From: Desulfobacterales bacterium
Lineage (GTDB): Bacteria > Desulfobacterota > Desulfobacteria > Desulfobacterales > JAFDDL01
Length of the DNA: 64,000 nt
Assembly: GCA_040235505.1 (NCBI GenBank)
Contig: JBECKW010000059.1
Span: forward strand, 45,019 to 109,018
Reading direction: 5' to 3'
The first letter of the stretch is position 1, and each line of letters begins with the position of its first letter. The position numbers were made by a program, and so were the translations under genes. Positions 1 to 64,000 of this stretch are shown in pieces. Below the pieces are notes generated by a model, which did no database searches, was not told the origin of the DNA, and worked only from the letters and a program-made list of their open reading frames with translations.

Positions 1-197
1 TTATCAAGGTCTGGATTGACAGCTTGGGATTCCGATGAAAAAGGATCGGTGGGATTGTATCCAAGCTGTTCAAGAAGCTCGCTCTGTATATCTTCAAGGG
101 TAGCGGCAATTGAAAAGCGTCCAATGAAAAGAGGCAATACAATGACAATGAACAGGAAAATGGATCTGAAAAACCGATTCGGATTGTTTAGCAACAT
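1..197 (-). CDS. 5' end of a gene running off the left edge; hydrophobic N-terminus (MLLNNPNRFFRSIFLFIVIVLPLFIG...), function unknown
   Basis: ATG at 197-195 is preceded by a GAGGGG Shine-Dalgarno (revcomp of about 201-208). The frame stays open to position 1. Absent from the ORF track because there is no stop in the window. Confidence 0.4.
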   Translation of the reverse strand, partial: MLLNNPNRFFRSIFLFIVIVLPLFIGRFSIAATLEDIQSELLEQLGYNPTDPFSSESQAVNPDLD

Positions 198-255
198 CGT
201 CCCCTCTTGAAATTCACTTTATTTTCATATCTTACATTTAAATTATCAACATTAT

Positions 256-284
256 TTGACCCACATCAAGCATAATGATATATA
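256..284 (+). promoter_or_regulatory. sigma-70-like promoter TTGACC-N17-TATATA upstream of the mepK-like gene
   Basis: Hexamers read directly at 256-261 and 279-284 with a 17-nt spacer, in a divergent intergenic region. Confidence 0.35.
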
Positions 285-423
285 CCACATGATTGCGCTC
301 GACGGGGATGAGACATAAAGATTTCCAAGCGGCGGGCCGATAAAAATGTTAACGATATCCGAAGTTCGTGGAGTGGCATGGATATCATTTGATGACAGGA
401 TTCATTATTGGAGTTAGACAGTT

Positions 424-978
424 TTGCCTCAGTCCCTGTTTAATCGACGGAATTTCTTGAAAATCGGCATGATAGCAGCTGCCGGTCTCATGTCTCCTAT
501 TTTCCGGAAAAGTGCGTTCGCTGCATTGATAAAGGACGAATATACCCTCAAATTCTACAATATCCATACCGGGGAATCCTTGAACGCGTGCTATTGGAGC
601 TGTGGGCGGTACAACGAAGACGAATTGTCGAGCATCAACCATTTTTTTCGTGATTTTAGAACCGACGACATCAAGGAAATTGATACTCGTCTGCTCGACC
701 TGTTGTATGCCATATCCCGAAAAATTCCCCGAAACGTTCCTTTGCACCTCATTTCCGGGTATCGCAGCCCTAAAACAAATCAGTTATTGAGGCAAAGCAG
801 CAGCGGTGTCGCCCGAAAAAGCCTTCATATGAAGGGCTACGCCGCAGATATTCGAATTCCAGGGATGAAAACCGCAAATCTCCGAAAGATTGCTATAGAT
901 ATCGGTGCCGGCGGTGTCGGCTACTATCCGAAATCAGATTTTGTCCATGTTGATATTGGACGGGTCAGGCAATGGTGA
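424..978 (+). CDS. mepK: DUF882 / peptidase M15A family, YcbK(MepK)-like murein endopeptidase with Tat signal
   Basis: TTG start. Twin-arginine motif NRRNFLK followed by AFA. Motifs LISGYRSPKTN, HMKGYAADI and DFVHVDIG are typical of the YcbK/DUF882 family. Confidence 0.75.
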   Translation: MPQSLFNRRNFLKIGMIAAAGLMSPIFRKSAFAALIKDEYTLKFYNIHTGESLNACYWSCGRYNEDELSSINHFFRDFRTDDIKEIDTRLLDLLYAISRKIPRNVPLHLISGYRSPKTNQLLRQSSSGVARKSLHMKGYAADIRIPGMKTANLRKIAIDIGAGGVGYYPKSDFVHVDIGRVRQW

Positions 979-1237
979 CCGGCAACGAGTGAAAATTCTG
1001 GTTATTCCCGGATAAATGTGTGAAAAATAGGTTCACGGACCATTCCCAAACATCCGCCCCATAGTTTGAAGCTCCTCCGGTTTCTTGACAAAACCTTCTT
1101 TCTGTGAAAATAAATAAAATTATGAAAATCGCCGACCATGGAACTTAAATGCACGCCTGCAAAGGGCTCTCCAATAATTGATGTCTAAAATAAATGAGCC
1201 GATATCGTTTTTCGGATACAGTTGAAACTTAAAAGAA

Positions 1238-2233
1238 GTGAAAATACAAATGCGGATAAGGAAAAAGATTTTTTTTGGCGCACTCCTTGCAGTTTTCTTG
1301 ACGTTTGGAACTGCAAACGGTGCCGGATTTAGTTACCAGATGATCTCGAAGTCCGTCCCTGCTGCGAAATGGAAAACGGTGATTGGATGGCTTCATCAGC
1401 AGCACACGGTTGCCGAAGGTGAGACGTTGCTGGATATCGCCAGAAATTTTGGACTCGGATGGAACGAAATCGAAATTTTGTATCCGAATATCGATCCATG
1501 GCTTCCGGATCCGGGAACAAAATTAGCAATGCCGGTCTGTTGGATTCTTCCTTCCGGGAAGCATGAAGGGATCGTTATCAATATCCCGGAAATGAGACTT
1601 TACCGGTATATACCCGGAACGAATATGGTTGAAACGTACCCGGTGGGAATTGGTACCGAAGAATTTCAAACCCCTTTGGGTGATTACCAGGTCGTGGAAA
1701 GGCAGAAAAATCCCGTATGGACGGTGCCCCCGTCCTTGAGGCAAAAGTATAATTTTACTTCCATGCCGCCGGGGCCTCGAAATCCTCTCGGCGCCTATTG
1801 GTTGGGACTATCTGCCCATCACATTGGAATTCATGGAACGAATTTTCCTTGGGCGGTGGGCCGTCAGGTAAGCCGTGGATGCATACGTCTTTATCCGGAA
1901 GACATCAAACGGTTGTTCCCTGAGGTCGCTCTCGGAACGAAAGTTCATATTATTTACGAGCCGGTGAAAGTGGGGGTTATAGATGGGGATATCTATATCG
2001 AGGTCCATCCGGACGCCGAAGGAAAGACAACAAACGATTTGCATCAGATTGCCATGGATCGTTTGCAAAAATTGGGGAAGCAATGCTATGTGTCATACGA
2101 TTTGGTGAAAAAAGCCATACAGGATAAAAACGGGATGCCGGTACGAATCGGATCCATCCAGGGAGGAGGTGATGAAGGAGCATTTCGTGCAGAACAAAAG
2201 AAGAATGAAACGTTGAAAGAAGCAATTAATTAA
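1238..2233 (+). CDS. L,D-transpeptidase (LysM domain plus YkuD catalytic domain)
   Basis: Signal peptide. LysM-like HTVAEGETLLDIARNFGLGWNEI. YkuD active site HGTNFPWAVGRQVSRGCIRL. The start could be GTG 1238 or ATG 1250. Confidence 0.85.
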   Translation: MKIQMRIRKKIFFGALLAVFLTFGTANGAGFSYQMISKSVPAAKWKTVIGWLHQQHTVAEGETLLDIARNFGLGWNEIEILYPNIDPWLPDPGTKLAMPVCWILPSGKHEGIVINIPEMRLYRYIPGTNMVETYPVGIGTEEFQTPLGDYQVVERQKNPVWTVPPSLRQKYNFTSMPPGPRNPLGAYWLGLSAHHIGIHGTNFPWAVGRQVSRGCIRLYPEDIKRLFPEVALGTKVHIIYEPVKVGVIDGDIYIEVHPDAEGKTTNDLHQIAMDRLQKLGKQCYVSYDLVKKAIQDKNGMPVRIGSIQGGGDEGAFRAEQKKNETLKEAIN

Positions 2234-2273
2234 GACGTGGGTCAATCAACTAACTAATATGAAGGAGGCATTC

Positions 2274-2618
2274 ATGACTGGAAAAAATGTAGTAAGGATA
2301 GTGCTGGCGGGTGTGTTGCTCTTGACCTTGGGAATGGTATTTTCGGGTTGCGCTACCGATAGACTGAACGCTGTCGAAGCGCAAAGCGCCCAGGCTCTCA
2401 GCAAAGCAGAAGCTGCATTGGCCGCTGTTGACAGCGCGAAAGCGGCTGCAAATACTGCTTCTACAAAAGCGGATGAGGCTGCTTCGAAAGCCGATGCTGC
2501 TGCTGCGAAAGCCGATGCTGCTGCTGCATCTGCTGCACAGGCCGATGAGGCTGCTCAGAGCGCTGCCAAATCAGCTCAGAAGGCGGAAGCCGTTTTTATG
2601 AAAAACATGGGGAAATAA
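2274..2618 (+). CDS. Braun-lipoprotein-like (Lpp / alanine-zipper) small lipoprotein ending in Lys
   Basis: GAAGGAGG SD at 2261-2268, 5 nt before ATG 2274; the ORF-track start 2259 is less likely. Lipobox VFSGC. Ala/Lys/Asp-rich heptad-like mature part. C-terminal ...KNMGK. Confidence 0.7.
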   Translation: MTGKNVVRIVLAGVLLLTLGMVFSGCATDRLNAVEAQSAQALSKAEAALAAVDSAKAAANTASTKADEAASKADAAAAKADAAAASAAQADEAAQSAAKSAQKAEAVFMKNMGK

Positions 2619-2676
2619 GCTGACGGACTCTGATTGAGTCTGGACAACCTATTTTCGACAGAGTAAGTTGGTAAAG

Positions 2677-2713
2677 AAAAAAAGGGCACCCGGAAAACCG
2701 GGCGCCCTTTTTT
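2677..2713. terminator. bidirectional rho-independent terminator between the lpp-like gene and fhs
   Basis: AAAAAAA-GGGCACCCGG-AAAA-CCGGGCGCCC-TTTTTT: a 10-bp stem with one mismatch, flanked by an A-run and a T-run. Confidence 0.75.
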
Positions 2714-2742
2714 ATCTTATTTTTATCTTAAGTTGAAAGTGA

Positions 2743-4506
2743 CTAGAACAACCCGGATACTTTTCCGGTGGCCGGATCAACGTCGATTCTTCTGAATGCC
2801 GGATTGGAGCCCGTACCCGGCATGAGGCTGATGGTACCTGCACACGGGCAGAGGAACTTGGCGCCGGAGTAGATAAGAACGTCTCTGATCGGAAGCGTCC
2901 AACCCTTGGGAACGCCCTTGACAGTCGGATCATGGCTGAGGCTCAAGTGCGTTTTTACCATCATGGTGGCGAAGTCCGCATATTTCGGATCTTCCTCGAG
3001 CATTTTCGCTTTGGCTTCGGCCTCGGGACTCCAGGAAACACCGTCCGCGCCATATACTTCCTTGGCAATGACAGCCACCCGGTCACGAAGCTTCATCTCC
3101 AGAGGATACAGAAAGTTGAAGTCGTTTTCGTCGTTGCAGGCATCGATGACCGCATCGGCGAATTCCAGTGCCCCTTCACCGCCTTTTTCCCAATGTCTGG
3201 ACTCGGCGCAACGGGCACCAGCGGCTTCAGCTGCTTTCTTGATAATAGCGACTTCGGCGTCCGTGTCGGTGTAGAAACGGTTGACACAGACCACCGGATT
3301 GATGCCGGATTTACGAATGATGCCGATCATGTGGACCATGTTTTCGACACCCTTTTCCAACAATCCGAGATTCTCCTTGGTGTATTCTTCGGCAAGCGCC
3401 TTGCCTGGAACCACTTTGGGACCGCCGCCGTGCATCTTGAGGGCGCGGACGGTAGTGGTGAGTACCGATACATGCGGTTTGAGGCCGGAGAAGCGGCATT
3501 TGACGTTCCAGAATTTTTCGAAACCGATGTCGGCGGCAAAACCGGATTCTGTCACATGATAATCGAACAGTTTCAATCCAACGCGGTCTGCGATAATGGA
3601 GCTCTGCCCCACGGCGATGTTGGCGAAGGGACCGGCATGCACGAAGCAGGGCTGGTATTCCGCGGTGCACATGAGGGTGGGGTTGATGGTGTTTCTCATA
3701 AAGGCTGCCATGGCATTACCCACTTCGAGGTCCCGACAGGTAACCGGCTTCCCGCTCTTGTCAAATGCCACGGTGATGTTGTTGATGCGTTCCTTGAGGT
3801 CCGCAAGGTCTGTGGCCACAGCCAGAATCGCCATCAGCTCAGAGCCGACCGCGATGCCGAATTTACTCTGCATGGTGAATCCGTCGGTCCGGCCGCCAAG
3901 GCCGATGACGATGTTTCGAAGCGCCTGGGCGCAGAAATCGATAATCCACCCGAGCTCGACCCGGGTCGGGTCGATGTTGAGGCGTCTCATGCCGGTGAGC
4001 CGCTGAAGCTGTTCATCGTTGTAGTTTCGTTCGTGCTGCATTCTGGCGGTCATGGCCACCATGCCGAGGTTATGGGCATTCATGATATCGTTGATATCAC
4101 CCGTCAATCCCAGTGAAAACTCCGTCATCGGGATGAGAAGCGAATTGCCGCCGCCGGCTGCGGTCCCTTTAACGTTCATGGTGGGGCCACCGGAGGGTTG
4201 ACGAAGGGCGCCGCCGACATTTACACCACGTTTACCGAGACCTTCCATAAGTCCCACGGACGTCGTGCTTTTTCCCTCACCCAGAGGAGTGGGGGTGATG
4301 GCGGTGACTTCGATATATTTTCCATCCGGTTTATCTTTGAGCCTGTCGATAACCTTGAGAAAGTCGATTTTAGACAGCCTCCCCATGGGAAGCATTTCAG
4401 ACGGATCAAGTCCGAGTTTCTCGCGCCAATCTTCCGGCATGGGCATGTTTTTTTCCGCTTCCTCTGAAATTTGCCAATCTTGCATGTTTACCGCATCGTA
4501 AGCCAT
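2743..4506 (-). CDS. fhs: formate--tetrahydrofolate ligase
   Basis: 587 aa. Motifs [12 protein letters not shown] and the overall FTHFS pattern. Strong AAAGGAGG SD upstream. Confidence 0.95.
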
Positions 4507-4763
4507 CGATCCAAACCTCCTTTTTTCATTGTGGGTTATTAGTGTTTGTTTATCGGAGCAGTTGCAGTATCGCGACCATTCGTTAATGATCGTTTCGCAT
4601 CTATCTTATATTTTAGGAGAAAATTAAAGGGCTTCCTTTTTTTCGGGTGGTCCTTTCTCGACTCGCGCGGCTGAACATTGTTAACAGGACATATCTACTG
4701 TTTTAGAATCAACATGGTAATAAAGCATGAGTTTTGCATTTTGGCAAGGGCAAAATCAACAGA

Positions 4764-6776
4764 TTAAAACGACTTGTCTCCGCTGCGGTGCAGACTGTAA
4801 TAAAAGCCCTTTCGGGCCATTAGCGATTCATGGGTGCCGGTTTCGATGATCCGTCCCTTTCGAACTACAAGGATTCGATCAAGATTTCGAACCGTGGCAA
4901 GCCGATGGGCCACAACCACGGCGGTCCGGTTTTTCATGAGATTGAACAAAGCTTCCTGAATTTTAAGTTCGGTCTGAGAATCGATGAAGGAGGTGGCCTC
5001 ATCCATGATGATCAAATCGGGGTTTCGTGCAAACGCCCGTGCAATGGAAATCAATTGACGCTCTCCGCTGGAAAGGGTCCCGCCTGCCTCTGAAAGCTCG
5101 GTGTCAATCCCGTTGGTAGCTCGTCGCACAAGATCCGTGCAGTTGGAGACGGACAGGATGTTTTCAAGGGTTTCGGTTGAAATGTCCTTGTCCCCGCCTA
5201 AAATATTTTCCCGGATGGTTCCGGAGAAAAGAAAGGAATCCTGCATCACCAGTGCCATTTTAGACCGGAAAGCTTCCGTTGGCAAAGATCGAAGGTCCCG
5301 GCCGTTGATGGTTACTCTTCCGGTGGAGGGATCATGGAAGCGGGTGATCAGGTTGATCAAGGTCGTTTTCCCGGAGCCGGTGGGGCCGACGATCCCCAGG
5401 GTTTGCCCCGATTGAAGATCAAAGGAAATGTCCTTCAGAACCGGTTCCCCGGGAACATAGGAAAACGATACATTCTCGAAGGCAATGCTGGAAAAAGGCT
5501 CGATTTCGGGTGCGATGGCGGGCTTGATGCCGGGCCGGTCATCTGCCGAAATTTCCAGACGCTCTTTGCTGTCAAGAATCAGGAATATCCTTTCGGCGGA
5601 GGCGAAGGCATTTTGAACAATATTGTATTTTTCCGCCACATCCCGGATAGGTCGGAAAAACATTTGGATATAGGAAATAAAGGCCACCAGATCTCCGAGG
5701 CTGATGTTGTTGGACATTACCCTGGAGCCGCCATAATAGATTACACAGGCCACGGCTGTGTCGCCGAGAATTACGACCAGCGGCATAAACATAGCCATCA
5801 AATGTATCTGATCCATACCCGCCTGAAAATTTTCGTGATTAAGCTTTTCGAACCGGCGATAATTTTCAGCTTCGTGGCGGAACAACTGGATCACCTTCAT
5901 GCCGCCGATGGTCTCAGAGAAGCGCGTGTTTATTTCCGCAATCTTGACGCGAAGAATCCTGAAATTTTTCCGTGCTTTCTTGGCAAACCGCATGGCGGCA
6001 ATCCAGACAAACGGCAGCACGATGAACCCGACAAGTGTCAATTCGAGGTTGATGCTGATCAGTATGACCGTGATTCCCAGCAGCAGACAGACATCGTTGA
6101 ATATGAAGGCGATCACGGTGGTGAAGAGCTCATGCATGTTTTGAATGTCATTGGTGACACGGGTCACCAGACGTCCCACCGGGTTTTTGGAAAAGAAAGA
6201 AACGGAAAGGCCCTGGATATGACGAAAGAGCGTCACCCGAAGATCGTGCATCAACCGATGTCCAGTGTATTCCATAATGATTTTCTGGAGAAAGTTGAAA
6301 CAGAAATCCAGAAGGACCAGCACCAGGAAGGCCAGCGTTACAACGACGACACCATGGAGATCGGACTGCCGTATTTTCAGCAGTTCCTGCCGGGGAAGCT
6401 TGCTCAGGTTTTCATAGGAAATCAGTGCGCGCTGTCCCTGTACGATAAAAAGATCGGGGTGCTTTTGAATGATTTCAGTAGCTCCGGGGGTTGAAAGATC
6501 GGTTGAATAATACCGGATTTTTTCTTTTTTCGCCTGATTCACCGGAATGTTTTTTGCGGCGCCTGTATATACCGTCGGTACAATGTACCGGTCGATGGCG
6601 ATCTTGGTCACATAGGGCAGGGCGACATTTATAACGGTGATGAGCACAACGATCAGAACCGACAGAATAATTTGGGGCCTATAGGGCCTTGCAAACGGAA
6701 TCAGCCGCTTAAAGAGGGTCGTGTCATACCGGCCATCCGGCATCTCCTCCTCTATATATCCGTTGTCATGATGCAT
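4764..6776 (-). CDS. ABC exporter, fused permease/ATPase (MsbA/multidrug-type half transporter)
   Basis: N-terminal 6-TM region. Walker A GPTGSGKTT, signature LSSGERQ, Walker B IIMDEATS. Confidence 0.9.
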   Translation of the reverse strand: MHHDNGYIEEEMPDGRYDTTLFKRLIPFARPYRPQIILSVLIVVLITVINVALPYVTKIAIDRYIVPTVYTGAAKNIPVNQAKKEKIRYYSTDLSTPGATEIIQKHPDLFIVQGQRALISYENLSKLPRQELLKIRQSDLHGVVVVTLAFLVLVLLDFCFNFLQKIIMEYTGHRLMHDLRVTLFRHIQGLSVSFFSKNPVGRLVTRVTNDIQNMHELFTTVIAFIFNDVCLLLGITVILISINLELTLVGFIVLPFVWIAAMRFAKKARKNFRILRVKIAEINTRFSETIGGMKVIQLFRHEAENYRRFEKLNHENFQAGMDQIHLMAMFMPLVVILGDTAVACVIYYGGSRVMSNNISLGDLVAFISYIQMFFRPIRDVAEKYNIVQNAFASAERIFLILDSKERLEISADDRPGIKPAIAPEIEPFSSIAFENVSFSYVPGEPVLKDISFDLQSGQTLGIVGPTGSGKTTLINLITRFHDPSTGRVTINGRDLRSLPTEAFRSKMALVMQDSFLFSGTIRENILGGDKDISTETLENILSVSNCTDLVRRATNGIDTELSEAGGTLSSGERQLISIARAFARNPDLIIMDEATSFIDSQTELKIQEALFNLMKNRTAVVVAHRLATVRNLDRILVVRKGRIIETGTHESLMARKGFYYSLHRSGDKSF

Positions 6777-8520
6777 CGAAAGCCTCTTCTATTTCCTGGA
6801 GCCGGTATGTTTTCGCATAATACCCATTCGATGCCATCAACTGGGCATGGGTCCCGGATTCGACAATCCGGCCGTTTCGAAGAGTGATGATGTGGTCGGC
6901 AAAAGAAAGTGCTCCGAGACGGTGAGATGCCATAACGAGGGTTCTGTTACGGTTGTCGGATCGAAGGGCACGGATGATGGCATTTCCGGTCTGGGTATCC
7001 ACCTGGCTGATGGGATCATCGAGAAGCAGGATCGGTGCATCATTCATCAGTGCACGTGCCAGAGTAACGCGTTGCTTCTGTCCCCCAGAAAGGATGATGC
7101 CTTTTTCTCCCACGAGCGTATGGTAAGCCGCGGGAAATTCAGAAACATCATCATGGAGGCTCGCTGCCCGTGATGCGGAAAAAAGATCGGTGGATAGGTC
7201 TGAATGATTCCCCATAAGAATATTCTCACGAATAGTGCCGGCAAACAGAAACGGTTCCTGCGGAACAGCTGCAATGCCGGCCCTCAGGTCCTGAAGTCTC
7301 AGTTTGCGGATATCACATCCATCCAGGAGGATTTCACCTTCGGAAACGTCGTATAGCCGTGGAATCAGATTCAGGAGCGTCGATTTCCCGCTGCCGGGGG
7401 GACCAACGATGCCAAGCATGTCGCCGGGCTTCAACCAAAAGTCGATTTGATCAAGGACAGGGGCGCTTCCCGCAGGCGCCCCGGGATAGGAGAATGAGAC
7501 GCCTCGGAATTCGATGGATCCTTCATTTTTTTTAATCGGCCGCGCATCCGGTGCATCCATAATTTGCGGCCGGGTATCGAAAATAACCTGCAGGCGGTCA
7601 AGGGAAGCCTTTCCGCGTTGGATCGAGTTCGAGACCCACCCCAATGCCATCATGGGCCAAGTGAGAAGTCCCAGATAGCCGATGAACGCGACAAATTCCC
7701 CCGGGGTGATGTCCGCAGAAATGGTTTGTCTGCCGCCCAGATAGAGCACCACGGCATTGCTCAAGTTGGTAAAAAAAACCATCATTGGGAAAAAGGCGCC
7801 GACGATTTTTGCAAGGGACATATTACTGGTAATATATTTTTGTGAAATCTCGGATACTTTTTGAGCCTCCTGCTCTTCACGCAGATGGGCCTTGATCAGC
7901 CGGATGCCGGCAAAACGTTCACGAACTGCCTCGGTCAATTCGGAGAAATCTCCCTGGACTTTTCCATATAGACGATGCATGCGGCGACTGAAAAAACGCG
8001 CACCAAAAACGGTGAAGGGGGCCGGAATCATGGCGAAGATGGTCAATTTGACATTGATATAGGCCATGAAGCACACTGTGGCGATTCCCAGAACAGTGGC
8101 ATCCGTGAGCGCCACCAGTCCCATGCCGATGGCCATCCGGATATTCATCAGGTCATTGGTGGCGTGGGCCATGAGATCGCCGGTTCGCATCGTGTCGAAA
8201 TATGCCGGCGACAGGGTCTGAAGATGGAAAAGAATACGGTTTCGAAGGCCTTCTTCCACTCGGCGGGACGTGCCGATCAGGCAGCGACGCCATCCGTAAC
8301 GAAAACACCCGATCAAAACGCCGGCAAAAAAAATTTTGAGACTCCAAAAGAAAAGCGATTGGCGGTCGGCTGTGAGATAAGTGACCGCATCGATGGCTTG
8401 GCCGATGATGCGGGGAATAATCAACTGAAGAAAGTCGACGATGATCAGGCTCAGGAGTCCGAAGGCGATGATCCATCTGCGTTCATAAAGGTATGGTTTT
8501 AACAGGCCGAGTGTTTTCAA
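6766..8520 (-). CDS. ABC exporter, fused permease/ATPase; probable heterodimer partner of 4764-6776
   Basis: Walker A GPPGSGKST, signature LSGGQKQR, Walker B LLLDDPIS. Overlaps the downstream gene by 11 nt. Confidence 0.9.
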   Translation of the reverse strand: MKTLGLLKPYLYERRWIIAFGLLSLIIVDFLQLIIPRIIGQAIDAVTYLTADRQSLFFWSLKIFFAGVLIGCFRYGWRRCLIGTSRRVEEGLRNRILFHLQTLSPAYFDTMRTGDLMAHATNDLMNIRMAIGMGLVALTDATVLGIATVCFMAYINVKLTIFAMIPAPFTVFGARFFSRRMHRLYGKVQGDFSELTEAVRERFAGIRLIKAHLREEQEAQKVSEISQKYITSNMSLAKIVGAFFPMMVFFTNLSNAVVLYLGGRQTISADITPGEFVAFIGYLGLLTWPMMALGWVSNSIQRGKASLDRLQVIFDTRPQIMDAPDARPIKKNEGSIEFRGVSFSYPGAPAGSAPVLDQIDFWLKPGDMLGIVGPPGSGKSTLLNLIPRLYDVSEGEILLDGCDIRKLRLQDLRAGIAAVPQEPFLFAGTIRENILMGNHSDLSTDLFSASRAASLHDDVSEFPAAYHTLVGEKGIILSGGQKQRVTLARALMNDAPILLLDDPISQVDTQTGNAIIRALRSDNRNRTLVMASHRLGALSFADHIITLRNGRIVESGTHAQLMASNGYYAKTYRLQEIEEAFDAS

Positions 8521-8708
8521 AAAAGTGGCACCATGGGTTTCAGGTTAAAAGTGTCCATATTTTATGTCCAATGCCGGTTGCTCCGTCAACAGGTAATTCC
8601 GGGCAAACATAAAAATTGTTTTGGCTTGCGGCTCAAATAAAGTAATATCACAGGATAATAGATTTCAGGCTGCCGGGAGATTATTGAGAAAAGAGGAAAT
8701 AAAATAAA

Positions 8709-9878
8709 ATGCGTTATCGAAAACTTGGAAAAACGGGACTCTCTGTTTCCGTGCTCGGATTTGGCGCCATGCGGCTTCCCATGGTTGGAAATGACCTCAG
8801 CCCGATCGAGCGGTTTGACCCGTCCCGAAAAATCGATGTGGAGGCGTCCCTGGAAATGTTCGAGTATGCCGTTTCAAACGGGATCAATTATTTCGACACC
8901 GCCTACGTGTATCAGGACGGGCAGAGCGAGATGACGATGGGAAGGGGACTGAAACCCCATCGAGACAAGGTGCTCATTGCCACAAAACTGCCCACCATGA
9001 TCATTCAAAAAACCGAAGAACTGGAAAAATCACTGGAACTGCAACTGGAGAGGCTCGATACGGATTACCTGGATGTCTATCTGGCGCATTCTTTGAACCG
9101 AGCCCTTTGGGAACACATGAAACAGGTCGGCATGCTCAAATTTTTCGACCGTATCAGATCCAGCGGGAAGGTTCGGCATATCGGATTTTCCTTCCACGAT
9201 GATGTCCGCGCCTTTAAGGAAATTTTGGACGGCTATGACTGGGAAATCGCTCAAATCCAGTATAACTATTTCGACGAACATCACCAGGCCGGAAGGGCGG
9301 GGCTCGAATACGCCGCAGAAAAGGGAATTGGGATCGTCATCATGGAACCGATACGAGGGGGCAAACTGGCGGATCCGGTGCCTGCGAAGATCAAAGAGAT
9401 ATGGAACGAAGCGGATGTGAAAAGAACCCCGGCAGAATGGGCGCTCCAATGGGTTTGGAATCACCCCGAAGTATCTGTTGTCCTGAGCGGTATGAGCACC
9501 ATGCAGCAACTCATTGAAAATGTCGCAAGCGCCGACAGGGCGGCATCAGGTGATTTGCCGCCGAAGGATCTCGCGCTTATTCAAAAAGTGAATGACGTGT
9601 ACAAAAGCATGGTACCGATCGGCTGTACGGGGTGCGGATACTGTATGCCCTGTCCGTCGGGAGTCAACATCCCCATGTGTTTTTCGCTCTATAACGATTT
9701 TCACGTTTTTAAAGAAGACCGGGAAACAAGCATTATGCTCTACAATTCGCTAATGAGTCCGGATGAACAGGCTTCGGTTTGCATTGAATGCGGGGAGTGT
9801 GAAGAGAAATGTCCTCAACATATTGATATCCGAGAGAGACTGAAGGCGACCCATGAGGTTCTTCACAAAGAAGGGTAA
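8709..9878 (+). CDS. aldo/keto reductase with C-terminal 4Fe-4S ferredoxin-type domain
   Basis: AKR N-terminus MRYRKLGKTGLSVSVLGFG and YFDTAYVY. C-terminal CTGCGYCMPCP and CIECGECEEKCP cluster motifs. Confidence 0.85.
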   Translation: MRYRKLGKTGLSVSVLGFGAMRLPMVGNDLSPIERFDPSRKIDVEASLEMFEYAVSNGINYFDTAYVYQDGQSEMTMGRGLKPHRDKVLIATKLPTMIIQKTEELEKSLELQLERLDTDYLDVYLAHSLNRALWEHMKQVGMLKFFDRIRSSGKVRHIGFSFHDDVRAFKEILDGYDWEIAQIQYNYFDEHHQAGRAGLEYAAEKGIGIVIMEPIRGGKLADPVPAKIKEIWNEADVKRTPAEWALQWVWNHPEVSVVLSGMSTMQQLIENVASADRAASGDLPPKDLALIQKVNDVYKSMVPIGCTGCGYCMPCPSGVNIPMCFSLYNDFHVFKEDRETSIMLYNSLMSPDEQASVCIECGECEEKCPQHIDIRERLKATHEVLHKEG

Positions 9879-9899
9879 AAACCCGTGTTGGGTGTTGTA

Positions 9900-11078
9900 T
9901 CAGAGACTTTCTCCAATGATAGCGTCCAATATTTTCATCATGGTGTCGATTTCTTCCATGGACACGTTCAAAGCCGGCATGAAACGAAGAAGTGTGGGGC
10001 GCGGAGAATTTAGAAGAAGGCCGGCTGCCAGCGCTTTATCGACAATTTTCGAGGCAATTTCACGTTTCAGATCAATTGCCGCCAGGAGACCTTTTCCACG
10101 AACTTGCCCCAGTTGATGGCGGGCCGAAAGCTGCGCGAGCCTCTCCATGAGACAGGCTCCACGGGATTCGACCGTTGAGAGGAAACCGGGTGCAAGTACC
10201 GCATCCATCACCGCACAACCTGCGGCGGTCATGAGAGGATTTCCGTTAAAGGTCCCCCCCTGGTCGCCATGCTCGAAACAGCAAACGCTATCCGTGGCCG
10301 CCAGGGCCGCCAGCGGAACTCCCCCACCGAGCATTTTTCCCAATGTCATGATATCCGGCAGGATACCGGAATGCTGATATCCCCAGAGCTTGCCGGTTCG
10401 GCCCAGGCCGGTCTGGATTTCATCGACAATCAGAAGAAGCTCCTTTCGGTCTGCAAGCTCCCGTAAGGCCTTCATGAACCCTATTTCTGCCGGGATAACT
10501 CCGGCCTCGCCCTGAACGGGTTCCAACATCACGGCAACCGTCCGGTCCGTAATCAATTTTTCCACCGATGACAAGTCATTGAGTTTCGCCTTGGGAAACC
10601 CAGGAACCTTTGGTTCGAAAAGATTCTGAAACTGCGGCTTTCCGGAAGCCGACATGGTCGCAAGAGTCCGGCCGTGAAAGGAATTTTCGAAAGTAATGAT
10701 TTCATAAGCGCCGCCCTTGTTCAGCGCTCCCCACTTGCGTGCCAGTTTGATGGCCCCTTCATTGGCTTCAGCACCGGTATTTGCGAAAAATATACGATGA
10801 AAGCAGCTGTTTTGCGTAATGCGAGCGGCAAGGGAAAGGGCGGGTTCGTTATAGAAAGCAGGGCTTGGGGTGATCAGTTTTCTCGCCTGATCGGAAAGCG
10901 CGTCGGCGATAATTGCAGGGCTGTGGCCAAGGCAGTTCACAGCCCACCCCTGAACGAAATCAAGGTATCTGCGTCCCTCGCTGTCCCATAAAAATGAACC
11001 TTGCCCACGAACGAAAACAACAGGCGGACGAGCGGTAATTTCCATCAGGGGCCGGGTGGAATAATCTTCGAATTTCAA
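9900..11078 (-). CDS. argD: acetylornithine aminotransferase (class III aminotransferase)
   Basis: Motifs [36 protein letters not shown]. The ORF track extends to ATG 11156, but that extension contains a strong terminator-like hairpin. TTG 11078 gives a typical N-terminal length; ATG 11045 is also possible. Confidence 0.85.
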
Positions 11079-11120
11079 TTGCGGTACATCCCGGATTTCA
11101 TCATTGAAAAATGATCCTAT

Positions 11121-11150
11121 GAAAAAGAGGGGGAATTCCCCCTCCTTTTC
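11121..11150 (-). terminator. strong GC-rich hairpin plus T-run on the minus strand (GAGGGGG-AATT-CCCCCTC-TTTTT)
   Basis: Perfect 18-nt palindrome at 11127-11144, flanked by A5/T5 runs. It lies 55 nt downstream of the small ORF stop (11199). Confidence 0.45.
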
Positions 11151-11198
11151 ATCCATTTTATAATCATAGAAATGACTTAAACGTTTCGGTGACAGAAT

Positions 11199-11387
11199 CT
11201 AAACCCGGCCGCCGAATACGCCGGGTTGTTCCTTACGGTTTTTGACCCATTCCGGGCTACGGGAAAGGGGTTCGCTGTAGGGATATGCCTCGATGTCCAG
11301 TTGACGATCATGTTCACCTTCACGTATGCGATCACGGCATCCAAGGCGACATTTGCCTGTGATATCTCTTTTTGGAATTCTTTTCAT
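11199..11387 (-). CDS. small hypothetical protein (62 aa, MKRIPKRDITGKCRLGCRD...)
   Basis: AGGAGG SD 8 nt upstream of ATG 11387. Same strand as the flanking genes. No recognisable family. Confidence 0.35.
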   Translation of the reverse strand: MKRIPKRDITGKCRLGCRDRIREGEHDRQLDIEAYPYSEPLSRSPEWVKNRKEQPGVFGGRV

Positions 11388-11477
11388 TATATTATCCTCC
11401 TGTTGCAAGGATTTTATCAGGTAATGGATATCGAAAAATGTTTTCGTATTCTGAAAATATACACGAAACAGCATCAG

Positions 11478-12341
11478 TCAAGGGAAGGGTCGCGAACGAA
11501 AGCCGTTTATGAAAAGCGGCTGGTGAAAACGTCCCGCGGTTGTTTTGATCGGCATGATAACTGGAATGCGAGACGTTAGGCATAACCGAATTCTGTTTAT
11601 CAGTAAGTGTGCCCCCACCGGATATCCCGTATGAGAGGCTATTACCTGACATTTTACTGGAAAAAGGAAAAAAATATTTTGCTGTTGGTCGTTCAGTGAT
11701 TCAAAATTATCCAACCCTTTTGCGATAACCAGATCCGCATTCCGGTAATGATCTAAAAACTCCCCACTGCAATCATCGATGAACGTACCGGGTGAAACAG
11801 ACCCTTTGTCGATAATTTTCGCTGTTTCATGAAGACCGCATGCCTCTGCGTCATTGATAGTGGCGTTATCAAAAACCGGCTTACCATGAACCGCCACCGT
11901 CACTTTGGCGGGTAAAAGCTGTTCGATCAAGAGCCGGTCAAAGACAATTTCTCCTGCACGATCGGTAAGATAAAGAATATTATTGGCATTTTTTAAGGAA
12001 TTACGGAATTCTTCACGATTTTCCGGAAAGGGTTCAGTCAAAGCTCTATGAAAAGAGTCCCGAATATTTCTTGTGGTGATCCTCGTATTTTCCGGGATAT
12101 TTATCACGTTCCCGGCGATTGCGAAACGGACTGCGGTCATTAGCGGGTCGGAGGCAGATTCAGTTCGTAATTTGAGCTCCGGTAGAAGGCTCAAGGCCGG
12201 TTGAGTGCAACGCTTCCTTTCAGAATGGAAGAGGTCCGTGTGGCCGGCAACTTGTTTCAGCAGACAGTGAAACTGTTGTGCCAGCACCTGTGGCATTTGA
12301 TTAAAATCCGCTTCGACCGCAGTTGACATAACGCGGGTCAT
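11478..12341 (-). CDS. DUF89 / ARMT1-like damage-control phosphatase family protein
   Basis: Motifs ILYLTDRAGEIVFDRLLIE (DNAGE-like), FDNATINDA and IAKGLDNFESL are typical of DUF89. Confidence 0.7.
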   Translation of the reverse strand: MTRVMSTAVEADFNQMPQVLAQQFHCLLKQVAGHTDLFHSERKRCTQPALSLLPELKLRTESASDPLMTAVRFAIAGNVINIPENTRITTRNIRDSFHRALTEPFPENREEFRNSLKNANNILYLTDRAGEIVFDRLLIEQLLPAKVTVAVHGKPVFDNATINDAEACGLHETAKIIDKGSVSPGTFIDDCSGEFLDHYRNADLVIAKGLDNFESLNDQQQNIFFLFPVKCQVIASHTGYPVGAHLLINRIRLCLTSRIPVIMPIKTTAGRFHQPLFINGFRSRPFP

Positions 12342-12545
12342 TTTTTATATATCATTGTATTCATTCACAAATTCAAATGACTTCAAATTGATGCGGAATG
12401 ACGATGGCGTTGCGCTTTGCCTCGCCCCGGGTTATTGATCCCGGAACAGTCATCTTTTTACAATTTTCAATTTGCCCATGTGATGAATATGGTATATGAA
12501 ACCTCACTTGTAACCACAGGCCAATATTTTCATTAATAGATAAAG

Positions 12546-12563
12546 AACGATTTATAAATCGTT
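12546..12563. promoter_or_regulatory. perfect 18-bp palindrome AACGATTTATAAATCGTT, candidate operator
   Basis: Self-complementary by direct reading. Lies about 75 bp upstream of the Sel1-repeat gene start, in a divergent intergenic region. Confidence 0.25.
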
Positions 12564-12636
12564 TCCAAGATGCAGCGGCCGGTTTGGATGTATGGGAAAC
12601 ATCAAACATCGGCAAAAAAAAAGAGGAGGATATATT

Positions 12637-13314
12637 ATGAAATCAGGTAAAATATTTTCGATTTTTATGTTGTTGGTGTTTGTATCGATTCCCATTGCAT
12701 CATATGCCGGCACCCTTGAAGACGGAACCAGCGCCATGGAAAAGGGCGATTATCAAACGGCTTACAAGCTGCTTTATCCGCTCGCGGAACAAGGCGATGC
12801 CACTGCGCAGGACTCTATTGGATCCATGTATTGTGAAGGACTCGGTGTTGAAAAAGACGAAGCCCAGGCCGCAACCTGGTTTGAAAAGGCCGCTGACCAG
12901 GGGTATGCCAAGGCTGAGAATGCATACGGAGCCATGCTGGTCAATGGCGAGGGCGTCGCGCAAGATGAACAGAAGGGAATGTCTTACATCCTGAAAGCCG
13001 CAAGACAGGGGCTCGAGGTTGCACAACGCAATTATTATCAACTGAATTTAGAGGAAGCAAAAAATAGTAATTATGCAGCATTGCACAATGTCGGATTGAT
13101 GTGCCTGAGGGGTTGGGGAGGAAATAACGATGCGCATGACTGCATAAAAATATTGGAAGCAGCCGCTCAGAACGGATATATGAAGTCTGCCAACGTTCTT
13201 TCCAAGATTTACGAGACCGGAAAATTCGGTATTGAGAAAGATGCCGAAAAGGCCGCTTTTTGGAAGAATTTTGAGGAAAATCCACCGCAGGCGGAAGCCC
13301 CCGCAGCAAATTAA
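12637..13314 (+). CDS. secreted Sel1-repeat (TPR-like) protein
   Basis: AGGAGGA SD before ATG 12637. Signal peptide. Repeated A.WF.KAA.QG..A....G motifs. Confidence 0.85.
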   Translation: MKSGKIFSIFMLLVFVSIPIASYAGTLEDGTSAMEKGDYQTAYKLLYPLAEQGDATAQDSIGSMYCEGLGVEKDEAQAATWFEKAADQGYAKAENAYGAMLVNGEGVAQDEQKGMSYILKAARQGLEVAQRNYYQLNLEEAKNSNYAALHNVGLMCLRGWGGNNDAHDCIKILEAAAQNGYMKSANVLSKIYETGKFGIEKDAEKAAFWKNFEENPPQAEAPAAN

Positions 13315-13371
13315 AGGCGTCCATCCTGAAATCTCACATCAGGGAATATGCTTATCATTTCAATTTCTAAA

Positions 13372-13395
13372 GTGGGGCACAGGCCTGTGCCCCAC
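13372..13395. terminator. 24-nt perfect GC-rich palindrome (GTGGGGCACAGGCCTGTGCCCCAC); possible terminator lacking a clear U-tract
   Basis: Read directly. Lies between the Sel1 gene and the RT relic. Confidence 0.3.
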
Positions 13396-13438
13396 CTTGC
13401 TCCTCCAGTTACTTCTTTCATAACATCGATATTGATAA

Positions 13439-13720
13439 TTAAAGCTGTCGAGCAAGAAACCTCTTGATCGAGTCGAGCACCCTTTGGCCGGCCCGCATCG
13501 AACCGACGTAGATATTCACATCGTCAGCATACCGAGTGAGCCTACTATGCCGTCGGCTGACTTCTGCCAACTCATCCTGGCACCTCGAGATGCCGGTAGC
13601 ACAGGGCAGGTTGACAGATCTCCCCGTGTAATGCGCTTCCACCTTGACGCTTATGCCCGCCGCATTTACGGCCATGCTTTCCGTCCAGGTATCGGACTTT
13701 GAAGATATTTGCCTCCTCAT
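13439..13720 (-). pseudogene. degenerate fragment of a group II intron-type reverse transcriptase
   Basis: ...DELAEVSRRHSRLTRYADDVNIYVGSMRAGQRVLDSIKRFLARQL* matches the RT domain 5-7 pattern (YADD box, RAG.RV....RFL). The upstream RT motifs are degraded or out of frame. There is a premature TAA where KLKVN is expected, no maturase/X domain, and no domain V-like RNA downstream. Confidence 0.6.
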
Positions 13721-13891
13721 CCAGCATAGCCGCCTCGTATGCGGTTTCTGTTCGTCGGGCCAGCGCTTTGCCTGCGGCTTTCAGATCCCTCCTCGCGGAG
13801 GGCACGCTTGCCATCCGGTTAACACTTTCCCCTGTCGGGCGCGTAGAGGATTTACACCTCCAAGTGGATCCGACATGCCGGGCGCACAAAC

Positions 13892-13928
13892 AAAAAGGGC
13901 CGATCTTTCGAAAGATCGGCCCTTTTTT
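13892..13928. terminator. bidirectional rho-independent terminator downstream of the MFS gene
   Basis: AAAAA-GGGCCGATCTTT-CG-AAAGATCGGCCC-TTTTTT, a perfect 12-bp stem. Confidence 0.75.
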
Positions 13929-13961
13929 ATCAGTCAAGAAGCATTTACATGATGTTTATCA

Positions 13962-15230
13962 TTATGAAACGGTGCTGCACTCCGCGCCTGCATTTCCCCG
14001 GTCGTAATCAGGCTTCCTGCCGATGATGAAGAGGCAGATGATGGCGATTATGACAAGACCCACCATGATTTTATATGCCAGAGCAAGGTCCCCCTGATTG
14101 GCATCCATGATGAAGGACATGAAGGGCAGGGCAAAGGCCATCATAACGGCCTGAATTGCCATGATCCAACGGTTTGCTGCCTGATATTTATCCCTTCCCC
14201 ATACGTAGGTGGTAATGGACGGATGCAGGTTCGGGGTTCCGCCTGTGACACCGGCGAGACCGATGGCCGCAGTGATGATCAGCGGGATGTTGTTCTCCGT
14301 CATAAAAAGAAGTGCAAAAAGCGCTATCAGGAAGGTTATCGACAGCACTATGGAGGCAATCACTGTGCCGAATTTATCGTCGATGACGCCGAGAATAAAA
14401 CTGATGGGCATGCCCAGCACAGCCGCCACCGCCAGCCAGAATAAATAGATGGTCTGATTGGTACCGGTCCAAGCCAAACGGGGCACATAAAAGGCCATCA
14501 TGGCTACAATGCAGAACTGAAGGATACCGAAGGAGATAATAAGCCACCAGGAACCGGCATTGGAAAGGACCTCGCGCAACGGGATGGACTGGATTTCACC
14601 GGTGGACGAAGCGATTTCGCATTCGGAACCGTCGGGATACAGTCCGACATCTTCGGGGGAGGATTTGATAAAAATTGACACCAGAATCCCCAATAGCAGA
14701 ACTGCCACTGCGACGCCGATATAAGACTCGGTCAGACCGTAATGATTGACGCCCCAGGTAAGTGTTGCAATCCCCGTTGCCGTAAAAAGGGGGCAACCTA
14801 TGGTAATAATGCCGAGTGCACGACCTCTCAACTGGACAAACCAGTTGGTGCACAGCATATAAGCGCCCATCTGAAGAACCAGGACCAGCAGGCGGACCAT
14901 GAACAGAGAAATGCTAAACATCACTTTGTTCATTCCGGAAAAAGCCAGTCCGACACATGCAAGGGCCAGAAGTATGATCCCCGGAATCAGAACCCGTGTT
15001 ACGCTGAAACGGATCATCAAAGTGCCCACCAGGACGGTGGCCGGGATGACAACGAGAGTCCCCCAAGTGACCGGGTTGGTTATCGTGAGGGCGCTCCAGC
15101 CGAGCTTTGTATAGTAGGTGGTCAGAACATTGAGGTGGTCGTTCTGGAGCCCTGAGTAAAAGTACATGAGGAAAACCCCAAGTATCCAGACAGGCAGTGC
15201 CCTCTTCCAATAAGCACGATTTTCAAACAT
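13962..15230 (-). CDS. MFS-type transporter (about 12 TM segments)
   Basis: Polytopic hydrophobic profile with two 6-TM halves separated by a charged loop. Substrate unknown. Confidence 0.7.
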
Positions 15231-15515
15231 GTTTTCCCTCCCTTGATCAAAGGTATGTTGTTCTTAATTAGGAACGAATCTGTTATTAAAGCTCTCTATT
15301 CTGCATCGAGTTCATACAGTTGTCCGTCGAATTGAATGCTTGTGCTCCCTTTAAAGCATATTGAAAACGGATTTTGCTGATTGGAATCGAAATCAGAAAT
15401 ATGACACATCAGCCAGAAAATTACGCAAAAGAAGGAGTGTGTGTCAAGGCTTTTTTGCCGTATTACCGTTAATATTGGTACGAATTTACAATATTTAAGG
15501 CGAACTCAACATTCT

Positions 15516-16817
15516 CTACCCGGACATCAATCCCGGCAAGAAAAGAGCCAGTTGGGGAATTAAAATCAGAAAAATAATTTCACACACATCCGCGATGATG
15601 AACGGGATGACCCCTCGAAATACGGTTTCCATTCGTTCGCCGGTAATCCCTTGGATAACATACACATTGAGTCCAACCGGCGGTGTGATAAGACCCATTT
15701 CGGTGACCCGTACGACAATGATGCCGAACCAGATGGGGTTGAAACCGAGCTGCTGAATGATTGGATAAAAAACGGGAATTGTCAGAAGGACAATCGCGAG
15801 GGAATCCATTATGCATCCGAGAAGGAGGATCACCACGAGAATAAGGGCGAGAATGATATACCGGCTGACCGGAAGTCCTGAAACAAAGGTGGCAAGTTCG
15901 AAAGGAAGACGGCTGACGGAAAAGAAATAACCCAGAATCATGGCCCCCAGGACGATAAGAAACAGCATGCCGGTGGTGTTAATGGTGCCTGAAAGGCTTA
16001 ATTTGAAATTTTCCCAGGTCATCTTTCGGCGCATCAGCGCAAAACAAAGCGTGCCGAAGGCACCGATCCCCGCCGCTTCGGTGGGAGTGAAAATGCCGGC
16101 ATAGATCCCGCCGATCACCACGATAAACAGAATGAGCACTTCCCAGACCTTGGTCAGTGACAGAAGCTTTTCCCTGGTAGTGTATCTGGGTCCCGCTGGG
16201 GCGAGTGCCGGGTTTCGGCGGGTAAGAACGGAAATGGTGAAAATGTAGAAAACCGCCTCCAGCACTCCGGGAATGAATCCGGCCAGAAACAGCTTGGCGA
16301 TCGATTGTTCCGTGATGATACCGTAGATGATAAGGATGACGCTCGGCGGGATGAGAATGCCGATGCTGCCGCCGGCAGCAATGGATCCGGTGGCAAGACC
16401 GGGGTCGTAATTGTATTTTCTCATCTCCGGCATTGCCACGCGGCCAAGGGTGGCTGCCGTGGCAAGGCTTGAGCCGCTGATGGCCGCAAAACAGGCGCAG
16501 GCCACCACGGTGGCCATGGCAAGCCCGCCTTTCAGATGGCCTATGAATTTATGGATGGTACGGTAGAGGTCTTCGCTCATGCCGGCGGCAAAGCCGAAAC
16601 TGCCCATGAGGATAAACAGCGGAATGACGCTCATATCCCTGCTGGCAAAGGTGGTGTAGGGGACGGTTTTCAGGAGCGCCAGCGCTTTGTCAAAACCAAG
16701 GATACAGGCGAAACCTAGAAATCCCACGAGGCCCATGGCTATGCCGATATGCATCCGGGAAAAGATCAGCAAAATGAGAACGAGAATGGCAATATACCCC
16801 AAAATGGCCGGATTCAT
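15516..16817 (-). CDS. dctM: TRAP transporter large permease
   Basis: 433 aa, DctM-like sequence pattern. ATGA overlap with the upstream dctQ. Confidence 0.9.
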   Translation of the reverse strand: MNPAILGYIAILVLILLIFSRMHIGIAMGLVGFLGFACILGFDKALALLKTVPYTTFASRDMSVIPLFILMGSFGFAAGMSEDLYRTIHKFIGHLKGGLAMATVVACACFAAISGSSLATAATLGRVAMPEMRKYNYDPGLATGSIAAGGSIGILIPPSVILIIYGIITEQSIAKLFLAGFIPGVLEAVFYIFTISVLTRRNPALAPAGPRYTTREKLLSLTKVWEVLILFIVVIGGIYAGIFTPTEAAGIGAFGTLCFALMRRKMTWENFKLSLSGTINTTGMLFLIVLGAMILGYFFSVSRLPFELATFVSGLPVSRYIILALILVVILLLGCIMDSLAIVLLTIPVFYPIIQQLGFNPIWFGIIVVRVTEMGLITPPVGLNVYVIQGITGERMETVFRGVIPFIIADVCEIIFLILIPQLALFLPGLMSG

Positions 16818-17293
16818 TTCGTATCGCCCTCCTCGTTGGGAAAGAGCAGATGCCGCACGAGCACAAGAGCGAAAAACCCGATACCAACGGAAATGGGGAT
16901 AATAAACGGGTAGACCGGTATCAGGAGAACGGAAGAAGCAATGTGATCATGGTAGGTCTCACCGACATACAGGATGTTCTCCCAAGTCACCATCAGGGTG
17001 AATACCAGCGTGAGAATTGAAATAAATATATCTAACGATTTTTGTATAAATTTAGGGAACTTTTTAAAAAATAAATCAACCGATACGTGACCTTTCTGCT
17101 CCGCACAGTAGGCGATGCTGAGCGGAACGATGATCGCCATCATATATTCGGACAGTTCAAAAGCCCCGGCAATGGGACGCCTGAACACGTATCGCATGAT
17201 TACGTCGGCAGCCGTCAGAGTCATCATCATGGCCAGCACCCCGGCGCTGACGGCCAGCAGCAGCCGGGTGATGGCGTGGATTGTTTTGTTCAA
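16814..17293 (-). CDS. dctQ: TRAP transporter small permease
   Basis: 159 aa, 4 TM segments. Position between dctP and dctM with 4-nt overlaps on both sides. Confidence 0.85.
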   Translation of the reverse strand: MNKTIHAITRLLLAVSAGVLAMMMTLTAADVIMRYVFRRPIAGAFELSEYMMAIIVPLSIAYCAEQKGHVSVDLFFKKFPKFIQKSLDIFISILTLVFTLMVTWENILYVGETYHDHIASSVLLIPVYPFIIPISVGIGFFALVLVRHLLFPNEEGDTK

Positions 17294-18330
17294 GGTTCTT
17301 CACTCAGTTTGATTGCGGTATCGAGGATTTGCGGGGCGTCTGCATACCCCATATCCTGCATGTGCTTTGTCCATTCCGACCATATGGGTTTTCCGCCGAC
17401 CTGAAGCCAGCGTTGTCTTTCCTCCGGGCTCAGTTGATAGATATTGTCGGCATCGCCTTCTTCCTTGATCTTATCGATGGCAACCGGCTTTGCATTATCG
17501 AAAAAATTCCGTCCCCAGAATTTTGAACCCTCCAGGCCGCTGACACTCATAATGGCGGTCTGTACATCCTTTGGCAGGCTGTTCCATGTGGATTTGTTCA
17601 TGACAATCGAAAAATAGACAGCAGGGAAGGGCACTTCCGTATAATATTTGGCAACTTCATAAAACCGATAGGTGTGAATCGCCTCCCACGGGACCCCCAT
17701 ACCATCGATAACGCCTTTCTGGAGCGATATGTAGGCATCCGCCATGGAGACGAACAGAGGAGCGCCCCCAAGGGCTTTGACCATTTCGGTGGGCGGGCCC
17801 CCGGTCATCCGGATTTTGAGTCCCTTGAGATCGTCCATGGTTTTAACCTGCTTTTGGGTGGTCATCAGAATGTAAGGTTCGCTGGTGTAGAACAGAAGCA
17901 CCTTGACATCCTTGAATTCATTCTGAATTTCCGGATACTGCTCATACAGTTTCCACATCACCTCACTGCCTTTTTCTGCGGTTTTGAAGGGAAGGGCCGG
18001 GAGGCTGATGACATCGGAAAGGGGGGTCATGTTTGGATAGTATCCGTGGCAGATCCATCCGATATCGGCGATTCCGGTTTTGGTGCCGTTCCACAAATCC
18101 TTCGCCTTCAAAAGGGTCTGGCCGTAGTAGGTATCGATTTTGATCTTTCCACCGGTGGCTTTTTCAACTTGCTTCAACCACGGTTCGACACAGTTGATGG
18201 TGCTCCAGGCGGTATCCGGATTCTGCTGGGCATATCGAAGTGTAATGGTCTTGGGTGCGGATTTTTGCGAACTACAGGAAAGAATCGCCAGAAAACAGAC
18301 CGATAGAACCAGTATCCCTAACTTTTTCAT
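17290..18330 (-). CDS. dctP: TRAP transporter substrate-binding protein (lipoprotein-type signal)
   Basis: GGGAGA SD before ATG 18330 (MKKLGILVLSVCFLAILSC...). DctP-family pattern. The ORF-track start 18369 is less likely. Confidence 0.9.
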   Translation of the reverse strand: MKKLGILVLSVCFLAILSCSSQKSAPKTITLRYAQQNPDTAWSTINCVEPWLKQVEKATGGKIKIDTYYGQTLLKAKDLWNGTKTGIADIGWICHGYYPNMTPLSDVISLPALPFKTAEKGSEVMWKLYEQYPEIQNEFKDVKVLLFYTSEPYILMTTQKQVKTMDDLKGLKIRMTGGPPTEMVKALGGAPLFVSMADAYISLQKGVIDGMGVPWEAIHTYRFYEVAKYYTEVPFPAVYFSIVMNKSTWNSLPKDVQTAIMSVSGLEGSKFWGRNFFDNAKPVAIDKIKEEGDADNIYQLSPEERQRWLQVGGKPIWSEWTKHMQDMGYADAPQILDTAIKLSEEP

Positions 18331-18435
18331 GAATTCTCCCATCTTTACAAATGGTTGGGTGAACATCACAACAAAGAAACCTGTGGGACTGCCGTTTACT
18401 ATTAAGATATTACGTGAGGATTTTCAACAGCAAAG

Positions 18436-18822
18436 CTATTCCTTCTTTTTCAAAAGGGCGGCCAAATCGGCAAAGGGCCTGTAGCCTGAAGATGGTGCGG
18501 AGTCTTCCCCGGGGAGTGTGACGCCCGCGTGGGCCGATTCTTCGAGATAGCGCTGATGCTCATTGTCATGACAGTAAAGGCAGAGGAGCTCCCAATTGCT
18601 GCCGTCCGGGGGATTGTAGTCATGGTTGTGATCCTTGTGGTGCACCGTGAGTTCCTTGAGCTTTTTTCCTGAAAAGTCTCTCCCGCAACGGGCGCAGACA
18701 TGGGGAAAAAGCTTGAGGGCGCGTTCCCGGTAAGTACCCTCTCGACGTTTTTGAGCTTCCCGGCTCTGGGCGATGATGTCGTCAAGTTTCTTTCCATCAG
18801 GCTTTGTATCGTTTTTCGTCAT
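18436..18822 (-). CDS. yajD: YajD-like HNH nuclease family protein
   Basis: CARCGRDF...LTVHHKDHNHDYNPPDGSNWELLCLYCHDNEH. The start ATG overlaps the uup stop (ATGA). Confidence 0.8.
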   Translation of the reverse strand: MTKNDTKPDGKKLDDIIAQSREAQKRREGTYRERALKLFPHVCARCGRDFSGKKLKELTVHHKDHNHDYNPPDGSNWELLCLYCHDNEHQRYLEESAHAGVTLPGEDSAPSSGYRPFADLAALLKKKE

Positions 18823-20714
18823 CGGTTTCCCTTCTTTGACTCCAACGCTTCCCATCGTTCGTAAGCCGATTCAATGTCGCGTTCGAGAGTTTCAAGGCTC
18901 GATTTAATACGAGTTATTTCAGATCGTTCCATTTTATAGAAGGACGGGTCAGTCATGATTCCGTAAAGAGACTTCTGCTCGGACTCAAGCGCTTCTATTT
19001 TCCGGGGAAGCGCCGCAAGCTCCCGTTCCTCCATATATCCAAGTCTCTGGGATTTGACCGGTTTTTCCGATGGAACTGTATTTTTCTTTTCTTTTTTATC
19101 ATTGGACGGCATCGTTTTTAAAGCCGGACGCTGGAGCAGCCAGTCGTCATATCCGCCTGCGTACTCGGTCAGTACCCCGCCGCCTTCAAAAACAATGGTA
19201 CTGGTGACAACGTTGTTGAGAAAAGCCCGGTCGTGACTGACCATCAGGAGCGTTCCACTGAAATCGAAAAGACGCTCTTCCAGAAGCTCGAGAGTTTCCG
19301 CATCGAGATCGTTGGTGGGCTCATCCAGGATGATCACATTTGCCGGACGGGTGAAAAGTTTTGCCAGAAGGAGCCTGTTCTTTTCCCCGCCGGAAAGTAC
19401 ATGGACCGGCGTCCGGCATCTTTCGGGAGAAAAAAGAAAATCTTTAAGATGACTGATAACGTGGCGTTTTTCGCCGTTGAACACAATAAAATCATTACCC
19501 TCTACGATGTTGTCCCGGACGTTTTTCTGCTCATCGAGCTGGTCTCTGAGCTGATCGAAATAAGCCACCTGAAGATGAGTGCCGTGCCGGACGGAACCCG
19601 AATCGGGGGGCAGTTTTTTCAAAAGGATATTCAGAAGGGTTGTTTTGCCGGCGCCATTGGGGCCGATGATGCCTACCTTGTCCCCCCTCAGGATCAATGT
19701 CGAAAAATTCTGAATAAAGGCAGCCCCTTCATATGACGCCGAGATATGTGACGCCTCAATCACCAGTTTGCCTGTGCGCTGCGCCTCCTGAATATCGAAA
19801 CGAACGTTTCCAGTTTTTTTTCGTCTGGCACGAGCCGTTTCCCTCATTTTTTCAAGCGCACGGACACGACCCTCATTTCGGGTCCTTCGAGCTTTGATGC
19901 CCTGCCGTATCCAGGATTCTTCGCGGGAGAGTTTTTTATCGAACTGAGCGTTTTGTGCAGCTTCGGCTTCAAGGGCGGCCGCCCTTCGCTGCAGGTAGGT
20001 ATCATAGTTGCAGCTGTACGAACTCAAAGACCCTCGATCCAGTTCCAGAACCCGGGTAGCGATTTTTTTCAAAAAAGCCCGGTCGTGTGTGACGAACAGA
20101 AGTGTTTTGACGAATCGGAGAATATAATCCTCCATCCACAGGATCGAATCGATATCGAGATGGTTGGTTGGCTCGTCAAGAAGCAGAACATCCGGGGCTG
20201 ATGCGACGGCCCTGGCAAAAAGGGTACGTCGTTTCATACCGGCGGAAAGTGTCGAGAAGCTCGCTTTTGGTTCCAGGCGCATTCTGGAAAGCGTTTCTTC
20301 CACCTGTCGCGTAAGATCCCACCCGCCTTTCGCATCAAGGTCCTGTTGAAGATGGTCCCGAAGCTTTTTTTCATCCGGGGACAAATTCCCCTTGTGGGTG
20401 GCAAGCCGATTGAATTGTACGAGGGACTGTCCCACGGCACCCAGTCCCACGGCTATCACGTCGAAAATCGATCCATCGTCTCCCTCAGGAACATCCTGGG
20501 GCAGACTCGCCACGGTCACCGCGTTTTGGTACAGCACTTCACCGCTGTCGGGGAAAAGCTTACCGTCTATCACTTTCAAGAGGGTGGATTTGCCTGTTCC
20601 GTTTCGCCCCAGGAGACAGATACGTTCGCCCCGTTCGATTTGAAAAGTGATATTTTCAAGCAGCGGGGGATCGCCGAATCCCACTGTCAGCGATCGTGTT
20701 TCGATCAGTGCCAT
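18819..20714 (-). CDS. uup: ABC-F family ATPase (Uup-like)
   Basis: Two ABC cassettes (GRNGTGKST, GPNGAGKTT; LSGGEKNR), a linker and a C-terminal coiled coil. The conserved N-terminus MALIETRSL places the start at 20714, not 20873. Confidence 0.9.
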   Translation of the reverse strand: MALIETRSLTVGFGDPPLLENITFQIERGERICLLGRNGTGKSTLLKVIDGKLFPDSGEVLYQNAVTVASLPQDVPEGDDGSIFDVIAVGLGAVGQSLVQFNRLATHKGNLSPDEKKLRDHLQQDLDAKGGWDLTRQVEETLSRMRLEPKASFSTLSAGMKRRTLFARAVASAPDVLLLDEPTNHLDIDSILWMEDYILRFVKTLLFVTHDRAFLKKIATRVLELDRGSLSSYSCNYDTYLQRRAAALEAEAAQNAQFDKKLSREESWIRQGIKARRTRNEGRVRALEKMRETARARRKKTGNVRFDIQEAQRTGKLVIEASHISASYEGAAFIQNFSTLILRGDKVGIIGPNGAGKTTLLNILLKKLPPDSGSVRHGTHLQVAYFDQLRDQLDEQKNVRDNIVEGNDFIVFNGEKRHVISHLKDFLFSPERCRTPVHVLSGGEKNRLLLAKLFTRPANVIILDEPTNDLDAETLELLEERLFDFSGTLLMVSHDRAFLNNVVTSTIVFEGGGVLTEYAGGYDDWLLQRPALKTMPSNDKKEKKNTVPSEKPVKSQRLGYMEERELAALPRKIEALESEQKSLYGIMTDPSFYKMERSEITRIKSSLETLERDIESAYERWEALESKKGNR

Positions 20715-20737
20715 GACATCTCCAAACGATCCAAAAT

Positions 20738-21892
20738 TCAATACAAGGTAAACTTGGCAATTATAGCATCCAGGCCGGCATTTCGAATCGGTTTTTCCCA
20801 ATCCGGCGTCAAAGCCATGTGTTTGAGCATTTTTCGATTGCCGAAAAAAATATACGCTTCGGACCCTGCACATCGCCGCTTCAGAAAATCACCGAACATT
20901 TTGTACAATTGGCACAAGTCGCTATCCTCTCGCTGGCGGATACCGGAAGGTGGATTGACCAGCAGTACTCCGCCGCGAATACCCGGATGGTCATTAAAAT
21001 CCTGTCGAAGAACCTGGATCGAATCTCCGCCGGGGAGCACGCGTCGATTGACATGAGACGCCATGACCGCCATGGGATCACAGTCGCTTCCGAAGATAAT
21101 TCCCTCGGGAGGGGAGAAAATGGCATCGTCCGCTTCCTTTTTTACGTTTTCCCATAAGCCGGCATCAAAATCGGGTAAAAATCGAAGACCGAAGTTTTTT
21201 TTGAGAAACCCTGCCGGAATGTGGCCTCCATGCATCAGCGCTTCGCACAGAAGGGTCCCTGATCCGCACATGGGGTCATGGAGAGGCCTGTCGCAGTTCC
21301 ACCCGGACAGGATCACCATTGCGGCCGCAATGTTCTCATGGAGCGGGTCCGCTATGGTCCGTTGGCGATACCCTCGCCGATGAAGGGAGCCGCCGGATAT
21401 ATCAAGACTGACGATCGCCCGTTCTTTTTCGATATGAAGGTTCAGCCAGATGTCCGGTTCGGATTTATCGACATTGGGACATACGCCGCCGATGCCTCGA
21501 AAGTGATCTGTTATTGCATTTTTCAGACAAAGAACGGCGAATTTGGAGTTTTTCAAATTTGGATTGTTTTCACCGGTACAAAAGATGCCAAATGTTCGGC
21601 CGGTTGATAGAAGAAGATCCCAAGAGATTTCTTTCCCGCCGCTGTAAAGATCATCCGGGTTGCAGCAGGGGAAGGAAGCGAGGGGTGCAAGGATGCGGTT
21701 TAAAAGACGGGCTGTATAATTTATTCGATAAAGGACCTCGGGGGTTGCAGAAAAACGCACACCTCTGAATTCCGCTTTTAAATGTCCCGCGCCGAGTTGT
21801 TCAATTTCCTGAATTGCAAGCGCTTCAATTCCTTCGGGAACCTGTGCAAAGTAACGATGGGTGTCCTCATAGATGAACGGCTTGTTTTTCAC
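20738..21892 (-). CDS. THUMP-domain class I SAM-dependent RNA methyltransferase (RlmL-N-like, UPF0020)
   Basis: SAM motif DPMCGSGTLL and catalytic LLVNPPSG (NPPY-like). N-terminal THUMP-like region. Confidence 0.8.
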   Translation of the reverse strand: MKNKPFIYEDTHRYFAQVPEGIEALAIQEIEQLGAGHLKAEFRGVRFSATPEVLYRINYTARLLNRILAPLASFPCCNPDDLYSGGKEISWDLLLSTGRTFGIFCTGENNPNLKNSKFAVLCLKNAITDHFRGIGGVCPNVDKSEPDIWLNLHIEKERAIVSLDISGGSLHRRGYRQRTIADPLHENIAAAMVILSGWNCDRPLHDPMCGSGTLLCEALMHGGHIPAGFLKKNFGLRFLPDFDAGLWENVKKEADDAIFSPPEGIIFGSDCDPMAVMASHVNRRVLPGGDSIQVLRQDFNDHPGIRGGVLLVNPPSGIRQREDSDLCQLYKMFGDFLKRRCAGSEAYIFFGNRKMLKHMALTPDWEKPIRNAGLDAIIAKFTLY

Positions 21893-22021
21893 TTAAAATT
21901 CCATAAGATAATTGGGACAAGGCGGCTCAGTACTCCGCACCCGGGTGTCGTGTTAATGTCTCGAAATTTCGGGATTCTACTGGTTTTGCTCATAATGTCA
22001 ATGAACAGATTGACGGATCGG

Positions 22022-22049
22022 TTTACATTTTTCATCTAGGTATGATAAT
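22022..22049 (+). promoter_or_regulatory. sigma-70-like promoter TTTACA-N16-GATAAT upstream of the SLT gene
   Basis: Hexamers read directly. Confidence 0.35.
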
Positions 22050-22172
22050 TGCTGATTGATTTTTTACTCAATATTTTTCAATGCGTAGCCGATTTTTATA
22101 AGAGGGCGGGAAACGAAGTGTCACTTGCGGAAAAAACCACGGAGCTTGGAGATAGGACGGGCGTTGAAAAGA

Positions 22173-22766
22173 ATGGAGCGTGAAAAAAAATATCGATGGC
22201 CAATGCTGTTTTCGTTTATTTTATTGGGTATGATCTTATCGGGTTCTTTAGCGTCTGCCGAGATTTATGTTTACCGGGACGGAGGGGGCGTTCTCCATTT
22301 CAGCAATGTCCCGACCTCAACGAATTACAGAAGCTACATGAACGAGTCTGACATTGATTCGCTGTTTTCTCTCACCACCAGCTCCTACGATGATGTGATC
22401 GCCGATGCCGCCCGCGCAAACGACCTCTCATTCTATCTGATCAAGGCAATGGTTCACGTGGAATCGTGTTTCAATCCCTATGCAATTTCAAAAAAAGGGG
22501 CGTTGGGGCTGATGCAGATCATGCCTGAGAATCTTAAACTGCTGAACATTGATGATCCGTTTGATCCTCGGGAAAATATTATGGGAGGCGCTATCTATTT
22601 AAGAAAAATGATGAGCCGTTTTCACGGAAAATTGGAACTTGCACTTGCGGCTTACAATGCCGGTCCTTCGGCCGTGGAAAAGTATAGCGCAATACCGCCT
22701 TTCCAGGAGACGCGTGAATATGTCCAGAAAGTCATGAAACTATACCAGCGATACCGGAATGCATGA
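22173..22766 (+). CDS. lytic transglycosylase (DUF4124-like N-terminus plus SLT domain)
   Basis: IYVYRDGGGVLHFSNVP (DUF4124-like). SLT motifs VESCFNPYAISKKGALGLMQIMP and AYNAGP. Start ambiguous: TTG 22125, ATG 22173 or ATG 22203. Confidence 0.8.
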   Translation: MEREKKYRWPMLFSFILLGMILSGSLASAEIYVYRDGGGVLHFSNVPTSTNYRSYMNESDIDSLFSLTTSSYDDVIADAARANDLSFYLIKAMVHVESCFNPYAISKKGALGLMQIMPENLKLLNIDDPFDPRENIMGGAIYLRKMMSRFHGKLELALAAYNAGPSAVEKYSAIPPFQETREYVQKVMKLYQRYRNA

Positions 22767-23082
22767 TGCAAACCATCGATAAAAGGTGAACGGTCAAGTT
22801 GGATGATAAAGAAAAAAGCGAAACAAAATTGAATAACCTGTATGAAACATAATTGAATCATTAAAGAAGTATAATATATATAGTGAGTTGTGCAATATTG
22901 AGCCGAATATTTAAGCCATACCGATACAGAAATGTAGCGAGAAATCGTTTCAATCCGATAAAAAAACCTGAAAATCGCGACGCAATACGCCTCCCAAATT
23001 CAAAAAACCACATCTAAAAAACAAATAACCTGCTGAATAAATTATAGTAAAAAGTCTAACAAAGAATCTGCATCCAAATGGA

Positions 23083-23098
23083 TGGCATGCTTGTTGCT
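23083..23098 (+). promoter_or_regulatory. sigma-54 (-24/-12) promoter TGGCAT-GCTTG-TTGCT upstream of the CoA-transferase operon
   Basis: The GG and GC elements have canonical spacing (GG at positions 2-3 and GC at 14-15 of the motif). Lies 66 nt upstream of ATG 23164. Confidence 0.5.
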
Positions 23099-23163
23099 GG
23101 AATCAAAAACCGAACACGTGTTCAATTTTCAAGAATTCCCATCGATGGAGGATACACTTCGTT

Positions 23164-23835
23164 ATGTGCAAATTACAAGAGATGAACAAAGCCCTGGAAC
23201 CTCTCAAGAACGGCACCACGGTGATGATTGGCGGATTCATGGGGGTCGGCGCACCCCATACCATCATTGATGCCCTCGTTGAAAAACAGTTGAAATCACT
23301 GACGGTGATCGCCAATGATGCCGGCACCCCTGGAAACGGCATCGGGAAACTGGTTGAAAATCGGCAGATTGACAATTTGGTCGCATCCCATATCGGGCTG
23401 AATCCCACTGCGGGAAAACAGATGAACAATAAAGAAATGGCGGTCGATCTCGTGCCCCAGGGAACCCTGGCGGAACGTATTCGCGCTGGCGGTGTCGGTC
23501 TTGGAGGCGTCTTGACCCCCACCGGCCTGGGGACGATTGTGGAGGAAGGAAAGCAGGTGATTGAATCGGATGGAAAGAAATATCTGCTTGAAAAATCGAT
23601 GAAGGCGGAAGTCGCGCTGGTGAAAGCTCATAAAGCCGACCAGAAAGGAAACCTCATTTTCAGGCAGACGGCGCGCAACTTCAACCCGCTCATTGCAACC
23701 GCCGCCGATTACGTTGTGGCTGAAGTTGAAGAATATGTCGATGACCAGTATCTGGCACCGGATGAAATTCATCTGCCGGGACTCTTTATTGACGCTATTG
23801 TTCTTTCGAAAAAAAATGATGCTGAAACATGCTAA
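23164..23835 (+). CDS. 3-oxoacid / acetate CoA-transferase subunit A
   Basis: GTTVMIGGFMGVGAPHTIIDAL and QGTLAERIRAGG are family I CoA-transferase alpha motifs. Confidence 0.9.
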   Translation: MCKLQEMNKALEPLKNGTTVMIGGFMGVGAPHTIIDALVEKQLKSLTVIANDAGTPGNGIGKLVENRQIDNLVASHIGLNPTAGKQMNNKEMAVDLVPQGTLAERIRAGGVGLGGVLTPTGLGTIVEEGKQVIESDGKKYLLEKSMKAEVALVKAHKADQKGNLIFRQTARNFNPLIATAADYVVAEVEEYVDDQYLAPDEIHLPGLFIDAIVLSKKNDAETC

Positions 23836-23848
23836 GGAGGTGCTGAAT

Positions 23849-24520
23849 ATGGATGGCAGGGAATTTATCGTCAGAAGAATCGCCCAGGAATTCAAGACCG
23901 GAGATGTAGTAAATCTTGGGATCGGAATGCCGACCAAGGTCGCCAACTACATTCCGGAAGGTGTAGAAATAATTCTTCAAAGTGAAAATGGAATGGTTGG
24001 TATGGGACCTGCGCCGGAACCCGGAAAAGAAGATGGGGATCTCATCAATGCCGGTAACCAGCCGGTAACCTATTTGCCGGGAGCTGCGTTTTTCGACAGC
24101 GCCTTCTCTTTTGGAATTATCCGGGGAGGGCATGTGGATTGTACCGTTCTGGGAGCTCTTGAGGTGGATCAGGAAGGCAACCTGGCAAACTGGATCATCC
24201 CCGGAAAAATGGTCCCTGGAATGGGGGGCGCCATGGACCTGGTGGTAGGTGCGCGGAAGGTCATTATCGCCATGGAACATGTGAATAAAAAGGGTGAAGC
24301 CAAGATCCTCAAGAGATGCCGCCTACCGCTCACAGCCCAGAATCAGGTCAATATGATCGTGACGGAAATGGGAGTCATGGAAGTCACCCCCGAAGGGTTG
24401 ATGCTGACGGAGATCGCGCCGGGCCTTTCCATAGAAGATGTACAGAAGGCCACGGAAGCGGAGTTTATCGTGAGTCCCGAATTGAAGGTGGTGTTTGGAG
24501 ATCAGGAATTGGCGGCATAA
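23849..24520 (+). CDS. 3-oxoacid / acetate CoA-transferase subunit B
   Basis: AAGGAGG SD at 23834-23840 before ATG 23849. Motifs VNLGIGMP, SENG and GGAMDLV. The ORF-track start 23693 lies inside subunit A. Confidence 0.9.
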   Translation: MDGREFIVRRIAQEFKTGDVVNLGIGMPTKVANYIPEGVEIILQSENGMVGMGPAPEPGKEDGDLINAGNQPVTYLPGAAFFDSAFSFGIIRGGHVDCTVLGALEVDQEGNLANWIIPGKMVPGMGGAMDLVVGARKVIIAMEHVNKKGEAKILKRCRLPLTAQNQVNMIVTEMGVMEVTPEGLMLTEIAPGLSIEDVQKATEAEFIVSPELKVVFGDQELAA

Positions 24521-24583
24521 GGAATGCGCGGATTTGAAGCTTGAATAACAGTTGACAAGGAAAGTCAGCTGTAGCAGATAGCA

Positions 24584-24612
24584 GGGGGCGAGAAATCTCG
24601 CCCCCTTTTTTT
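24584..24612 (+). terminator. rho-independent terminator after the CoA-transferase genes
   Basis: GGGGGCGAG-AAAT-CTCGCCCCC followed by T7. Confidence 0.8.
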
Positions 24613-24668
24613 ATTTCAAATCGGAATCCACCAGTATTATATAGAATTTTTAACACGTGAGGTGATTC

Positions 24669-25064
24669 ATGAGACTTCAGGAAATGATCAAAAAAGATCT
24701 TACAGAGGCCATGAAGGCCAAGGACGAAGGGCGAAAAAATGCCATCCGGGTAATTCTTGGAGAATTTGGCAGGGCAGGGACAAAAGAACTTCCGGACGAA
24801 GAGGTGATCGGGATCCTGAAAAAACTAATTAAATCTGAAAGGGAACTCCTGGCCCAAAAAGGTAAAAGTGAGTCGGAATTCATCGATGTCGTTGAGGGAT
24901 ACTTACCTCAAATGGCCACAAGGGAAGAGATCATTGCCTGGATAAACAAAAATGTGGACTTTTCCCTCTTTAAGAATAGGATGCAGGCAATGGGCCCCAT
25001 CATGAAGCATTTCGGGGCCACGGCGGATGGAAATGAAATTAAAAAAATTTTGCAGGAGATGTGA
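24669..25064 (+). CDS. GatB/YqeY domain protein
   Basis: 131 aa. N-terminal pattern L.E.IKKDLTEAMKAKD..R.NAIR is typical of YqeY. Confidence 0.8.
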   Translation: MRLQEMIKKDLTEAMKAKDEGRKNAIRVILGEFGRAGTKELPDEEVIGILKKLIKSERELLAQKGKSESEFIDVVEGYLPQMATREEIIAWINKNVDFSLFKNRMQAMGPIMKHFGATADGNEIKKILQEM

Positions 25065-25109
25065 TATCCGAGCTTTTTATTGTGATCATGTTTAAGAGAG
25101 GAGAAGCTT

Positions 25110-26090
25110 TTGGGAAAAGCGAACATTCTTGTGGCAGGTGGCGCCGGATATATCGGCTCGCACATGGTAAAAGAGCTTCTTGATTCCGGTTTCGATGTGA
25201 TCACCCTCGATAACCTGTCCACCGGGCACAGGGATATGGTGTCCGGGGGAACCTTTGTCAAGGGCAGTCTCTCGGATCAAAAACTTCTGGAGGACCTTTT
25301 TTCAAAAAAGCCGATCGATGCCGTTATGCATTTTGCCGCTTATTCCCTGGTGGGAGACTCCGTGATAGCGCCCATTGATTATTACGAGAACAATTTCAGC
25401 GGTACACTCTCTCTGGTGGCCGCCATGATGCGTCACGGGGTCAAACGATTTATTTTTTCATCCACGGCCGCCGTTTACGGGGAACCGGAGTACACCCCCA
25501 TTTCTGAATCGCATCCATGCCGTCCAACAAATCCATACGGCGCATCGAAGCTTGCCGTAGAAAGAATGCTCTCGGATTGCGATGCCGCCTATGGCTTGAA
25601 ATACATGAGTCTTCGGTACTTTAACGCCGCCGGTGCCGATGCCTCCGCGAAAATCGGAGAACGGCATGTGAGGGAAACCCATCTGATTCCCCTGGTCCTT
25701 CAGGTTGCCCTTGGTAAACGCCCTCATATCGATATTTTAGGAACTGATTATCCAACCCCCGATGGCACATGCCTCCGGGATTACGTCCATGTAACAGATC
25801 TGGCATCGGCGCATCTTTTGGCACTCTCGGCGCTTCTCGAAGGAAAAGACAGCGCCCTCTACAACCTTGGCAATAGTACGGGGCATTCCGTCCGCCATGT
25901 CATTGAAGTGTGCCGAAACGTTTCAGGTAAAAAGATCACAACGAAAGAAACCGCCCGCCGTGCCGGGGATCCCGCCGTACTTGTCGCCGACTCACAGAAA
26001 ATCAGACGCGACCTCGGATGGAGACCCCGATACGAAGATCTGGAAAACATTGTTGAATCCGCATGGCGGTGGCACCAACATCAACCTTGA
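25110..26090 (+). CDS. galE: UDP-glucose 4-epimerase
   Basis: TTG start. GGAGYIGSH Rossmann motif, YGASK catalytic motif, RYFNAAGA, GDPAVLVADS. Confidence 0.9.
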   Translation: MGKANILVAGGAGYIGSHMVKELLDSGFDVITLDNLSTGHRDMVSGGTFVKGSLSDQKLLEDLFSKKPIDAVMHFAAYSLVGDSVIAPIDYYENNFSGTLSLVAAMMRHGVKRFIFSSTAAVYGEPEYTPISESHPCRPTNPYGASKLAVERMLSDCDAAYGLKYMSLRYFNAAGADASAKIGERHVRETHLIPLVLQVALGKRPHIDILGTDYPTPDGTCLRDYVHVTDLASAHLLALSALLEGKDSALYNLGNSTGHSVRHVIEVCRNVSGKKITTKETARRAGDPAVLVADSQKIRRDLGWRPRYEDLENIVESAWRWHQHQP

Positions 26091-26160
26091 CACGTGCAGT
26101 ACTTGTGGCATAGATTGACGCCTCATTTGAGATACGAAGTCGCGGATTGCGGAGGAATCA

Positions 26161-28968
26161 ATGGATTATAAAACGACACTCAATTTACCGGACACCCGGT
26201 TCCCCATGAAGGCCAACCTGGCGGCCAAAGAACCTGAACAACTCAAGGCGTGGGAGGACATGCGCCTGTACGAAACCTTGAGAAAGACATCGGGTACGAA
26301 GAAAAAATATATTCTTCACGACGGCCCTCCCTATGCAAACGGGCACATTCATATGGGAACGGCCATGAATAAAATTCTCAAGGACATCGTCGTCCGGTCC
26401 CGCCAAATGTCCGGATTCGACGCACCTTATGTGCCGGGATGGGACTGTCATGGCCTGCCGATCGAGCATAACGTGGACAAGGAACTGGGCCCGAAAAAAA
26501 AGGAGATGTCCCAGACGGATTTCAGGCGGAAATGCCGTGCCTATGCAGAAAAATTCGTCGGCATCCAGCGGGAGGAATTCAAACGGCTGGGCGTTATGGG
26601 GGAATGGGAGAATCCCTATCTGACCATGGCATATGAATATGAAGCGGTGATTGCCCGGGAATGCTGTAAATTTGCCTTGAACGGCGGACTTTACAAGAGC
26701 AAGAAACCGATTCACTGGTGCCCGCGGTGTAAAACCGCTTTGGCGGAAGCTGAAATTGAATATGCGGATGAAAGCTCACCCTCCATTTTTGTCAAGTTCG
26801 CCTTGAAAGAAGACATTGGAGATGTGAATCCGGTACTGAAAGGCAAACCGGTGTCACTGGTGATCTGGACCACCACCCCTTGGACCATTCCTGCAAATCT
26901 TGGGGTCTGTCTGCATCCGGAATATGTTTATGCAGCGGTTGAGGTAGATAGTGTCAACATATTGATATTGGCAAAAGATCTTGTCGAAAAATGCATGGAG
27001 ATATTCGGCGTGTCGGAATACCGAATCCTTGCGGACTTGAACGCGTCGGATTTGGAGCGCAAAACCTGTCGTCATCCTCTCTATGACCGCGATTCCCTGG
27101 TGGTATTGGGGGAACATGTCACCCTGGACGCAGGGACCGGATGTGTCCATACGGCGCCCGGACACGGCCGGGAGGACTACGAGGTGGGACTCAAATATGG
27201 ACTCGAGGTCTATTCGCCGGTCGATGAAAATGGAAGATTCATCCAGTCCGTGGAAGGGGTTGCCGGTGATTTTATCTTCGACGCAAACCGGACGATCAAC
27301 GAGATGCTTCATGAAAAAGGTGCGCTTCTGTCCGAAAGCGTTATGTCCCATTCTTATCCCCATTGCTGGCGGTGCAAGAAGCCGGTTATTTTCAGGGCCA
27401 CGCCCCAGTGGTTCATCTCCATGGAAAAAACGGGACTACGGGAAAAAGCCCTGAAGGAAATCGACCGGGTTCGGTGGGTTCCCCATTGGGGACGGGACCG
27501 GATTTTCGGGATGGTGGAAAACAGGCCCGACTGGTGCATCTCCCGTCAGCGGGCATGGGGGGTCCCCATCACCGTCTTCTATTGCCGCGAATGTGAAAAG
27601 ATACATATGAGCCAGGAAATCGCGGGCGATATCTTTGAGTTGTTCAAATCCAACGGCGCGGACATCTGGTTTGAGAAAACCGTGAAAGACCTGTTGCCGG
27701 AAGGTGCAAAATGCAAATTCTGCGGCAGCACCGATCTGGTAAAGGAGGATGATATTCTGGATGTCTGGTTCGATTCCGGTGTTACCCATGCCGGCGTACT
27801 GGAATCAAGGCAATACCTTGACTGGCCGGCCGATCTCTACCTGGAAGGCAGCGATCAGCACCGGGGATGGTTTCACAGCTCCCTTTTGGAATCGGTGGGA
27901 ACCCGGGGACGGGCGCCTTACAATGCGGTGTTGACCCATGGATACGTCGTCGACGCCCAGGGCAAGAAGATGTCCAAATCCCTGGGGAATGTCATCGCGC
28001 CTGAAAAGGTGATCAAACAATATGGAGCTGAAATTCTCCGGTTGTGGGTGTCCGCTTCCGACTATCAGGATGATGTTCGTATTTCCGAAAATACGCTGAA
28101 ACAGATGAGCGATGCCTACCGGCGGATTCGAAATACCTGCAGGTTCATGCTCGGAAACCTCAGTGATTTTGATCCGTCAAAGGATATGGTTCCCTATGAA
28201 TCTCTGCTTGAAATCGATCGATTTGCGCTTCATGGTCTTCAGGAATTGATCAGAAAATGCATAACCGCATACGATGAATATGAATTTCATGTCATCTATC
28301 ATTCACTGTTTAATTTCTGTACGCTGGATCTTTCGGCTTTTTATCTGGATGTGCTCAAAGACAGGCTCTACACCTCTTCCAGGACATCCCCGGCCAGAAG
28401 AAGCGCTCAGACGGTCATGTACCGGATTCTGGATTCACTGGTCAGGATCATGGCGCCGGTGATGATCTTTACCGCCGAAGAAATTTGGAAGCACATGCCG
28501 AAAGTCGCCGATGGAACCGAAAGCGTCCACCTGACCCAGATGCCGGTGTTTGATAAAAACCTGTGCGACGAAACCCTTGCCACGACCTGGGAAAAAATTC
28601 TTTCCGTACGTCGGGAGGTTACCAAGGCGCTGGAAGTGGCCAGGGCCGAAAAAAAGATCGGACATCCGCTGGATGCGGAGCTGACCTTGTGGTGCAGCGA
28701 TGCACTGGCCGATTTTCTTTCCCCATACGGCGAAGAACTCCGAAGCATTTTTATCACCTCCATGGCCCGGATCGCCGAGGAATCGCAAAAAGTCGCAGAT
28801 GCCATGGAAACAGAAATGCCGGGACTGGCCATATCCGTGGCGCGTTCATCGGCGGAAAAATGCCAACGGTGCTGGGTGTATGATCCAACGGTCGGAAAAG
28901 ATCCAGCGCAACCGGAGATCTGTGAGCGTTGCAGAACCGCCTTGTCGGAAAGTGACGCAGAATCATGA
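26161..28968 (+). CDS. ileS: isoleucine--tRNA ligase
   Basis: 935 aa. HMGTA (HIGH) and KMSKS motifs. C-terminal Zn-finger Cys pairs. Confidence 0.97.
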   Translation: MDYKTTLNLPDTRFPMKANLAAKEPEQLKAWEDMRLYETLRKTSGTKKKYILHDGPPYANGHIHMGTAMNKILKDIVVRSRQMSGFDAPYVPGWDCHGLPIEHNVDKELGPKKKEMSQTDFRRKCRAYAEKFVGIQREEFKRLGVMGEWENPYLTMAYEYEAVIARECCKFALNGGLYKSKKPIHWCPRCKTALAEAEIEYADESSPSIFVKFALKEDIGDVNPVLKGKPVSLVIWTTTPWTIPANLGVCLHPEYVYAAVEVDSVNILILAKDLVEKCMEIFGVSEYRILADLNASDLERKTCRHPLYDRDSLVVLGEHVTLDAGTGCVHTAPGHGREDYEVGLKYGLEVYSPVDENGRFIQSVEGVAGDFIFDANRTINEMLHEKGALLSESVMSHSYPHCWRCKKPVIFRATPQWFISMEKTGLREKALKEIDRVRWVPHWGRDRIFGMVENRPDWCISRQRAWGVPITVFYCRECEKIHMSQEIAGDIFELFKSNGADIWFEKTVKDLLPEGAKCKFCGSTDLVKEDDILDVWFDSGVTHAGVLESRQYLDWPADLYLEGSDQHRGWFHSSLLESVGTRGRAPYNAVLTHGYVVDAQGKKMSKSLGNVIAPEKVIKQYGAEILRLWVSASDYQDDVRISENTLKQMSDAYRRIRNTCRFMLGNLSDFDPSKDMVPYESLLEIDRFALHGLQELIRKCITAYDEYEFHVIYHSLFNFCTLDLSAFYLDVLKDRLYTSSRTSPARRSAQTVMYRILDSLVRIMAPVMIFTAEEIWKHMPKVADGTESVHLTQMPVFDKNLCDETLATTWEKILSVRREVTKALEVARAEKKIGHPLDAELTLWCSDALADFLSPYGEELRSIFITSMARIAEESQKVADAMETEMPGLAISVARSSAEKCQRCWVYDPTVGKDPAQPEICERCRTALSESDAES

Positions 28969-29510
28969 TGAGCACTTCCGAACCGTGTACGTTGCCGGGA
29001 GAGGATAAGAGCGGCCTGGTGAAGCTGGTGATGATTGCCGGTCTTGTCGTGATTCTGGACCAGGCCTCCAAGCTCATCGTTTACCATGGGCTCGCACTTT
29101 ATAATGAAATCGTTATCATCCCTGGATTTTTCAGCATCGTTCACTATCAAAATCCCGGCGGGGCTTTCGGTATTCTGGCGGGCACAGGCAATGGTTTTCG
29201 GCAGGTCTTTTTTCTGATCGTGTCCATCCTGGCGCTGGGACTCATATATTATTTCTACCGATCGACGCCAAGATCCCACCGTTTTTTATCGGCAGGATTT
29301 GCGATGATTTTCGGCGGAGCAATCGGGAACCTTCTGGACCGTTTCCGTCTTGGGCAGGTAGTGGATTTTCTCGACGTATACGTGAACGGGTGGCATTGGC
29401 CGGCATTCAATGTGGCAGACAGCGCCATTACCATCGGTATCTGTATTTTTGTGTTACATCTGTTGTTCGGGAAAATGCCGGATAAAATTATCGGTAAAAA
29501 AGAATCGTAA
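28965..29510 (+). CDS. lspA: lipoprotein signal peptidase II
   Basis: 4-nt overlap with ileS. Motifs NPGGAFG, IGNLLDR and FNVADS. Confidence 0.9.
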   Translation: MMSTSEPCTLPGEDKSGLVKLVMIAGLVVILDQASKLIVYHGLALYNEIVIIPGFFSIVHYQNPGGAFGILAGTGNGFRQVFFLIVSILALGLIYYFYRSTPRSHRFLSAGFAMIFGGAIGNLLDRFRLGQVVDFLDVYVNGWHWPAFNVADSAITIGICIFVLHLLFGKMPDKIIGKKES

Positions 29511-29511
29511 C

Positions 29512-30267
29512 ATGCATCCGATTTTATTTAAAATAGGAAATATTACACTATATACGTACGGTCTTTTTGTCGCCCTTGGTTTTTTGACCGCCATATGGCT
29601 TGCACAAACAGAGGCGCGTCGGGTGGGGGTGAATCCCTCCTATACCCTGGACCTTGGATTTTACATGCTCATTGCCGCCATTATCGGGGCGCGCATCTTT
29701 TTCCTGGCAGTCAACCCGGATATCATTGCGGAAAGCCCTTGGGCGATTTTCCAAATCTGGAAGGGCGGACTCGTTTTTTACGGAGGCTTCATTGCCGCAC
29801 TCATTACCGCCATCGTTTATGTGAGAAAAAAAAAGATAGCGTTCATGAGGATAGCAGACATCTTTTCACCTGGTATTGCCGCGGGGCATGCCGTGGGCCG
29901 AATCGGCTGTTTTTTTGCCGGATGCTGCTACGGGAAAGCCTGTGATCTGCCGTGGGCGGTTGTTTTCAAGGATCCGCTGTCACTTGCCCCCACGGGGATA
30001 TATCGTCATCCCACACAGCTATATTCTGTTGCCGGCAATTTCCTGATATTCTTATTTTTATGGTTTTACCGAAAACGCACAACCTATCAGGGACAGCTTT
30101 TCTGGCTCTCTGTTCTTCTTTACGGGTTGGTACGGGCGTTCATAGAGCTTTTCCGGGGAGATCCCCGGGGATTTCTGTTTGACGACGTTTCAGTATCTCA
30201 GGGGATCGGTGTTCTCATGGCCGCTCTGGCCCTGGTGATTTTGATTCGCAAGCGGAAAAGTGCATAG
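29512..30267 (+). CDS. lgt: prolipoprotein diacylglyceryl transferase
   Basis: The conserved N-terminus MHPILFKIGNITLYTYG places the start at ATG 29512. Motifs GRIGCFFAGCCYG and HPTQLY. Confidence 0.9.
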   Translation: MHPILFKIGNITLYTYGLFVALGFLTAIWLAQTEARRVGVNPSYTLDLGFYMLIAAIIGARIFFLAVNPDIIAESPWAIFQIWKGGLVFYGGFIAALITAIVYVRKKKIAFMRIADIFSPGIAAGHAVGRIGCFFAGCCYGKACDLPWAVVFKDPLSLAPTGIYRHPTQLYSVAGNFLIFLFLWFYRKRTTYQGQLFWLSVLLYGLVRAFIELFRGDPRGFLFDDVSVSQGIGVLMAALALVILIRKRKSA

Positions 30268-30289
30268 AAGATTTAAGGATCGTCTCCAT

Positions 30290-31780
30290 ATGCCTGAAAT
30301 CAGTTATAAAGATTTTGACGGCCATTTAGAAACACTGGAGAAAAGCCGAAACGCTCAAAAGCCCCAGGTATATCTTTTTCACGGTGAAGAGCTTCTTTAT
30401 AAAAAAGCGTTTGAATCATTCCTTGACTTCCTCATTCCACTGGAGGATCGGGTCGTAAACTGTGAACCTGTGGACGGCGCCCCAGAGAACATTCGAGAAG
30501 CCGTTAACAGGGCAAACACCTATTCAATGCTTTCCGGGAACAAAATTATCGCGGTCCAGGAATCAAGGATTTTCTATGGGAATCAGGAAAAAGGAAAACT
30601 GCTGGATCAGGCGAAGGAGGCATTTCAACGGGACGACAGGAAAAAAGCCTCAAAATATATCCTGAGTCTTTTGGGAAATCTTCAGCTCCAGCTTGAAGAT
30701 GTCGTTAGTAAAGAGGATCTTTCAGCCCGAATTCCAGACGATGGGGACGGATCGGATACCGGGTGGATTTTAGAAATCCTAGAATTTTGCAGGGAAAACG
30801 GTCTTTCCGTTCCCACGGCCGACCGGCCGGATCAGTTTCTGGAAGCGGCAATTGAAAAGGGATTTCCGGAAGGAAATTATCTGGCGCTCACCACCGATCT
30901 TGTGGACAAACGGCGCAGCCTGTTCAAATGCATAAAGGAAAAAGGCGTTGCGGTGGATTGCTCGGTTCCAAAAGGGGATCGCCGGGCGGACCGATTGATT
31001 CAGGAGGAGGTGCTGAGAAACCGAACCGAGACGATCCTGAGCGCCAGCAAAAAAAGCCTTTCTCCACCGGCCTTTGCTCGTCTATATGAGATGACCGGGT
31101 TTGACCTGAGAACCTTTTCGAACAATCTCGAAAAATTGATTCTGTACATCGGCGACCGATCTGTCATTTTGCCGGAGGATGTGACGGCGGTACTGGAACG
31201 AAGCAGACAGGATCCGATTTACGAGCTGACCGGTGCGTTGTCGGATCGTGATGCGGCGCTGTCGCTGAGGCTTTTGGATTCCCTGCTGCAATCGGGGCTT
31301 CATCCCCTTCAGGTCTTTGCAGCGATCGTCAATCAAACCCGCAAGCTTCTGATCGCCAAATCGTTTATTCGAAGCCCCCAGGGACGCACATGGAAGCCGG
31401 TAATGCCTTACAACGTTTTCACCTCACAAGTGCTTCCCGGCATAACGGATTATGACCGGGAGTTGCTCTCTCTTTTCGAAAGCTGGGAAGACATGCTGAA
31501 TCCGGAGGACCCCGAAGGGGGGGAGGAGAGAGAAAAATCAAGAAAGAAGAAAAAGAAAACCCATGGACAGAAAGTACCGGCGGACTTACTGGTTGCCGCA
31601 AACCCGAAAAACCCCTATCCCATCTACCTGACTCTCAAAAAAGCGGACAACTTCAGCGATCAAGAATTGGCGGAGATCTACGCAAAACTTGGGGATACGG
31701 ATATGAGGATGAAACGAAGCGCCCATGATCCGAAAATCGTCCTCGAAGAGATTATATTAAGGATTTGCAATACACGGTGA
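30290..31780 (+). CDS. holA: DNA polymerase III delta subunit-like protein (long form)
   Basis: N-terminal pattern VYLFHGEELLYK...YSMLSGNKIIAV and a C-terminal helical domain resemble HolA. About 150 aa longer than typical, with an acidic/Lys-rich insert (EEREKSRKKKKK). Confidence 0.6.
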   Translation: MPEISYKDFDGHLETLEKSRNAQKPQVYLFHGEELLYKKAFESFLDFLIPLEDRVVNCEPVDGAPENIREAVNRANTYSMLSGNKIIAVQESRIFYGNQEKGKLLDQAKEAFQRDDRKKASKYILSLLGNLQLQLEDVVSKEDLSARIPDDGDGSDTGWILEILEFCRENGLSVPTADRPDQFLEAAIEKGFPEGNYLALTTDLVDKRRSLFKCIKEKGVAVDCSVPKGDRRADRLIQEEVLRNRTETILSASKKSLSPPAFARLYEMTGFDLRTFSNNLEKLILYIGDRSVILPEDVTAVLERSRQDPIYELTGALSDRDAALSLRLLDSLLQSGLHPLQVFAAIVNQTRKLLIAKSFIRSPQGRTWKPVMPYNVFTSQVLPGITDYDRELLSLFESWEDMLNPEDPEGGEEREKSRKKKKKTHGQKVPADLLVAANPKNPYPIYLTLKKADNFSDQELAEIYAKLGDTDMRMKRSAHDPKIVLEEIILRICNTR

Positions 31781-31824
31781 AACCCCTGTCTTTTCGAAGA
31801 ATGGGGCCGTTCGATTTTTATGTT

Positions 31825-31853
31825 TTGAACCATTTGCGATAACATGTTTATAT
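31825..31853 (+). promoter_or_regulatory. sigma-70-like promoter TTGAAC-N17-TTATAT upstream of pyk
   Basis: Hexamers read directly. Confidence 0.35.
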
Positions 31854-31876
31854 CGGGAATCTGTGGAGAAAAAGGA

Positions 31877-33280
31877 ATGCCAAAAACCAAAATCATCTGC
31901 ACCATCGGTCCCTCCAGCGACTCAGCGGAAGGCATCCAAAACTTGATCCAAAACGGAATGAACGTGGCGCGCCTCAATTTTTCGCATGGAACCCTGTCGG
32001 AGCATCAGGAGAAAATTCGTCTGATTCGTTCCTTTTCAAAGGAAATGGACAAGCCGGTAGCAATTTTACAGGATTTATGCGGACCGAAAATAAGGGTAGG
32101 GGAGGTGCCTTCATCCGGAATTCGCCTGGTGCCGGGGCAAACCTTTTCCCTCACCGGTACCGATGTGGAAGGGTCTGAAGACCGGGTATCCGTGTCCTAT
32201 ACGGAACTCGCCGGTGATGTAAAAATCGGAGACCGGATTCTTCTGGCAGATGGGCTTATGGAACTCGTTGTGGAAAGGATCCAGGGAAAGGATATCGCTT
32301 GTAAGGTCGTTACGGGCGGAGTTCTGACATCCCACAAAGGAGTGAATCTGCCCGACAGATCCCTCAATGTCCGGTCGCTTACTGAAAAGGATGTAACGGA
32401 CCTGATGTTCGGTCTTGAGCATGGTGTCGATTTTGTCGCGCTTTCTTTTGTGCGTACCGCTGAAGAAATAGCCCATGTGAAGGAGTTGATCAAAGATGCC
32501 GGTCATAAGGTTCCGGTCATTGCGAAGATAGAAAAGCATGAAGCCGTTTCAAACATTGATTCCATCATGGCGGCTGCCGACGCCATCATGGTGGCCCGGG
32601 GGGATTTAGGGGTGGAAATACCGCTGGAAACGGTTCCGGGTATTCAGAAGATGCTAGTGAAACGGGCGGGAAATATCGGGAAGCCGGTCATTATCGCCAC
32701 TCAGATGCTTCGCTCTATGGTGGAATCCCCCAGACCCACCCGTGCCGAGGCGGCGGACGTGGCCAATGCGGTATATGAAGGCGCAGATGCAGTGATGCTT
32801 TCCGAAGAGACCGCCAGCGGATCTTTTCCGGACCAGGCAGTTGCATTCATGAGGAAAATCGCCACCAGCGCTGAAAATGATTTCCGGCACGAAAAATATC
32901 TTGAACCGCTTTTGGAAAAGGATGTGTCCGCATCCGTAGCCTACGCTGCTTGCGTATTGGCGGATCACCTGGATGCTAAGGCAATTATCGCCACCACGAG
33001 ATCCGGAGCAACGGCAAGAAATATCGCCCGCTTCCGCCCACGTCCAAAACTCATCGCCTTGTCTCCGGATGCGGAGACCGTTCGGCAGTTGTCCCTGGTT
33101 TGGGGATGCATCCCTTGCTGTGTCCGGGAAACGCCGGATACAGACGAAAAGATCGAAAATGCCGCAAGGGCTGCCTTGGAAGCCGGATTGGTGGCCAACG
33201 GTGATCTGGTGGTCATTACGGCAGGTCACCCGGAATACCGGGAGGGGACAACGAACATGATTCAGGTAAAAAGGTTATAA
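31877..33280 (+). CDS. pyk: pyruvate kinase
   Basis: MPKTKIICTIGPSS, MNVARLNFSHG, MVARGDLGVEIP. Confidence 0.95.
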   Translation: MPKTKIICTIGPSSDSAEGIQNLIQNGMNVARLNFSHGTLSEHQEKIRLIRSFSKEMDKPVAILQDLCGPKIRVGEVPSSGIRLVPGQTFSLTGTDVEGSEDRVSVSYTELAGDVKIGDRILLADGLMELVVERIQGKDIACKVVTGGVLTSHKGVNLPDRSLNVRSLTEKDVTDLMFGLEHGVDFVALSFVRTAEEIAHVKELIKDAGHKVPVIAKIEKHEAVSNIDSIMAAADAIMVARGDLGVEIPLETVPGIQKMLVKRAGNIGKPVIIATQMLRSMVESPRPTRAEAADVANAVYEGADAVMLSEETASGSFPDQAVAFMRKIATSAENDFRHEKYLEPLLEKDVSASVAYAACVLADHLDAKAIIATTRSGATARNIARFRPRPKLIALSPDAETVRQLSLVWGCIPCCVRETPDTDEKIENAARAALEAGLVANGDLVVITAGHPEYREGTTNMIQVKRL

Positions 33281-33724
33281 TTAGAGTATATACGGAACCT
33301 TGGTATTGTACCCCTTATACACCACAAATGTCTCGACAGATTGGACGTCCTTCAGTTTGGAGACTTCATTGGTGTAGAATTCAAGAAGACCAAAATCCTC
33401 CTTCAGCAGCACCGTGACGATCAGATCGAACCTTCCGGTGACGACGCATACCGAGACAACGCCCCGAAGCCGGCTGAATTCTTCGCCTTTGTTGACAAGA
33501 TCCATGGTGTCAAGCTTTACACCGACCAGTACCAGTTGATGTCTGGGAAGCGCCTCGGGATCCACCAGGCCTGCGATGTCGAGGATTCCGTCCTCGATCA
33601 TTTTGGCGACCCTCGATCTCACCGTGTTTTCGGAGAGAGAAAGTTCGCTGGCAATGGCATTAAAAGATTTACGGCCTTCTTTCAGATGTTTGATGATTTC
33701 AATGTTGGTTCCTGTCATTTTCAT
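33281..33724 (-). CDS. Lrp/AsnC family transcriptional regulator
   Basis: N-terminal HTH (ELSLSENTVRSRVAKM) plus a C-terminal RAM/AsnC domain, 147 aa. Confidence 0.85.
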   Translation of the reverse strand: MKMTGTNIEIIKHLKEGRKSFNAIASELSLSENTVRSRVAKMIEDGILDIAGLVDPEALPRHQLVLVGVKLDTMDLVNKGEEFSRLRGVVSVCVVTGRFDLIVTVLLKEDFGLLEFYTNEVSKLKDVQSVETFVVYKGYNTKVPYIL

Positions 33725-33811
33725 ATGAATATCGGCTCCTCTATGAGAAAATAGTCAACCTGATTTAAGCAAGATACCGGCGTTTGTCAATGAAATCATA
33801 GAGGTTTTAAA

Positions 33812-34021
33812 TCATCCATTATCCTCCACCATTCCCTGGTGAAACAAGGTGTGGTGAAAACTCAGGATGGTGGATTCCTGACCGCACATGTTACCGAACC
33901 GGGTGGGCGTTCCGAAGATGCTGCCATCCGCAGATGCCAAATCGTCGACCGTTGCAACCGGAATATCCGCCATCGCCTTTCGGGATAAGGCATCCGGACG
34001 GTTTGTCAAAAAGCTGGTCAT
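33812..34021 (-). pseudogene. wrbA (NAD(P)H:quinone oxidoreductase, flavodoxin-like) relic, 69 codons
   Basis: Contains [30 protein letters not shown] followed directly by [17 protein letters not shown]. These are two WrbA blocks joined by an apparent in-frame deletion. The N-terminal flavodoxin loop and the C-terminal third are missing. The ATG overlaps the lipA stop (ATGA). Confidence 0.5.
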
Positions 34022-34890
34022 GGATCCGTAGACTGTTTGAAAAGCTCTCGTGCATGATAGGAGCTGCGGACAAAGGGGCCGCTGGCGACCTGCTGAAATC
34101 CGAGATTGAGTGCCTCGAGGCGCCATTTTTCAAAAGTCTCAGGTGAAATGAAGCGGTCCACGGGAAGATGATTTCGGGTCGGCTGCAAGTACTGCCCCAA
34201 TGTCAGCAGACGGCAGTTCACAGATCGAAGATCTTTCAGCGTCTGCCGAAGGTCGTTATCCGATTCGCCGATTCCCAGCATCAGTCCTGATTTGGTGGGG
34301 ATGTCCGGCCGATAGGATGCCGCCTGTTCGAGAAGCGCCAGAGAGCGTGTGTAAAATGCCTGGGGACGGACCTTTTCATAAAGGCAGGCCGCGGTCTCCA
34401 GATTATGATTGAGCACATCCGGTCCGGCGGATAGAACGGTCCGGAGCGCTTCAGAATCTCCCTGAAAGTCAGGAATCAGTACTTCCACGGACGCACCGGG
34501 AATGACTTCGCGTATTCTTTTGACGGTTTCTGCAAAATGAGCTGCGCCGCCGTCGGAAAGATCATCCCGGGTAACCGAAGTCACGACAACATAATCCAAC
34601 CCCATTTTGCCGGCCGATGCGGCGACTCTGACAGGTTCTTCCGGATCAGGCGGAAACGTTGGCCCATGGGATATGGCGCAAAATCTGCACGAACGGGTGC
34701 ATTGATCTCCCAGTATCAGAAATGTCGCGGTTTTCCGGGAAAAACATTCCCAAATATTCGGACAGCAGGCCTCCTGACAGACGGTATGAAGGCGGTCGCA
34801 AAGAAGCTCTTCCCGAAGTGCCTCAAATGACGGACCGGTGGGAAGGCGCCGGGTAAGCCAGGGCGGTTTTTTTAGCTTGTTTTCAATAAT
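34018..34890 (-). CDS. lipA: lipoyl synthase (radical SAM)
   Basis: The frame is open from 34929. Upstream of the ORF-track ATG (34605) it encodes [23 protein letters not shown] (CX4CX5C) and CTRSCRFC (CX3CX2C). That region has no ATG/GTG/TTG, so I propose an ATT start at 34890 or 34887, with AAGGA 6 nt upstream. The start coordinate is uncertain. Confidence 0.85.
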
Positions 34891-35576
34891 GTGCCATCCT
34901 TTAATCGTTGAGAAGAAACGGCGTGAAGTTCAATGCGGAAAATATCTTCGAGATGACACTTCAGCGCCTTTTTAGCGTCGCTTACCGAAACGCAACTATC
35001 GGACTCCCTGTCCAGGGAGGTTACCTCTATGTCCGTAAGGCCGCAAGGGTGAATCCATCCGAAGGGCTCCAAGGAAAGTTTTACGTTCAGTGCAATCCCG
35101 TGGTAGGAAACGCCGCGCCGAACCGCAATGCCGATAAATCCCATTTTTTTCCCCCCGACCCACACGCCGTGGTTCCGAGGGTCTCTGGCAGCGCAAACCC
35201 CGAAATCGGCGGCCGTCCGGATCATGGCCTCTTCCAGTTTTTCAACAAAACCGGCAATCCCGCTGCAAGCGTTTTTCAAATGAATGATGGGGTATAATAC
35301 CAGTTGCCCGGGGCCGTGAAAGGTGATGTCACCGCCGCGCTCGATATGAATGAGCCCGATGCCGGTTTCGGATAAAAAAGTCGGGGGAACTTTCAAATTA
35401 TCCAGGTTCCCTCTTCTGCCGAGGGTGAAGACCGAAGGGTGCTCCAGAACCAAAACAGCGTCCCGATCCAGTTTTCCTGTAGCTCTGGCCTCGAGTACCT
35501 GCAGCTGAAGTGAATGGGCCTGCTGAAAATCCATCAAACCGAGATCTGAAAACCAACAGGGACGGGGAACACTCAT
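34872..35576 (-). CDS. lipB: octanoyltransferase (lipoyl(octanoyl) transferase)
   Basis: Motifs LEHPSVFTLGR, RGGDITFHGPGQLV, KKMGFIGI. Confidence 0.9.
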   Translation of the reverse strand: MSVPRPCWFSDLGLMDFQQAHSLQLQVLEARATGKLDRDAVLVLEHPSVFTLGRRGNLDNLKVPPTFLSETGIGLIHIERGGDITFHGPGQLVLYPIIHLKNACSGIAGFVEKLEEAMIRTAADFGVCAARDPRNHGVWVGGKKMGFIGIAVRRGVSYHGIALNVKLSLEPFGWIHPCGLTDIEVTSLDRESDSCVSVSDAKKALKCHLEDIFRIELHAVSSQRLKDGTLLKTS

Positions 35577-35918
35577 GGAAGCCCTTTCAGTAATTGAAGC
35601 TCATGGAGCTCTTTCATGTTGGAAGTTCCTTTCTGCTGAACTCGGAGCACAGTTAGGGTCGTTTCAGTTCAAATATTTCGATGTGTCGAAAAGTGCTTCT
35701 GTCATTTTGTTAGCCGGGATTGCCGCGACGGGTCAAGTAAAAAACCAATCGTGCGGGTTCCGAGAAACGGCATCATCTAAACCCTCAATTCATCGATGTT
35801 CTGTAGAATTATTTTAAGTAAGCCGAACGAATCGCTTGAAAAACCGAGACCGCTCTGATAGGTGGGAGCAGGGTTAAAAACCCTTTCTACAGGACCAATG
35901 GTTAAAACAGGAGGCCTT

Positions 35919-36956
35919 ATGATCCGAGTCGGAGTTGTTGGCGCAACCGGATATGCCGGCGCGGAACTGGTAAGAATACTATCAGGACATCCAGACGTAG
36001 ATCTGACGACTCTGGTGTCGCGCCAATATGCCGGGGTCGGTTTTGATACTGTATATCCGTCGCTAACAGGGATCGTTTCGAAAACATGTGAGCCGCTGGT
36101 GCTGTCGAACCTGTGCGACAAGGCCGATTTTATCTTTCTGGCGCTTCCCCACAAAGTGCCCATGAGTATTGTTCCCGATCTCCTGGAACGGGGAAAAAGA
36201 GTTGTGGATCTTTCCGCCGATTTCAGATTTCGCAATGCCGACGCCTATGAAGCCCATTACCAGGCACACACGTCCAAAGACCTGCTCAAAAAATCGGTGT
36301 ACGGACTGAGCGAAGTGTTTCAGGAATACATTAAGGACGCAGATCTTATCGGCAACCCGGGGTGTTATCCCACCAGTATTCTGATGCCCCTGCTGCCGCT
36401 GGTGAAGAACAACCTGGTGGATTGCGCCACCCTCGTTGCCGACGCCAAATCCGGTGTCAGCGGCGCAGGCAGATCCCCATCAATCCCGACCCAATACTGT
36501 GAGGTGACCGAATCCTTCAAGGCATATAAGGTTGCGTCACATCGTCATAATCCGGAAATCGACGAGGTTTTGAGCGACTCGGCCCAACAGTCGGTTCACG
36601 TCACCTTCGTCCCGCATTTAATTCCCATGTCCAGAGGGATGCTCTCAACGATCTATGCCGGTCTTTCAAAGGGGGTGGGCAGGGACGAGATCATGGAATG
36701 TCTCGGGAATTTTTATGGCGACAAGCCTTTTATTCGACTTTATGACGAAGACCGGATGCCTGAAACACGATTCGTCCGGGGGACGAATTATTGCGATATC
36801 GGCTGTCGGGTTGATCCGGAAAACAGAAGACTGATTATTGTTTCCGCCATCGACAACCTGGTAAAGGGCGCTGCCGGCCAAGCAGTACAAAATATGAATA
36901 TCATGACGGGACTTGATGAAACCGCCGGCCTGAATCAAACACCCTTTCCCGTCTGA
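35919..36956 (+). CDS. argC: N-acetyl-gamma-glutamyl-phosphate reductase
   Basis: CAGGAGG SD before ATG 35919. Motifs MIRVGVVGATGYAG, GNPGCYPT, DAKSGVSGAG. Confidence 0.95.
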   Translation: MIRVGVVGATGYAGAELVRILSGHPDVDLTTLVSRQYAGVGFDTVYPSLTGIVSKTCEPLVLSNLCDKADFIFLALPHKVPMSIVPDLLERGKRVVDLSADFRFRNADAYEAHYQAHTSKDLLKKSVYGLSEVFQEYIKDADLIGNPGCYPTSILMPLLPLVKNNLVDCATLVADAKSGVSGAGRSPSIPTQYCEVTESFKAYKVASHRHNPEIDEVLSDSAQQSVHVTFVPHLIPMSRGMLSTIYAGLSKGVGRDEIMECLGNFYGDKPFIRLYDEDRMPETRFVRGTNYCDIGCRVDPENRRLIIVSAIDNLVKGAAGQAVQNMNIMTGLDETAGLNQTPFPV

Positions 36957-37001
36957 TGAGTTGATTGTTTTGGTATTTGCAGTACCTTGATATACGTTAA
37001 T

Positions 37002-37031
37002 AATGCTAACGAATGCTAACGAATGCTAACG
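37002..37031. repeat. three exact tandem copies of the 10-mer AATGCTAACG
   Basis: Read directly at 37002-11, 37012-21 and 37022-31. Ends 24 nt before the folD ATG. Confidence 0.9.
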
Positions 37032-37054
37032 ACTGCCAAAAAAGGAGACCTAAA

Positions 37055-37963
37055 ATGACAGCAAAACTTATCATGGGGACTGAAATTCGAGAAGAAATCC
37101 TGGAAGAAATCAGCGCCGAGGTTAAAGAAATCAAGGAAAAACACGGAATGGTTCCAGGGCTTGTAACCATCCTGGTGGGTGAAAATCCAGCTTCGATTTC
37201 GTATGTGACGCTCAAAATCAAAACAGCACACCGCGTCGGATTCAAGGAAATCCAGGACAGCCAGCCGGTGGACATATCCGAAGCGGATCTTCTGGCATTG
37301 ATCGATAAGTATAACAAGGATGATTCCATCCACGGGATTCTGGTTCAATTACCGCTTCCCAAGCATATCAACGAAAAGAAAGTGCTGAATGCTATCGACC
37401 CGGACAAGGATGTCGACGGCTTTCACCCGGTCAATGTCGGCCGTCTGATGATCGGTGGCTCTGAAGTAAAGTTTCCTCCCTGTACTCCCGCCGGCATTCA
37501 GGAAATGATCGTCAGATCCGGTCAGGAGACCAAAGGCGCGGAAGTCGTGGTGGTGGGACGTTCCAATATCGTCGGCAAACCGATTGCCAATATGATGCTT
37601 CAGAAGGGCCCGGGAGCCAACTCCACCGTCACGGTTGTTCATACCGGCACCAAAGATCTTGCCTTCCATTGCAAACGGGCGGATATCCTGATCGTCGCCG
37701 CCGGGGTGCCGGGTCTCGTAAAACCGGAATGGATCAAGCCGGGCGCCTGTGTCATCGATGTCGGTGTCAATCGTGTAGGGGAAAAGATAAGTGAAAAAAC
37801 GGGGAAAAAAATTGCGATACTCAAGGGTGATGTGGATTTCGATGCCGCCAAGGAAATTGCCGGTTCCATTACGCCTGTCCCCGGAGGTGTCGGTCCCATG
37901 ACGATTACAATGCTCATGAAAAACACCCTGCGGTCTTTGAAATTCAAATTGGGAATTGATTAA
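37055..37963 (+). CDS. folD: bifunctional methylene-THF dehydrogenase / methenyl-THF cyclohydrolase
   Basis: AAAGGAGA SD before ATG 37055. Motifs LVGENPASISYV, VQLPLP, GRSNIVGKP, PGGVGPMT. Confidence 0.95.
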   Translation: MTAKLIMGTEIREEILEEISAEVKEIKEKHGMVPGLVTILVGENPASISYVTLKIKTAHRVGFKEIQDSQPVDISEADLLALIDKYNKDDSIHGILVQLPLPKHINEKKVLNAIDPDKDVDGFHPVNVGRLMIGGSEVKFPPCTPAGIQEMIVRSGQETKGAEVVVVGRSNIVGKPIANMMLQKGPGANSTVTVVHTGTKDLAFHCKRADILIVAAGVPGLVKPEWIKPGACVIDVGVNRVGEKISEKTGKKIAILKGDVDFDAAKEIAGSITPVPGGVGPMTITMLMKNTLRSLKFKLGID

Positions 37964-38000
37964 GACACATTATCTCATCGAACCGGATGAAATTGTATGA

Positions 38001-38026
38001 AAGGGAGTGGAGACGCTCCCTTTTTT
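38001..38026 (+). terminator. rho-independent terminator after folD
   Basis: AAGGGAG-TGGAGACG-CTCCCTT followed by a T-run. Confidence 0.7.
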
Positions 38027-38311
38027 ATTCGGATCGGTTTCCAAGTGCTTTAAAAGATAAAATATTTCCTCTCTCCCGTGAACGAATGAATGTACACAGT
38101 CATGCAAGCTCGTTTTAAAAAATATATACGTTATGTCAAAAAAATGGCACGGTAGATGGTCTGCTGTTTAAAAACAAAAAAAACATCGAGGCGCCATGGA
38201 ACCGTAGGGTCCTATAACAAACTGTAATTTAATGTATTATCTAATGCGTCACATATGACCAAACAGCGACGAAGAATCATTCCTTACATTTTCGGCGTGT
38301 TGGATGTTATT

Positions 38312-38327
38312 TGGTACTAAATTTGCT
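38312..38327 (+). promoter_or_regulatory. sigma-54-type motif TGGTAC-TAAAT-TTGCT upstream of the M23 peptidase gene
   Basis: GG/GC spacing is canonical. Lies about 210 nt upstream of the gene start, within a 575-bp AT-rich spacer. Confidence 0.3.
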
Positions 38328-38538
38328 GCATGTAATTGCCGATAGGTTTGTAAACTGCGGACGTTATTTCTTTAAAAATTTGCGCTATTGACATTGGGGA
38401 GGAATTTGTGCTAAGCGACTTCGGGATTATCCGGTTCAACTTGGAACGTGTTGATTACAGCGCTCTATGTGGGGATTATCCTTGTGATCGCAGTTACTTA
38501 ACCATGATCATATATAAACATTCTTCAAGACGGAACTG

Positions 38539-39480
38539 TTGACAATGAGACGAAAAAATTATTCCTTCCTAATTTTCAATCACACCGGTTCCCCCATTAA
38601 AAGGCTTTCGGTTTCTCATAAACTCATCGGCGCATCTATTTGTGTCGTTGCAATTTTTTTCATCGCCCTGACGATTTTTGCCATTAATTACGTTTCCCTC
38701 ATTAAAGGCGCCGATAAGGCAATCGTGCTGGCAGGAAAAATTACCCAGAAGGATGATCTTATCGATCAACAGCGGAACCAGATTCAGGATTTTGCCGTCC
38801 AAATAAATGAACTCAAATCCGAACTATCGGATTTGAAGGATTTTGAAAAAAAGATGCGCATTATTGCGAATCTTAATGTTGATGAAGATAAAAACGAAAA
38901 CTTGTCGGGTGTCGGCGGATCCATGCCCGACGATCTGGATCCAACGGTCGAGATGAAGGCAAAACAAAGTGCCCTCATACAGGAAATGCACGAACAGGTA
39001 AATCACCTGGATCAGGTGGCGGTTTCCCAGCAGGAACGATTCGAGACTCTATATAAGCACATGGAAAAGCAGCGGAATATGCTCGCCTGCACCCCCACCA
39101 TTCGACCGGTTGATGATGGTTACATCACCTCTAATTTCGGCTATCGAATCTCTCCGTTTACCGAACGAAAAGAATTTCACAAAGGATTGGATATCGCGGC
39201 CAAGCTGGGAAGCCCCATCATTGCAACGGCAGATGGCGTAATCTCTTTTGCCGGCAAGAATGGACTTCTGGGAAATATGGTCGCCATTGACCACGGGTAT
39301 GGGATTACCACCCGCTATGGACATTGTTCGAAAATTCTTAAAAACAAGGGGGATAAGGTAAAACGGGGCGATGTGATCGCACTGGTCGGAAATACGGGAA
39401 GGAGCACCGGACCGCATGTCCATTATGAAGTGAAACTTAATGGCGTCCAGGTGAATCCGGATCGATATATCCTCAATTGA
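38539..39480 (+). CDS. M23 family metallopeptidase with N-terminal TM and coiled coil (EnvC/NlpD-like)
   Basis: HKGLDIAA...GNMVAIDHG...GNTGRSTGPHVHYEV (HxxxD / HxH motifs). Start TTG 38539 or ATG 38545. Confidence 0.85.
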   Translation: MTMRRKNYSFLIFNHTGSPIKRLSVSHKLIGASICVVAIFFIALTIFAINYVSLIKGADKAIVLAGKITQKDDLIDQQRNQIQDFAVQINELKSELSDLKDFEKKMRIIANLNVDEDKNENLSGVGGSMPDDLDPTVEMKAKQSALIQEMHEQVNHLDQVAVSQQERFETLYKHMEKQRNMLACTPTIRPVDDGYITSNFGYRISPFTERKEFHKGLDIAAKLGSPIIATADGVISFAGKNGLLGNMVAIDHGYGITTRYGHCSKILKNKGDKVKRGDVIALVGNTGRSTGPHVHYEVKLNGVQVNPDRYILN

Positions 39481-39710
39481 AATCTTTCATCTAAAAGGGC
39501 TATCCACATATCGCCCTACCTCTCTTTTTTAATGTGTTCATGAGTCCTCTCTTTCAGGACCACCCCGAATAGCCCATGGTTGTGTGCTTGAAGAAATCAA
39601 TTCCGGTACAATTTCCAATATTCGGATAGCTGTGGTTTTTTCATTAAAATGTGCTATAAGAACCGTGAAATTACGGTAGCGCCTATCTTTGAACTCGAAG
39701 GGAAAAGCAA

Positions 39711-42236
39711 ATGGTCATCGACTTTCTGACAAAGGTTTTTGGGAGCAGCAACGAGCGGAAGATCAAAAAAATTCGACCTATTGTAGAAAATATTAATGCG
39801 ATTGAACCCCAGCTTCGGGATTTATCGGATGAGGCCCTGCGGGCATATACGACAAAGTTCAAGGAACAGCTTGAGCAAGGCGCCGAACTGGATGATATTC
39901 TTCCGGAAGCGTTTGCGGTTGTGAGGGAAGCATCGGTTCGTACGCTTAAAATGAGACATTTCGATGTACAGCTCATTGGCGGCGTTGTCCTCCACGAGGG
40001 GAAAATCGCCGAGATGAAGACCGGGGAAGGGAAAACGCTTGTTGCCACACTGCCGGCATACTTGAATGCCCTGAGCGGACGTGGTGTTCATATCGTTACC
40101 GTCAACGATTACCTGGCACACCGCGACACCGAATGGATGGGGAATATCTATCGGTTTTTGGGGCTGACGGTGGACTGTATTACCCACGACCTCAATGATG
40201 CCGAAAGACAAACAGCTTATAACGCAGACATTACCTATGGCACCAACAATGAATTCGGTTTTGACTATTTGAGAGATAACATGAAGTTCAGGTACGAAAC
40301 GCTTGTTCAGCGGTTGCCGTATTATGCCATTGTTGACGAAGTGGACAGTATTCTGATCGATGAAGCCAGAACCCCTCTCATTATTTCCGGACCTGCCGAA
40401 AAGTCGACCCAGTTATATTACCAGGTAAACGGCATCATTCCCGGGATGGTGGAAGAGAAGCATTACACCATTGATGAAAAACAACGAACCGTCATTCTGA
40501 CGGAAGAGGGGGTTGCAAAAGCGGAACACCTTCTTGAAGTGGACAATCTTTACGACCCCAAGCATATCGACCTCCTGCACCATACAAACCAGGCACTCAA
40601 GGCCCATAAACTTTTCAAACGAGATGTGGACTACATTGTAAAGGATGGAGAGGTAATTATCGTCGATGAATTTACCGGCCGTCTGATGCCGGGCCGCCGT
40701 TACAGTGAAGGCCTTCATCAGGCCCTTGAGGCAAAGGAAAATGTAAAAATCGAAAATGAGAATCAGACACTTGCCACCATCACCTTCCAGAACTATTTCA
40801 GGATGTATGAAAAATTGGCAGGTATGACCGGTACTGCGGATACGGAAGCAGCCGAATTTAAAAAGATTTACGATCTTGACGTCATGGTGATTCCCACCAA
40901 CATGCCCATGATCCGGAAAGACCATGCGGATATGATCTACAAAACCAAACGGGAAAAATATGATGCCGCCATCGAAGAAATTGTGGAACGGCATAAAAAT
41001 GGGCAGCCGGTGCTGGTGGGTACTATCTCCATCGATGTCTCCGAGAGTTTCAGTAAAAAACTGAAACGTCGGGGAGTTCCCCATGAGGTGCTCAATGCCA
41101 AAAACCATGAGAAGGAAGCCGAGATTGTTGCAATGGCCGGGCAGAGGGGGGCGGTAACGATCTCCACCAATATGGCCGGACGTGGAACCGATATTGTCCT
41201 CGGGGAAGGGGTGAAAGGTCTTGGCGGACTTCACATTCTCGGAACGGAACGGCACGAGAGCCGTCGAATCGACAACCAGTTGCGGGGGCGTTCGGGCCGT
41301 CAGGGGGATCCAGGCTCCTCCCGCTTTTATCTTGCGCTCGAAGATGATCTTCTTCGTATCTTCGGAGGAGAAAGAATCACAAAAATCATGGAACGCCTCG
41401 GCATGAAGGAGGGGGAACCGATTGAACACGGCCTCATCAGCAAGGCCATTGAAAATGCACAAAACAAGGTGGAAGGACACAATTTCGATATCCGGAAACA
41501 TCTTATCGAATACGATGATGTCATGAACCAACAGCGGGAGGTCATCTATCGGCAGCGGCGGGAGGCCCTTGACGGCCGGAGCCTGAAACCGGTTATCCTG
41601 GATATCATCGGTGAAAAGTCCGAGGACATTGCCTGGGGATATGCCGATGAAAAGCTGCCGGCGGAAGAATGGGATTTGAAGGGCCTTGAAGAGGCGGTTT
41701 TCAAACAATTCAATTTCCGTATGAAGAAACTGGATAAGAACACGCTCGATAATCTCACCGCCGAAGGGATGGCTGAAACAATCCAGGAAGAGGCACATCG
41801 TATCTACGAAGAGCGGGAAGCCTCCATCGGGGAAGAGCATCTTCGACAAATTGAACGAATCGTGATGCTGCAGACCGTCGATAACCTATGGAAAGACCAC
41901 CTGCTGAGTATGGATCATCTGAAGGAGGGCATTGGTCTCCGGGGATATGCCCAGGTGGATCCGCTGATCGTGTATAAAAAAGAAGGCTTCGAAATGTTTC
42001 AGGAAATGATCTCCCGAATCAAGGAGGAGACCATCGGGATCTTGTATCGCGTCCAGGTGGCGGAGCCCGAAAAGATGGAGGTTGCACGACAGCCGGATCC
42101 CCAGCGGCTGGTGTTTTCCCATGGAGATGGATCCACCAAGAAAAAACCCGCAAAGCGTCAAGAAGCCAAGGTCGGACGGAACGATCCATGTCCATGCGGA
42201 AGCGGTAAAAAATATAAAAAATGTTGTGGCGCCTAA
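39711..42236 (+). CDS. secA: preprotein translocase ATPase SecA
   Basis: 841 aa. [10 protein letters not shown] Walker [21 protein letters not shown]-terminal Zn motif [14 protein letters not shown]. Confidence 0.97.
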
Positions 42237-42250
42237 TTCGAGTTCTCTCT

Positions 42251-42279
42251 TTACAAGCTCATTTCCGGATGCTTATAAT
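42251..42279 (+). promoter_or_regulatory. sigma-70-like promoter TTACAA-N17-TATAAT upstream of clpS-clpA
   Basis: Hexamers read directly, including a perfect -10. Confidence 0.45.
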
Positions 42280-42382
42280 CCAGGCAGAGGAAATCGGTTT
42301 TGACGGGAAATCCATTCCGGCGTCGTTTTAGAAATATAATACACCGGAGGGGAATTTCCGTACACTGCATCGGGCTCGATAA

Positions 42383-42694
42383 ATGAACGATATTACTCCT
42401 GATATAATTGAAGAGACCCAAACGCATTCGGAGGAACAAGTTCGTGAGCCTGAAATGTATAAGGTTTTTCTCCATAACGACGATTATACTACTATGGACT
42501 TCGTCGTTGAGGTGCTGATGGTTGTATTTTCAAAAGAATTTCAAGAGGCAACCCGTATCATGCTTGATGTTCATCGTCACGGCATTGGACTGTGCGGCGT
42601 GTACACGTATGAGATCGCTGAGACAAAAGTGGAAACTGTGCACGCACTCGCCAGGGAGAACGGGTATCCCCTAAAGTGCAGCATGGAGGCGTAG
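42383..42694 (+). CDS. clpS: ATP-dependent Clp protease adaptor ClpS
   Basis: MYKVFLHNDDYTTMDFVVEVL...ATRIMLDVHRHG. Confidence 0.9.
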   Translation: MNDITPDIIEETQTHSEEQVREPEMYKVFLHNDDYTTMDFVVEVLMVVFSKEFQEATRIMLDVHRHGIGLCGVYTYEIAETKVETVHALARENGYPLKCSMEA

Positions 42695-42697
42695 GTT

Positions 42698-44986
42698 ATG
42701 ATCAGCAAGGAAGTGAGTGCTACCCTTGGGTTTGCCGTTCGGGAGGCAAAACGCAGGCGACATGAATATGTATCCGTGGAACATGTTCTGTTCGCCATCC
42801 TCCATGATAGCGAAGGAACTGAAATCATACATAATTGTGGTGGAGACCCCGAGGAATTGAAACAGGAACTCGAGACCTTCTTCACGGAAAAACTCGAAAC
42901 CATTCCGGAAGGAAGCGAATATGTACTCCAGCAAACCGTGGGGTTTCAACGGGTTATCCAGCGTGCCGTCAATCATGTCCGATCAGCTGAAAAGAGCATC
43001 GTCGCCGTCAGTGACGTGTTGGCGTCCATATTTCTCGAGAAGGATTCACATGCCGCTTTTTTTCTGACGGAACAGGGCGTTTCGCGTGTTGACGTGCTGA
43101 CTTATATCTCACATCAGCTGCCACGGCCGAATGAAAATGAGATTCCCGGAGAGAATGAAAGACAAGAAAGGGAAGAGCGGAAAAAAAAGGCTGATCCCCT
43201 TGCCCTCTATACGATTGAACTTGTTCAACGTGCCAGTGACGGAAAACTCGATCCGCTGATCGGCAGAAAAATTGAACTCGAACGAACCATTCAGGTATTG
43301 TGCCGAAGACGCAAAAACAATCCCGTGTTCGTGGGGGATCCCGGCGTGGGGAAAACCGCCATGGCCGAAGGTCTCGCCATTCGCATCTTTGAAAATAGTA
43401 TTCCGGATTTATTACAGGGAATGCGCATCTACTCCCTTGATATGGGAGCGTTGCTGGCAGGTACAAAATTCCGCGGTGATTTCGAACAGCGTCTGAAGGG
43501 AGTGATCAGCGCACTGAAGAAAAAGAAGGACGCGATTCTGTTCATTGACGAAATCCATACCATCGTGGGCGCCGGCGCCACCAGCAGCGGCTCAATGGAT
43601 GCATCGAATATCCTGAAGCCTGCGCTGTCAACCGGGGACATCCGCTGCATCGGATCCACCACCTATGAAGAATATAAAAACCATTTTGAAAAAGATCGTG
43701 CCCTGTCAAGACGCTTTGAAAAGATTGAAATACGCGAACCGAGCCAGCAGGAATCGGTTCTGATTCTGAAAGGACTGCGTTCCGTTTACGAGTCCCATCA
43801 TGGAATCACCTACACGGATTCGGCCCTGAAAGCGGCGGTGGAACTATCGGCCAAACATCTTAATGATCGATACCTGCCGGACAAAGCCATCGACGTCATT
43901 GACGAGGCCGGAGCTTTCGTGCGTCTCAATGGTGCCGGCCGGCGGAAGAAAATTCATCCTGCCGATATCGAAAAAATTGTCGCCAAGATGGCCAGGATCC
44001 CCATGAGGAGTGTTTCCAGTTCGGACAGATCCAAGCTTCAGACACTATCCGAAAGACTGGGACAGGTCGTCTTCGGTCAGGAAGATGCGATTCGTGGACT
44101 GGTAACGGCCATCAAACGGTCGCGTGCAGGACTCGGATCTCCCGGACGACCGGTGGGTTCCTTTCTTTTTACCGGGCCCACGGGTGTCGGAAAGACCGAG
44201 GTGGCGCGTCAGCTTGCGCTCTGCATGGGGGTGGAGTTTATCCGCTTTGACATGAGCGAATATATGGAAAAACATGCGGTGGCCAGACTTATCGGGGCGC
44301 CGCCGGGATATATCGGATTCGAGCAGGGAGGACTTCTTACGGATGGAATCCGAAAACATCCCTACTGCGTGCTCTTGCTGGATGAAATCGAAAAAGCCCA
44401 CCCGGACATGTTCAATATTTTATTGCAGGTGATGGACCATGCAACTTTAACGGACAACAATGGGAAAAAGGCTGATTTCCGAAACGTTATCCTGATCATG
44501 ACTTCAAACGCCGGTGCCCGTGAGATGAGTACCCAGAGCATCGGTTTCGGGGAAAAAAGCTCTGATGCCCCCGCCAAGGGGAAGAAGGCCGTAGAACAGA
44601 CCTTCAGTCCTGAATTCCGCAACCGTCTGGATGCCATTATTTCTTTCAACGCCCTTTCCCTGGAGATCATGAAGCTGATTGTGGATAAATTCATTGGCGA
44701 GCTGAATGGTCAACTGGCAAACCGAAAGGTGACTTTGAATCTATCGAATACCGCAAGAGAATGGCTGGCCAGAAACGGGCATGATCCCATATATGGTGCC
44801 AGACCGCTTACGCGGCTTATTCAAACCGATATCAAGGACCACATCTCGGATCAAATCCTGTTCGGGAAGTTGGAAAAAGGAGGCGCTATCTCGGTTGAAC
44901 TGGAAAATGGAAAGCTGACTTTTTCCTTTACGCTCGATGACATTGAACAGATAGAGGAACTTGCGGAGGCTCCCCCCGCGATTTAG
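42698..44986 (+). CDS. clpA: ATP-dependent Clp protease ATP-binding subunit ClpA
   Basis: Two AAA+ modules (GDPGVGKTA, GPTGVGKTE), N-domain, 762 aa. Confidence 0.95.
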   Translation: MISKEVSATLGFAVREAKRRRHEYVSVEHVLFAILHDSEGTEIIHNCGGDPEELKQELETFFTEKLETIPEGSEYVLQQTVGFQRVIQRAVNHVRSAEKSIVAVSDVLASIFLEKDSHAAFFLTEQGVSRVDVLTYISHQLPRPNENEIPGENERQEREERKKKADPLALYTIELVQRASDGKLDPLIGRKIELERTIQVLCRRRKNNPVFVGDPGVGKTAMAEGLAIRIFENSIPDLLQGMRIYSLDMGALLAGTKFRGDFEQRLKGVISALKKKKDAILFIDEIHTIVGAGATSSGSMDASNILKPALSTGDIRCIGSTTYEEYKNHFEKDRALSRRFEKIEIREPSQQESVLILKGLRSVYESHHGITYTDSALKAAVELSAKHLNDRYLPDKAIDVIDEAGAFVRLNGAGRRKKIHPADIEKIVAKMARIPMRSVSSSDRSKLQTLSERLGQVVFGQEDAIRGLVTAIKRSRAGLGSPGRPVGSFLFTGPTGVGKTEVARQLALCMGVEFIRFDMSEYMEKHAVARLIGAPPGYIGFEQGGLLTDGIRKHPYCVLLLDEIEKAHPDMFNILLQVMDHATLTDNNGKKADFRNVILIMTSNAGAREMSTQSIGFGEKSSDAPAKGKKAVEQTFSPEFRNRLDAIISFNALSLEIMKLIVDKFIGELNGQLANRKVTLNLSNTAREWLARNGHDPIYGARPLTRLIQTDIKDHISDQILFGKLEKGGAISVELENGKLTFSFTLDDIEQIEELAEAPPAI

Positions 44987-45006
44987 CGGTCGATGGCCAT
45001 TTATTC

Positions 45007-45690
45007 ATGACGACTTTTCTTCTCTCGGAAGAACTTTTTTTCCCGCCCCCCGGTCTTGCCAATCCTGACGGTCTCCTGGCCATTGGGGGAGATCTGAGTG
45101 AAGAGCGTCTGATCATGGCCTATCAAATGGGAATTTTCCCATGGTACTCCGAAGGAGATCCGGTCCTATGGTGGTCGCCGGACCCGAGACTCATCCTTCT
45201 GCCCGAAGAATTTCATGTATCAAGGAGCCTGAAGAAGGTAATTGCACAAAAGCAATTCCAAATTACCTTCGACACCGCTTTTCAGAATGTGGTGACCGGA
45301 TGCAGCGGTCGGCGGCCAAAATCCCGCGGCACATGGATTGTCCCTGAAATGGCGGCTGCCTACCAGCGGTTGCACGAATCGGGAATCGCGCATTCTGTAG
45401 AGGCATGGCAGGGGGAAACGCTGGTAGGGGGATTATATGGTGTGAGTCTCGGTGGAAGCTTTTTTGGCGAATCCATGTTCTCGCATGTCCCAAACGCCTC
45501 CAAAGTGGCTATGTGGGCGCTGGTTTCCCATGTCAAAAAGAAAGGATTTGACCTGGTGGATTGTCAGGTAACCAGCGAGCATCTTCTGAGATTGGGTGCA
45601 AAAGAGCTGCCCCGAAAGACTTTTCTTGCCATGCTGAAAAGAGCGATGCAAAAACCTACCTTGACCGGAAAATGGAAGCCTGAGATTTAA
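45007..45690 (+). CDS. aat: leucyl/phenylalanyl-tRNA--protein transferase
   Basis: LLAIGGDLSEERLIMAYQMGIFPWYSEGDPVLWWSPDPR, GESMFS. Confidence 0.9.
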   Translation: MTTFLLSEELFFPPPGLANPDGLLAIGGDLSEERLIMAYQMGIFPWYSEGDPVLWWSPDPRLILLPEEFHVSRSLKKVIAQKQFQITFDTAFQNVVTGCSGRRPKSRGTWIVPEMAAAYQRLHESGIAHSVEAWQGETLVGGLYGVSLGGSFFGESMFSHVPNASKVAMWALVSHVKKKGFDLVDCQVTSEHLLRLGAKELPRKTFLAMLKRAMQKPTLTGKWKPEI

Positions 45691-45701
45691 GAGAGAAAAA
45701 A

Positions 45702-46463
45702 TCACTGCTCCGGAAGAACCGCCTCCGTCAACTCTCCCATGAACCTGCCGACGGCAACCTTGCTTTGAATTTTCACGGGGATATGGCGCCGGTCTGCAGT
45801 TATCCAGATTTGAATATTCGAGTCTTTGCTTTTTTCAAAAACACCGCCGACATCCTTGAGATCCGGTTCGATCAGTAAGGTATCATAGGTGCCGGCGGGG
45901 ACTGTTATGGTTTGCCTTTTGATAATGTTGCCAATGCCGATGACGCATTTTTTTCCGTCGGAAACAGGGCGTTCAATACTCGAAATGCCTTCCAGATCCG
46001 AGAACCGGACATAATAGAAAATCCCTAATGGATCGAATGCTCCCGGCAAGAGTTCGACCGGAGGTTTTTTTTTGCCGTCTTTCTCATAAACGACCTGTTT
46101 GCTTTTCCAGTCGAAAGTTGCGGTAATATTCCGTTTGGTGTTGCCCTCCCGTTGCTTTTTTTTATAAAGCAAGCTGTGGGTCATCCCGGAATCCGCATAC
46201 GAATCGATACGATCCCTGACTTTGTAAAACAGATCGAGGAAGGAGTTGGACTTTGCCGTCATAACAAAGTGAAAGACCGTCTCTCCATCTATTTCCGCCA
46301 TGGGCTCCACTTTCAGTTCCGCTTCTCCGGCAGGAATGAATTCCCAACGCAACTGGAACTTCAACTTTTCGCCGGGCTTGAATGGCGCATCGGATGCGCA
46401 GACCGCTGCGGTCGGGGAGAGGAACAAGATGATAAAAAGAGCTGTAAAAAACTTATGAAACAT
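45702..46463 (-). CDS. secreted DUF3108-like protein
   Basis: Signal peptide. Beta-rich pattern (LKFQLRWEFIPAGEAEL..., FYKVRDRIDSY) that I associate with DUF3108. Not verified. Confidence 0.5.
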   Translation of the reverse strand: MFHKFFTALFIILFLSPTAAVCASDAPFKPGEKLKFQLRWEFIPAGEAELKVEPMAEIDGETVFHFVMTAKSNSFLDLFYKVRDRIDSYADSGMTHSLLYKKKQREGNTKRNITATFDWKSKQVVYEKDGKKKPPVELLPGAFDPLGIFYYVRFSDLEGISSIERPVSDGKKCVIGIGNIIKRQTITVPAGTYDTLLIEPDLKDVGGVFEKSKDSNIQIWITADRRHIPVKIQSKVAVGRFMGELTEAVLPEQ

Positions 46464-46498
46464 GAGTTTTAAACCTGGTCACGGTTATGGGGATCCCT

Positions 46499-46795
46499 TT
46501 ACACCTGGGCGCCTTCCATGGGGGCCGCACCCAGAGGCGTCGTCGCTTCGCCGTTGATTTTATCCCCGTCCACCGTGGCGCTGTAGGTTACGTCAAAGGA
46601 GCCCATCGGCGTTTTGGTTTCCGCCTGCCACTTAAGTTGATTGCCGTTGATGCGGCCGCCGCTGAAATTCGATGCGCCGAAGGGGGTTTGCATGCTGCCG
46701 CTGAAGGAGTTTCCGGATGACCGGATGGTCAAATCGCCCTCCAGGGAACCCATGGGGGTTTTGACCGTTACGTGATAGGTACCGTCAAAAGGCAT
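46499..46795 (-). CDS. 98-aa hypothetical protein with an internal duplication (KTPMGS-x19-TP[FL]GA, twice)
   Basis: GAGGAGG SD. Two equal-length repeat units read directly. Confidence 0.55.
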   Translation of the reverse strand: MPFDGTYHVTVKTPMGSLEGDLTIRSSGNSFSGSMQTPFGASNFSGGRINGNQLKWQAETKTPMGSFDVTYSATVDGDKINGEATTPLGAAPMEGAQV

Positions 46796-46849
46796 ATCGC
46801 CTCCTCTTTGCAGGTTTCCGACATATGGAGTGTCGGCTCAAGGTGCGGG

Positions 46850-47770
46850 TTATTGGGCAATATCCCGTTCGATAAGGCCTCCCGGTCCAGGGGCGGACGG
46901 GGAGGGGGGAGCGGATGCCTTTTCGCTCGAAGCACCGCTTGAAACGGGTGCGGCTGACTGCTTTCCAGTCGGACTCGATATTCCCGCCTTTACTTCAAGT
47001 GCACCGATTCTGCCTTCCATCTGCCTGATTGACTGTAGCATGCCGCCGGTCTGTTTGTCATTCTGTGCCCGGTTTGCCTTCAACACATTCTCCACGTGAT
47101 CGATCTCCGTTAAGAGATCTTTTTTAGACGCTTTGTCCGTCTGTATGGCATCCAATACAGCCTTTAATGCGTTTAATTTTTCCGAGACCTGTGCGGATGA
47201 AGCCTCCATTTCAGTGAGAGTAACTTTCAGCTTTGCAGACATGACCGCAGTGTCGGCGGTGTTTTTCTTGACGGATTCGGTCAGTGCGGCAACTTCATTT
47301 TCGACATTATTGACAGAAGCGGAAAGTTCTTTTTTATCTGCCTTGGTCGACTTGAGGCTTGAAACGGATTTGCCGACTTTTTCAAGTTCGCTTTTGACGG
47401 AAGTCAAGGATTCCGTCAGCTTGTTCTGACCTTCGGTAAGGTTTTTAAGAGAGACTTCCAGGTCCGAGAACTTGTTGGAAAGATTTGTAAATTTCGATTG
47501 AAGATCTTCTGAAAGATGCTGCGTTTCCATGGACCCGGAACTGTGTACCGACATCAGCCTGTTTCGAATATCGAAATAACCGGCAATCATGGCGCCCACC
47601 AGAATGACGATGAGCACATAGGGGATCCATGTGATATTCCGATCCGGCTGCTGCCCCCTGTTCATAATTATGGCTTCAGAGGTCTTTGGAGTTGGTTTCC
47701 TGACATCGTCCTGTTCGAGCAAACCGTCATCCAGACTGATTTTAAATTCCTGATCCGGTTTATCGTTCAT
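46850..47770 (-). CDS. single-pass membrane protein with long coiled-coil domain and Ala/Pro/Ser-rich tail
   Basis: TM segment WIPYVLIVILVGAMIAGYF, then heptad-like Ser/Lys/Glu/Leu-rich sequence. The start lies 5 nt after the guaA stop. Confidence 0.6.
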   Translation of the reverse strand: MNDKPDQEFKISLDDGLLEQDDVRKPTPKTSEAIIMNRGQQPDRNITWIPYVLIVILVGAMIAGYFDIRNRLMSVHSSGSMETQHLSEDLQSKFTNLSNKFSDLEVSLKNLTEGQNKLTESLTSVKSELEKVGKSVSSLKSTKADKKELSASVNNVENEVAALTESVKKNTADTAVMSAKLKVTLTEMEASSAQVSEKLNALKAVLDAIQTDKASKKDLLTEIDHVENVLKANRAQNDKQTGGMLQSIRQMEGRIGALEVKAGISSPTGKQSAAPVSSGASSEKASAPPSPSAPGPGGLIERDIAQ

Positions 47771-47774
47771 TTAT

Positions 47775-49304
47775 TTATTCCCATTCGATAGTGCTTGGTG
47801 GTTTGGAGCTAATATCATATACTACCCGATTGACACCTGTCACTTCATTAATGATGCGGTTGGATATTTTCCCCAGAAGTGCATGGGGGAGTTTCGCCCA
47901 ATCGGCGGTCATGGCATCCTTGCTGGTTACCGCCCTAATTGCGATGATGTTTTCATAGGTGCGTTTATCCCCCATGACGCCGACGCTTTTGAGCGGAAGC
48001 AGCACGGCAAAGGACTGCCAAAGCTTCTTATAGTAGCCGTTTGCCTTTATTTCGCCGATGAGAATGTCATCCACCTCTCTGAGGATATTCAGCCGTTTTG
48101 CGGTGATATCGCCCAAAATGCGTATGGCCAGACCCGGTCCCGGAAACGGTTGACGCCATACCAATTCATCCGGAATCCCAAGTGCTTTTCCGAGTTTTCG
48201 GACCTCGTCCTTAAAAAGATATTTGAGCGGCTCGACCAATTTAAGCTTCATTTTTTTGGGAAGCCCCCCCACATTATGGTGGGATTTAATCACTGAGGAC
48301 GGACCGCCGAAAGCGGAGCGGGATTCGATGATGTCCGGGTACAGGGTTCCCTGGGCTAAAAATTCCGCCCCTTTTATTTTTTTTGCCTCCGCTTCAAACA
48401 CGTCCATGAAAATACGGCCAATAAGTTTGCGTTTTTTTTCTGGATCCGTAACTCCAGACAAAGCGGACAGGAATTGTTTCCCGGCGTTGACAAAGCGGAT
48501 ATTGATGTGAAGATTCTCCGTAAGCACTTTTTTAAGCTTGAGAGCTTCGTCTTTGCGAAGGAGTCCGTTATCGACGAAAATACAGGTCAGACGATTTCCG
48601 ATGGCCTGATGGATCAGGACTGCGGTGACTGTGGAATCCACGCCGCCACTGAGTCCCAGAATAACTTTTTTATCTCCGACCTGTTCGCCGACTTGCGTCA
48701 CGGCGTCCCTGGAGAAGGACGCCATGGTCCAGGAACGCTTGCATCCGCAGACTTCCTTGAGAAAATTACCCAGCATTTTTTTTCCGAACTGGGTATGTCC
48801 CACCTCCGGGTGAAATTGAAGCCCGTACAGCTTTTTCCTTGAATTCACGGTGGCTGCCACCGGTGTGTTTTGAGTGGAGGCTGTGATGACAAAGCCATCA
48901 GGAAGGGCCTTGATGGAATCCCCGTGGCTCATCCAGGAAGTGGATGTTTTCGGAATCCCCTCGAAAATACTGGATTTTTTTTCAAGTTTCAGCTCTGCAA
49001 AACCGTATTCGCGCTGTTTCGACCGTTTTACATCCCCACCGAGTGCGTTGACCATAAACTGCATGCCGTAGCAGATCCCCAGAACGGGGATTCCGAGATC
49101 GAAAATGCCCGGATCGACCTTGGGACTTCCCGTTTCATAAATGCTCGCGGGGCCGCCGGAGAGGATGATACCTTCCGGTTTAAGGCCGCGAATTGTTTCA
49201 ATGGAGATGGTCGGGGGTTCAATTTGACAATACACACGATGCTCTCTCACGCGACGTGCAATCAACTGGTTATACTGTGAGCCGAAATCAATGATTAAAA
49301 TCAT
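47775..49304 (-). CDS. guaA: GMP synthase (glutamine-hydrolysing)
   Basis: GATase domain (GICYGMQ), ATP-PPase SGGVDS, C-terminal IEWE. Confidence 0.97.
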   Translation of the reverse strand: MILIIDFGSQYNQLIARRVREHRVYCQIEPPTISIETIRGLKPEGIILSGGPASIYETGSPKVDPGIFDLGIPVLGICYGMQFMVNALGGDVKRSKQREYGFAELKLEKKSSIFEGIPKTSTSWMSHGDSIKALPDGFVITASTQNTPVAATVNSRKKLYGLQFHPEVGHTQFGKKMLGNFLKEVCGCKRSWTMASFSRDAVTQVGEQVGDKKVILGLSGGVDSTVTAVLIHQAIGNRLTCIFVDNGLLRKDEALKLKKVLTENLHINIRFVNAGKQFLSALSGVTDPEKKRKLIGRIFMDVFEAEAKKIKGAEFLAQGTLYPDIIESRSAFGGPSSVIKSHHNVGGLPKKMKLKLVEPLKYLFKDEVRKLGKALGIPDELVWRQPFPGPGLAIRILGDITAKRLNILREVDDILIGEIKANGYYKKLWQSFAVLLPLKSVGVMGDKRTYENIIAIRAVTSKDAMTADWAKLPHALLGKISNRIINEVTGVNRVVYDISSKPPSTIEWE

Positions 49305-49455
49305 GAGGATTCCTCATTTATGTATATTCTGTGATAATGGACTGTCTTTAATTGCTTTAAGAGTGTGAATATGTTAAAGACAACAGAAAAAGTCAACCGT
49401 ATTTTAATGTTGTATGAACCTGTGATTTGTTTTGTGAACGGGGCGGTCTGAAGGC

Positions 49456-50241
49456 GTGCTGATTCAAATATATGAGGTCCAGGATCGCGATGAGGCGGAA
49501 GCCCTCATTGAAATGGGAGTCGATCACATCGGATCCGTATTGTTGTCCTCGGATATATTCAGAAAAGATGCGCTTTGGGAAACCCTGAGATATGTTTCTG
49601 ATTGCGGCGGGACGAGCAGCATGATACCGCTTTTTCTTGACGTTGAGCAGATTTCCCGTTCCCTCGACCATTTCCGTCCCGGTATCGTTCATTTCTGCGA
49701 GTCGCTGGAAGAAAGTGAAGGTGCCGAGGGGTGCATTGCGGCGTTTGAAAGGCAGTCTCTTATCCGTGAACGATTCCCGGAGATTCGCATTATGCGATCC
49801 GTCCCCATCGGACCGGCAGGCAATTCCGGACACGTGCCGACGTTTAAGATAGCAAAGATGTTTGAACCTATCTCTGATTTTTTTCTTACGGATACGCTTG
49901 TGGTTTCCGACTCGGAGAACACCGGGAATTCCCAGCCAGTCAAAGGATTTGTCGGAATTACCGGTAAAACCTGCGATTGGGGGATGGCGGCTGAACTGGT
50001 TCAGGAAAGCGGCATCCCGGTGATACTTGCCGGCGGCATTTCACCGGACAATGTCCGGGAGGGCCTCGAACAGGTGAAGCCTGCCGGCGTCGACAGTTGC
50101 ACACTTACCAATGCCGTGGATGAAAATGGCCGTCCGGTTCGGTTTCGAAAAGATTTTAAAAAAGTAAAACGCTTGGTGGACTCTGTCCGCCATGTTGAAA
50201 ACCATATCGGAAACCAGATTGAAAACCAGATAAAAAATTAG
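49456..50241 (+). CDS. TrpF-family (phosphoribosylanthranilate isomerase-like) TIM-barrel protein
   Basis: GTG start. GITGKTCDW (compare GGTGKTFDW), LAGGISPDNV, GVDSCT. Longer than typical TrpF and not in a trp operon. Confidence 0.5.
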   Translation: MLIQIYEVQDRDEAEALIEMGVDHIGSVLLSSDIFRKDALWETLRYVSDCGGTSSMIPLFLDVEQISRSLDHFRPGIVHFCESLEESEGAEGCIAAFERQSLIRERFPEIRIMRSVPIGPAGNSGHVPTFKIAKMFEPISDFFLTDTLVVSDSENTGNSQPVKGFVGITGKTCDWGMAAELVQESGIPVILAGGISPDNVREGLEQVKPAGVDSCTLTNAVDENGRPVRFRKDFKKVKRLVDSVRHVENHIGNQIENQIKN

Positions 50242-50271
50242 AATATCGATGAAATAGAGGAGCAATAAATT

Positions 50272-50835
50272 ATGTATGAAAGTGGAGACCTGCGAAAGGG
50301 GCTGAAAATCGAGATCGACGGATACCCCCATGTGATTGTTCAATTTGAATTTTCGAAGCCCGGCAAGGGACAGGCCTTATACAAATGCAGACTGAAAAAC
50401 ATGATCACTGGATCCCAGTTTGACAGAACCTATCGGTCCGACGAAAAATTCAAGGAGGCAAACCTTGAAGAACATGATATGGAATATTTGTACTATGATG
50501 GTGAAAATTACTGTTTTATGAATACCAGCAATTATGAACAGGAATTTCTCACCCCGGATCAGGTCGGGGATGCCATCCATTTTCTTAAGGAAAATACGGT
50601 GTGCAAAGCGCTTTTTTTCGATAAAAAAGCCATAGGGCTTACGCTGCCGAACTTCGTGGAACTCAGAATCGATCACGCGGAACCTTGGGCCAAGGGTGAT
50701 ACCGCGTCCGGAAGCACCAAACCGGTGACCCTGGAAACCGGATATATCCTTCAGGTGCCTCCCTTTATCAATGAAGGGGAAAAAGTACGAATTGATACGC
50801 GAACAGGCGACTATGTTGAACGTGTGAAAGGATGA
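50272..50835 (+). CDS. efp: elongation factor P
   Basis: DLRKGLKIEIDGYPHVIVQFEFSKPGKGQA..., 187 aa. Confidence 0.95.
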   Translation: MYESGDLRKGLKIEIDGYPHVIVQFEFSKPGKGQALYKCRLKNMITGSQFDRTYRSDEKFKEANLEEHDMEYLYYDGENYCFMNTSNYEQEFLTPDQVGDAIHFLKENTVCKALFFDKKAIGLTLPNFVELRIDHAEPWAKGDTASGSTKPVTLETGYILQVPPFINEGEKVRIDTRTGDYVERVKG

Positions 50836-50839
50836 CCAC

Positions 50840-51526
50840 ATGAAAGGTGATCGATACGGCTTTGGTGAATACTGCCGCAAGGCAGGTTCGATCACCTTTA
50901 TCATCTGGCGCACAGCCGTCCTGATCGGAATTTTGGGTTTATTCTGCGTTTCCGGGTGCGCAGGATCCAAAAAAACGAACTTCTTCGTCCTTTTTCCACT
51001 GAGTGCTCCGTCAGCAACGTCCGGTTCATGGAATTCAAATACATCAGTGGGTGTCGGTCCGGTAACCATTCCGGAATATCTGAATCGCCCACAGATTGTG
51101 ACCCGGCCTGGAAAGAATGAAGTCTCCCTTGCAGAATTCAATCGTTGGGCCGAATCGCTTGAAGTTTCCATTCCAAGGGTGATCGCAGAGAATCTTTCCA
51201 CGCTTCTTGACACGGATCGGGTGTATACATTTCCATGGCGCGGCAGCCCCCCTGAATATCAGATACGGATCGAAATTCTACAGTTCGATGGGAACACTTC
51301 GGGAAACATTGAACTGCTGGCCAGATTGACCCTATTGAAAGACGGCACTGCAACACGAATCAACAGGCATAAATTCTACATTAAGAAACCGATTGCCGGA
51401 CAGGGGTATGAAGGGATGGTATCCGCCATGAGTCTGGTCCTGTCTGACATGAGCCGATATATTGCCGGCGAGATGATGTCAGACCCATCGGACAACGGCA
51501 GTTTAGGCACAAAAAAGACCCCATAA
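50840..51526 (+). CDS. ABC-transport auxiliary lipoprotein (PqiC/YmbA-like, DUF330)
   Basis: Lipobox VSGC. PEYLNRPQIVTR...LAEFNRWAESL is typical of the family. Confidence 0.65.
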   Translation: MKGDRYGFGEYCRKAGSITFIIWRTAVLIGILGLFCVSGCAGSKKTNFFVLFPLSAPSATSGSWNSNTSVGVGPVTIPEYLNRPQIVTRPGKNEVSLAEFNRWAESLEVSIPRVIAENLSTLLDTDRVYTFPWRGSPPEYQIRIEILQFDGNTSGNIELLARLTLLKDGTATRINRHKFYIKKPIAGQGYEGMVSAMSLVLSDMSRYIAGEMMSDPSDNGSLGTKKTP

Positions 51527-51553
51527 GTATTTCACAATGAATATGGATCTTTC

Positions 51554-52762
51554 ATGAAACACGTTGCGATGCTTAGGGGGGCGATTCAACGATATGCATG
51601 GGGCTCCACCACCGCCATCCCGGAATTTTTAGGAGAAGCACCTGATGGTGGTCCCCAGGCGGAACTTTGGCTCGGCGCCCATCCAAACGCTCCGTCGTCC
51701 GTGAATGTCGATGGTCGTTGGGTGCCAATAACACAACTTTTAGAAAAATCCCCGGACGATATTCTCGGTTCAGCCAGCGTCAACGCCGATAATCAGTTCC
51801 CATTCCTATTTAAAGTGCTGGCGGCTGCAAAACCACTTTCCATCCAGGCACATCCCGATGCCCGCCAAGCCATGGAGGGCTTTTCACGGGAAAACGCGCT
51901 GAATATCCCTCTCGATGCGCCACAACGTAACTATAAAGACGGCAACCACAAACCCGAATGCATTTGCGCGCTGACTCCCTTCTGGGCACTGAACGGATTC
52001 CGAAAAATTCGGGAAATACTGACCATGGTTTCAGAACTGTGTCCGGTGACCTTGTCCGGAGACATCGCACTCCTGAAATCGAATCAGAACTCACAAGGAC
52101 TAAAATGTTTCTTTCAAAGCCTGATGGAAAAAAAGAAGAACGAAGTCCGTTTGATAGTGGAAGAAACCGTCCGAAGCGCGAAGCAGTTTGAGAAACAAGA
52201 TTCTTCGGCCTCATGGATTCTTAAGCTCCATGAAGCCTATCAAAGAGATATCGGTGTGTTGGCGCCTGCGTTTTTAAACCTTGTTTGCCTGAACCCCGGG
52301 GAGGCCATGTATCTTTCTGCCGGTCGTCTTCACGCCTATCTGGAAGGTGTCGGTATAGAGATTATGGCCAATTCGGACAATGTGCTTCGCGGAGGACTTA
52401 CGCAGAAGCACATTGATGTACCCGAACTCTTAAAGGTGCTTCAATTTTCAGAAACGTCTGTCGATATTCTGAAGCCTGTCTCCACCGTGCCGGGTGAAAT
52501 GGTCTATGAAACACCCGCCGAAGAATTTGTCCTGTCCGAATTGACGGTAAAACGGCACCAGCAGTACGAAAGCCCGACGCATCGAGGGGTCGAAATCCTT
52601 CTTTGTACGCAAGGCGACGCGGACATTTATGAGGCTGACTCGCAAATACAAGTGCATATCAACCGTGGTATGTCTTTGCTGATACCCGCCTCGGTGCTCC
52701 GATACGACATTTCCGGCGACGCCGTTTTTTATAGGGCATCTTCGGTTATTTCAGGAAAATAA
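51554..52762 (+). CDS. manA: mannose-6-phosphate isomerase, class I
   Basis: YAWGS, AELWLGAHP, PFLFKVLAAAKPLSIQAHPD, NSDNVLRGGLT. Confidence 0.85.
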   Translation: MKHVAMLRGAIQRYAWGSTTAIPEFLGEAPDGGPQAELWLGAHPNAPSSVNVDGRWVPITQLLEKSPDDILGSASVNADNQFPFLFKVLAAAKPLSIQAHPDARQAMEGFSRENALNIPLDAPQRNYKDGNHKPECICALTPFWALNGFRKIREILTMVSELCPVTLSGDIALLKSNQNSQGLKCFFQSLMEKKKNEVRLIVEETVRSAKQFEKQDSSASWILKLHEAYQRDIGVLAPAFLNLVCLNPGEAMYLSAGRLHAYLEGVGIEIMANSDNVLRGGLTQKHIDVPELLKVLQFSETSVDILKPVSTVPGEMVYETPAEEFVLSELTVKRHQQYESPTHRGVEILLCTQGDADIYEADSQIQVHINRGMSLLIPASVLRYDISGDAVFYRASSVISGK

Positions 52763-52766
52763 AATC

Positions 52767-52795
52767 TTGACTTATTAAAAACATTTTTTTATTCT
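52767..52795 (+). promoter_or_regulatory. sigma-70-like promoter TTGACT-N17-TATTCT for the aro leader/operon
   Basis: Hexamers read directly. Predicted TSS about 25 nt before the leader ATG. Confidence 0.4.
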
Positions 52796-52826
52796 TTCAT
52801 AAATTTCAATCAAACGGACAGGTCAC

Positions 52827-52907
52827 ATGTATCGTTTTTTTAGCGGATCTTATTTTTATTTTAGCTTTTTCTGGCGATTTTACGCCCAGGATCCGCCCGG
52901 AATGTGA
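52827..52907 (+). CDS. candidate leader peptide MYRFFSGSYFYFSFFWRFYAQDPPGM (7 Phe, 4 Tyr, 1 Trp)
   Basis: ATG-to-TGA frame translated codon by codon. Weak AGG SD 4 nt upstream. Immediately followed by two terminator hairpins and the aro operon. Too short for the ORF track. Confidence 0.6.
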   Translation: MYRFFSGSYFYFSFFWRFYAQDPPGM

Positions 52908-52937
52908 TGGTAAATATTATATAGCGAAAGCATCAAA

Positions 52938-52972
52938 GCCGAGGGGATCCGATAACCCCACGGCTTTTTTTT
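52938..52972 (+). terminator. attenuator terminator T1
   Basis: GCCGAGGGG (52938-46) pairs with CCCCACGGC (52956-64) with one mismatch, followed by T8 (52965-72). Confidence 0.65.
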
Positions 52973-52981
52973 CGGGCAAAA

Positions 52982-53010
52982 GGCCGTGGAGACAACTTCA
53001 CGGCCTTTTT
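52982..53010 (+). terminator. attenuator terminator T2
   Basis: GGCCGTG (52982-88) pairs with CACGGCC (52999-53005), followed by T5. Ends 11 nt before the AGGAGGG SD of the first aro gene. Confidence 0.6.
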
Positions 53011-53032
53011 GCTTGAAAAAAGGAGGGTGAAT

Positions 53033-53851
53033 ATGACATTACTGGGTAAAAAGATCAGACTGGAGAGAATTCGAAACCGCAATAGTGGGAAAACCGTCAT
53101 TGTTCCAATGGATCATGGAATGACGGTGGGACCGATCCCAGGCATCGTCAACATCGAGGATGCCATTGAAAGGGTGGCCCTTGGGGGGGCAAATGCTGTT
53201 GTGGAGCATAAAGGGCTGGTGACCAAAGGGCTCGGGCAGAGAGGGCAGGATATAGGGCTGATCATACACCTGTCCGCCTCCACGCAGCTTTCGCCTTTCC
53301 CAAATGCCAAAACACTGGTTTGTTCTGTGGAGGAAGCTGTCAAATTGGGGGCGGATGCGGTCTCCATTCACGTTAATTTGGGAAATGGAGATGAAAAGGA
53401 GATGCTGCGCGATTTCGGATACGTTTCCCATGAGGCAAGAACATGGGGAATGCCCCTGCTGGCAATGATCTATCCAAGGGGGAAGAAGATAAGGAACGAG
53501 TTTGATCCGGATGTCATCAAACATGCGGCCAGGGTAGGGGACGAAATGGGCGCCGATCTTGTCAAGGTTTCTTATACCGGTTGTCCCGAAAGCTTCCGGA
53601 AGGTGGTGGAGGGATGCAGTATTCCGGTTGTCATTGCAGGCGGGCCGAAAATGTCATCGGATCACGATATCCTCGAAATGGTCAAGGGCGCCATGATGGC
53701 AGGTGGTGCCGGGGTTTCGATGGGGCGAAACATTTTCCAGCATTCGGATCCGACCCGGATGCTCATGGCTGTTTCCGGAATCGTACATGAAGGCCTGAGC
53801 GTTGACAGCGCTCTTGAAGTGTTGAAGAGAATGGATCGGGAAGCTGCTTAA
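53033..53851 (+). CDS. 2-amino-3,7-dideoxy-D-threo-hept-6-ulosonate (ADH) synthase, class I aldolase family (AroA')
   Basis: Close resemblance along the whole length to the archaeal ADH synthase pattern ([18 protein letters not shown]...GGANAV..HKG...[10 protein letters not shown]...YPRGK...GADLVK.SYTG...VVIAGGPK...GRNIFQH). Confidence 0.85.
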
Positions 53852-53912
53852 CCTCTGAAGTTTAGCCCCCGGCTACTGGATTCGAATATGTTACGGGAAA
53901 AGGATATCAGTC

Positions 53913-54905
53913 ATGAAAAAAGTATGGGTACAAATCGATCCATGGAATAAGGAAATGGTGATTACGGCCATCGAAGGCGGCGCAGATGCCGTTGTGGTTC
54001 CGGAGGGATACAGCACGGAAGTAAAAGCACTGGGCAAAATCCAGACCATATCTGAAGACGGCGACCTAAAGCCGGGGGAGCAGGTGGCTTTTTTTACGAT
54101 CCGGAGCGGAAAGGATGAGGCTGAAATCGTTCGGCTGAGTCGGAACAGACAGTTGGTGCTGGAGTGCACGGACTGGACCATTATTCCCCTTGAAAATTTG
54201 ATTGCCAAGGGTGCCGATGTGATTGCAAGGGTGGAAAACGTTACAGAGGCAAAAACAGCCTTCGGGATTCTTGAAAAGGGTGTCAGCGGTATTTTGATTC
54301 AGTCGAAGGACCCGGCTTCCCTGAAAAAAATTCTCTCCGAAGTCAAGGGAATGGAAGAGAACACCCAGTTGTCGGTAGCGGAAATCATAGAAGTCAAACC
54401 CCTCGGCATGGGAGATCGTGTTTGCGTCGACACCTGTACCGCCATGAAACCCGGAGAAGGCATGCTGGTTGGAAACAGCAGCAATGCCTTGTTTCTCGTT
54501 CATGCCGAAAGCGTTTCAAACCCTTATGTCTCTCCCAGGCCATTCAGGGTAAACGCCGGACCCGTGCATGCCTACACCCGCGTTTCAGGAGGAAAAACGC
54601 GCTACCTGTCGGAGCTCTCATCCGGCGATTCGGTGATGCTCGTTGATTTCCGTGGAAAGACGACGGTGGGGATTGTCGGGCGGCTGAAAATAGAAAAAAG
54701 ACCGCTGATGCTTGTGACCGCAAAAGTCGGCGAAATGCAGATAAGCACGATCCTCCAAAATGCCGAAACCATCCGGCTTACGGATCCGGAGGGCAACCCT
54801 CTATCCATCGTGAACCTGAAGGAAGGCGATAAGGTCCTGGTGGCGATTGAAACAGGCGGACGGCATTTCGGAATGAAAATAGAAGAAACGATCACGGAGA
54901 AATAA
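53913..54905 (+). CDS. 3-dehydroquinate synthase II (AroB', archaeal type)
   Basis: 330 aa. N-terminus KKVWVQIDPWNKEMVITAIEGGADAVVVPEGY and the overall pattern match the DHQ synthase II family. Adjacent to the ADH synthase gene. Confidence 0.8.
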   Translation: MKKVWVQIDPWNKEMVITAIEGGADAVVVPEGYSTEVKALGKIQTISEDGDLKPGEQVAFFTIRSGKDEAEIVRLSRNRQLVLECTDWTIIPLENLIAKGADVIARVENVTEAKTAFGILEKGVSGILIQSKDPASLKKILSEVKGMEENTQLSVAEIIEVKPLGMGDRVCVDTCTAMKPGEGMLVGNSSNALFLVHAESVSNPYVSPRPFRVNAGPVHAYTRVSGGKTRYLSELSSGDSVMLVDFRGKTTVGIVGRLKIEKRPLMLVTAKVGEMQISTILQNAETIRLTDPEGNPLSIVNLKEGDKVLVAIETGGRHFGMKIEETITEK

Positions 54906-54971
54906 AGCGTTTTCATAAACTAGACCGACGATTATTGCGTGACGCACTTACCGGAATGAAGAGGAGTATTC

Positions 54972-56096
54972 ATGGGCAGGAAAAAAGATGAAAGCTCACA
55001 TCCCCCCCAGAACATCGAAGAGATGTTGAAAGAGTTGAGGGACAGGATCGACAGTATCGACAATCAAATTTTAAATCTTTTAAACCAGCGACTGGGAGTC
55101 GCCAAGGAGATCGGCAGATGCAAGGGCCGGTCCTCCGAGGTCGTCATGGACAGCGCAAGGGAAACAAATGTTGTCAAACGCTTGTTTTCATTAAATAAAG
55201 GACCAATGAGCAATGAGTCGATCCAGCATATTTTTACAGAGATATTCGGATCTTCCCGGGAGGCTCAGCAACCTCATCTGGTGACGTATCTAGGGCCCGA
55301 GGCGACCTATACGCATATCGCGGCGAAGGCATATTTCGGAAAATCCGCGTCCTTCGTTCCGCAGCCCAGCATTCGCGATGTTTTTCAGTCGGTGGAAAAG
55401 GGCGATGCCCATTACGGGATCGTGCCGGTGGAAAACTCGATTGAAGGCGCCGTCAATTATACGCTTGATCTTTTCTACGAATCGGAGCTGAAGATATGCG
55501 CTGAAACCTATCTTAACATTTCCCATGATCTGCTTTCCAGCGCTGGTTCACTGAAAGAAATAGAGCTGGTCTATTCCCATCCCCAGGCGCTGGCCCAGTG
55601 CCGGACATGGCTAAGGAAATACCTGCCGGACGTATCAGTCCAGGAAGTCGGAAGCACCTCCGAAGCCGCCCGGATGGCGCTTTCCAAAAAGAGGTCTGCG
55701 GCAATTGCCAGCCGTGAAGCGTCGCAGATATATAAACTGGACGTTCTGGCGTCGAAGATTGAAGATTTTTCCAGAAATACAACCCGATTTCTGGTCATCG
55801 GGAAAAAAGCCGCGCGTCCCACCGGTCGGGATAAAACCTCCATCATGTTTGTCACACCGCATACGCCGGGCGCACTTTATAAGGTCATGACTCCCATTGC
55901 CGAAGCGGGACTGAATATGGTAAAGCTCGAATCCAGACCTAGCCGGCAGGAGAACTGGACCTATATCTTTTTCCTTGATCTGGAAGGTCATATAGACCAA
56001 GACGAGGTGAAGCAGACCTTAGAACATATGAAACAAATCTGCCTCTTTACCAAGTGGCTCGGCTCTTATCCAATTCGTAATAAAATTGAAGCATAA
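54972..56096 (+). CDS. pheA: bifunctional chorismate mutase / prephenate dehydratase (P-protein)
   Basis: CM domain (LRDRIDSIDNQILNLLNQRL), PDT domain (YLGPEATYTH, VPVENSIEG, TRF) and an ACT domain. Confidence 0.9.
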   Translation: MGRKKDESSHPPQNIEEMLKELRDRIDSIDNQILNLLNQRLGVAKEIGRCKGRSSEVVMDSARETNVVKRLFSLNKGPMSNESIQHIFTEIFGSSREAQQPHLVTYLGPEATYTHIAAKAYFGKSASFVPQPSIRDVFQSVEKGDAHYGIVPVENSIEGAVNYTLDLFYESELKICAETYLNISHDLLSSAGSLKEIELVYSHPQALAQCRTWLRKYLPDVSVQEVGSTSEAARMALSKKRSAAIASREASQIYKLDVLASKIEDFSRNTTRFLVIGKKAARPTGRDKTSIMFVTPHTPGALYKVMTPIAEAGLNMVKLESRPSRQENWTYIFFLDLEGHIDQDEVKQTLEHMKQICLFTKWLGSYPIRNKIEA

Positions 56097-56099
56097 GAC

Positions 56100-56918
56100 A
56101 TGATATCAACCCGTACAAACGTTTACTGTGTTATCGGAAAGCCCGTATCGCACAGCCTCAGCCCGATCATGCACAATGCAGCCTTCGAAAAAATCGGCTA
56201 CGACGGCGTTTATCTTGCTTTCGAGGTGGAGGATATTTCCGCCGCTGTCGGCGGTATCCGGAGTCTCGGTATCCGTGGCGTCAGTGTGACCATCCCCCAT
56301 AAAGTATCCGTGATGTCATATCTTGATGAAATTGACACCACTGCGCTCAAAATCGGTGCCGTCAATACCATCGTGAACCGGCACGGAAAGCTGAAAGGAT
56401 ACAATACGGATTTTCAGGGAGCTTTGAAAGCATTGGCTGAAAAGAGCGATATCCACGGAAAGAGGGTTCTCGTTCTTGGTGCGGGAGGGGCGGCCAGGGC
56501 AATCGGGTTCGGTATCAACATGGAAGGCGGCCGCCTCACCATTTCAAATCGAAGTCTAGAGAGAGGGGAACGCCTTGCGGAAGATCTTCAGGCTTCCTTT
56601 TGCGCGCCCGATGTTATTGAACGAAATTCATGGGACATTATCATCAATACCACTTCCGTCGGTATGACCCCTGAAACTGATAGGATGCCGGTTCCAGAAA
56701 CTATTCTGACGCCCGGTCAGGTTGTCATGGACATTGTCTATAATCCTCTCGAGACACTTCTTTTGAAAACAGCTCGGGATAAGGGATGTGCCACCGTAGA
56801 CGGCGCAGCCATGTTCGTCTACCAGGGCGCCTGTCAATTTGAACTCTGGACCGCCCAAAGCGCTCCTGTTTCAGTTATGGGCCAAGCCGTTAGAGGAGTT
56901 TTGTTGAAACGGAAATAG
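56100..56918 (+). CDS. aroE: shikimate dehydrogenase
   Basis: GKPVSHSLSPIMHN, VTIPHK, NTD, GAGGAARA. Confidence 0.9.
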   Translation: MISTRTNVYCVIGKPVSHSLSPIMHNAAFEKIGYDGVYLAFEVEDISAAVGGIRSLGIRGVSVTIPHKVSVMSYLDEIDTTALKIGAVNTIVNRHGKLKGYNTDFQGALKALAEKSDIHGKRVLVLGAGGAARAIGFGINMEGGRLTISNRSLERGERLAEDLQASFCAPDVIERNSWDIIINTTSVGMTPETDRMPVPETILTPGQVVMDIVYNPLETLLLKTARDKGCATVDGAAMFVYQGACQFELWTAQSAPVSVMGQAVRGVLLKRK

Positions 56919-56934
56919 GCCCCAACAGAGATCT

Positions 56935-58197
56935 ATGATGAAAGAGATTAAAACAGCACCCGTTAAAAACACAACCGTTCAGGTCCCCGGATCCAAAAGC
57001 TATACCCACAGAATCCTCATTGCATCGGCTCTCTCCGACGGCGCATGTCGAATTGAAAATCCGCTGAGAAGCGAAGATACGCTTTTCACCGTAAAGGGGC
57101 TCCGCGGGATGGGAGTGAAAATCGAGGACCACACGGAATACTTGCTGGTCAGAGGAAACGGTGGCCGTCTGGAGACGGCCGAAGAGGATATCTATCTCGG
57201 AAACTCCGGCACCTCCGTGAGGCTTCTGACAGGGATCTGCGGTATCGGAAACGGCAGGTACCTCATTACCGGAACTTCCCGAATGCAGGAACGCCCCATT
57301 CAAGATCTTCTCGATGGACTTTCGCAACTTGGCATCCGCGCGGCATCGATTCATGGAAACGGATGCCCGCCCATAGAGATCTTTGGGAAGAAAATCGAAG
57401 GCGGGAGGGTCGATCTCAACTGTCATGTCAGCAGCCAGTATCTATCCTCCATTCTGTTGATGGCGCCTTTTTCTTTAAAGGGAATAGAAATCAACGTGGT
57501 GAACGGACCGGTGTCAAAACCGTATATCGATATGACGCTGGAAGTAATGAAACGTATGGACGTCGAGGTTTCCAGGGAGGGGTATGACCGGTTTTTCGTA
57601 CCCGGCCATCAGATTTATCGTTCGGGCACATATGAAGTGGAACCGGATTGCTCCCAGGCAGGATATTTCTGGGCGGCGGCCGCAGTTACCGGCGCTTCGA
57701 TTACCGTCCGTGGAATCCATTCAGATACCCGACAGGGAGATGTCCGATTTTCCAAAGTGCTGGGGGAAATGGGCTGCCGCATAACGGAAGAAAATGAAGG
57801 GATTTGCGTGACCGGCGGCCCCTTGAAGGGCATCTGCGTCGATATGTCCGATATGCCGGATATGGTCCCTACACTGGCCGTGGTGGCGGCGTTCGCCGAG
57901 GGGACAACGGAAATTTCCAATGTTTCGCATCTGAGAGCCAAAGAAAGCGATCGTCTGCAGAGCGTTGTCAACGAACTCACAAAGATGGGCATCGTTGCTG
58001 ATTGCGGCGGCAGTGGTCTTCGTATTACAGGGGGCCGTGGGCATGGCGCTTCCATCGACACATACAACGACCACCGCATGGCCATGAGTTTTTCCGTGGC
58101 AGGTCTTAAGATCCCGGATATTCGTATTGAAAACGAATTCTGCGTTTCAAAATCGTTCCCAAACTACTGGGAAGTATTCGAGTCCATTTACGAATAA
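56935..58197 (+). CDS. aroA: 3-phosphoshikimate 1-carboxyvinyltransferase (EPSP synthase)
   Basis: PGSKSYTHR, LGNSGTSVRLL, KESDRL, DHRMAMSF. Confidence 0.95.
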   Translation: MMKEIKTAPVKNTTVQVPGSKSYTHRILIASALSDGACRIENPLRSEDTLFTVKGLRGMGVKIEDHTEYLLVRGNGGRLETAEEDIYLGNSGTSVRLLTGICGIGNGRYLITGTSRMQERPIQDLLDGLSQLGIRAASIHGNGCPPIEIFGKKIEGGRVDLNCHVSSQYLSSILLMAPFSLKGIEINVVNGPVSKPYIDMTLEVMKRMDVEVSREGYDRFFVPGHQIYRSGTYEVEPDCSQAGYFWAAAAVTGASITVRGIHSDTRQGDVRFSKVLGEMGCRITEENEGICVTGGPLKGICVDMSDMPDMVPTLAVVAAFAEGTTEISNVSHLRAKESDRLQSVVNELTKMGIVADCGGSGLRITGGRGHGASIDTYNDHRMAMSFSVAGLKIPDIRIENEFCVSKSFPNYWEVFESIYE

Positions 58198-58198
58198 C

Positions 58199-58720
58199 AT
58201 GAATATTTTTCTTATTGGTTATCGGTGCACCGGTAAAACTTCAGTCGGAAGACGTGTCGCCCAACAACTTGGTTGGAAATTCATTGACATGGATGTTCTG
58301 CTGACGGAGACCAGCGGGGAAACCATCAGCGAAATTGTCTCCAGGGGCGGATGGCCTCTTTTCAGAAAAATGGAAAAGCAAGTTCTGGAAACGATCTGCA
58401 ATGGAGAAAACCAGGTGATTGCAACAGGCGGCGGAGTCGTGGTCGACAAAGAGAATATCGATCTGATGAAGAGGAGCGGAATCCTTTTTTGGCTGCGAGC
58501 AACCCCGGAAACGATCCTGAAAAGAATGACTGAAGATGTCCAAACTAAAAAGATGAGACCGTCTCTGACGGATCGTAAATTAAAAGATGAGATAGAAGAA
58601 ACACTGAAGGAAAGATATCCTCTGTATCGAACTGCCATGACCGCGGATTTCGATACGGAAGAAAAGACCATGCAGGAAGTATCAGAGGAAATTATCAGGC
58701 GCCTTAAGCACATGGGATGA
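58199..58720 (+). CDS. aroK: shikimate kinase
   Basis: ATG 58199 follows the aroA stop by 1 nt. MNIFLIGYRCTGKTSVGR (Walker A), TGGGVV. Confidence 0.9.
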   Translation: MNIFLIGYRCTGKTSVGRRVAQQLGWKFIDMDVLLTETSGETISEIVSRGGWPLFRKMEKQVLETICNGENQVIATGGGVVVDKENIDLMKRSGILFWLRATPETILKRMTEDVQTKKMRPSLTDRKLKDEIEETLKERYPLYRTAMTADFDTEEKTMQEVSEEIIRRLKHMG

Positions 58721-58780
58721 GATTAATATCTTTGATCTGCAACCCGGTGACGAAAAAATGTAGATATCGGAATAAATTTC

Positions 58781-58809
58781 TTGACATTGCTGCACTGAAC
58801 TATTACATT
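58781..58809 (+). promoter_or_regulatory. sigma-70-like promoter TTGACA-N17-TACATT upstream of the comEA-like gene
   Basis: Hexamers read directly. Implies a 5' UTR of about 200 nt. Confidence 0.35.
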
Positions 58810-59013
58810 GCTCTCATCTCTTCGGTGGAACCGCTTTTAACAGACACACCTTTTAGCAACAGCTATTCCCTTTGTTCCCTTTAAGTCGGTCGATTGATCG
58901 TCAGTTGCCCCGACGCAAATTATTCTAAAACCCACCGAAAAACACATCGAATTCCACCCCCTGAGGACGTTTACGATCGATGTGCAAACTTTTTAAATGA
59001 AAGGAAAGCAGAG

Positions 59014-59316
59014 ATGAAAAAAATCAGATTTACTGTTGCACTCATTATGATGTTTGCATTCGTGTCAGGTTATGTAATCTCGATATATGCTGCCTCTGAT
59101 AAAGTGAATATCAATACGGCCACCCAGGAAGAATTAATGCAACTTGAAGGCATTGGCAGCGCCTATGCCCAGAAGATAATCGAGTACCGCGAAGCGAACG
59201 GGCCGTTTCAAAAACCCGAAGATATAATGAATGTCAAAGGGGTGGGAGAGGCAACTTTTGAAAAAAATAAAGATAGGATAACCGTTGTCAAAGCAGGAGA
59301 AGACGAGTCGAAATAA
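59014..59316 (+). CDS. ComEA-like helix-hairpin-helix DNA-binding protein (secreted/anchored)
   Basis: ATG 59014 with AAAGGAAAG upstream. Signal/anchor. KVNINTATQEELMQLEGIGSAYAQKIIEYR...NVKGVG (HhH motifs). Confidence 0.8.
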   Translation: MKKIRFTVALIMMFAFVSGYVISIYAASDKVNINTATQEELMQLEGIGSAYAQKIIEYREANGPFQKPEDIMNVKGVGEATFEKNKDRITVVKAGEDESK

Positions 59317-59346
59317 ATTTGTTACACACGATGATGACATTGATCC

Positions 59347-59371
59347 ATCCACAGGGGGTGGATTTTTTTTT
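59347..59371 (+). terminator. rho-independent terminator after the comEA-like gene
   Basis: ATCCAC-AGGGG-GTGGAT followed by T8. Confidence 0.65.
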
Positions 59372-59484
59372 AAGCGATATTTTAATCAGTTATGAGGAAG
59401 TTTTTGCACTTGACAGCTTCGTGGAATTATGGTCATTTTTTTTAAAATTTTGGAAAAAACCAGCTCGGAATTCTGTCAAAGAAT

Positions 59485-60006
59485 ATGGAGATCAGCTTGA
59501 AAAGAATCAAAGAATGCCTGATGCTCATTATTTTATCAAGCGTTTGTGCGCTGCTCTATAACACACTTTCACCAGAGGGTATCGCCCTCGTTGGAGAATG
59601 GGATACATCAAAAGGGGTTGTTTCGGCCGTGGCCAAGAACGATCCTGTGGTCCATGGTCTAGAAATTGACAGTGTACAAACCGCAAAAGAAATTTACGAC
59701 AGCGGACAAGCCGTTTTCGTCGATGCCCGGTCCCAGGAAGCCTTTGATGGGGGTCATATCCGGGGCGCGGTCTCACTGCCGGTTTACTCATTCGAAGACA
59801 AGATAGAGCAGTTCTATAAAGCCTATCCGCCCTCAACTTATATTATAACCTACTGTTCCGGAAGAGAGTGCCAGGACAGCCATGAACTCGCACAACTCCT
59901 CATTCAAATCGGGTATACCCACGTCCGCGTGTATATTGATGGGTTTCCGGTGTGGCAGAAAAATGGCTTCCCAGTGGTAAAATCATCGACGGAGAAGGGT
60001 GAATAA
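59485..60006 (+). CDS. membrane-anchored rhodanese-domain protein
   Basis: N-terminal TM. FVDARSQEAFDGGHIRGA and active-site loop YCSGRECQDS. Confidence 0.8.
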   Translation: MEISLKRIKECLMLIILSSVCALLYNTLSPEGIALVGEWDTSKGVVSAVAKNDPVVHGLEIDSVQTAKEIYDSGQAVFVDARSQEAFDGGHIRGAVSLPVYSFEDKIEQFYKAYPPSTYIITYCSGRECQDSHELAQLLIQIGYTHVRVYIDGFPVWQKNGFPVVKSSTEKGE

Positions 60007-60454
60007 TATGGAAAGCATCTCTAAAGTCATCTGGATTGAACGTTTATTGCGCTGGTTTCTCGGTATAACGTTCATATACGCCAGTATCCATAAGATCATC
60101 GATCCGGCCGAGTTTGCAAAAATAATCTATGGCTACGGACTATTCCCTCATTTTGCAATCAATATGATTGCCATCATTCTTCCCTTTGTCGAGTTGGTAA
60201 CTGGGCTGTTCCTTCTTTTCGGAATATATCCCAAAGCTGCCGCAACAATTATCGGCGTCTTGCTGGTGACGTTTATCCTGGCGGTCACCATTAACCTGCT
60301 TAGGGGATACGAGTTCGATTGCGGTTGCTTTTCTTTCAATAAAAACGATACATTGTCTGGGAGATATTTCCTGCTGGTTCGCGACATTATTTTTTTAATG
60401 ATCTGCCTGTACCTGTTGCGTTTCAAGGTGAAACGACATGAGGAAAATAAATAA
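59999..60454 (+). CDS. MauE/DoxX-family membrane protein
   Basis: 4-TM profile. LLRWFLGITFIYASIHKIIDPAEFA and a CGC motif. 8-nt overlap with the rhodanese gene, a commonly seen pairing. Confidence 0.7.
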   Translation: MNNMESISKVIWIERLLRWFLGITFIYASIHKIIDPAEFAKIIYGYGLFPHFAINMIAIILPFVELVTGLFLLFGIYPKAAATIIGVLLVTFILAVTINLLRGYEFDCGCFSFNKNDTLSGRYFLLVRDIIFLMICLYLLRFKVKRHEENK

Positions 60455-61711
60455 GTGACTGAATATAAAGATAATAAAGTTTTTCAACTTCTTGAAAAGG
60501 GGGCCTTGATTCATAGCCCCGACAGCGTGAGCATTGCGGATGATGTTGATATCAATCGAATCTCGGGAAACGGTGTCGTCATCCATGGAGGATGCAGGCT
60601 TCGCGGCGCATCCACTTCAATTTGTCGGGGCGCCGTCATCGGGGATGAGGGACCGGTTACCATCGAAAACTGCCAGATCGGACCCGGCGTAAACCTTAAA
60701 GGCGGGTATTTCAAAGAATCTGTATTTTTAAAAAATGCCGCCATGGGATCGGGGGCACATGTAAGGGAAGGAACGATTCTTGAGGAGTGGGCCAGCGGCG
60801 CGCATTCGGTGGGGTTCAAACAGACCATCTTATTCCCGTATGTCACGGTGGGCAGCCTGGTTAACTTTTGCGACTGTCTGATGGCAGGCGGGACCGGGAA
60901 AAAAAACCATAGTGAAGTGGGAAGCTCCTACATACATTTCAATTTCACACCTAATCAGGATAAAGCGGCCGCGTCTTTGATCGGTGACGTCCCTTTCGGT
61001 GTGTTTCTTGACCAGCCTCCAATTTTCCTGGGGGGGCAGGGCGGGCTTGTAGGACCGTCCAGACTGGCCTTTGGAACGGTGATCGCTGCCGGTTCAATAT
61101 ACAGAAAGGATGAACTAAGGCCCGGGCGTCTTATTTCAGCCGGTGAGGGCCGACCTGTCAACATTCCCTATTCAACCGGTATCTACAGAAATATCAAGCG
61201 GATAGTAAAAAATAACATTCTGTATGTCGCCAACTTGCTGGCACTGCAGCAGTGGTATCAATATGCAAGGGAGGAATTTGTTTCTGAAGAATTTCCCCAA
61301 TTGCTTTTGGACGGTCTAAGGGAAAAAGTATCGATGGGAATCCATGAACGGCTGAAGCGGTTGAGGGAATTTTCCGAAAAGCTTCCGGAATCTGCAGATA
61401 AATACAGCGAGCAAATGCAAGAGAAGGCTTCTTCCAAGTTGCTCTTTCAACTATCTGAATTTCAAGAAAAATGGTTGGAAATTGAATATGCTTTGGCCGG
61501 GGGAGCAGGGGAGGGGGATTTTCTCAGATACCGGGAACTGTTTCTTTCAAAGCTTGCGGCCCAGATAAATGATTACGGACAAGATTACCTTACGGTGATC
61601 AAATCGCTGCAAAGCGATGTTGTCTCCCAGGGGGGGCTTTGGCTCCAGGGGATTGTGGATGAGGTCTCCCGAAGATCCTTCGAGATGTTGCCGAATTGCG
61701 GATTGATATAA
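60455..61711 (+). CDS. left-handed beta-helix (hexapeptide) protein resembling the GlmU C-terminal acetyltransferase domain, plus a helical domain of about 180 aa and unknown function
   Basis: GTG start directly after the upstream stop. AHVREGTILEEWASGAHSVGFKQTIL...GSSYIHFNFTPNQDK...FLGGQGGLVGPSRLAFGTVIAAGS parallels the GlmU LbH region. No nucleotidyltransferase domain. Confidence 0.55.
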   Translation: MTEYKDNKVFQLLEKGALIHSPDSVSIADDVDINRISGNGVVIHGGCRLRGASTSICRGAVIGDEGPVTIENCQIGPGVNLKGGYFKESVFLKNAAMGSGAHVREGTILEEWASGAHSVGFKQTILFPYVTVGSLVNFCDCLMAGGTGKKNHSEVGSSYIHFNFTPNQDKAAASLIGDVPFGVFLDQPPIFLGGQGGLVGPSRLAFGTVIAAGSIYRKDELRPGRLISAGEGRPVNIPYSTGIYRNIKRIVKNNILYVANLLALQQWYQYAREEFVSEEFPQLLLDGLREKVSMGIHERLKRLREFSEKLPESADKYSEQMQEKASSKLLFQLSEFQEKWLEIEYALAGGAGEGDFLRYRELFLSKLAAQINDYGQDYLTVIKSLQSDVVSQGGLWLQGIVDEVSRRSFEMLPNCGLI

Positions 61712-61764
61712 TAATTAACTAATAATACAAGTACTTATACAAAATAAACTACAGGACGATTTCG

Positions 61765-63132
61765 ATGGCGAGAAATCTGTTTGGGACAGATGGAATCCGG
61801 GGAGTAGCAAATGAATACCCCATGACGGTTGAAATGGCAGTTTCGGTGGGAAAAGCCGTGGCCGCCTTTTTCAGCACGAACGGCCGCCCAAACAGCATCA
61901 TCATCGGCAAAGATACGCGAATGTCGGGAGACATGCTCACAGCGGCACTGGCGGCCGGTGTATGCGCCATGGGATCCGATGCCGTCCTGGTTGGGTGTAT
62001 GCCGACTCCCGCGATTGCATACCTCACGCGATCTTCCAAAGCCGGAGCCGGTGTCGTCGTTTCTGCGTCCCACAACCCCTTTCAAGATAACGGTATCAAG
62101 GTGTTCGGGCCCAATGGATATAAGCTTTCGGAACAGGCGGAATCCGAACTGGAAATGAGCCTGCTTGAAAACGATTGGGAACGCTTTTGCAGCGAAATTC
62201 GAGAGCCCGGAATCATTGAGCTGCAAGAAGATTCCGAAGAGCGTTACATTTCTTTTTTATTAAAAATCCTGCCCGAAAATTTTTCTTTAAAAGATACGCG
62301 GGTTGTCATTGATTGTGCCAACGGTGCAACCCACATCATTGCCCCTCTGATATTCGAAAAGCTAGGCGCTGAGACGATCGTGTTGTTTAATTCACCGAAT
62401 GGTACCAACATCAATGAAAAATGTGGATCTCAGCACCCGGAGTCACTTGCGAAAAAGGTTCTTGAAACCGGAAGTGCAATCGGTCTTGCTTTTGACGGTG
62501 ACGGAGACCGCTTGATCGCGGTGGATGAGAAGGGGGAAGTTCTCACGGGTGACCAGATCATCGCAATTTTCGGAAAGTGGATGCATGCCAGGGGCGAATT
62601 AAAGAAAAATCAGGTGGTTACTACCGTGATGAGCAACCTGGGACTGAAGCAATCTTTGGAACAGATGGGCATCGAACACCTTGAAGCAGGGGTCGGTGAC
62701 CGGTTTGTGCTGGAAAAGATGATCGCCACAGGGTCTATCCTGGGGGGCGAAGATTCGGGCCATATGATTTTTTTAAACCATCATACCACCGGAGACGGAA
62801 TCCTTGCCGCGCTTCAGCTGCTTTGTGTCATGCTTGAAAGCAAATTGCCGTTGTCTGAACTGAAAACTGTCATGAACATCTGTCCACAGGTGCTGATAAA
62901 TGTTCCCGTGACAAAAAAACCGAATCTTGATTCTGTACCCGAAATACTGAGGGTGATACAGGACAGCGAACATGACCTTGGTTCATCGGGCAGGGTATTG
63001 GTTCGATATTCGGGGACGGAACCGATCTGCAGAGTAATGGTGGAAGGCCCCACGCCTGCTGAAACGGAGGCTTACTGCAATAAAATAGCCGATATTATTC
63101 AGGAAACCATTGGAGAAAAAACAGAAAGATAG
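61765..63132 (+). CDS. glmM: phosphoglucosamine mutase
   Basis: LFGTDGIRG, SASHNPFQDNGIK (active-site Ser), FDGDGDR, GGEDSGH. Confidence 0.95.
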   Translation: MARNLFGTDGIRGVANEYPMTVEMAVSVGKAVAAFFSTNGRPNSIIIGKDTRMSGDMLTAALAAGVCAMGSDAVLVGCMPTPAIAYLTRSSKAGAGVVVSASHNPFQDNGIKVFGPNGYKLSEQAESELEMSLLENDWERFCSEIREPGIIELQEDSEERYISFLLKILPENFSLKDTRVVIDCANGATHIIAPLIFEKLGAETIVLFNSPNGTNINEKCGSQHPESLAKKVLETGSAIGLAFDGDGDRLIAVDEKGEVLTGDQIIAIFGKWMHARGELKKNQVVTTVMSNLGLKQSLEQMGIEHLEAGVGDRFVLEKMIATGSILGGEDSGHMIFLNHHTTGDGILAALQLLCVMLESKLPLSELKTVMNICPQVLINVPVTKKPNLDSVPEILRVIQDSEHDLGSSGRVLVRYSGTEPICRVMVEGPTPAETEAYCNKIADIIQETIGEKTER

Positions 63133-63147
63133 CAATTCACCAAAACG

Positions 63148-63189
63148 TGCGCCCGTTTGGAGATGGTTTATCCGAACGGGCGCATTTTT
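63148..63189. terminator. bidirectional rho-independent terminator between glmM and the BI-1 gene
   Basis: TGCGCCCGTTTGGA ... TCCGAACGGGCGCA stem (14 bp including one G-U) followed by T5. Confidence 0.8.
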
Positions 63190-63194
63190 ATCTA

Positions 63195-63905
63195 TCAGTT
63201 TCTGCTGGAGCCACCAAATATTCTAAGGAGAAAAAGGAACAGGTTTATGAAATCCAGGTAAAGCGCCAATGCTCCGATAATTGCGCCTTTTCTTACGACG
63301 GCAGCAGATGTCCCTGAAGGTTGGGTCATGGCCATATGTTTCAGTTTTTGGGTGTCGTAGGCGGTGAGACCCACAAATACAATCACACCTATATAACTGA
63401 TGATCATACTCATGCCGTAGCTTCCGATGAAAATGTTGACCACGGAAGCGATGATAATGCCAATCAGCCCCATGAACATGAAACTGCCCAATCCGGTCAA
63501 ATCCCGCTTGGTGTTCATGCCGTAGATGCTGCAGGCCAAGAAGGTGGCTGCGCAGATAAAAAACGTTGAGCTGATTGCTGGAAGCCTATATACAATAAAG
63601 ATAGAGGATAAAACAACGCCATTTAGACCGGCATAGAGAATAAACAATTTTGTGGCCGTGGACGCTTTCATTTTGCCGATACGCGCGACCAGGGAAATGA
63701 CAAGAACCAATTCTGCGATAAAAAGCACAATCATCAGCATTGGATTGCCGAAAACGATGTTTTTTAAGGAGGTGCTGGCAACCACATAGGCAATAAAACC
63801 GGTTATTGCAAGACCAAGGGTCATCCAGTTATAAACGCTTCTAATGAATGAATTTATACGAACCTGAGATTGAGTTTGAGAATATTGTAGTGGAACTGTT
63901 TGCAT
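63195..63905 (-). CDS. Bax inhibitor-1 / YccA family membrane protein
   Basis: 7-TM profile. N-terminal FIRSVYNWMTLGLAITG and C-terminal LYLDFINLFLFLLR are typical of the family. Confidence 0.85.
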   Translation of the reverse strand: MQTVPLQYSQTQSQVRINSFIRSVYNWMTLGLAITGFIAYVVASTSLKNIVFGNPMLMIVLFIAELVLVISLVARIGKMKASTATKLFILYAGLNGVVLSSIFIVYRLPAISSTFFICAATFLACSIYGMNTKRDLTGLGSFMFMGLIGIIIASVVNIFIGSYGMSMIISYIGVIVFVGLTAYDTQKLKHMAMTQPSGTSAAVVRKGAIIGALALYLDFINLFLFLLRIFGGSSRN

Positions 63906-64000
63906 TTCTGATCCTCCAGAGTGTATGGAATGTTTTTAAACTAATATAGCACACATTTTGGGGCAGTCAACAAGGGTTGGGCATAATGAGTCCGGAGCAA

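Follow-up and report, generated by a model that had tools for sequence, protein, structure and literature searches.

The window, i.e., the 64,000-nucleotide stretch of Desulfobacterales DNA analyzed here, to which all coordinates refer, carries an aro operon whose gene order is common to the window and to the related loci, and whose first-gene homologues, one from Desulfonema magnum among them, are named 2-amino-3,7-dideoxy-D-threo-hept-6-ulosonate synthase by NCBI. The operon is preceded by a leader region, with the manA stop codon located 5 nt before the start of the leader promoter. In an earlier, sequence-only reading this region was delimited as 52767 to 53032 and proposed to be an unannotated attenuator of the pheL/trpL type; the end assigned to it is correct, the ATG of the first aro gene being at 53033. 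The promoter, the leader ORF and the genes, the latter assigned by means of Pfam, are as follows:

52767-52795, plus strand: predicted sigma-70-like promoter (TTGACT at 52767-52772, 17-nt spacer, TATTCT at 52790-52795)
52816-52822, plus strand: weak SD-like GGACAGG, 4 nt 5' of the leader ATG
52827-52907, plus strand: leader ORF of 26 codons plus TGA, peptide MYRFFSGSYFYFSFFWRFYAQDPPGM, containing the proposed regulatory codons
53020-53035, plus strand: SD AAGGAGGG and ATG (53033) of the first structural gene (sequence, Pfam)
53033-58720, plus strand: the presumed controlled operon (ADH synthase, DHQ synthase II, pheA, aroE, aroA, aroK)
53033-53851, plus strand: ADH-synthase-type DeoC aldolase
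53913-54905, plus strand: DHQ synthase II
54972-56096, plus strand: chorismate mutase/prephenate dehydratase
56100-56918, plus strand: shikimate dehydrogenase
56935-58197, plus strand: EPSP synthase
to 58720, plus strand: shikimate kinase

Both the promoter-like TTGACT-N17-TATTCT and the 26-codon ORF with its 12 aromatic residues are present as the earlier reading described them, the promoter scoring 9 of 12 matches in a consensus scan. The SD of the window (GGACAGG) and its -10 hexamer (TATTCT) are both weak. The ORF contains seven Phe, four Tyr and one Trp codon, i.e., 12 of 26, and a scan of all six frames identified it as the single mini-ORF of the 64-kb window with at least six aromatic residues in ten. 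The caveat that some of the Phe codons might be compositional is countered by this uniqueness and by mononucleotide shuffling of the leader ORF, which returned at least 12 aromatic codons in four of 100,000 trials (4e-5) and never did so together with an open frame.

The leader transcript contains a series of segments with alternative partners, which are listed below together with the two terminators:

52843-52851, plus strand: segment 1, GCGGAUCUU, leader codons 6-9, predicted to pair with segment 2 (anti-antiterminator) when no ribosome is present
52888-52900, plus strand: segment 2, AGGAUCCGCCCGG, the closing part of the leader ORF, 5 nt short of the stop codon, with segment 1 or 3 as its predicted partner
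52889-52900, plus strand: segment A of the sequence-only reading, GGATCCGCCCGG, within segment 2
52938-52950, plus strand: segment 3, GCCGAGGGGAUCC, the T1 5' arm (52938-52946) and first loop bases, predicted antiterminator with segment 2
52938-52972, plus strand: terminator T1, GCCGAGGGG (52938-52946), loop AUCCGAUAA, CCCCACGGC (52956-52964), U8 at 52965-52972
52956-52969, plus strand: segment 4 (formerly C), the T1 3' arm and first U residues, complementary to segment 5, AAAAGGCCGUGG
52978-53010, plus strand: terminator T2 with its A-run, AAAA GGCCGUGGAG, ACAA, CUUCACGGCC, U5 at 53006-53010

The tandem terminators T1 (U8) and T2 (U5) were located by sequence inspection and a hairpin scan exactly where they had been placed earlier. 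An internal mismatch interrupts the stem of T1, the loop of which is 9 nt long; the arms of T2 are GGCCGTGGAG (5', 52982-52991, containing D) and CTTCACGGCC (3', 52996-53005, designated E); both hairpins were missed by a simple terminator scan because of the loop and mismatch limits of that scan, and were recovered by the separate hairpin scan. The two complementarities on which the earlier model was built are also present in the sequence: A (GGATCCGCCCGG, 52889-52900) pairs with B (GCCGAGGGGATCC, 52938-52950) at 10 of 12 positions, and C (CCACGGC, 52958-52964) is perfectly complementary to D (GCCGTGG, 52983-52989). The duplex between segments 2 and 3 has a predicted energy of -25.1 kcal/mol in the window, and the leader region as a whole folds with a z-score of -5.55 relative to dinucleotide shuffles. 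All segments of the A-E scheme were thus recovered, although the scheme had missed segment 1 (52843-52851), the partner of which is AGGAUCCGC at 52888-52896; this helix is present in the MFE structure and has a pair probability of 0.93-1.0 without a ribosome. The presence of segment 1 turns the element into a full 1:2 / 2:3 / 3:4 design.

The conservation of the element was assessed among 80 fetched loci upstream of ADH-synthase orthologues (59-83% protein identity). An ORF scan identified a homologous aromatic-rich mini-ORF upstream of the ADH-synthase gene in approximately 55 of the 80, mostly in genomes of Desulfobacterales and other Thermodesulfobacteriota, where the usual layout is a TTGACA promoter followed by the mini-ORF and then by one or two intrinsic terminators. 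According to the hairpin scan, two terminators are present in 30 loci, the window included, and a single one in many family members (L013, L017, L034-38, L051 and L070-76). Of the named relatives, Desulfobotulus alkaliphilus (L016) yielded a terminator of the T2 type only, and the T1 of Desulfosudis oleivorans (L004) has no good U-tract. A covariance model of the family returned one plus-strand match in the window (52824-53017, 109.6 bits, E 2e-18) and 40 further loci at E<1e-9, i.e., 41 in all. Minus-strand matches of this model were discarded, as they represent the palindromic terminators read backwards.

The ORF is present in 40 of the 41 matches, with a median length of 26.5 amino acids, of which 35% are aromatic; over these 40 ORFs, Tyr (178) and Phe (155) predominate over Trp (40), which occurs in 31 of them. 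The order of the UUU, UAU and UGG codons varies freely among the family ORFs while the frame stays open, and in all family members the stop codon lies inside or adjoins segment 2. Of 40 family members, 31 have an SD-like motif ahead of the chosen start codon; of 40 related loci, 29 have a perfect TTGACA at most about 110 nt before the leader, and a promoter score of at least 10 is reached in 13 of 40 loci versus 2% of control windows. The family extends beyond the ADH-synthase operon: L051 carries further copies of the element upstream of aroK and chorismate synthase, which points to a regulon logic and counts in favor of an attenuator, and a Tyr-codon leader before a DUF362 gene in L079 and L069 represents a sequence-divergent match of the same covariance model. 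L066, where two terminators are kept and the aromatic ORF is absent, counts against it.

These comparisons bear on the proposal that T1 and T2 are simply the terminators of manA, in which case a T-rich spacer would have given rise to the mini-ORF incidentally and the aro operon would be transcribed independently. The hairpins do lie on the same strand, 176-248 nt downstream of the manA stop, in a region that is indeed T-rich. Leader and terminators, however, accompany the ADH-synthase operon in about 40 loci, only nine of which have manA upstream, and thus travel with the aro operon and not with manA; the upstream gene and the leader have a conserved TTGACA promoter between them, and the ORF, the frame of which is conserved, is far richer in aromatic residues than expected from composition. 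Moreover, the distance from the T2 U-tract to the aro ATG is 22 nt, SD included, leaving no room for a separate promoter after 53010 such as this proposal would call for. We therefore regard it as scarcely tenable, the least probable of the explanations considered here.

Compensatory sequence change was analyzed next to conservation as such. As segments 1 and 2 are misregistered in several rows of the MAFFT alignment A2, that of the window included, alignment-free duplex tests and a covariance-model alignment (A4) were employed in its place, the test of the 2:3 helix on A4 being unbiased by the fit. In A4, 92.2% of the cells of the terminator state are paired and compensatory changes are found at 24 of 31 pairs, a level of covariation reached in none of 500 shuffles (a figure that overstates significance since related sequences are non-independent), while slid controls are 36-55% paired. 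Of the individual helices, T1 is 94-95% paired and has undergone compensatory changes at 10 of 12 pairs, T2 is 95-96% paired with such changes at 7 of 12 pairs, and 1:2 is 83% paired with such changes at all six pairs. The 2:3 helix is just 77-82% paired in fixed register, and its register shifts between lineages; the fixed-register counts for this putative antiterminator are accordingly weaker, and its main support comes from the alignment-free duplex test. In that test, cognate segments formed more stable duplexes than non-cognate ones for 1:2 (-22.8 vs -17.9 kcal/mol), 2:3 (-29.3 vs -22.4 kcal/mol) and C:D (-15.5 vs -13.9 kcal/mol), each with a permutation p<2e-4, which likewise overstates significance given the non-independence of related sequences, and no significant cognate advantage was seen for the negative controls, i.e., segment 1 with segment 3 and segment 1 with C.

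An example of such co-evolution is provided by the window and its closest relative, L081 (leader peptide MQLTACGSFFYFSFFWRFFAKDPPLE), in which each of segments 1-3 carries GGAUC in place of the CAGGCAGA, GUCUGCC and GGCAGAC of the family. The replacement of the family GTCTGCC/GGCAGAC by GGATC in the window is, judging from these sequences, a three-way compensation across partner segments. It also informs the question of whether the leader products act in trans, either in addition or instead, in the form of an aromatic-rich peptide or a short RNA terminated at T1 or T2. There is precedent for this in rnTrpL and peTrpL of Sinorhizobium, as described in PMC6614838 and PMC7298713, and the C-terminal motif GLPGVR of the leader peptide is kept in many family members. 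However, segment 2 (GGUCUGCCUGGGGUGCGC) encodes that C-terminus, the conservation of which is therefore accounted for by RNA pairing, and the C-termini of the window and L081 peptides (DPPGM and DPPLE, unlike the family) differ exactly where segment 2 has changed with compensation. Searches of NCBIfam and Pfam with five family leader peptides, that of the window included, returned no match at E<=10. A function in trans is consequently considered improbable.

Even less credit is given to a sensor other than the translating ribosome, such as a riboswitch, a T-box-like tRNA sensor or a TRAP-like protein, with the ORF being incidental. Such a sensor could be suggested by the conservation of the stems (GCCGUGG etc.), which is unusually high for terminators, but this is accounted for by the two or three alternative partners that each arm has. 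Neither the window nor six related loci matched any Rfam family, T-box and riboswitches included, at the gathering score, and T-box and metabolite riboswitch families were not among the Rfam matches up to E=10 in 52600-53200, the best of which was Phe_leader (RF01859; 52819-52973, 19.1 bits, the gathering score being 55, E 1.4). The conserved non-helical feature of the family is instead the run of UUU, UAU and UGG codons within a single open frame that has a start codon, and the stop codon in or next to segment 2 conforms to the geometry of classical attenuation.

The locus thus combines an ORF of end-product codons, a terminator, an antiterminator, a 1:2 pairing and conservation upstream of orthologous operons. 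The region 52767-53032 very probably constitutes a leader-peptide transcription attenuator, mediated by the ribosome and served by its own promoter, that controls the aro operon, as had been suggested from the sequence and as is now supported by the conserved ORF, the promoter, the terminators and covarying alternative pairings; for a leader-peptide attenuator acting at T1, our confidence is higher still. Most likely, it is the speed of the ribosome on the Phe, Tyr and Trp codons that would decide whether transcription stops early. Transcription is expected to begin just after 52795, with the 26-codon leader being translated while it is made. When charged tRNA-Phe, tRNA-Tyr and tRNA-Trp are plentiful, the ribosome would reach the TGA and cover segment 2 (52888-52900), segments 3 and 4 would pair to form T1, and RNA polymerase would halt at the U8 tract; a polymerase escaping T1 would then meet T2, since T1 holds segment 4 and the T2 5' arm is thereby free to fold. 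Both terminators would also form if no ribosome is loaded, segments 1 and 2 being paired. In contrast, a ribosome stalled on the aromatic codons (roughly codons 9-16) would cover segment 1 and free segment 2, which could pair with segment 3 as an antiterminator and thereby block T1. Segment 4, freed in this way, and the T1 U-tract could form a 12-bp C:D helix with the T2 A-run and 5' arm; this helix might delay T2 long enough for the polymerase to enter the operon.

Folding of the window, both ribosome-masked and stepwise, is consistent with such a switch, the predicted states changing with masking. Without a ribosome, 1:2, T1 and T2 form. With the ribosomal P-site at codons 9-12, the probability of 2:3 is 0.36-0.96 as segment 4 emerges, whereas with the ribosome at codons 18-27 it is 0 and that of T1 is 0.89-0.98; 2:3 is the MFE structure before and while segment 4 is made, provided that segment 1 is masked. 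In a transcript ending after D, the MFE structure combines 2:3 and C:D (-40.9 kcal/mol), C:D forming a 12-bp helix, and the same combination is the MFE at the end of D in 26-27 of 30 family members. Once E has been made, the predicted energies are -55.6 kcal/mol for T1 with T2, -51.2 for 2:3 with T2 and -42.9 for 2:3 with C:D, so that full-length equilibrium corresponds to T1 plus T2, and a reversion to the terminators upon synthesis of the T2 3' arm is also seen in 20-23 of 30 family members. In 20 of 30 loci, T1 is already the MFE structure when segment 4 and the A/U extensions exist. As equilibrium favors T1 and T2 once the T2 3' arm exists, a relay through C:D would be workable only kinetically, i.e., through a kinetic trap. 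Equilibrium folding was tried as a criterion for the relay and rejected, since control is kinetic in classical attenuators; by this criterion T1 with T2 always wins at full length in the window.

The earlier claim that A:B and C:D together disrupt both terminators is accordingly supported as far as duplex co-evolution of A:B and conservation of C:D are concerned, although the thermodynamic preference for T1 and T2 after synthesis of E goes against it. The alternative is that the attenuator acts at T1 only and that T2 serves constitutively, as a back-up or to limit leakage, or is a duplicate of T1, no relay being involved and read-through of T2 reflecting intrinsic leakiness or another factor. 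Besides the energies given above, in which both T1 with T2 and 2:3 with T2 are more stable than 2:3 with C:D, this alternative draws on the near-identity of the T1 and T2 stems, because of which the conservation of C:D is partly a by-product and its complementarity could be inherited; B:E is 90.2% paired as well. In addition, one terminator suffices for many family members, and C:D is mismatched at covarying positions in L008, L021, L024 and L045, with changed T1/T2 stems in L008, L021 and L024. The C:D core, however, is 96.6-97.1% paired, with compensatory double changes at 4 of 7 pairs, so that its conservation equals that of the true hairpins and exceeds that of B:E; at the position with the greatest variation, unpaired cells number 6 for C:D versus 12 for B:E, and the cognate advantage that is clear for C:D is barely present for B:E (p=0.027). 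All four arms have changed in concert in L054/L042 (CCAUGG), L019 (GCAGG) and L002/L018 (GUGA), and the divergent Tyr-codon element of L079 again possesses two terminators with complementary inner arms. Furthermore, T2 is strong (10-12 GC-rich pairs, U5-6) and located 22 nt before the start codon, so an unregulated T2 would choke an essential operon.

Action at T1 alone is, on this balance, a genuine but lesser possibility, whereas it seems an even question whether the C:D relay lets transcription past T2. The more comprehensive proposition, to which we tentatively give slightly less than even weight, is that one ribosome-sensed switch governs two consecutive terminators by a six-segment relay conserved in many Desulfobacterales and recurring in the divergent Tyr-codon leader of L079/L069; with similar reserve, its off state may be described as 1:2, 3:4 (T1) and 5:6 (T2), and its on state as 2:3 and 4:5. 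The two-terminator relay is supported comparatively, and we otherwise infer it from kinetic considerations.

In the trpL and hisL leaders of E. coli and Salmonella, transcription and translation are coupled, and the position of the ribosome selects the antiterminator or the terminator. The trp terminator is thermodynamically more stable than the antiterminator, so that control is kinetic, and hisL employs a chain of alternative helices, A:B, C:D and E:F versus B:C and D:E. The relay proposed for the window resembles hisL in this chain, although the trpL and hisL chains end in a single terminator, whereas that of the window would disarm two consecutive ones, and its regulatory codons, unlike those of trpL and hisL, cover three amino acids. 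For these attenuators Yanofsky 1981 is cited in PMC11802643, and their theory has been treated in PMC1183508. With E. coli pheL-pheA, the window element shares a short ORF in which Phe codons form a run, the alternative pairings 1:2, 2:3 and 3:4 and an intrinsic terminator upstream of a chorismate mutase/prephenate dehydratase gene. It differs in possessing Tyr and Trp codons besides Phe as well as a second terminator, in governing the common pathway (the archaeal-type first two enzymes, aroE, aroA and aroK) plus pheA, and in that its family is found in Thermodesulfobacteriota and pheL-pheA in gamma-proteobacteria; its sub-threshold score against Phe_leader RF01859 makes it a non-member of that family.

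Another parallel is the aroR leader upstream of aroF in C. glutamicum (Neshat et al. 2014), which is reported in PMC11802643 to be an attenuator with Phe-Tyr-Phe codons that responds to Phe and not to Tyr. As described there, aroR is likewise an attenuator with mixed aromatic codons before the first committed enzyme of the common pathway, although it involves a classical DAHP synthase, three regulatory codons and a different phylum, compared to the ADH-synthase/DHQS II route and the 12 codons of the window. Two terminators in series within one 5' leader, which should multiply the off-state, are also found in Desulfovibrio, where two THI riboswitches precede thiSGHFE in tandem (PMC545781); each terminator there has its own sensor, while in the window there would be one sensor, with T2 controlled indirectly through the T1 3' arm. 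The latter study (Rodionov 2004) has no aromatic section, and a literature search found no paper describing the element, although an earlier computational prediction is possible.

Our verdict is that the element represents a new family of putative classical attenuators. The family is absent from Rfam 15, Pfam and NCBIfam, in agreement with the earlier description of the element as unannotated, and neither the small ORF nor the RNA is currently picked up by genome annotation pipelines. The conservation of tandem terminators whose inner arms are complementary suggests a means of multiplying attenuation from a single sensor, which is of interest for RNA control and synthetic biology. If the relay is true, leakage in the off state would be that of two terminators multiplied, and one stalling event would suffice to open both. 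In its architecture, the relay would then be a new variant of attenuation and offer a compact natural means of achieving a high dynamic range. The family may furthermore be used for function prediction, as in the case of the Tyr-codon version before the DUF362 gene. One leader with codons for all three aromatic amino acids fits an operon of the common pathway plus pheA. No description of the regulation of the bacterial archaeal-type shikimate entry (ADH synthase and DHQ synthase II) was found in the literature, and the element would supply a concrete, testable regulator of it across a large group of sulfate reducers and their relatives.

Direct reading of positions 52500-53300 recovered every element that the sequence-only reading had named between manA and the first aro gene, while the flanking genes were assigned through Pfam, giving the following arrangement:

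51554-52762, type I phosphomannose isomerase (manA), upstream of the leader
52767-52795, promoter-like TTGACT-N17-TATTCT, also returned by a consensus scan
52827-52907, leader ORF of 26 codons with an ATG start, product MYRFFSGSYFYFSFFWRFYAQDPPGM
52938-52964, intrinsic terminator T1, arms GCCGAGGGG/CCCCACGGC, then U8
52982-53005, intrinsic terminator T2, arms GGCCGTGGAG/CTTCACGGCC, then U5
53033, start ATG of the first structural gene
Downstream, in order: DeoC/LacD-type aldolase, DHQ synthase II (PF01959), chorismate mutase/prephenate dehydratase, shikimate dehydrogenase, EPSP synthase, shikimate kinase

The complementarities quoted in that reading were reproduced, at 10/12 positions between segments A (the end of the leader ORF) and B (the 5' arm side of T1), and at 7/7 between C (the 3' arm of T1) and D (the 5' arm of T2). 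Homologues of the aldolase bear the NCBI name 2-amino-3,7-dideoxy-D-threo-hept-6-ulosonate synthase (ADH synthase). A small hairpin is predicted at 52812-52837 (+ strand; AAACGGACA...UGU.AUCGUU), enclosing the SD-like GGACAGG and the AUG of the leader, and could limit ribosome loading. The shikimate kinase ORF as mechanically listed (TTG 58127) overlaps the end of the EPSP synthase gene by 71 nt (58127-58197, + strand), and the true aroK start probably lies further downstream. Elsewhere in the window, Rfam matches to group II intron domains at 13490-13802 (- strand; group-II-D1D4-3, 132.9 bits; group-II-D1D4-1, 43.2 bits) indicate the presence of a group II intron.

The possibility that the aromatic ORF is a by-product of T-richness was rejected: when all six reading frames are scanned across the window (64 kb), it is the sole mini-ORF with at least 6/10 aromatic residues, and shuffling its own bases yielded at least 12 aromatic codons in 4 of 100,000 trials, never with an open frame.

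For comparison with relatives, 23 ADH-synthase homologues were aligned and 80 loci were fetched from a one-genome-per-species collection, mostly from Desulfobacterales and other Thermodesulfobacteriota, with a few from Aquificota, Deferribacteres, Planctomycetota and others (ADH-synthase identity 59-76%). The F/Y/W-rich mini-ORF sought upstream of these orthologues was found in approximately 55 of the 80 loci, ending ~105-175 nt ahead of the ADH-synthase start (for example, MVHNRSGRYYFYYWYFFNTGLPGVR in locus L003 and MKAIAGRFFYFYFWYYYFSTGLPG in L004), and is followed by two tandem terminators in 30 loci, including the window, and by one in others. The closest relative, L081 (83% protein identity), shares the manA-leader-aro synteny, and its leader peptide, MQLTACGSFFYFSFFWRFFAKDPPLE, precedes the same two hairpins. 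A covariance model trained on the 30 two-terminator sequences matched the + strand of the window once, at 52824-53017 (109.6 bits, E 2e-18). At E<1e-9 it also matched 40 other loci, of which eleven lay outside the training set. A leader ORF is present in 40 of the 41 matches (median 26.5 codons, 35% aromatic residues; in total 178 Tyr, 155 Phe and 40 Trp, with Trp in 31/40), and a perfect TTGACA lies upstream in 29 of these 40 loci, the -10 element typically being 27-50 nt before the leader start. Since manA precedes the leader in just 9 of the loci, while the downstream order ADH synthase - DHQS II - (pheA) - aroE - aroA is conserved, T1 and T2 belong to the leader of the aro operon, and their interpretation as manA terminators was rejected.

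The leader region folds at -82 kcal/mol (z = -5.55 versus shuffles), and the unconstrained fold contains a third helix in which GCGGAUCUU (52843-52851, leader codons 6-9) pairs with AGGAUCCGC (52888-52896), the latter being segment A. Segments A to E stood as described, the overlooked part being this upstream strand (segment 1); as it pairs with A (segment 2), the element has the full classical set 1-4, B and C being segments 3 and 4, followed by an extra hairpin, T2.

When a covariance-model-based alignment of 41 sequences is read in the terminator state (1:2 + T1 + T2), 92.2% of its cells are paired, against 36-55% for slid controls, with compensatory double changes at 24/31 pairs; a MAFFT alignment gave similar values. 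Because the former alignment was fitted to the terminator state, its counts for alternative pairs are unbiased by the fit: 2:3 in a fixed register is 77-82% paired, and C:D 96.6% (97.1% with MAFFT), with the compensatory double changes that had been sought present at 4/7 pairs. As the 2:3 register shifts between lineages, the duplex energies of cognate segment pairs were also set against those of non-cognate pairs in an alignment-free test on the 30 two-terminator loci. A cognate advantage was obtained for 1:2 (-22.8 versus -17.9 kcal/mol), 2:3 (-29.3 versus -22.4) and C:D (-15.5 versus -13.9), each at permutation p<2e-4, and for B:E (-11.3 versus -10.6, p = 0.027), with none for the negative-control pairs seg1:seg3 and seg1:C in these loci; as the sequences are related, neither these figures nor the 0/500 shuffles reaching the terminator-state value are true probabilities, and slid-partner and negative-control pairs address kinship only partly. 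The family consensus is CAGGCAGA, GGUCUGCCUGG and GGGCAGAC for segments 1, 2 and 3, in place of which the window and L081 carry GGAUC in all three. Segment 2 encodes the conserved peptide C-terminus GLPGVR, which becomes DPPGM/DPPLE exactly where segment 2 has changed, and this argues from sequence comparison for a constraint acting on the RNA and not on the peptide.

The window was also folded with a ribosome masking parts of the leader. Without a ribosome, 1:2, T1 and T2 each form with a probability of at least 0.93; with the P-site at codons 9-12 (Y F Y F), the 2:3 antiterminator reaches 0.36-0.96 once segment 4 is made; and with the ribosome at codons 18-27, stop included, segment 2 is covered and T1 forms at 0.89-0.98. 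A predicted re-formation of 1:2 for codons 13-17 was discarded as an artefact, the RNA being paired across a ribosome in the model. The pheL/trpL-type reading proposed earlier is thereby supported by comparative and folding evidence, with segment 1 added, and the element is very probably a leader-peptide attenuator acting at T1; the relay to T2 through C:D is a proposed, kinetic step.

In stepwise folding with segment 1 masked, 2:3 is the MFE structure both while segment 4 is still incomplete and when it is finished, and once the T2 5' arm is made the MFE (-40.9 kcal/mol) combines 2:3 with a 12-bp C:D helix, formed by the A-run and 5' arm of T2 with the 3' arm and U-tract of T1. At this stage 2:3 is predicted in 27 and C:D in 26 of the 30 two-terminator loci, so that in these models the proposed relay is a well-defined, conserved intermediate fold; at full length, 20-23 revert to the terminators. 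Because T1+T2 (-55.6 kcal/mol) and 2:3+T2 (-51.2) outweigh 2:3+C:D (-42.9) after synthesis of the T2 3' arm, C:D could spare T2 only by holding as a kinetic trap. Classical antiterminators likewise work as kinetic traps; in the trp attenuator the stability of the 3:4 hairpin exceeds that of 2:3. The main rival explanation is that T2 is an unregulated back-up terminator, yet a terminator of such strength, placed 22 nt ahead of the start codon in an essential operon, is expected to come with some means of passing it. Relief of T2 by the C:D relay is an evenly balanced proposition. Under the relay, T1 and T2 would both stop transcription while the supply of aromatic amino acids is ample, and a single sensing event would open them together.

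Further copies and variants were found among the fetched loci. L051, which has a leader before ADH synthase, carries a second aromatic leader (MTTTTQNWQRFYFYYFWGSGMPMR; 2048-2193, + strand) with one terminator, preceding aroK (shikimate kinase) and chorismate synthase; the latter is apparently split (ORFs 2753-3262 and 3451-3807). L079 (210-382) and L069 (72-228), both on the + strand, have a short leader and two tandem terminators before a gene for a 392-aa DUF362 protein (PF04015), with biotin carboxylase and a biotin-lipoyl protein encoded next. The L079 leader, MDVGTKRMFDYYYRQAIHLCA, has three consecutive Tyr codons, the inner terminator arms are again complementary (CCAUGGCCC / GGGCCAUAG), and the terminator stems share GGCCAUGG/GGCCAUAG. 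The position of this leader suggests that DUF362 is in some way connected with the supply of tyrosine. In L066 (3840-3990, + strand) both family-type terminators come directly after a TTGACA promoter, with only a 5-codon GTG ORF and no aromatic mini-ORF in that interval; this variant may have degenerated or be controlled in another way. In the Desulfovibrionaceae loci L060 (2919-3026) and L075 (2924-3052), both on the + strand, an aromatic leader precedes the matched gene by ~1 kb, and in L060 two DeoC-type aldolase paralogues stand in tandem downstream of it.

The element follows the same logic as the pheL, trpL and hisL attenuators. Membership in the Rfam Phe_leader family was rejected (19.1 bits, threshold 55), no Rfam 15 family reached threshold at the element or in six related loci, and five leader peptides of the family, among them that of the window, matched no Pfam or NCBIfam model. 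The nearest concept, compared by description, is the Corynebacterium glutamicum aroR leader, with Phe-Tyr-Phe codons before the DAHP synthase gene aroF (PMC11802643); as far as that description extends, it differs in the pathway entry enzymes under its control, in how many regulatory codons it has and how they are mixed, and in phylum, and has a single terminator. Serial terminators are known for tandem riboswitches, such as the THI elements in Desulfovibrio, where each terminator has its own sensor (PMC545781). A literature search found no description of this leader element, though an earlier computational prediction may exist. Judged by its sequence features, the element represents a new family of classical attenuators that is widespread and whose two-terminator architecture is both unusual and conserved. 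One mechanistic twist is new as far as found, the rest falling within a well-known regulatory paradigm; if the relay is true, the two terminators would provide multiplicative repression, with one sensing event opening both.
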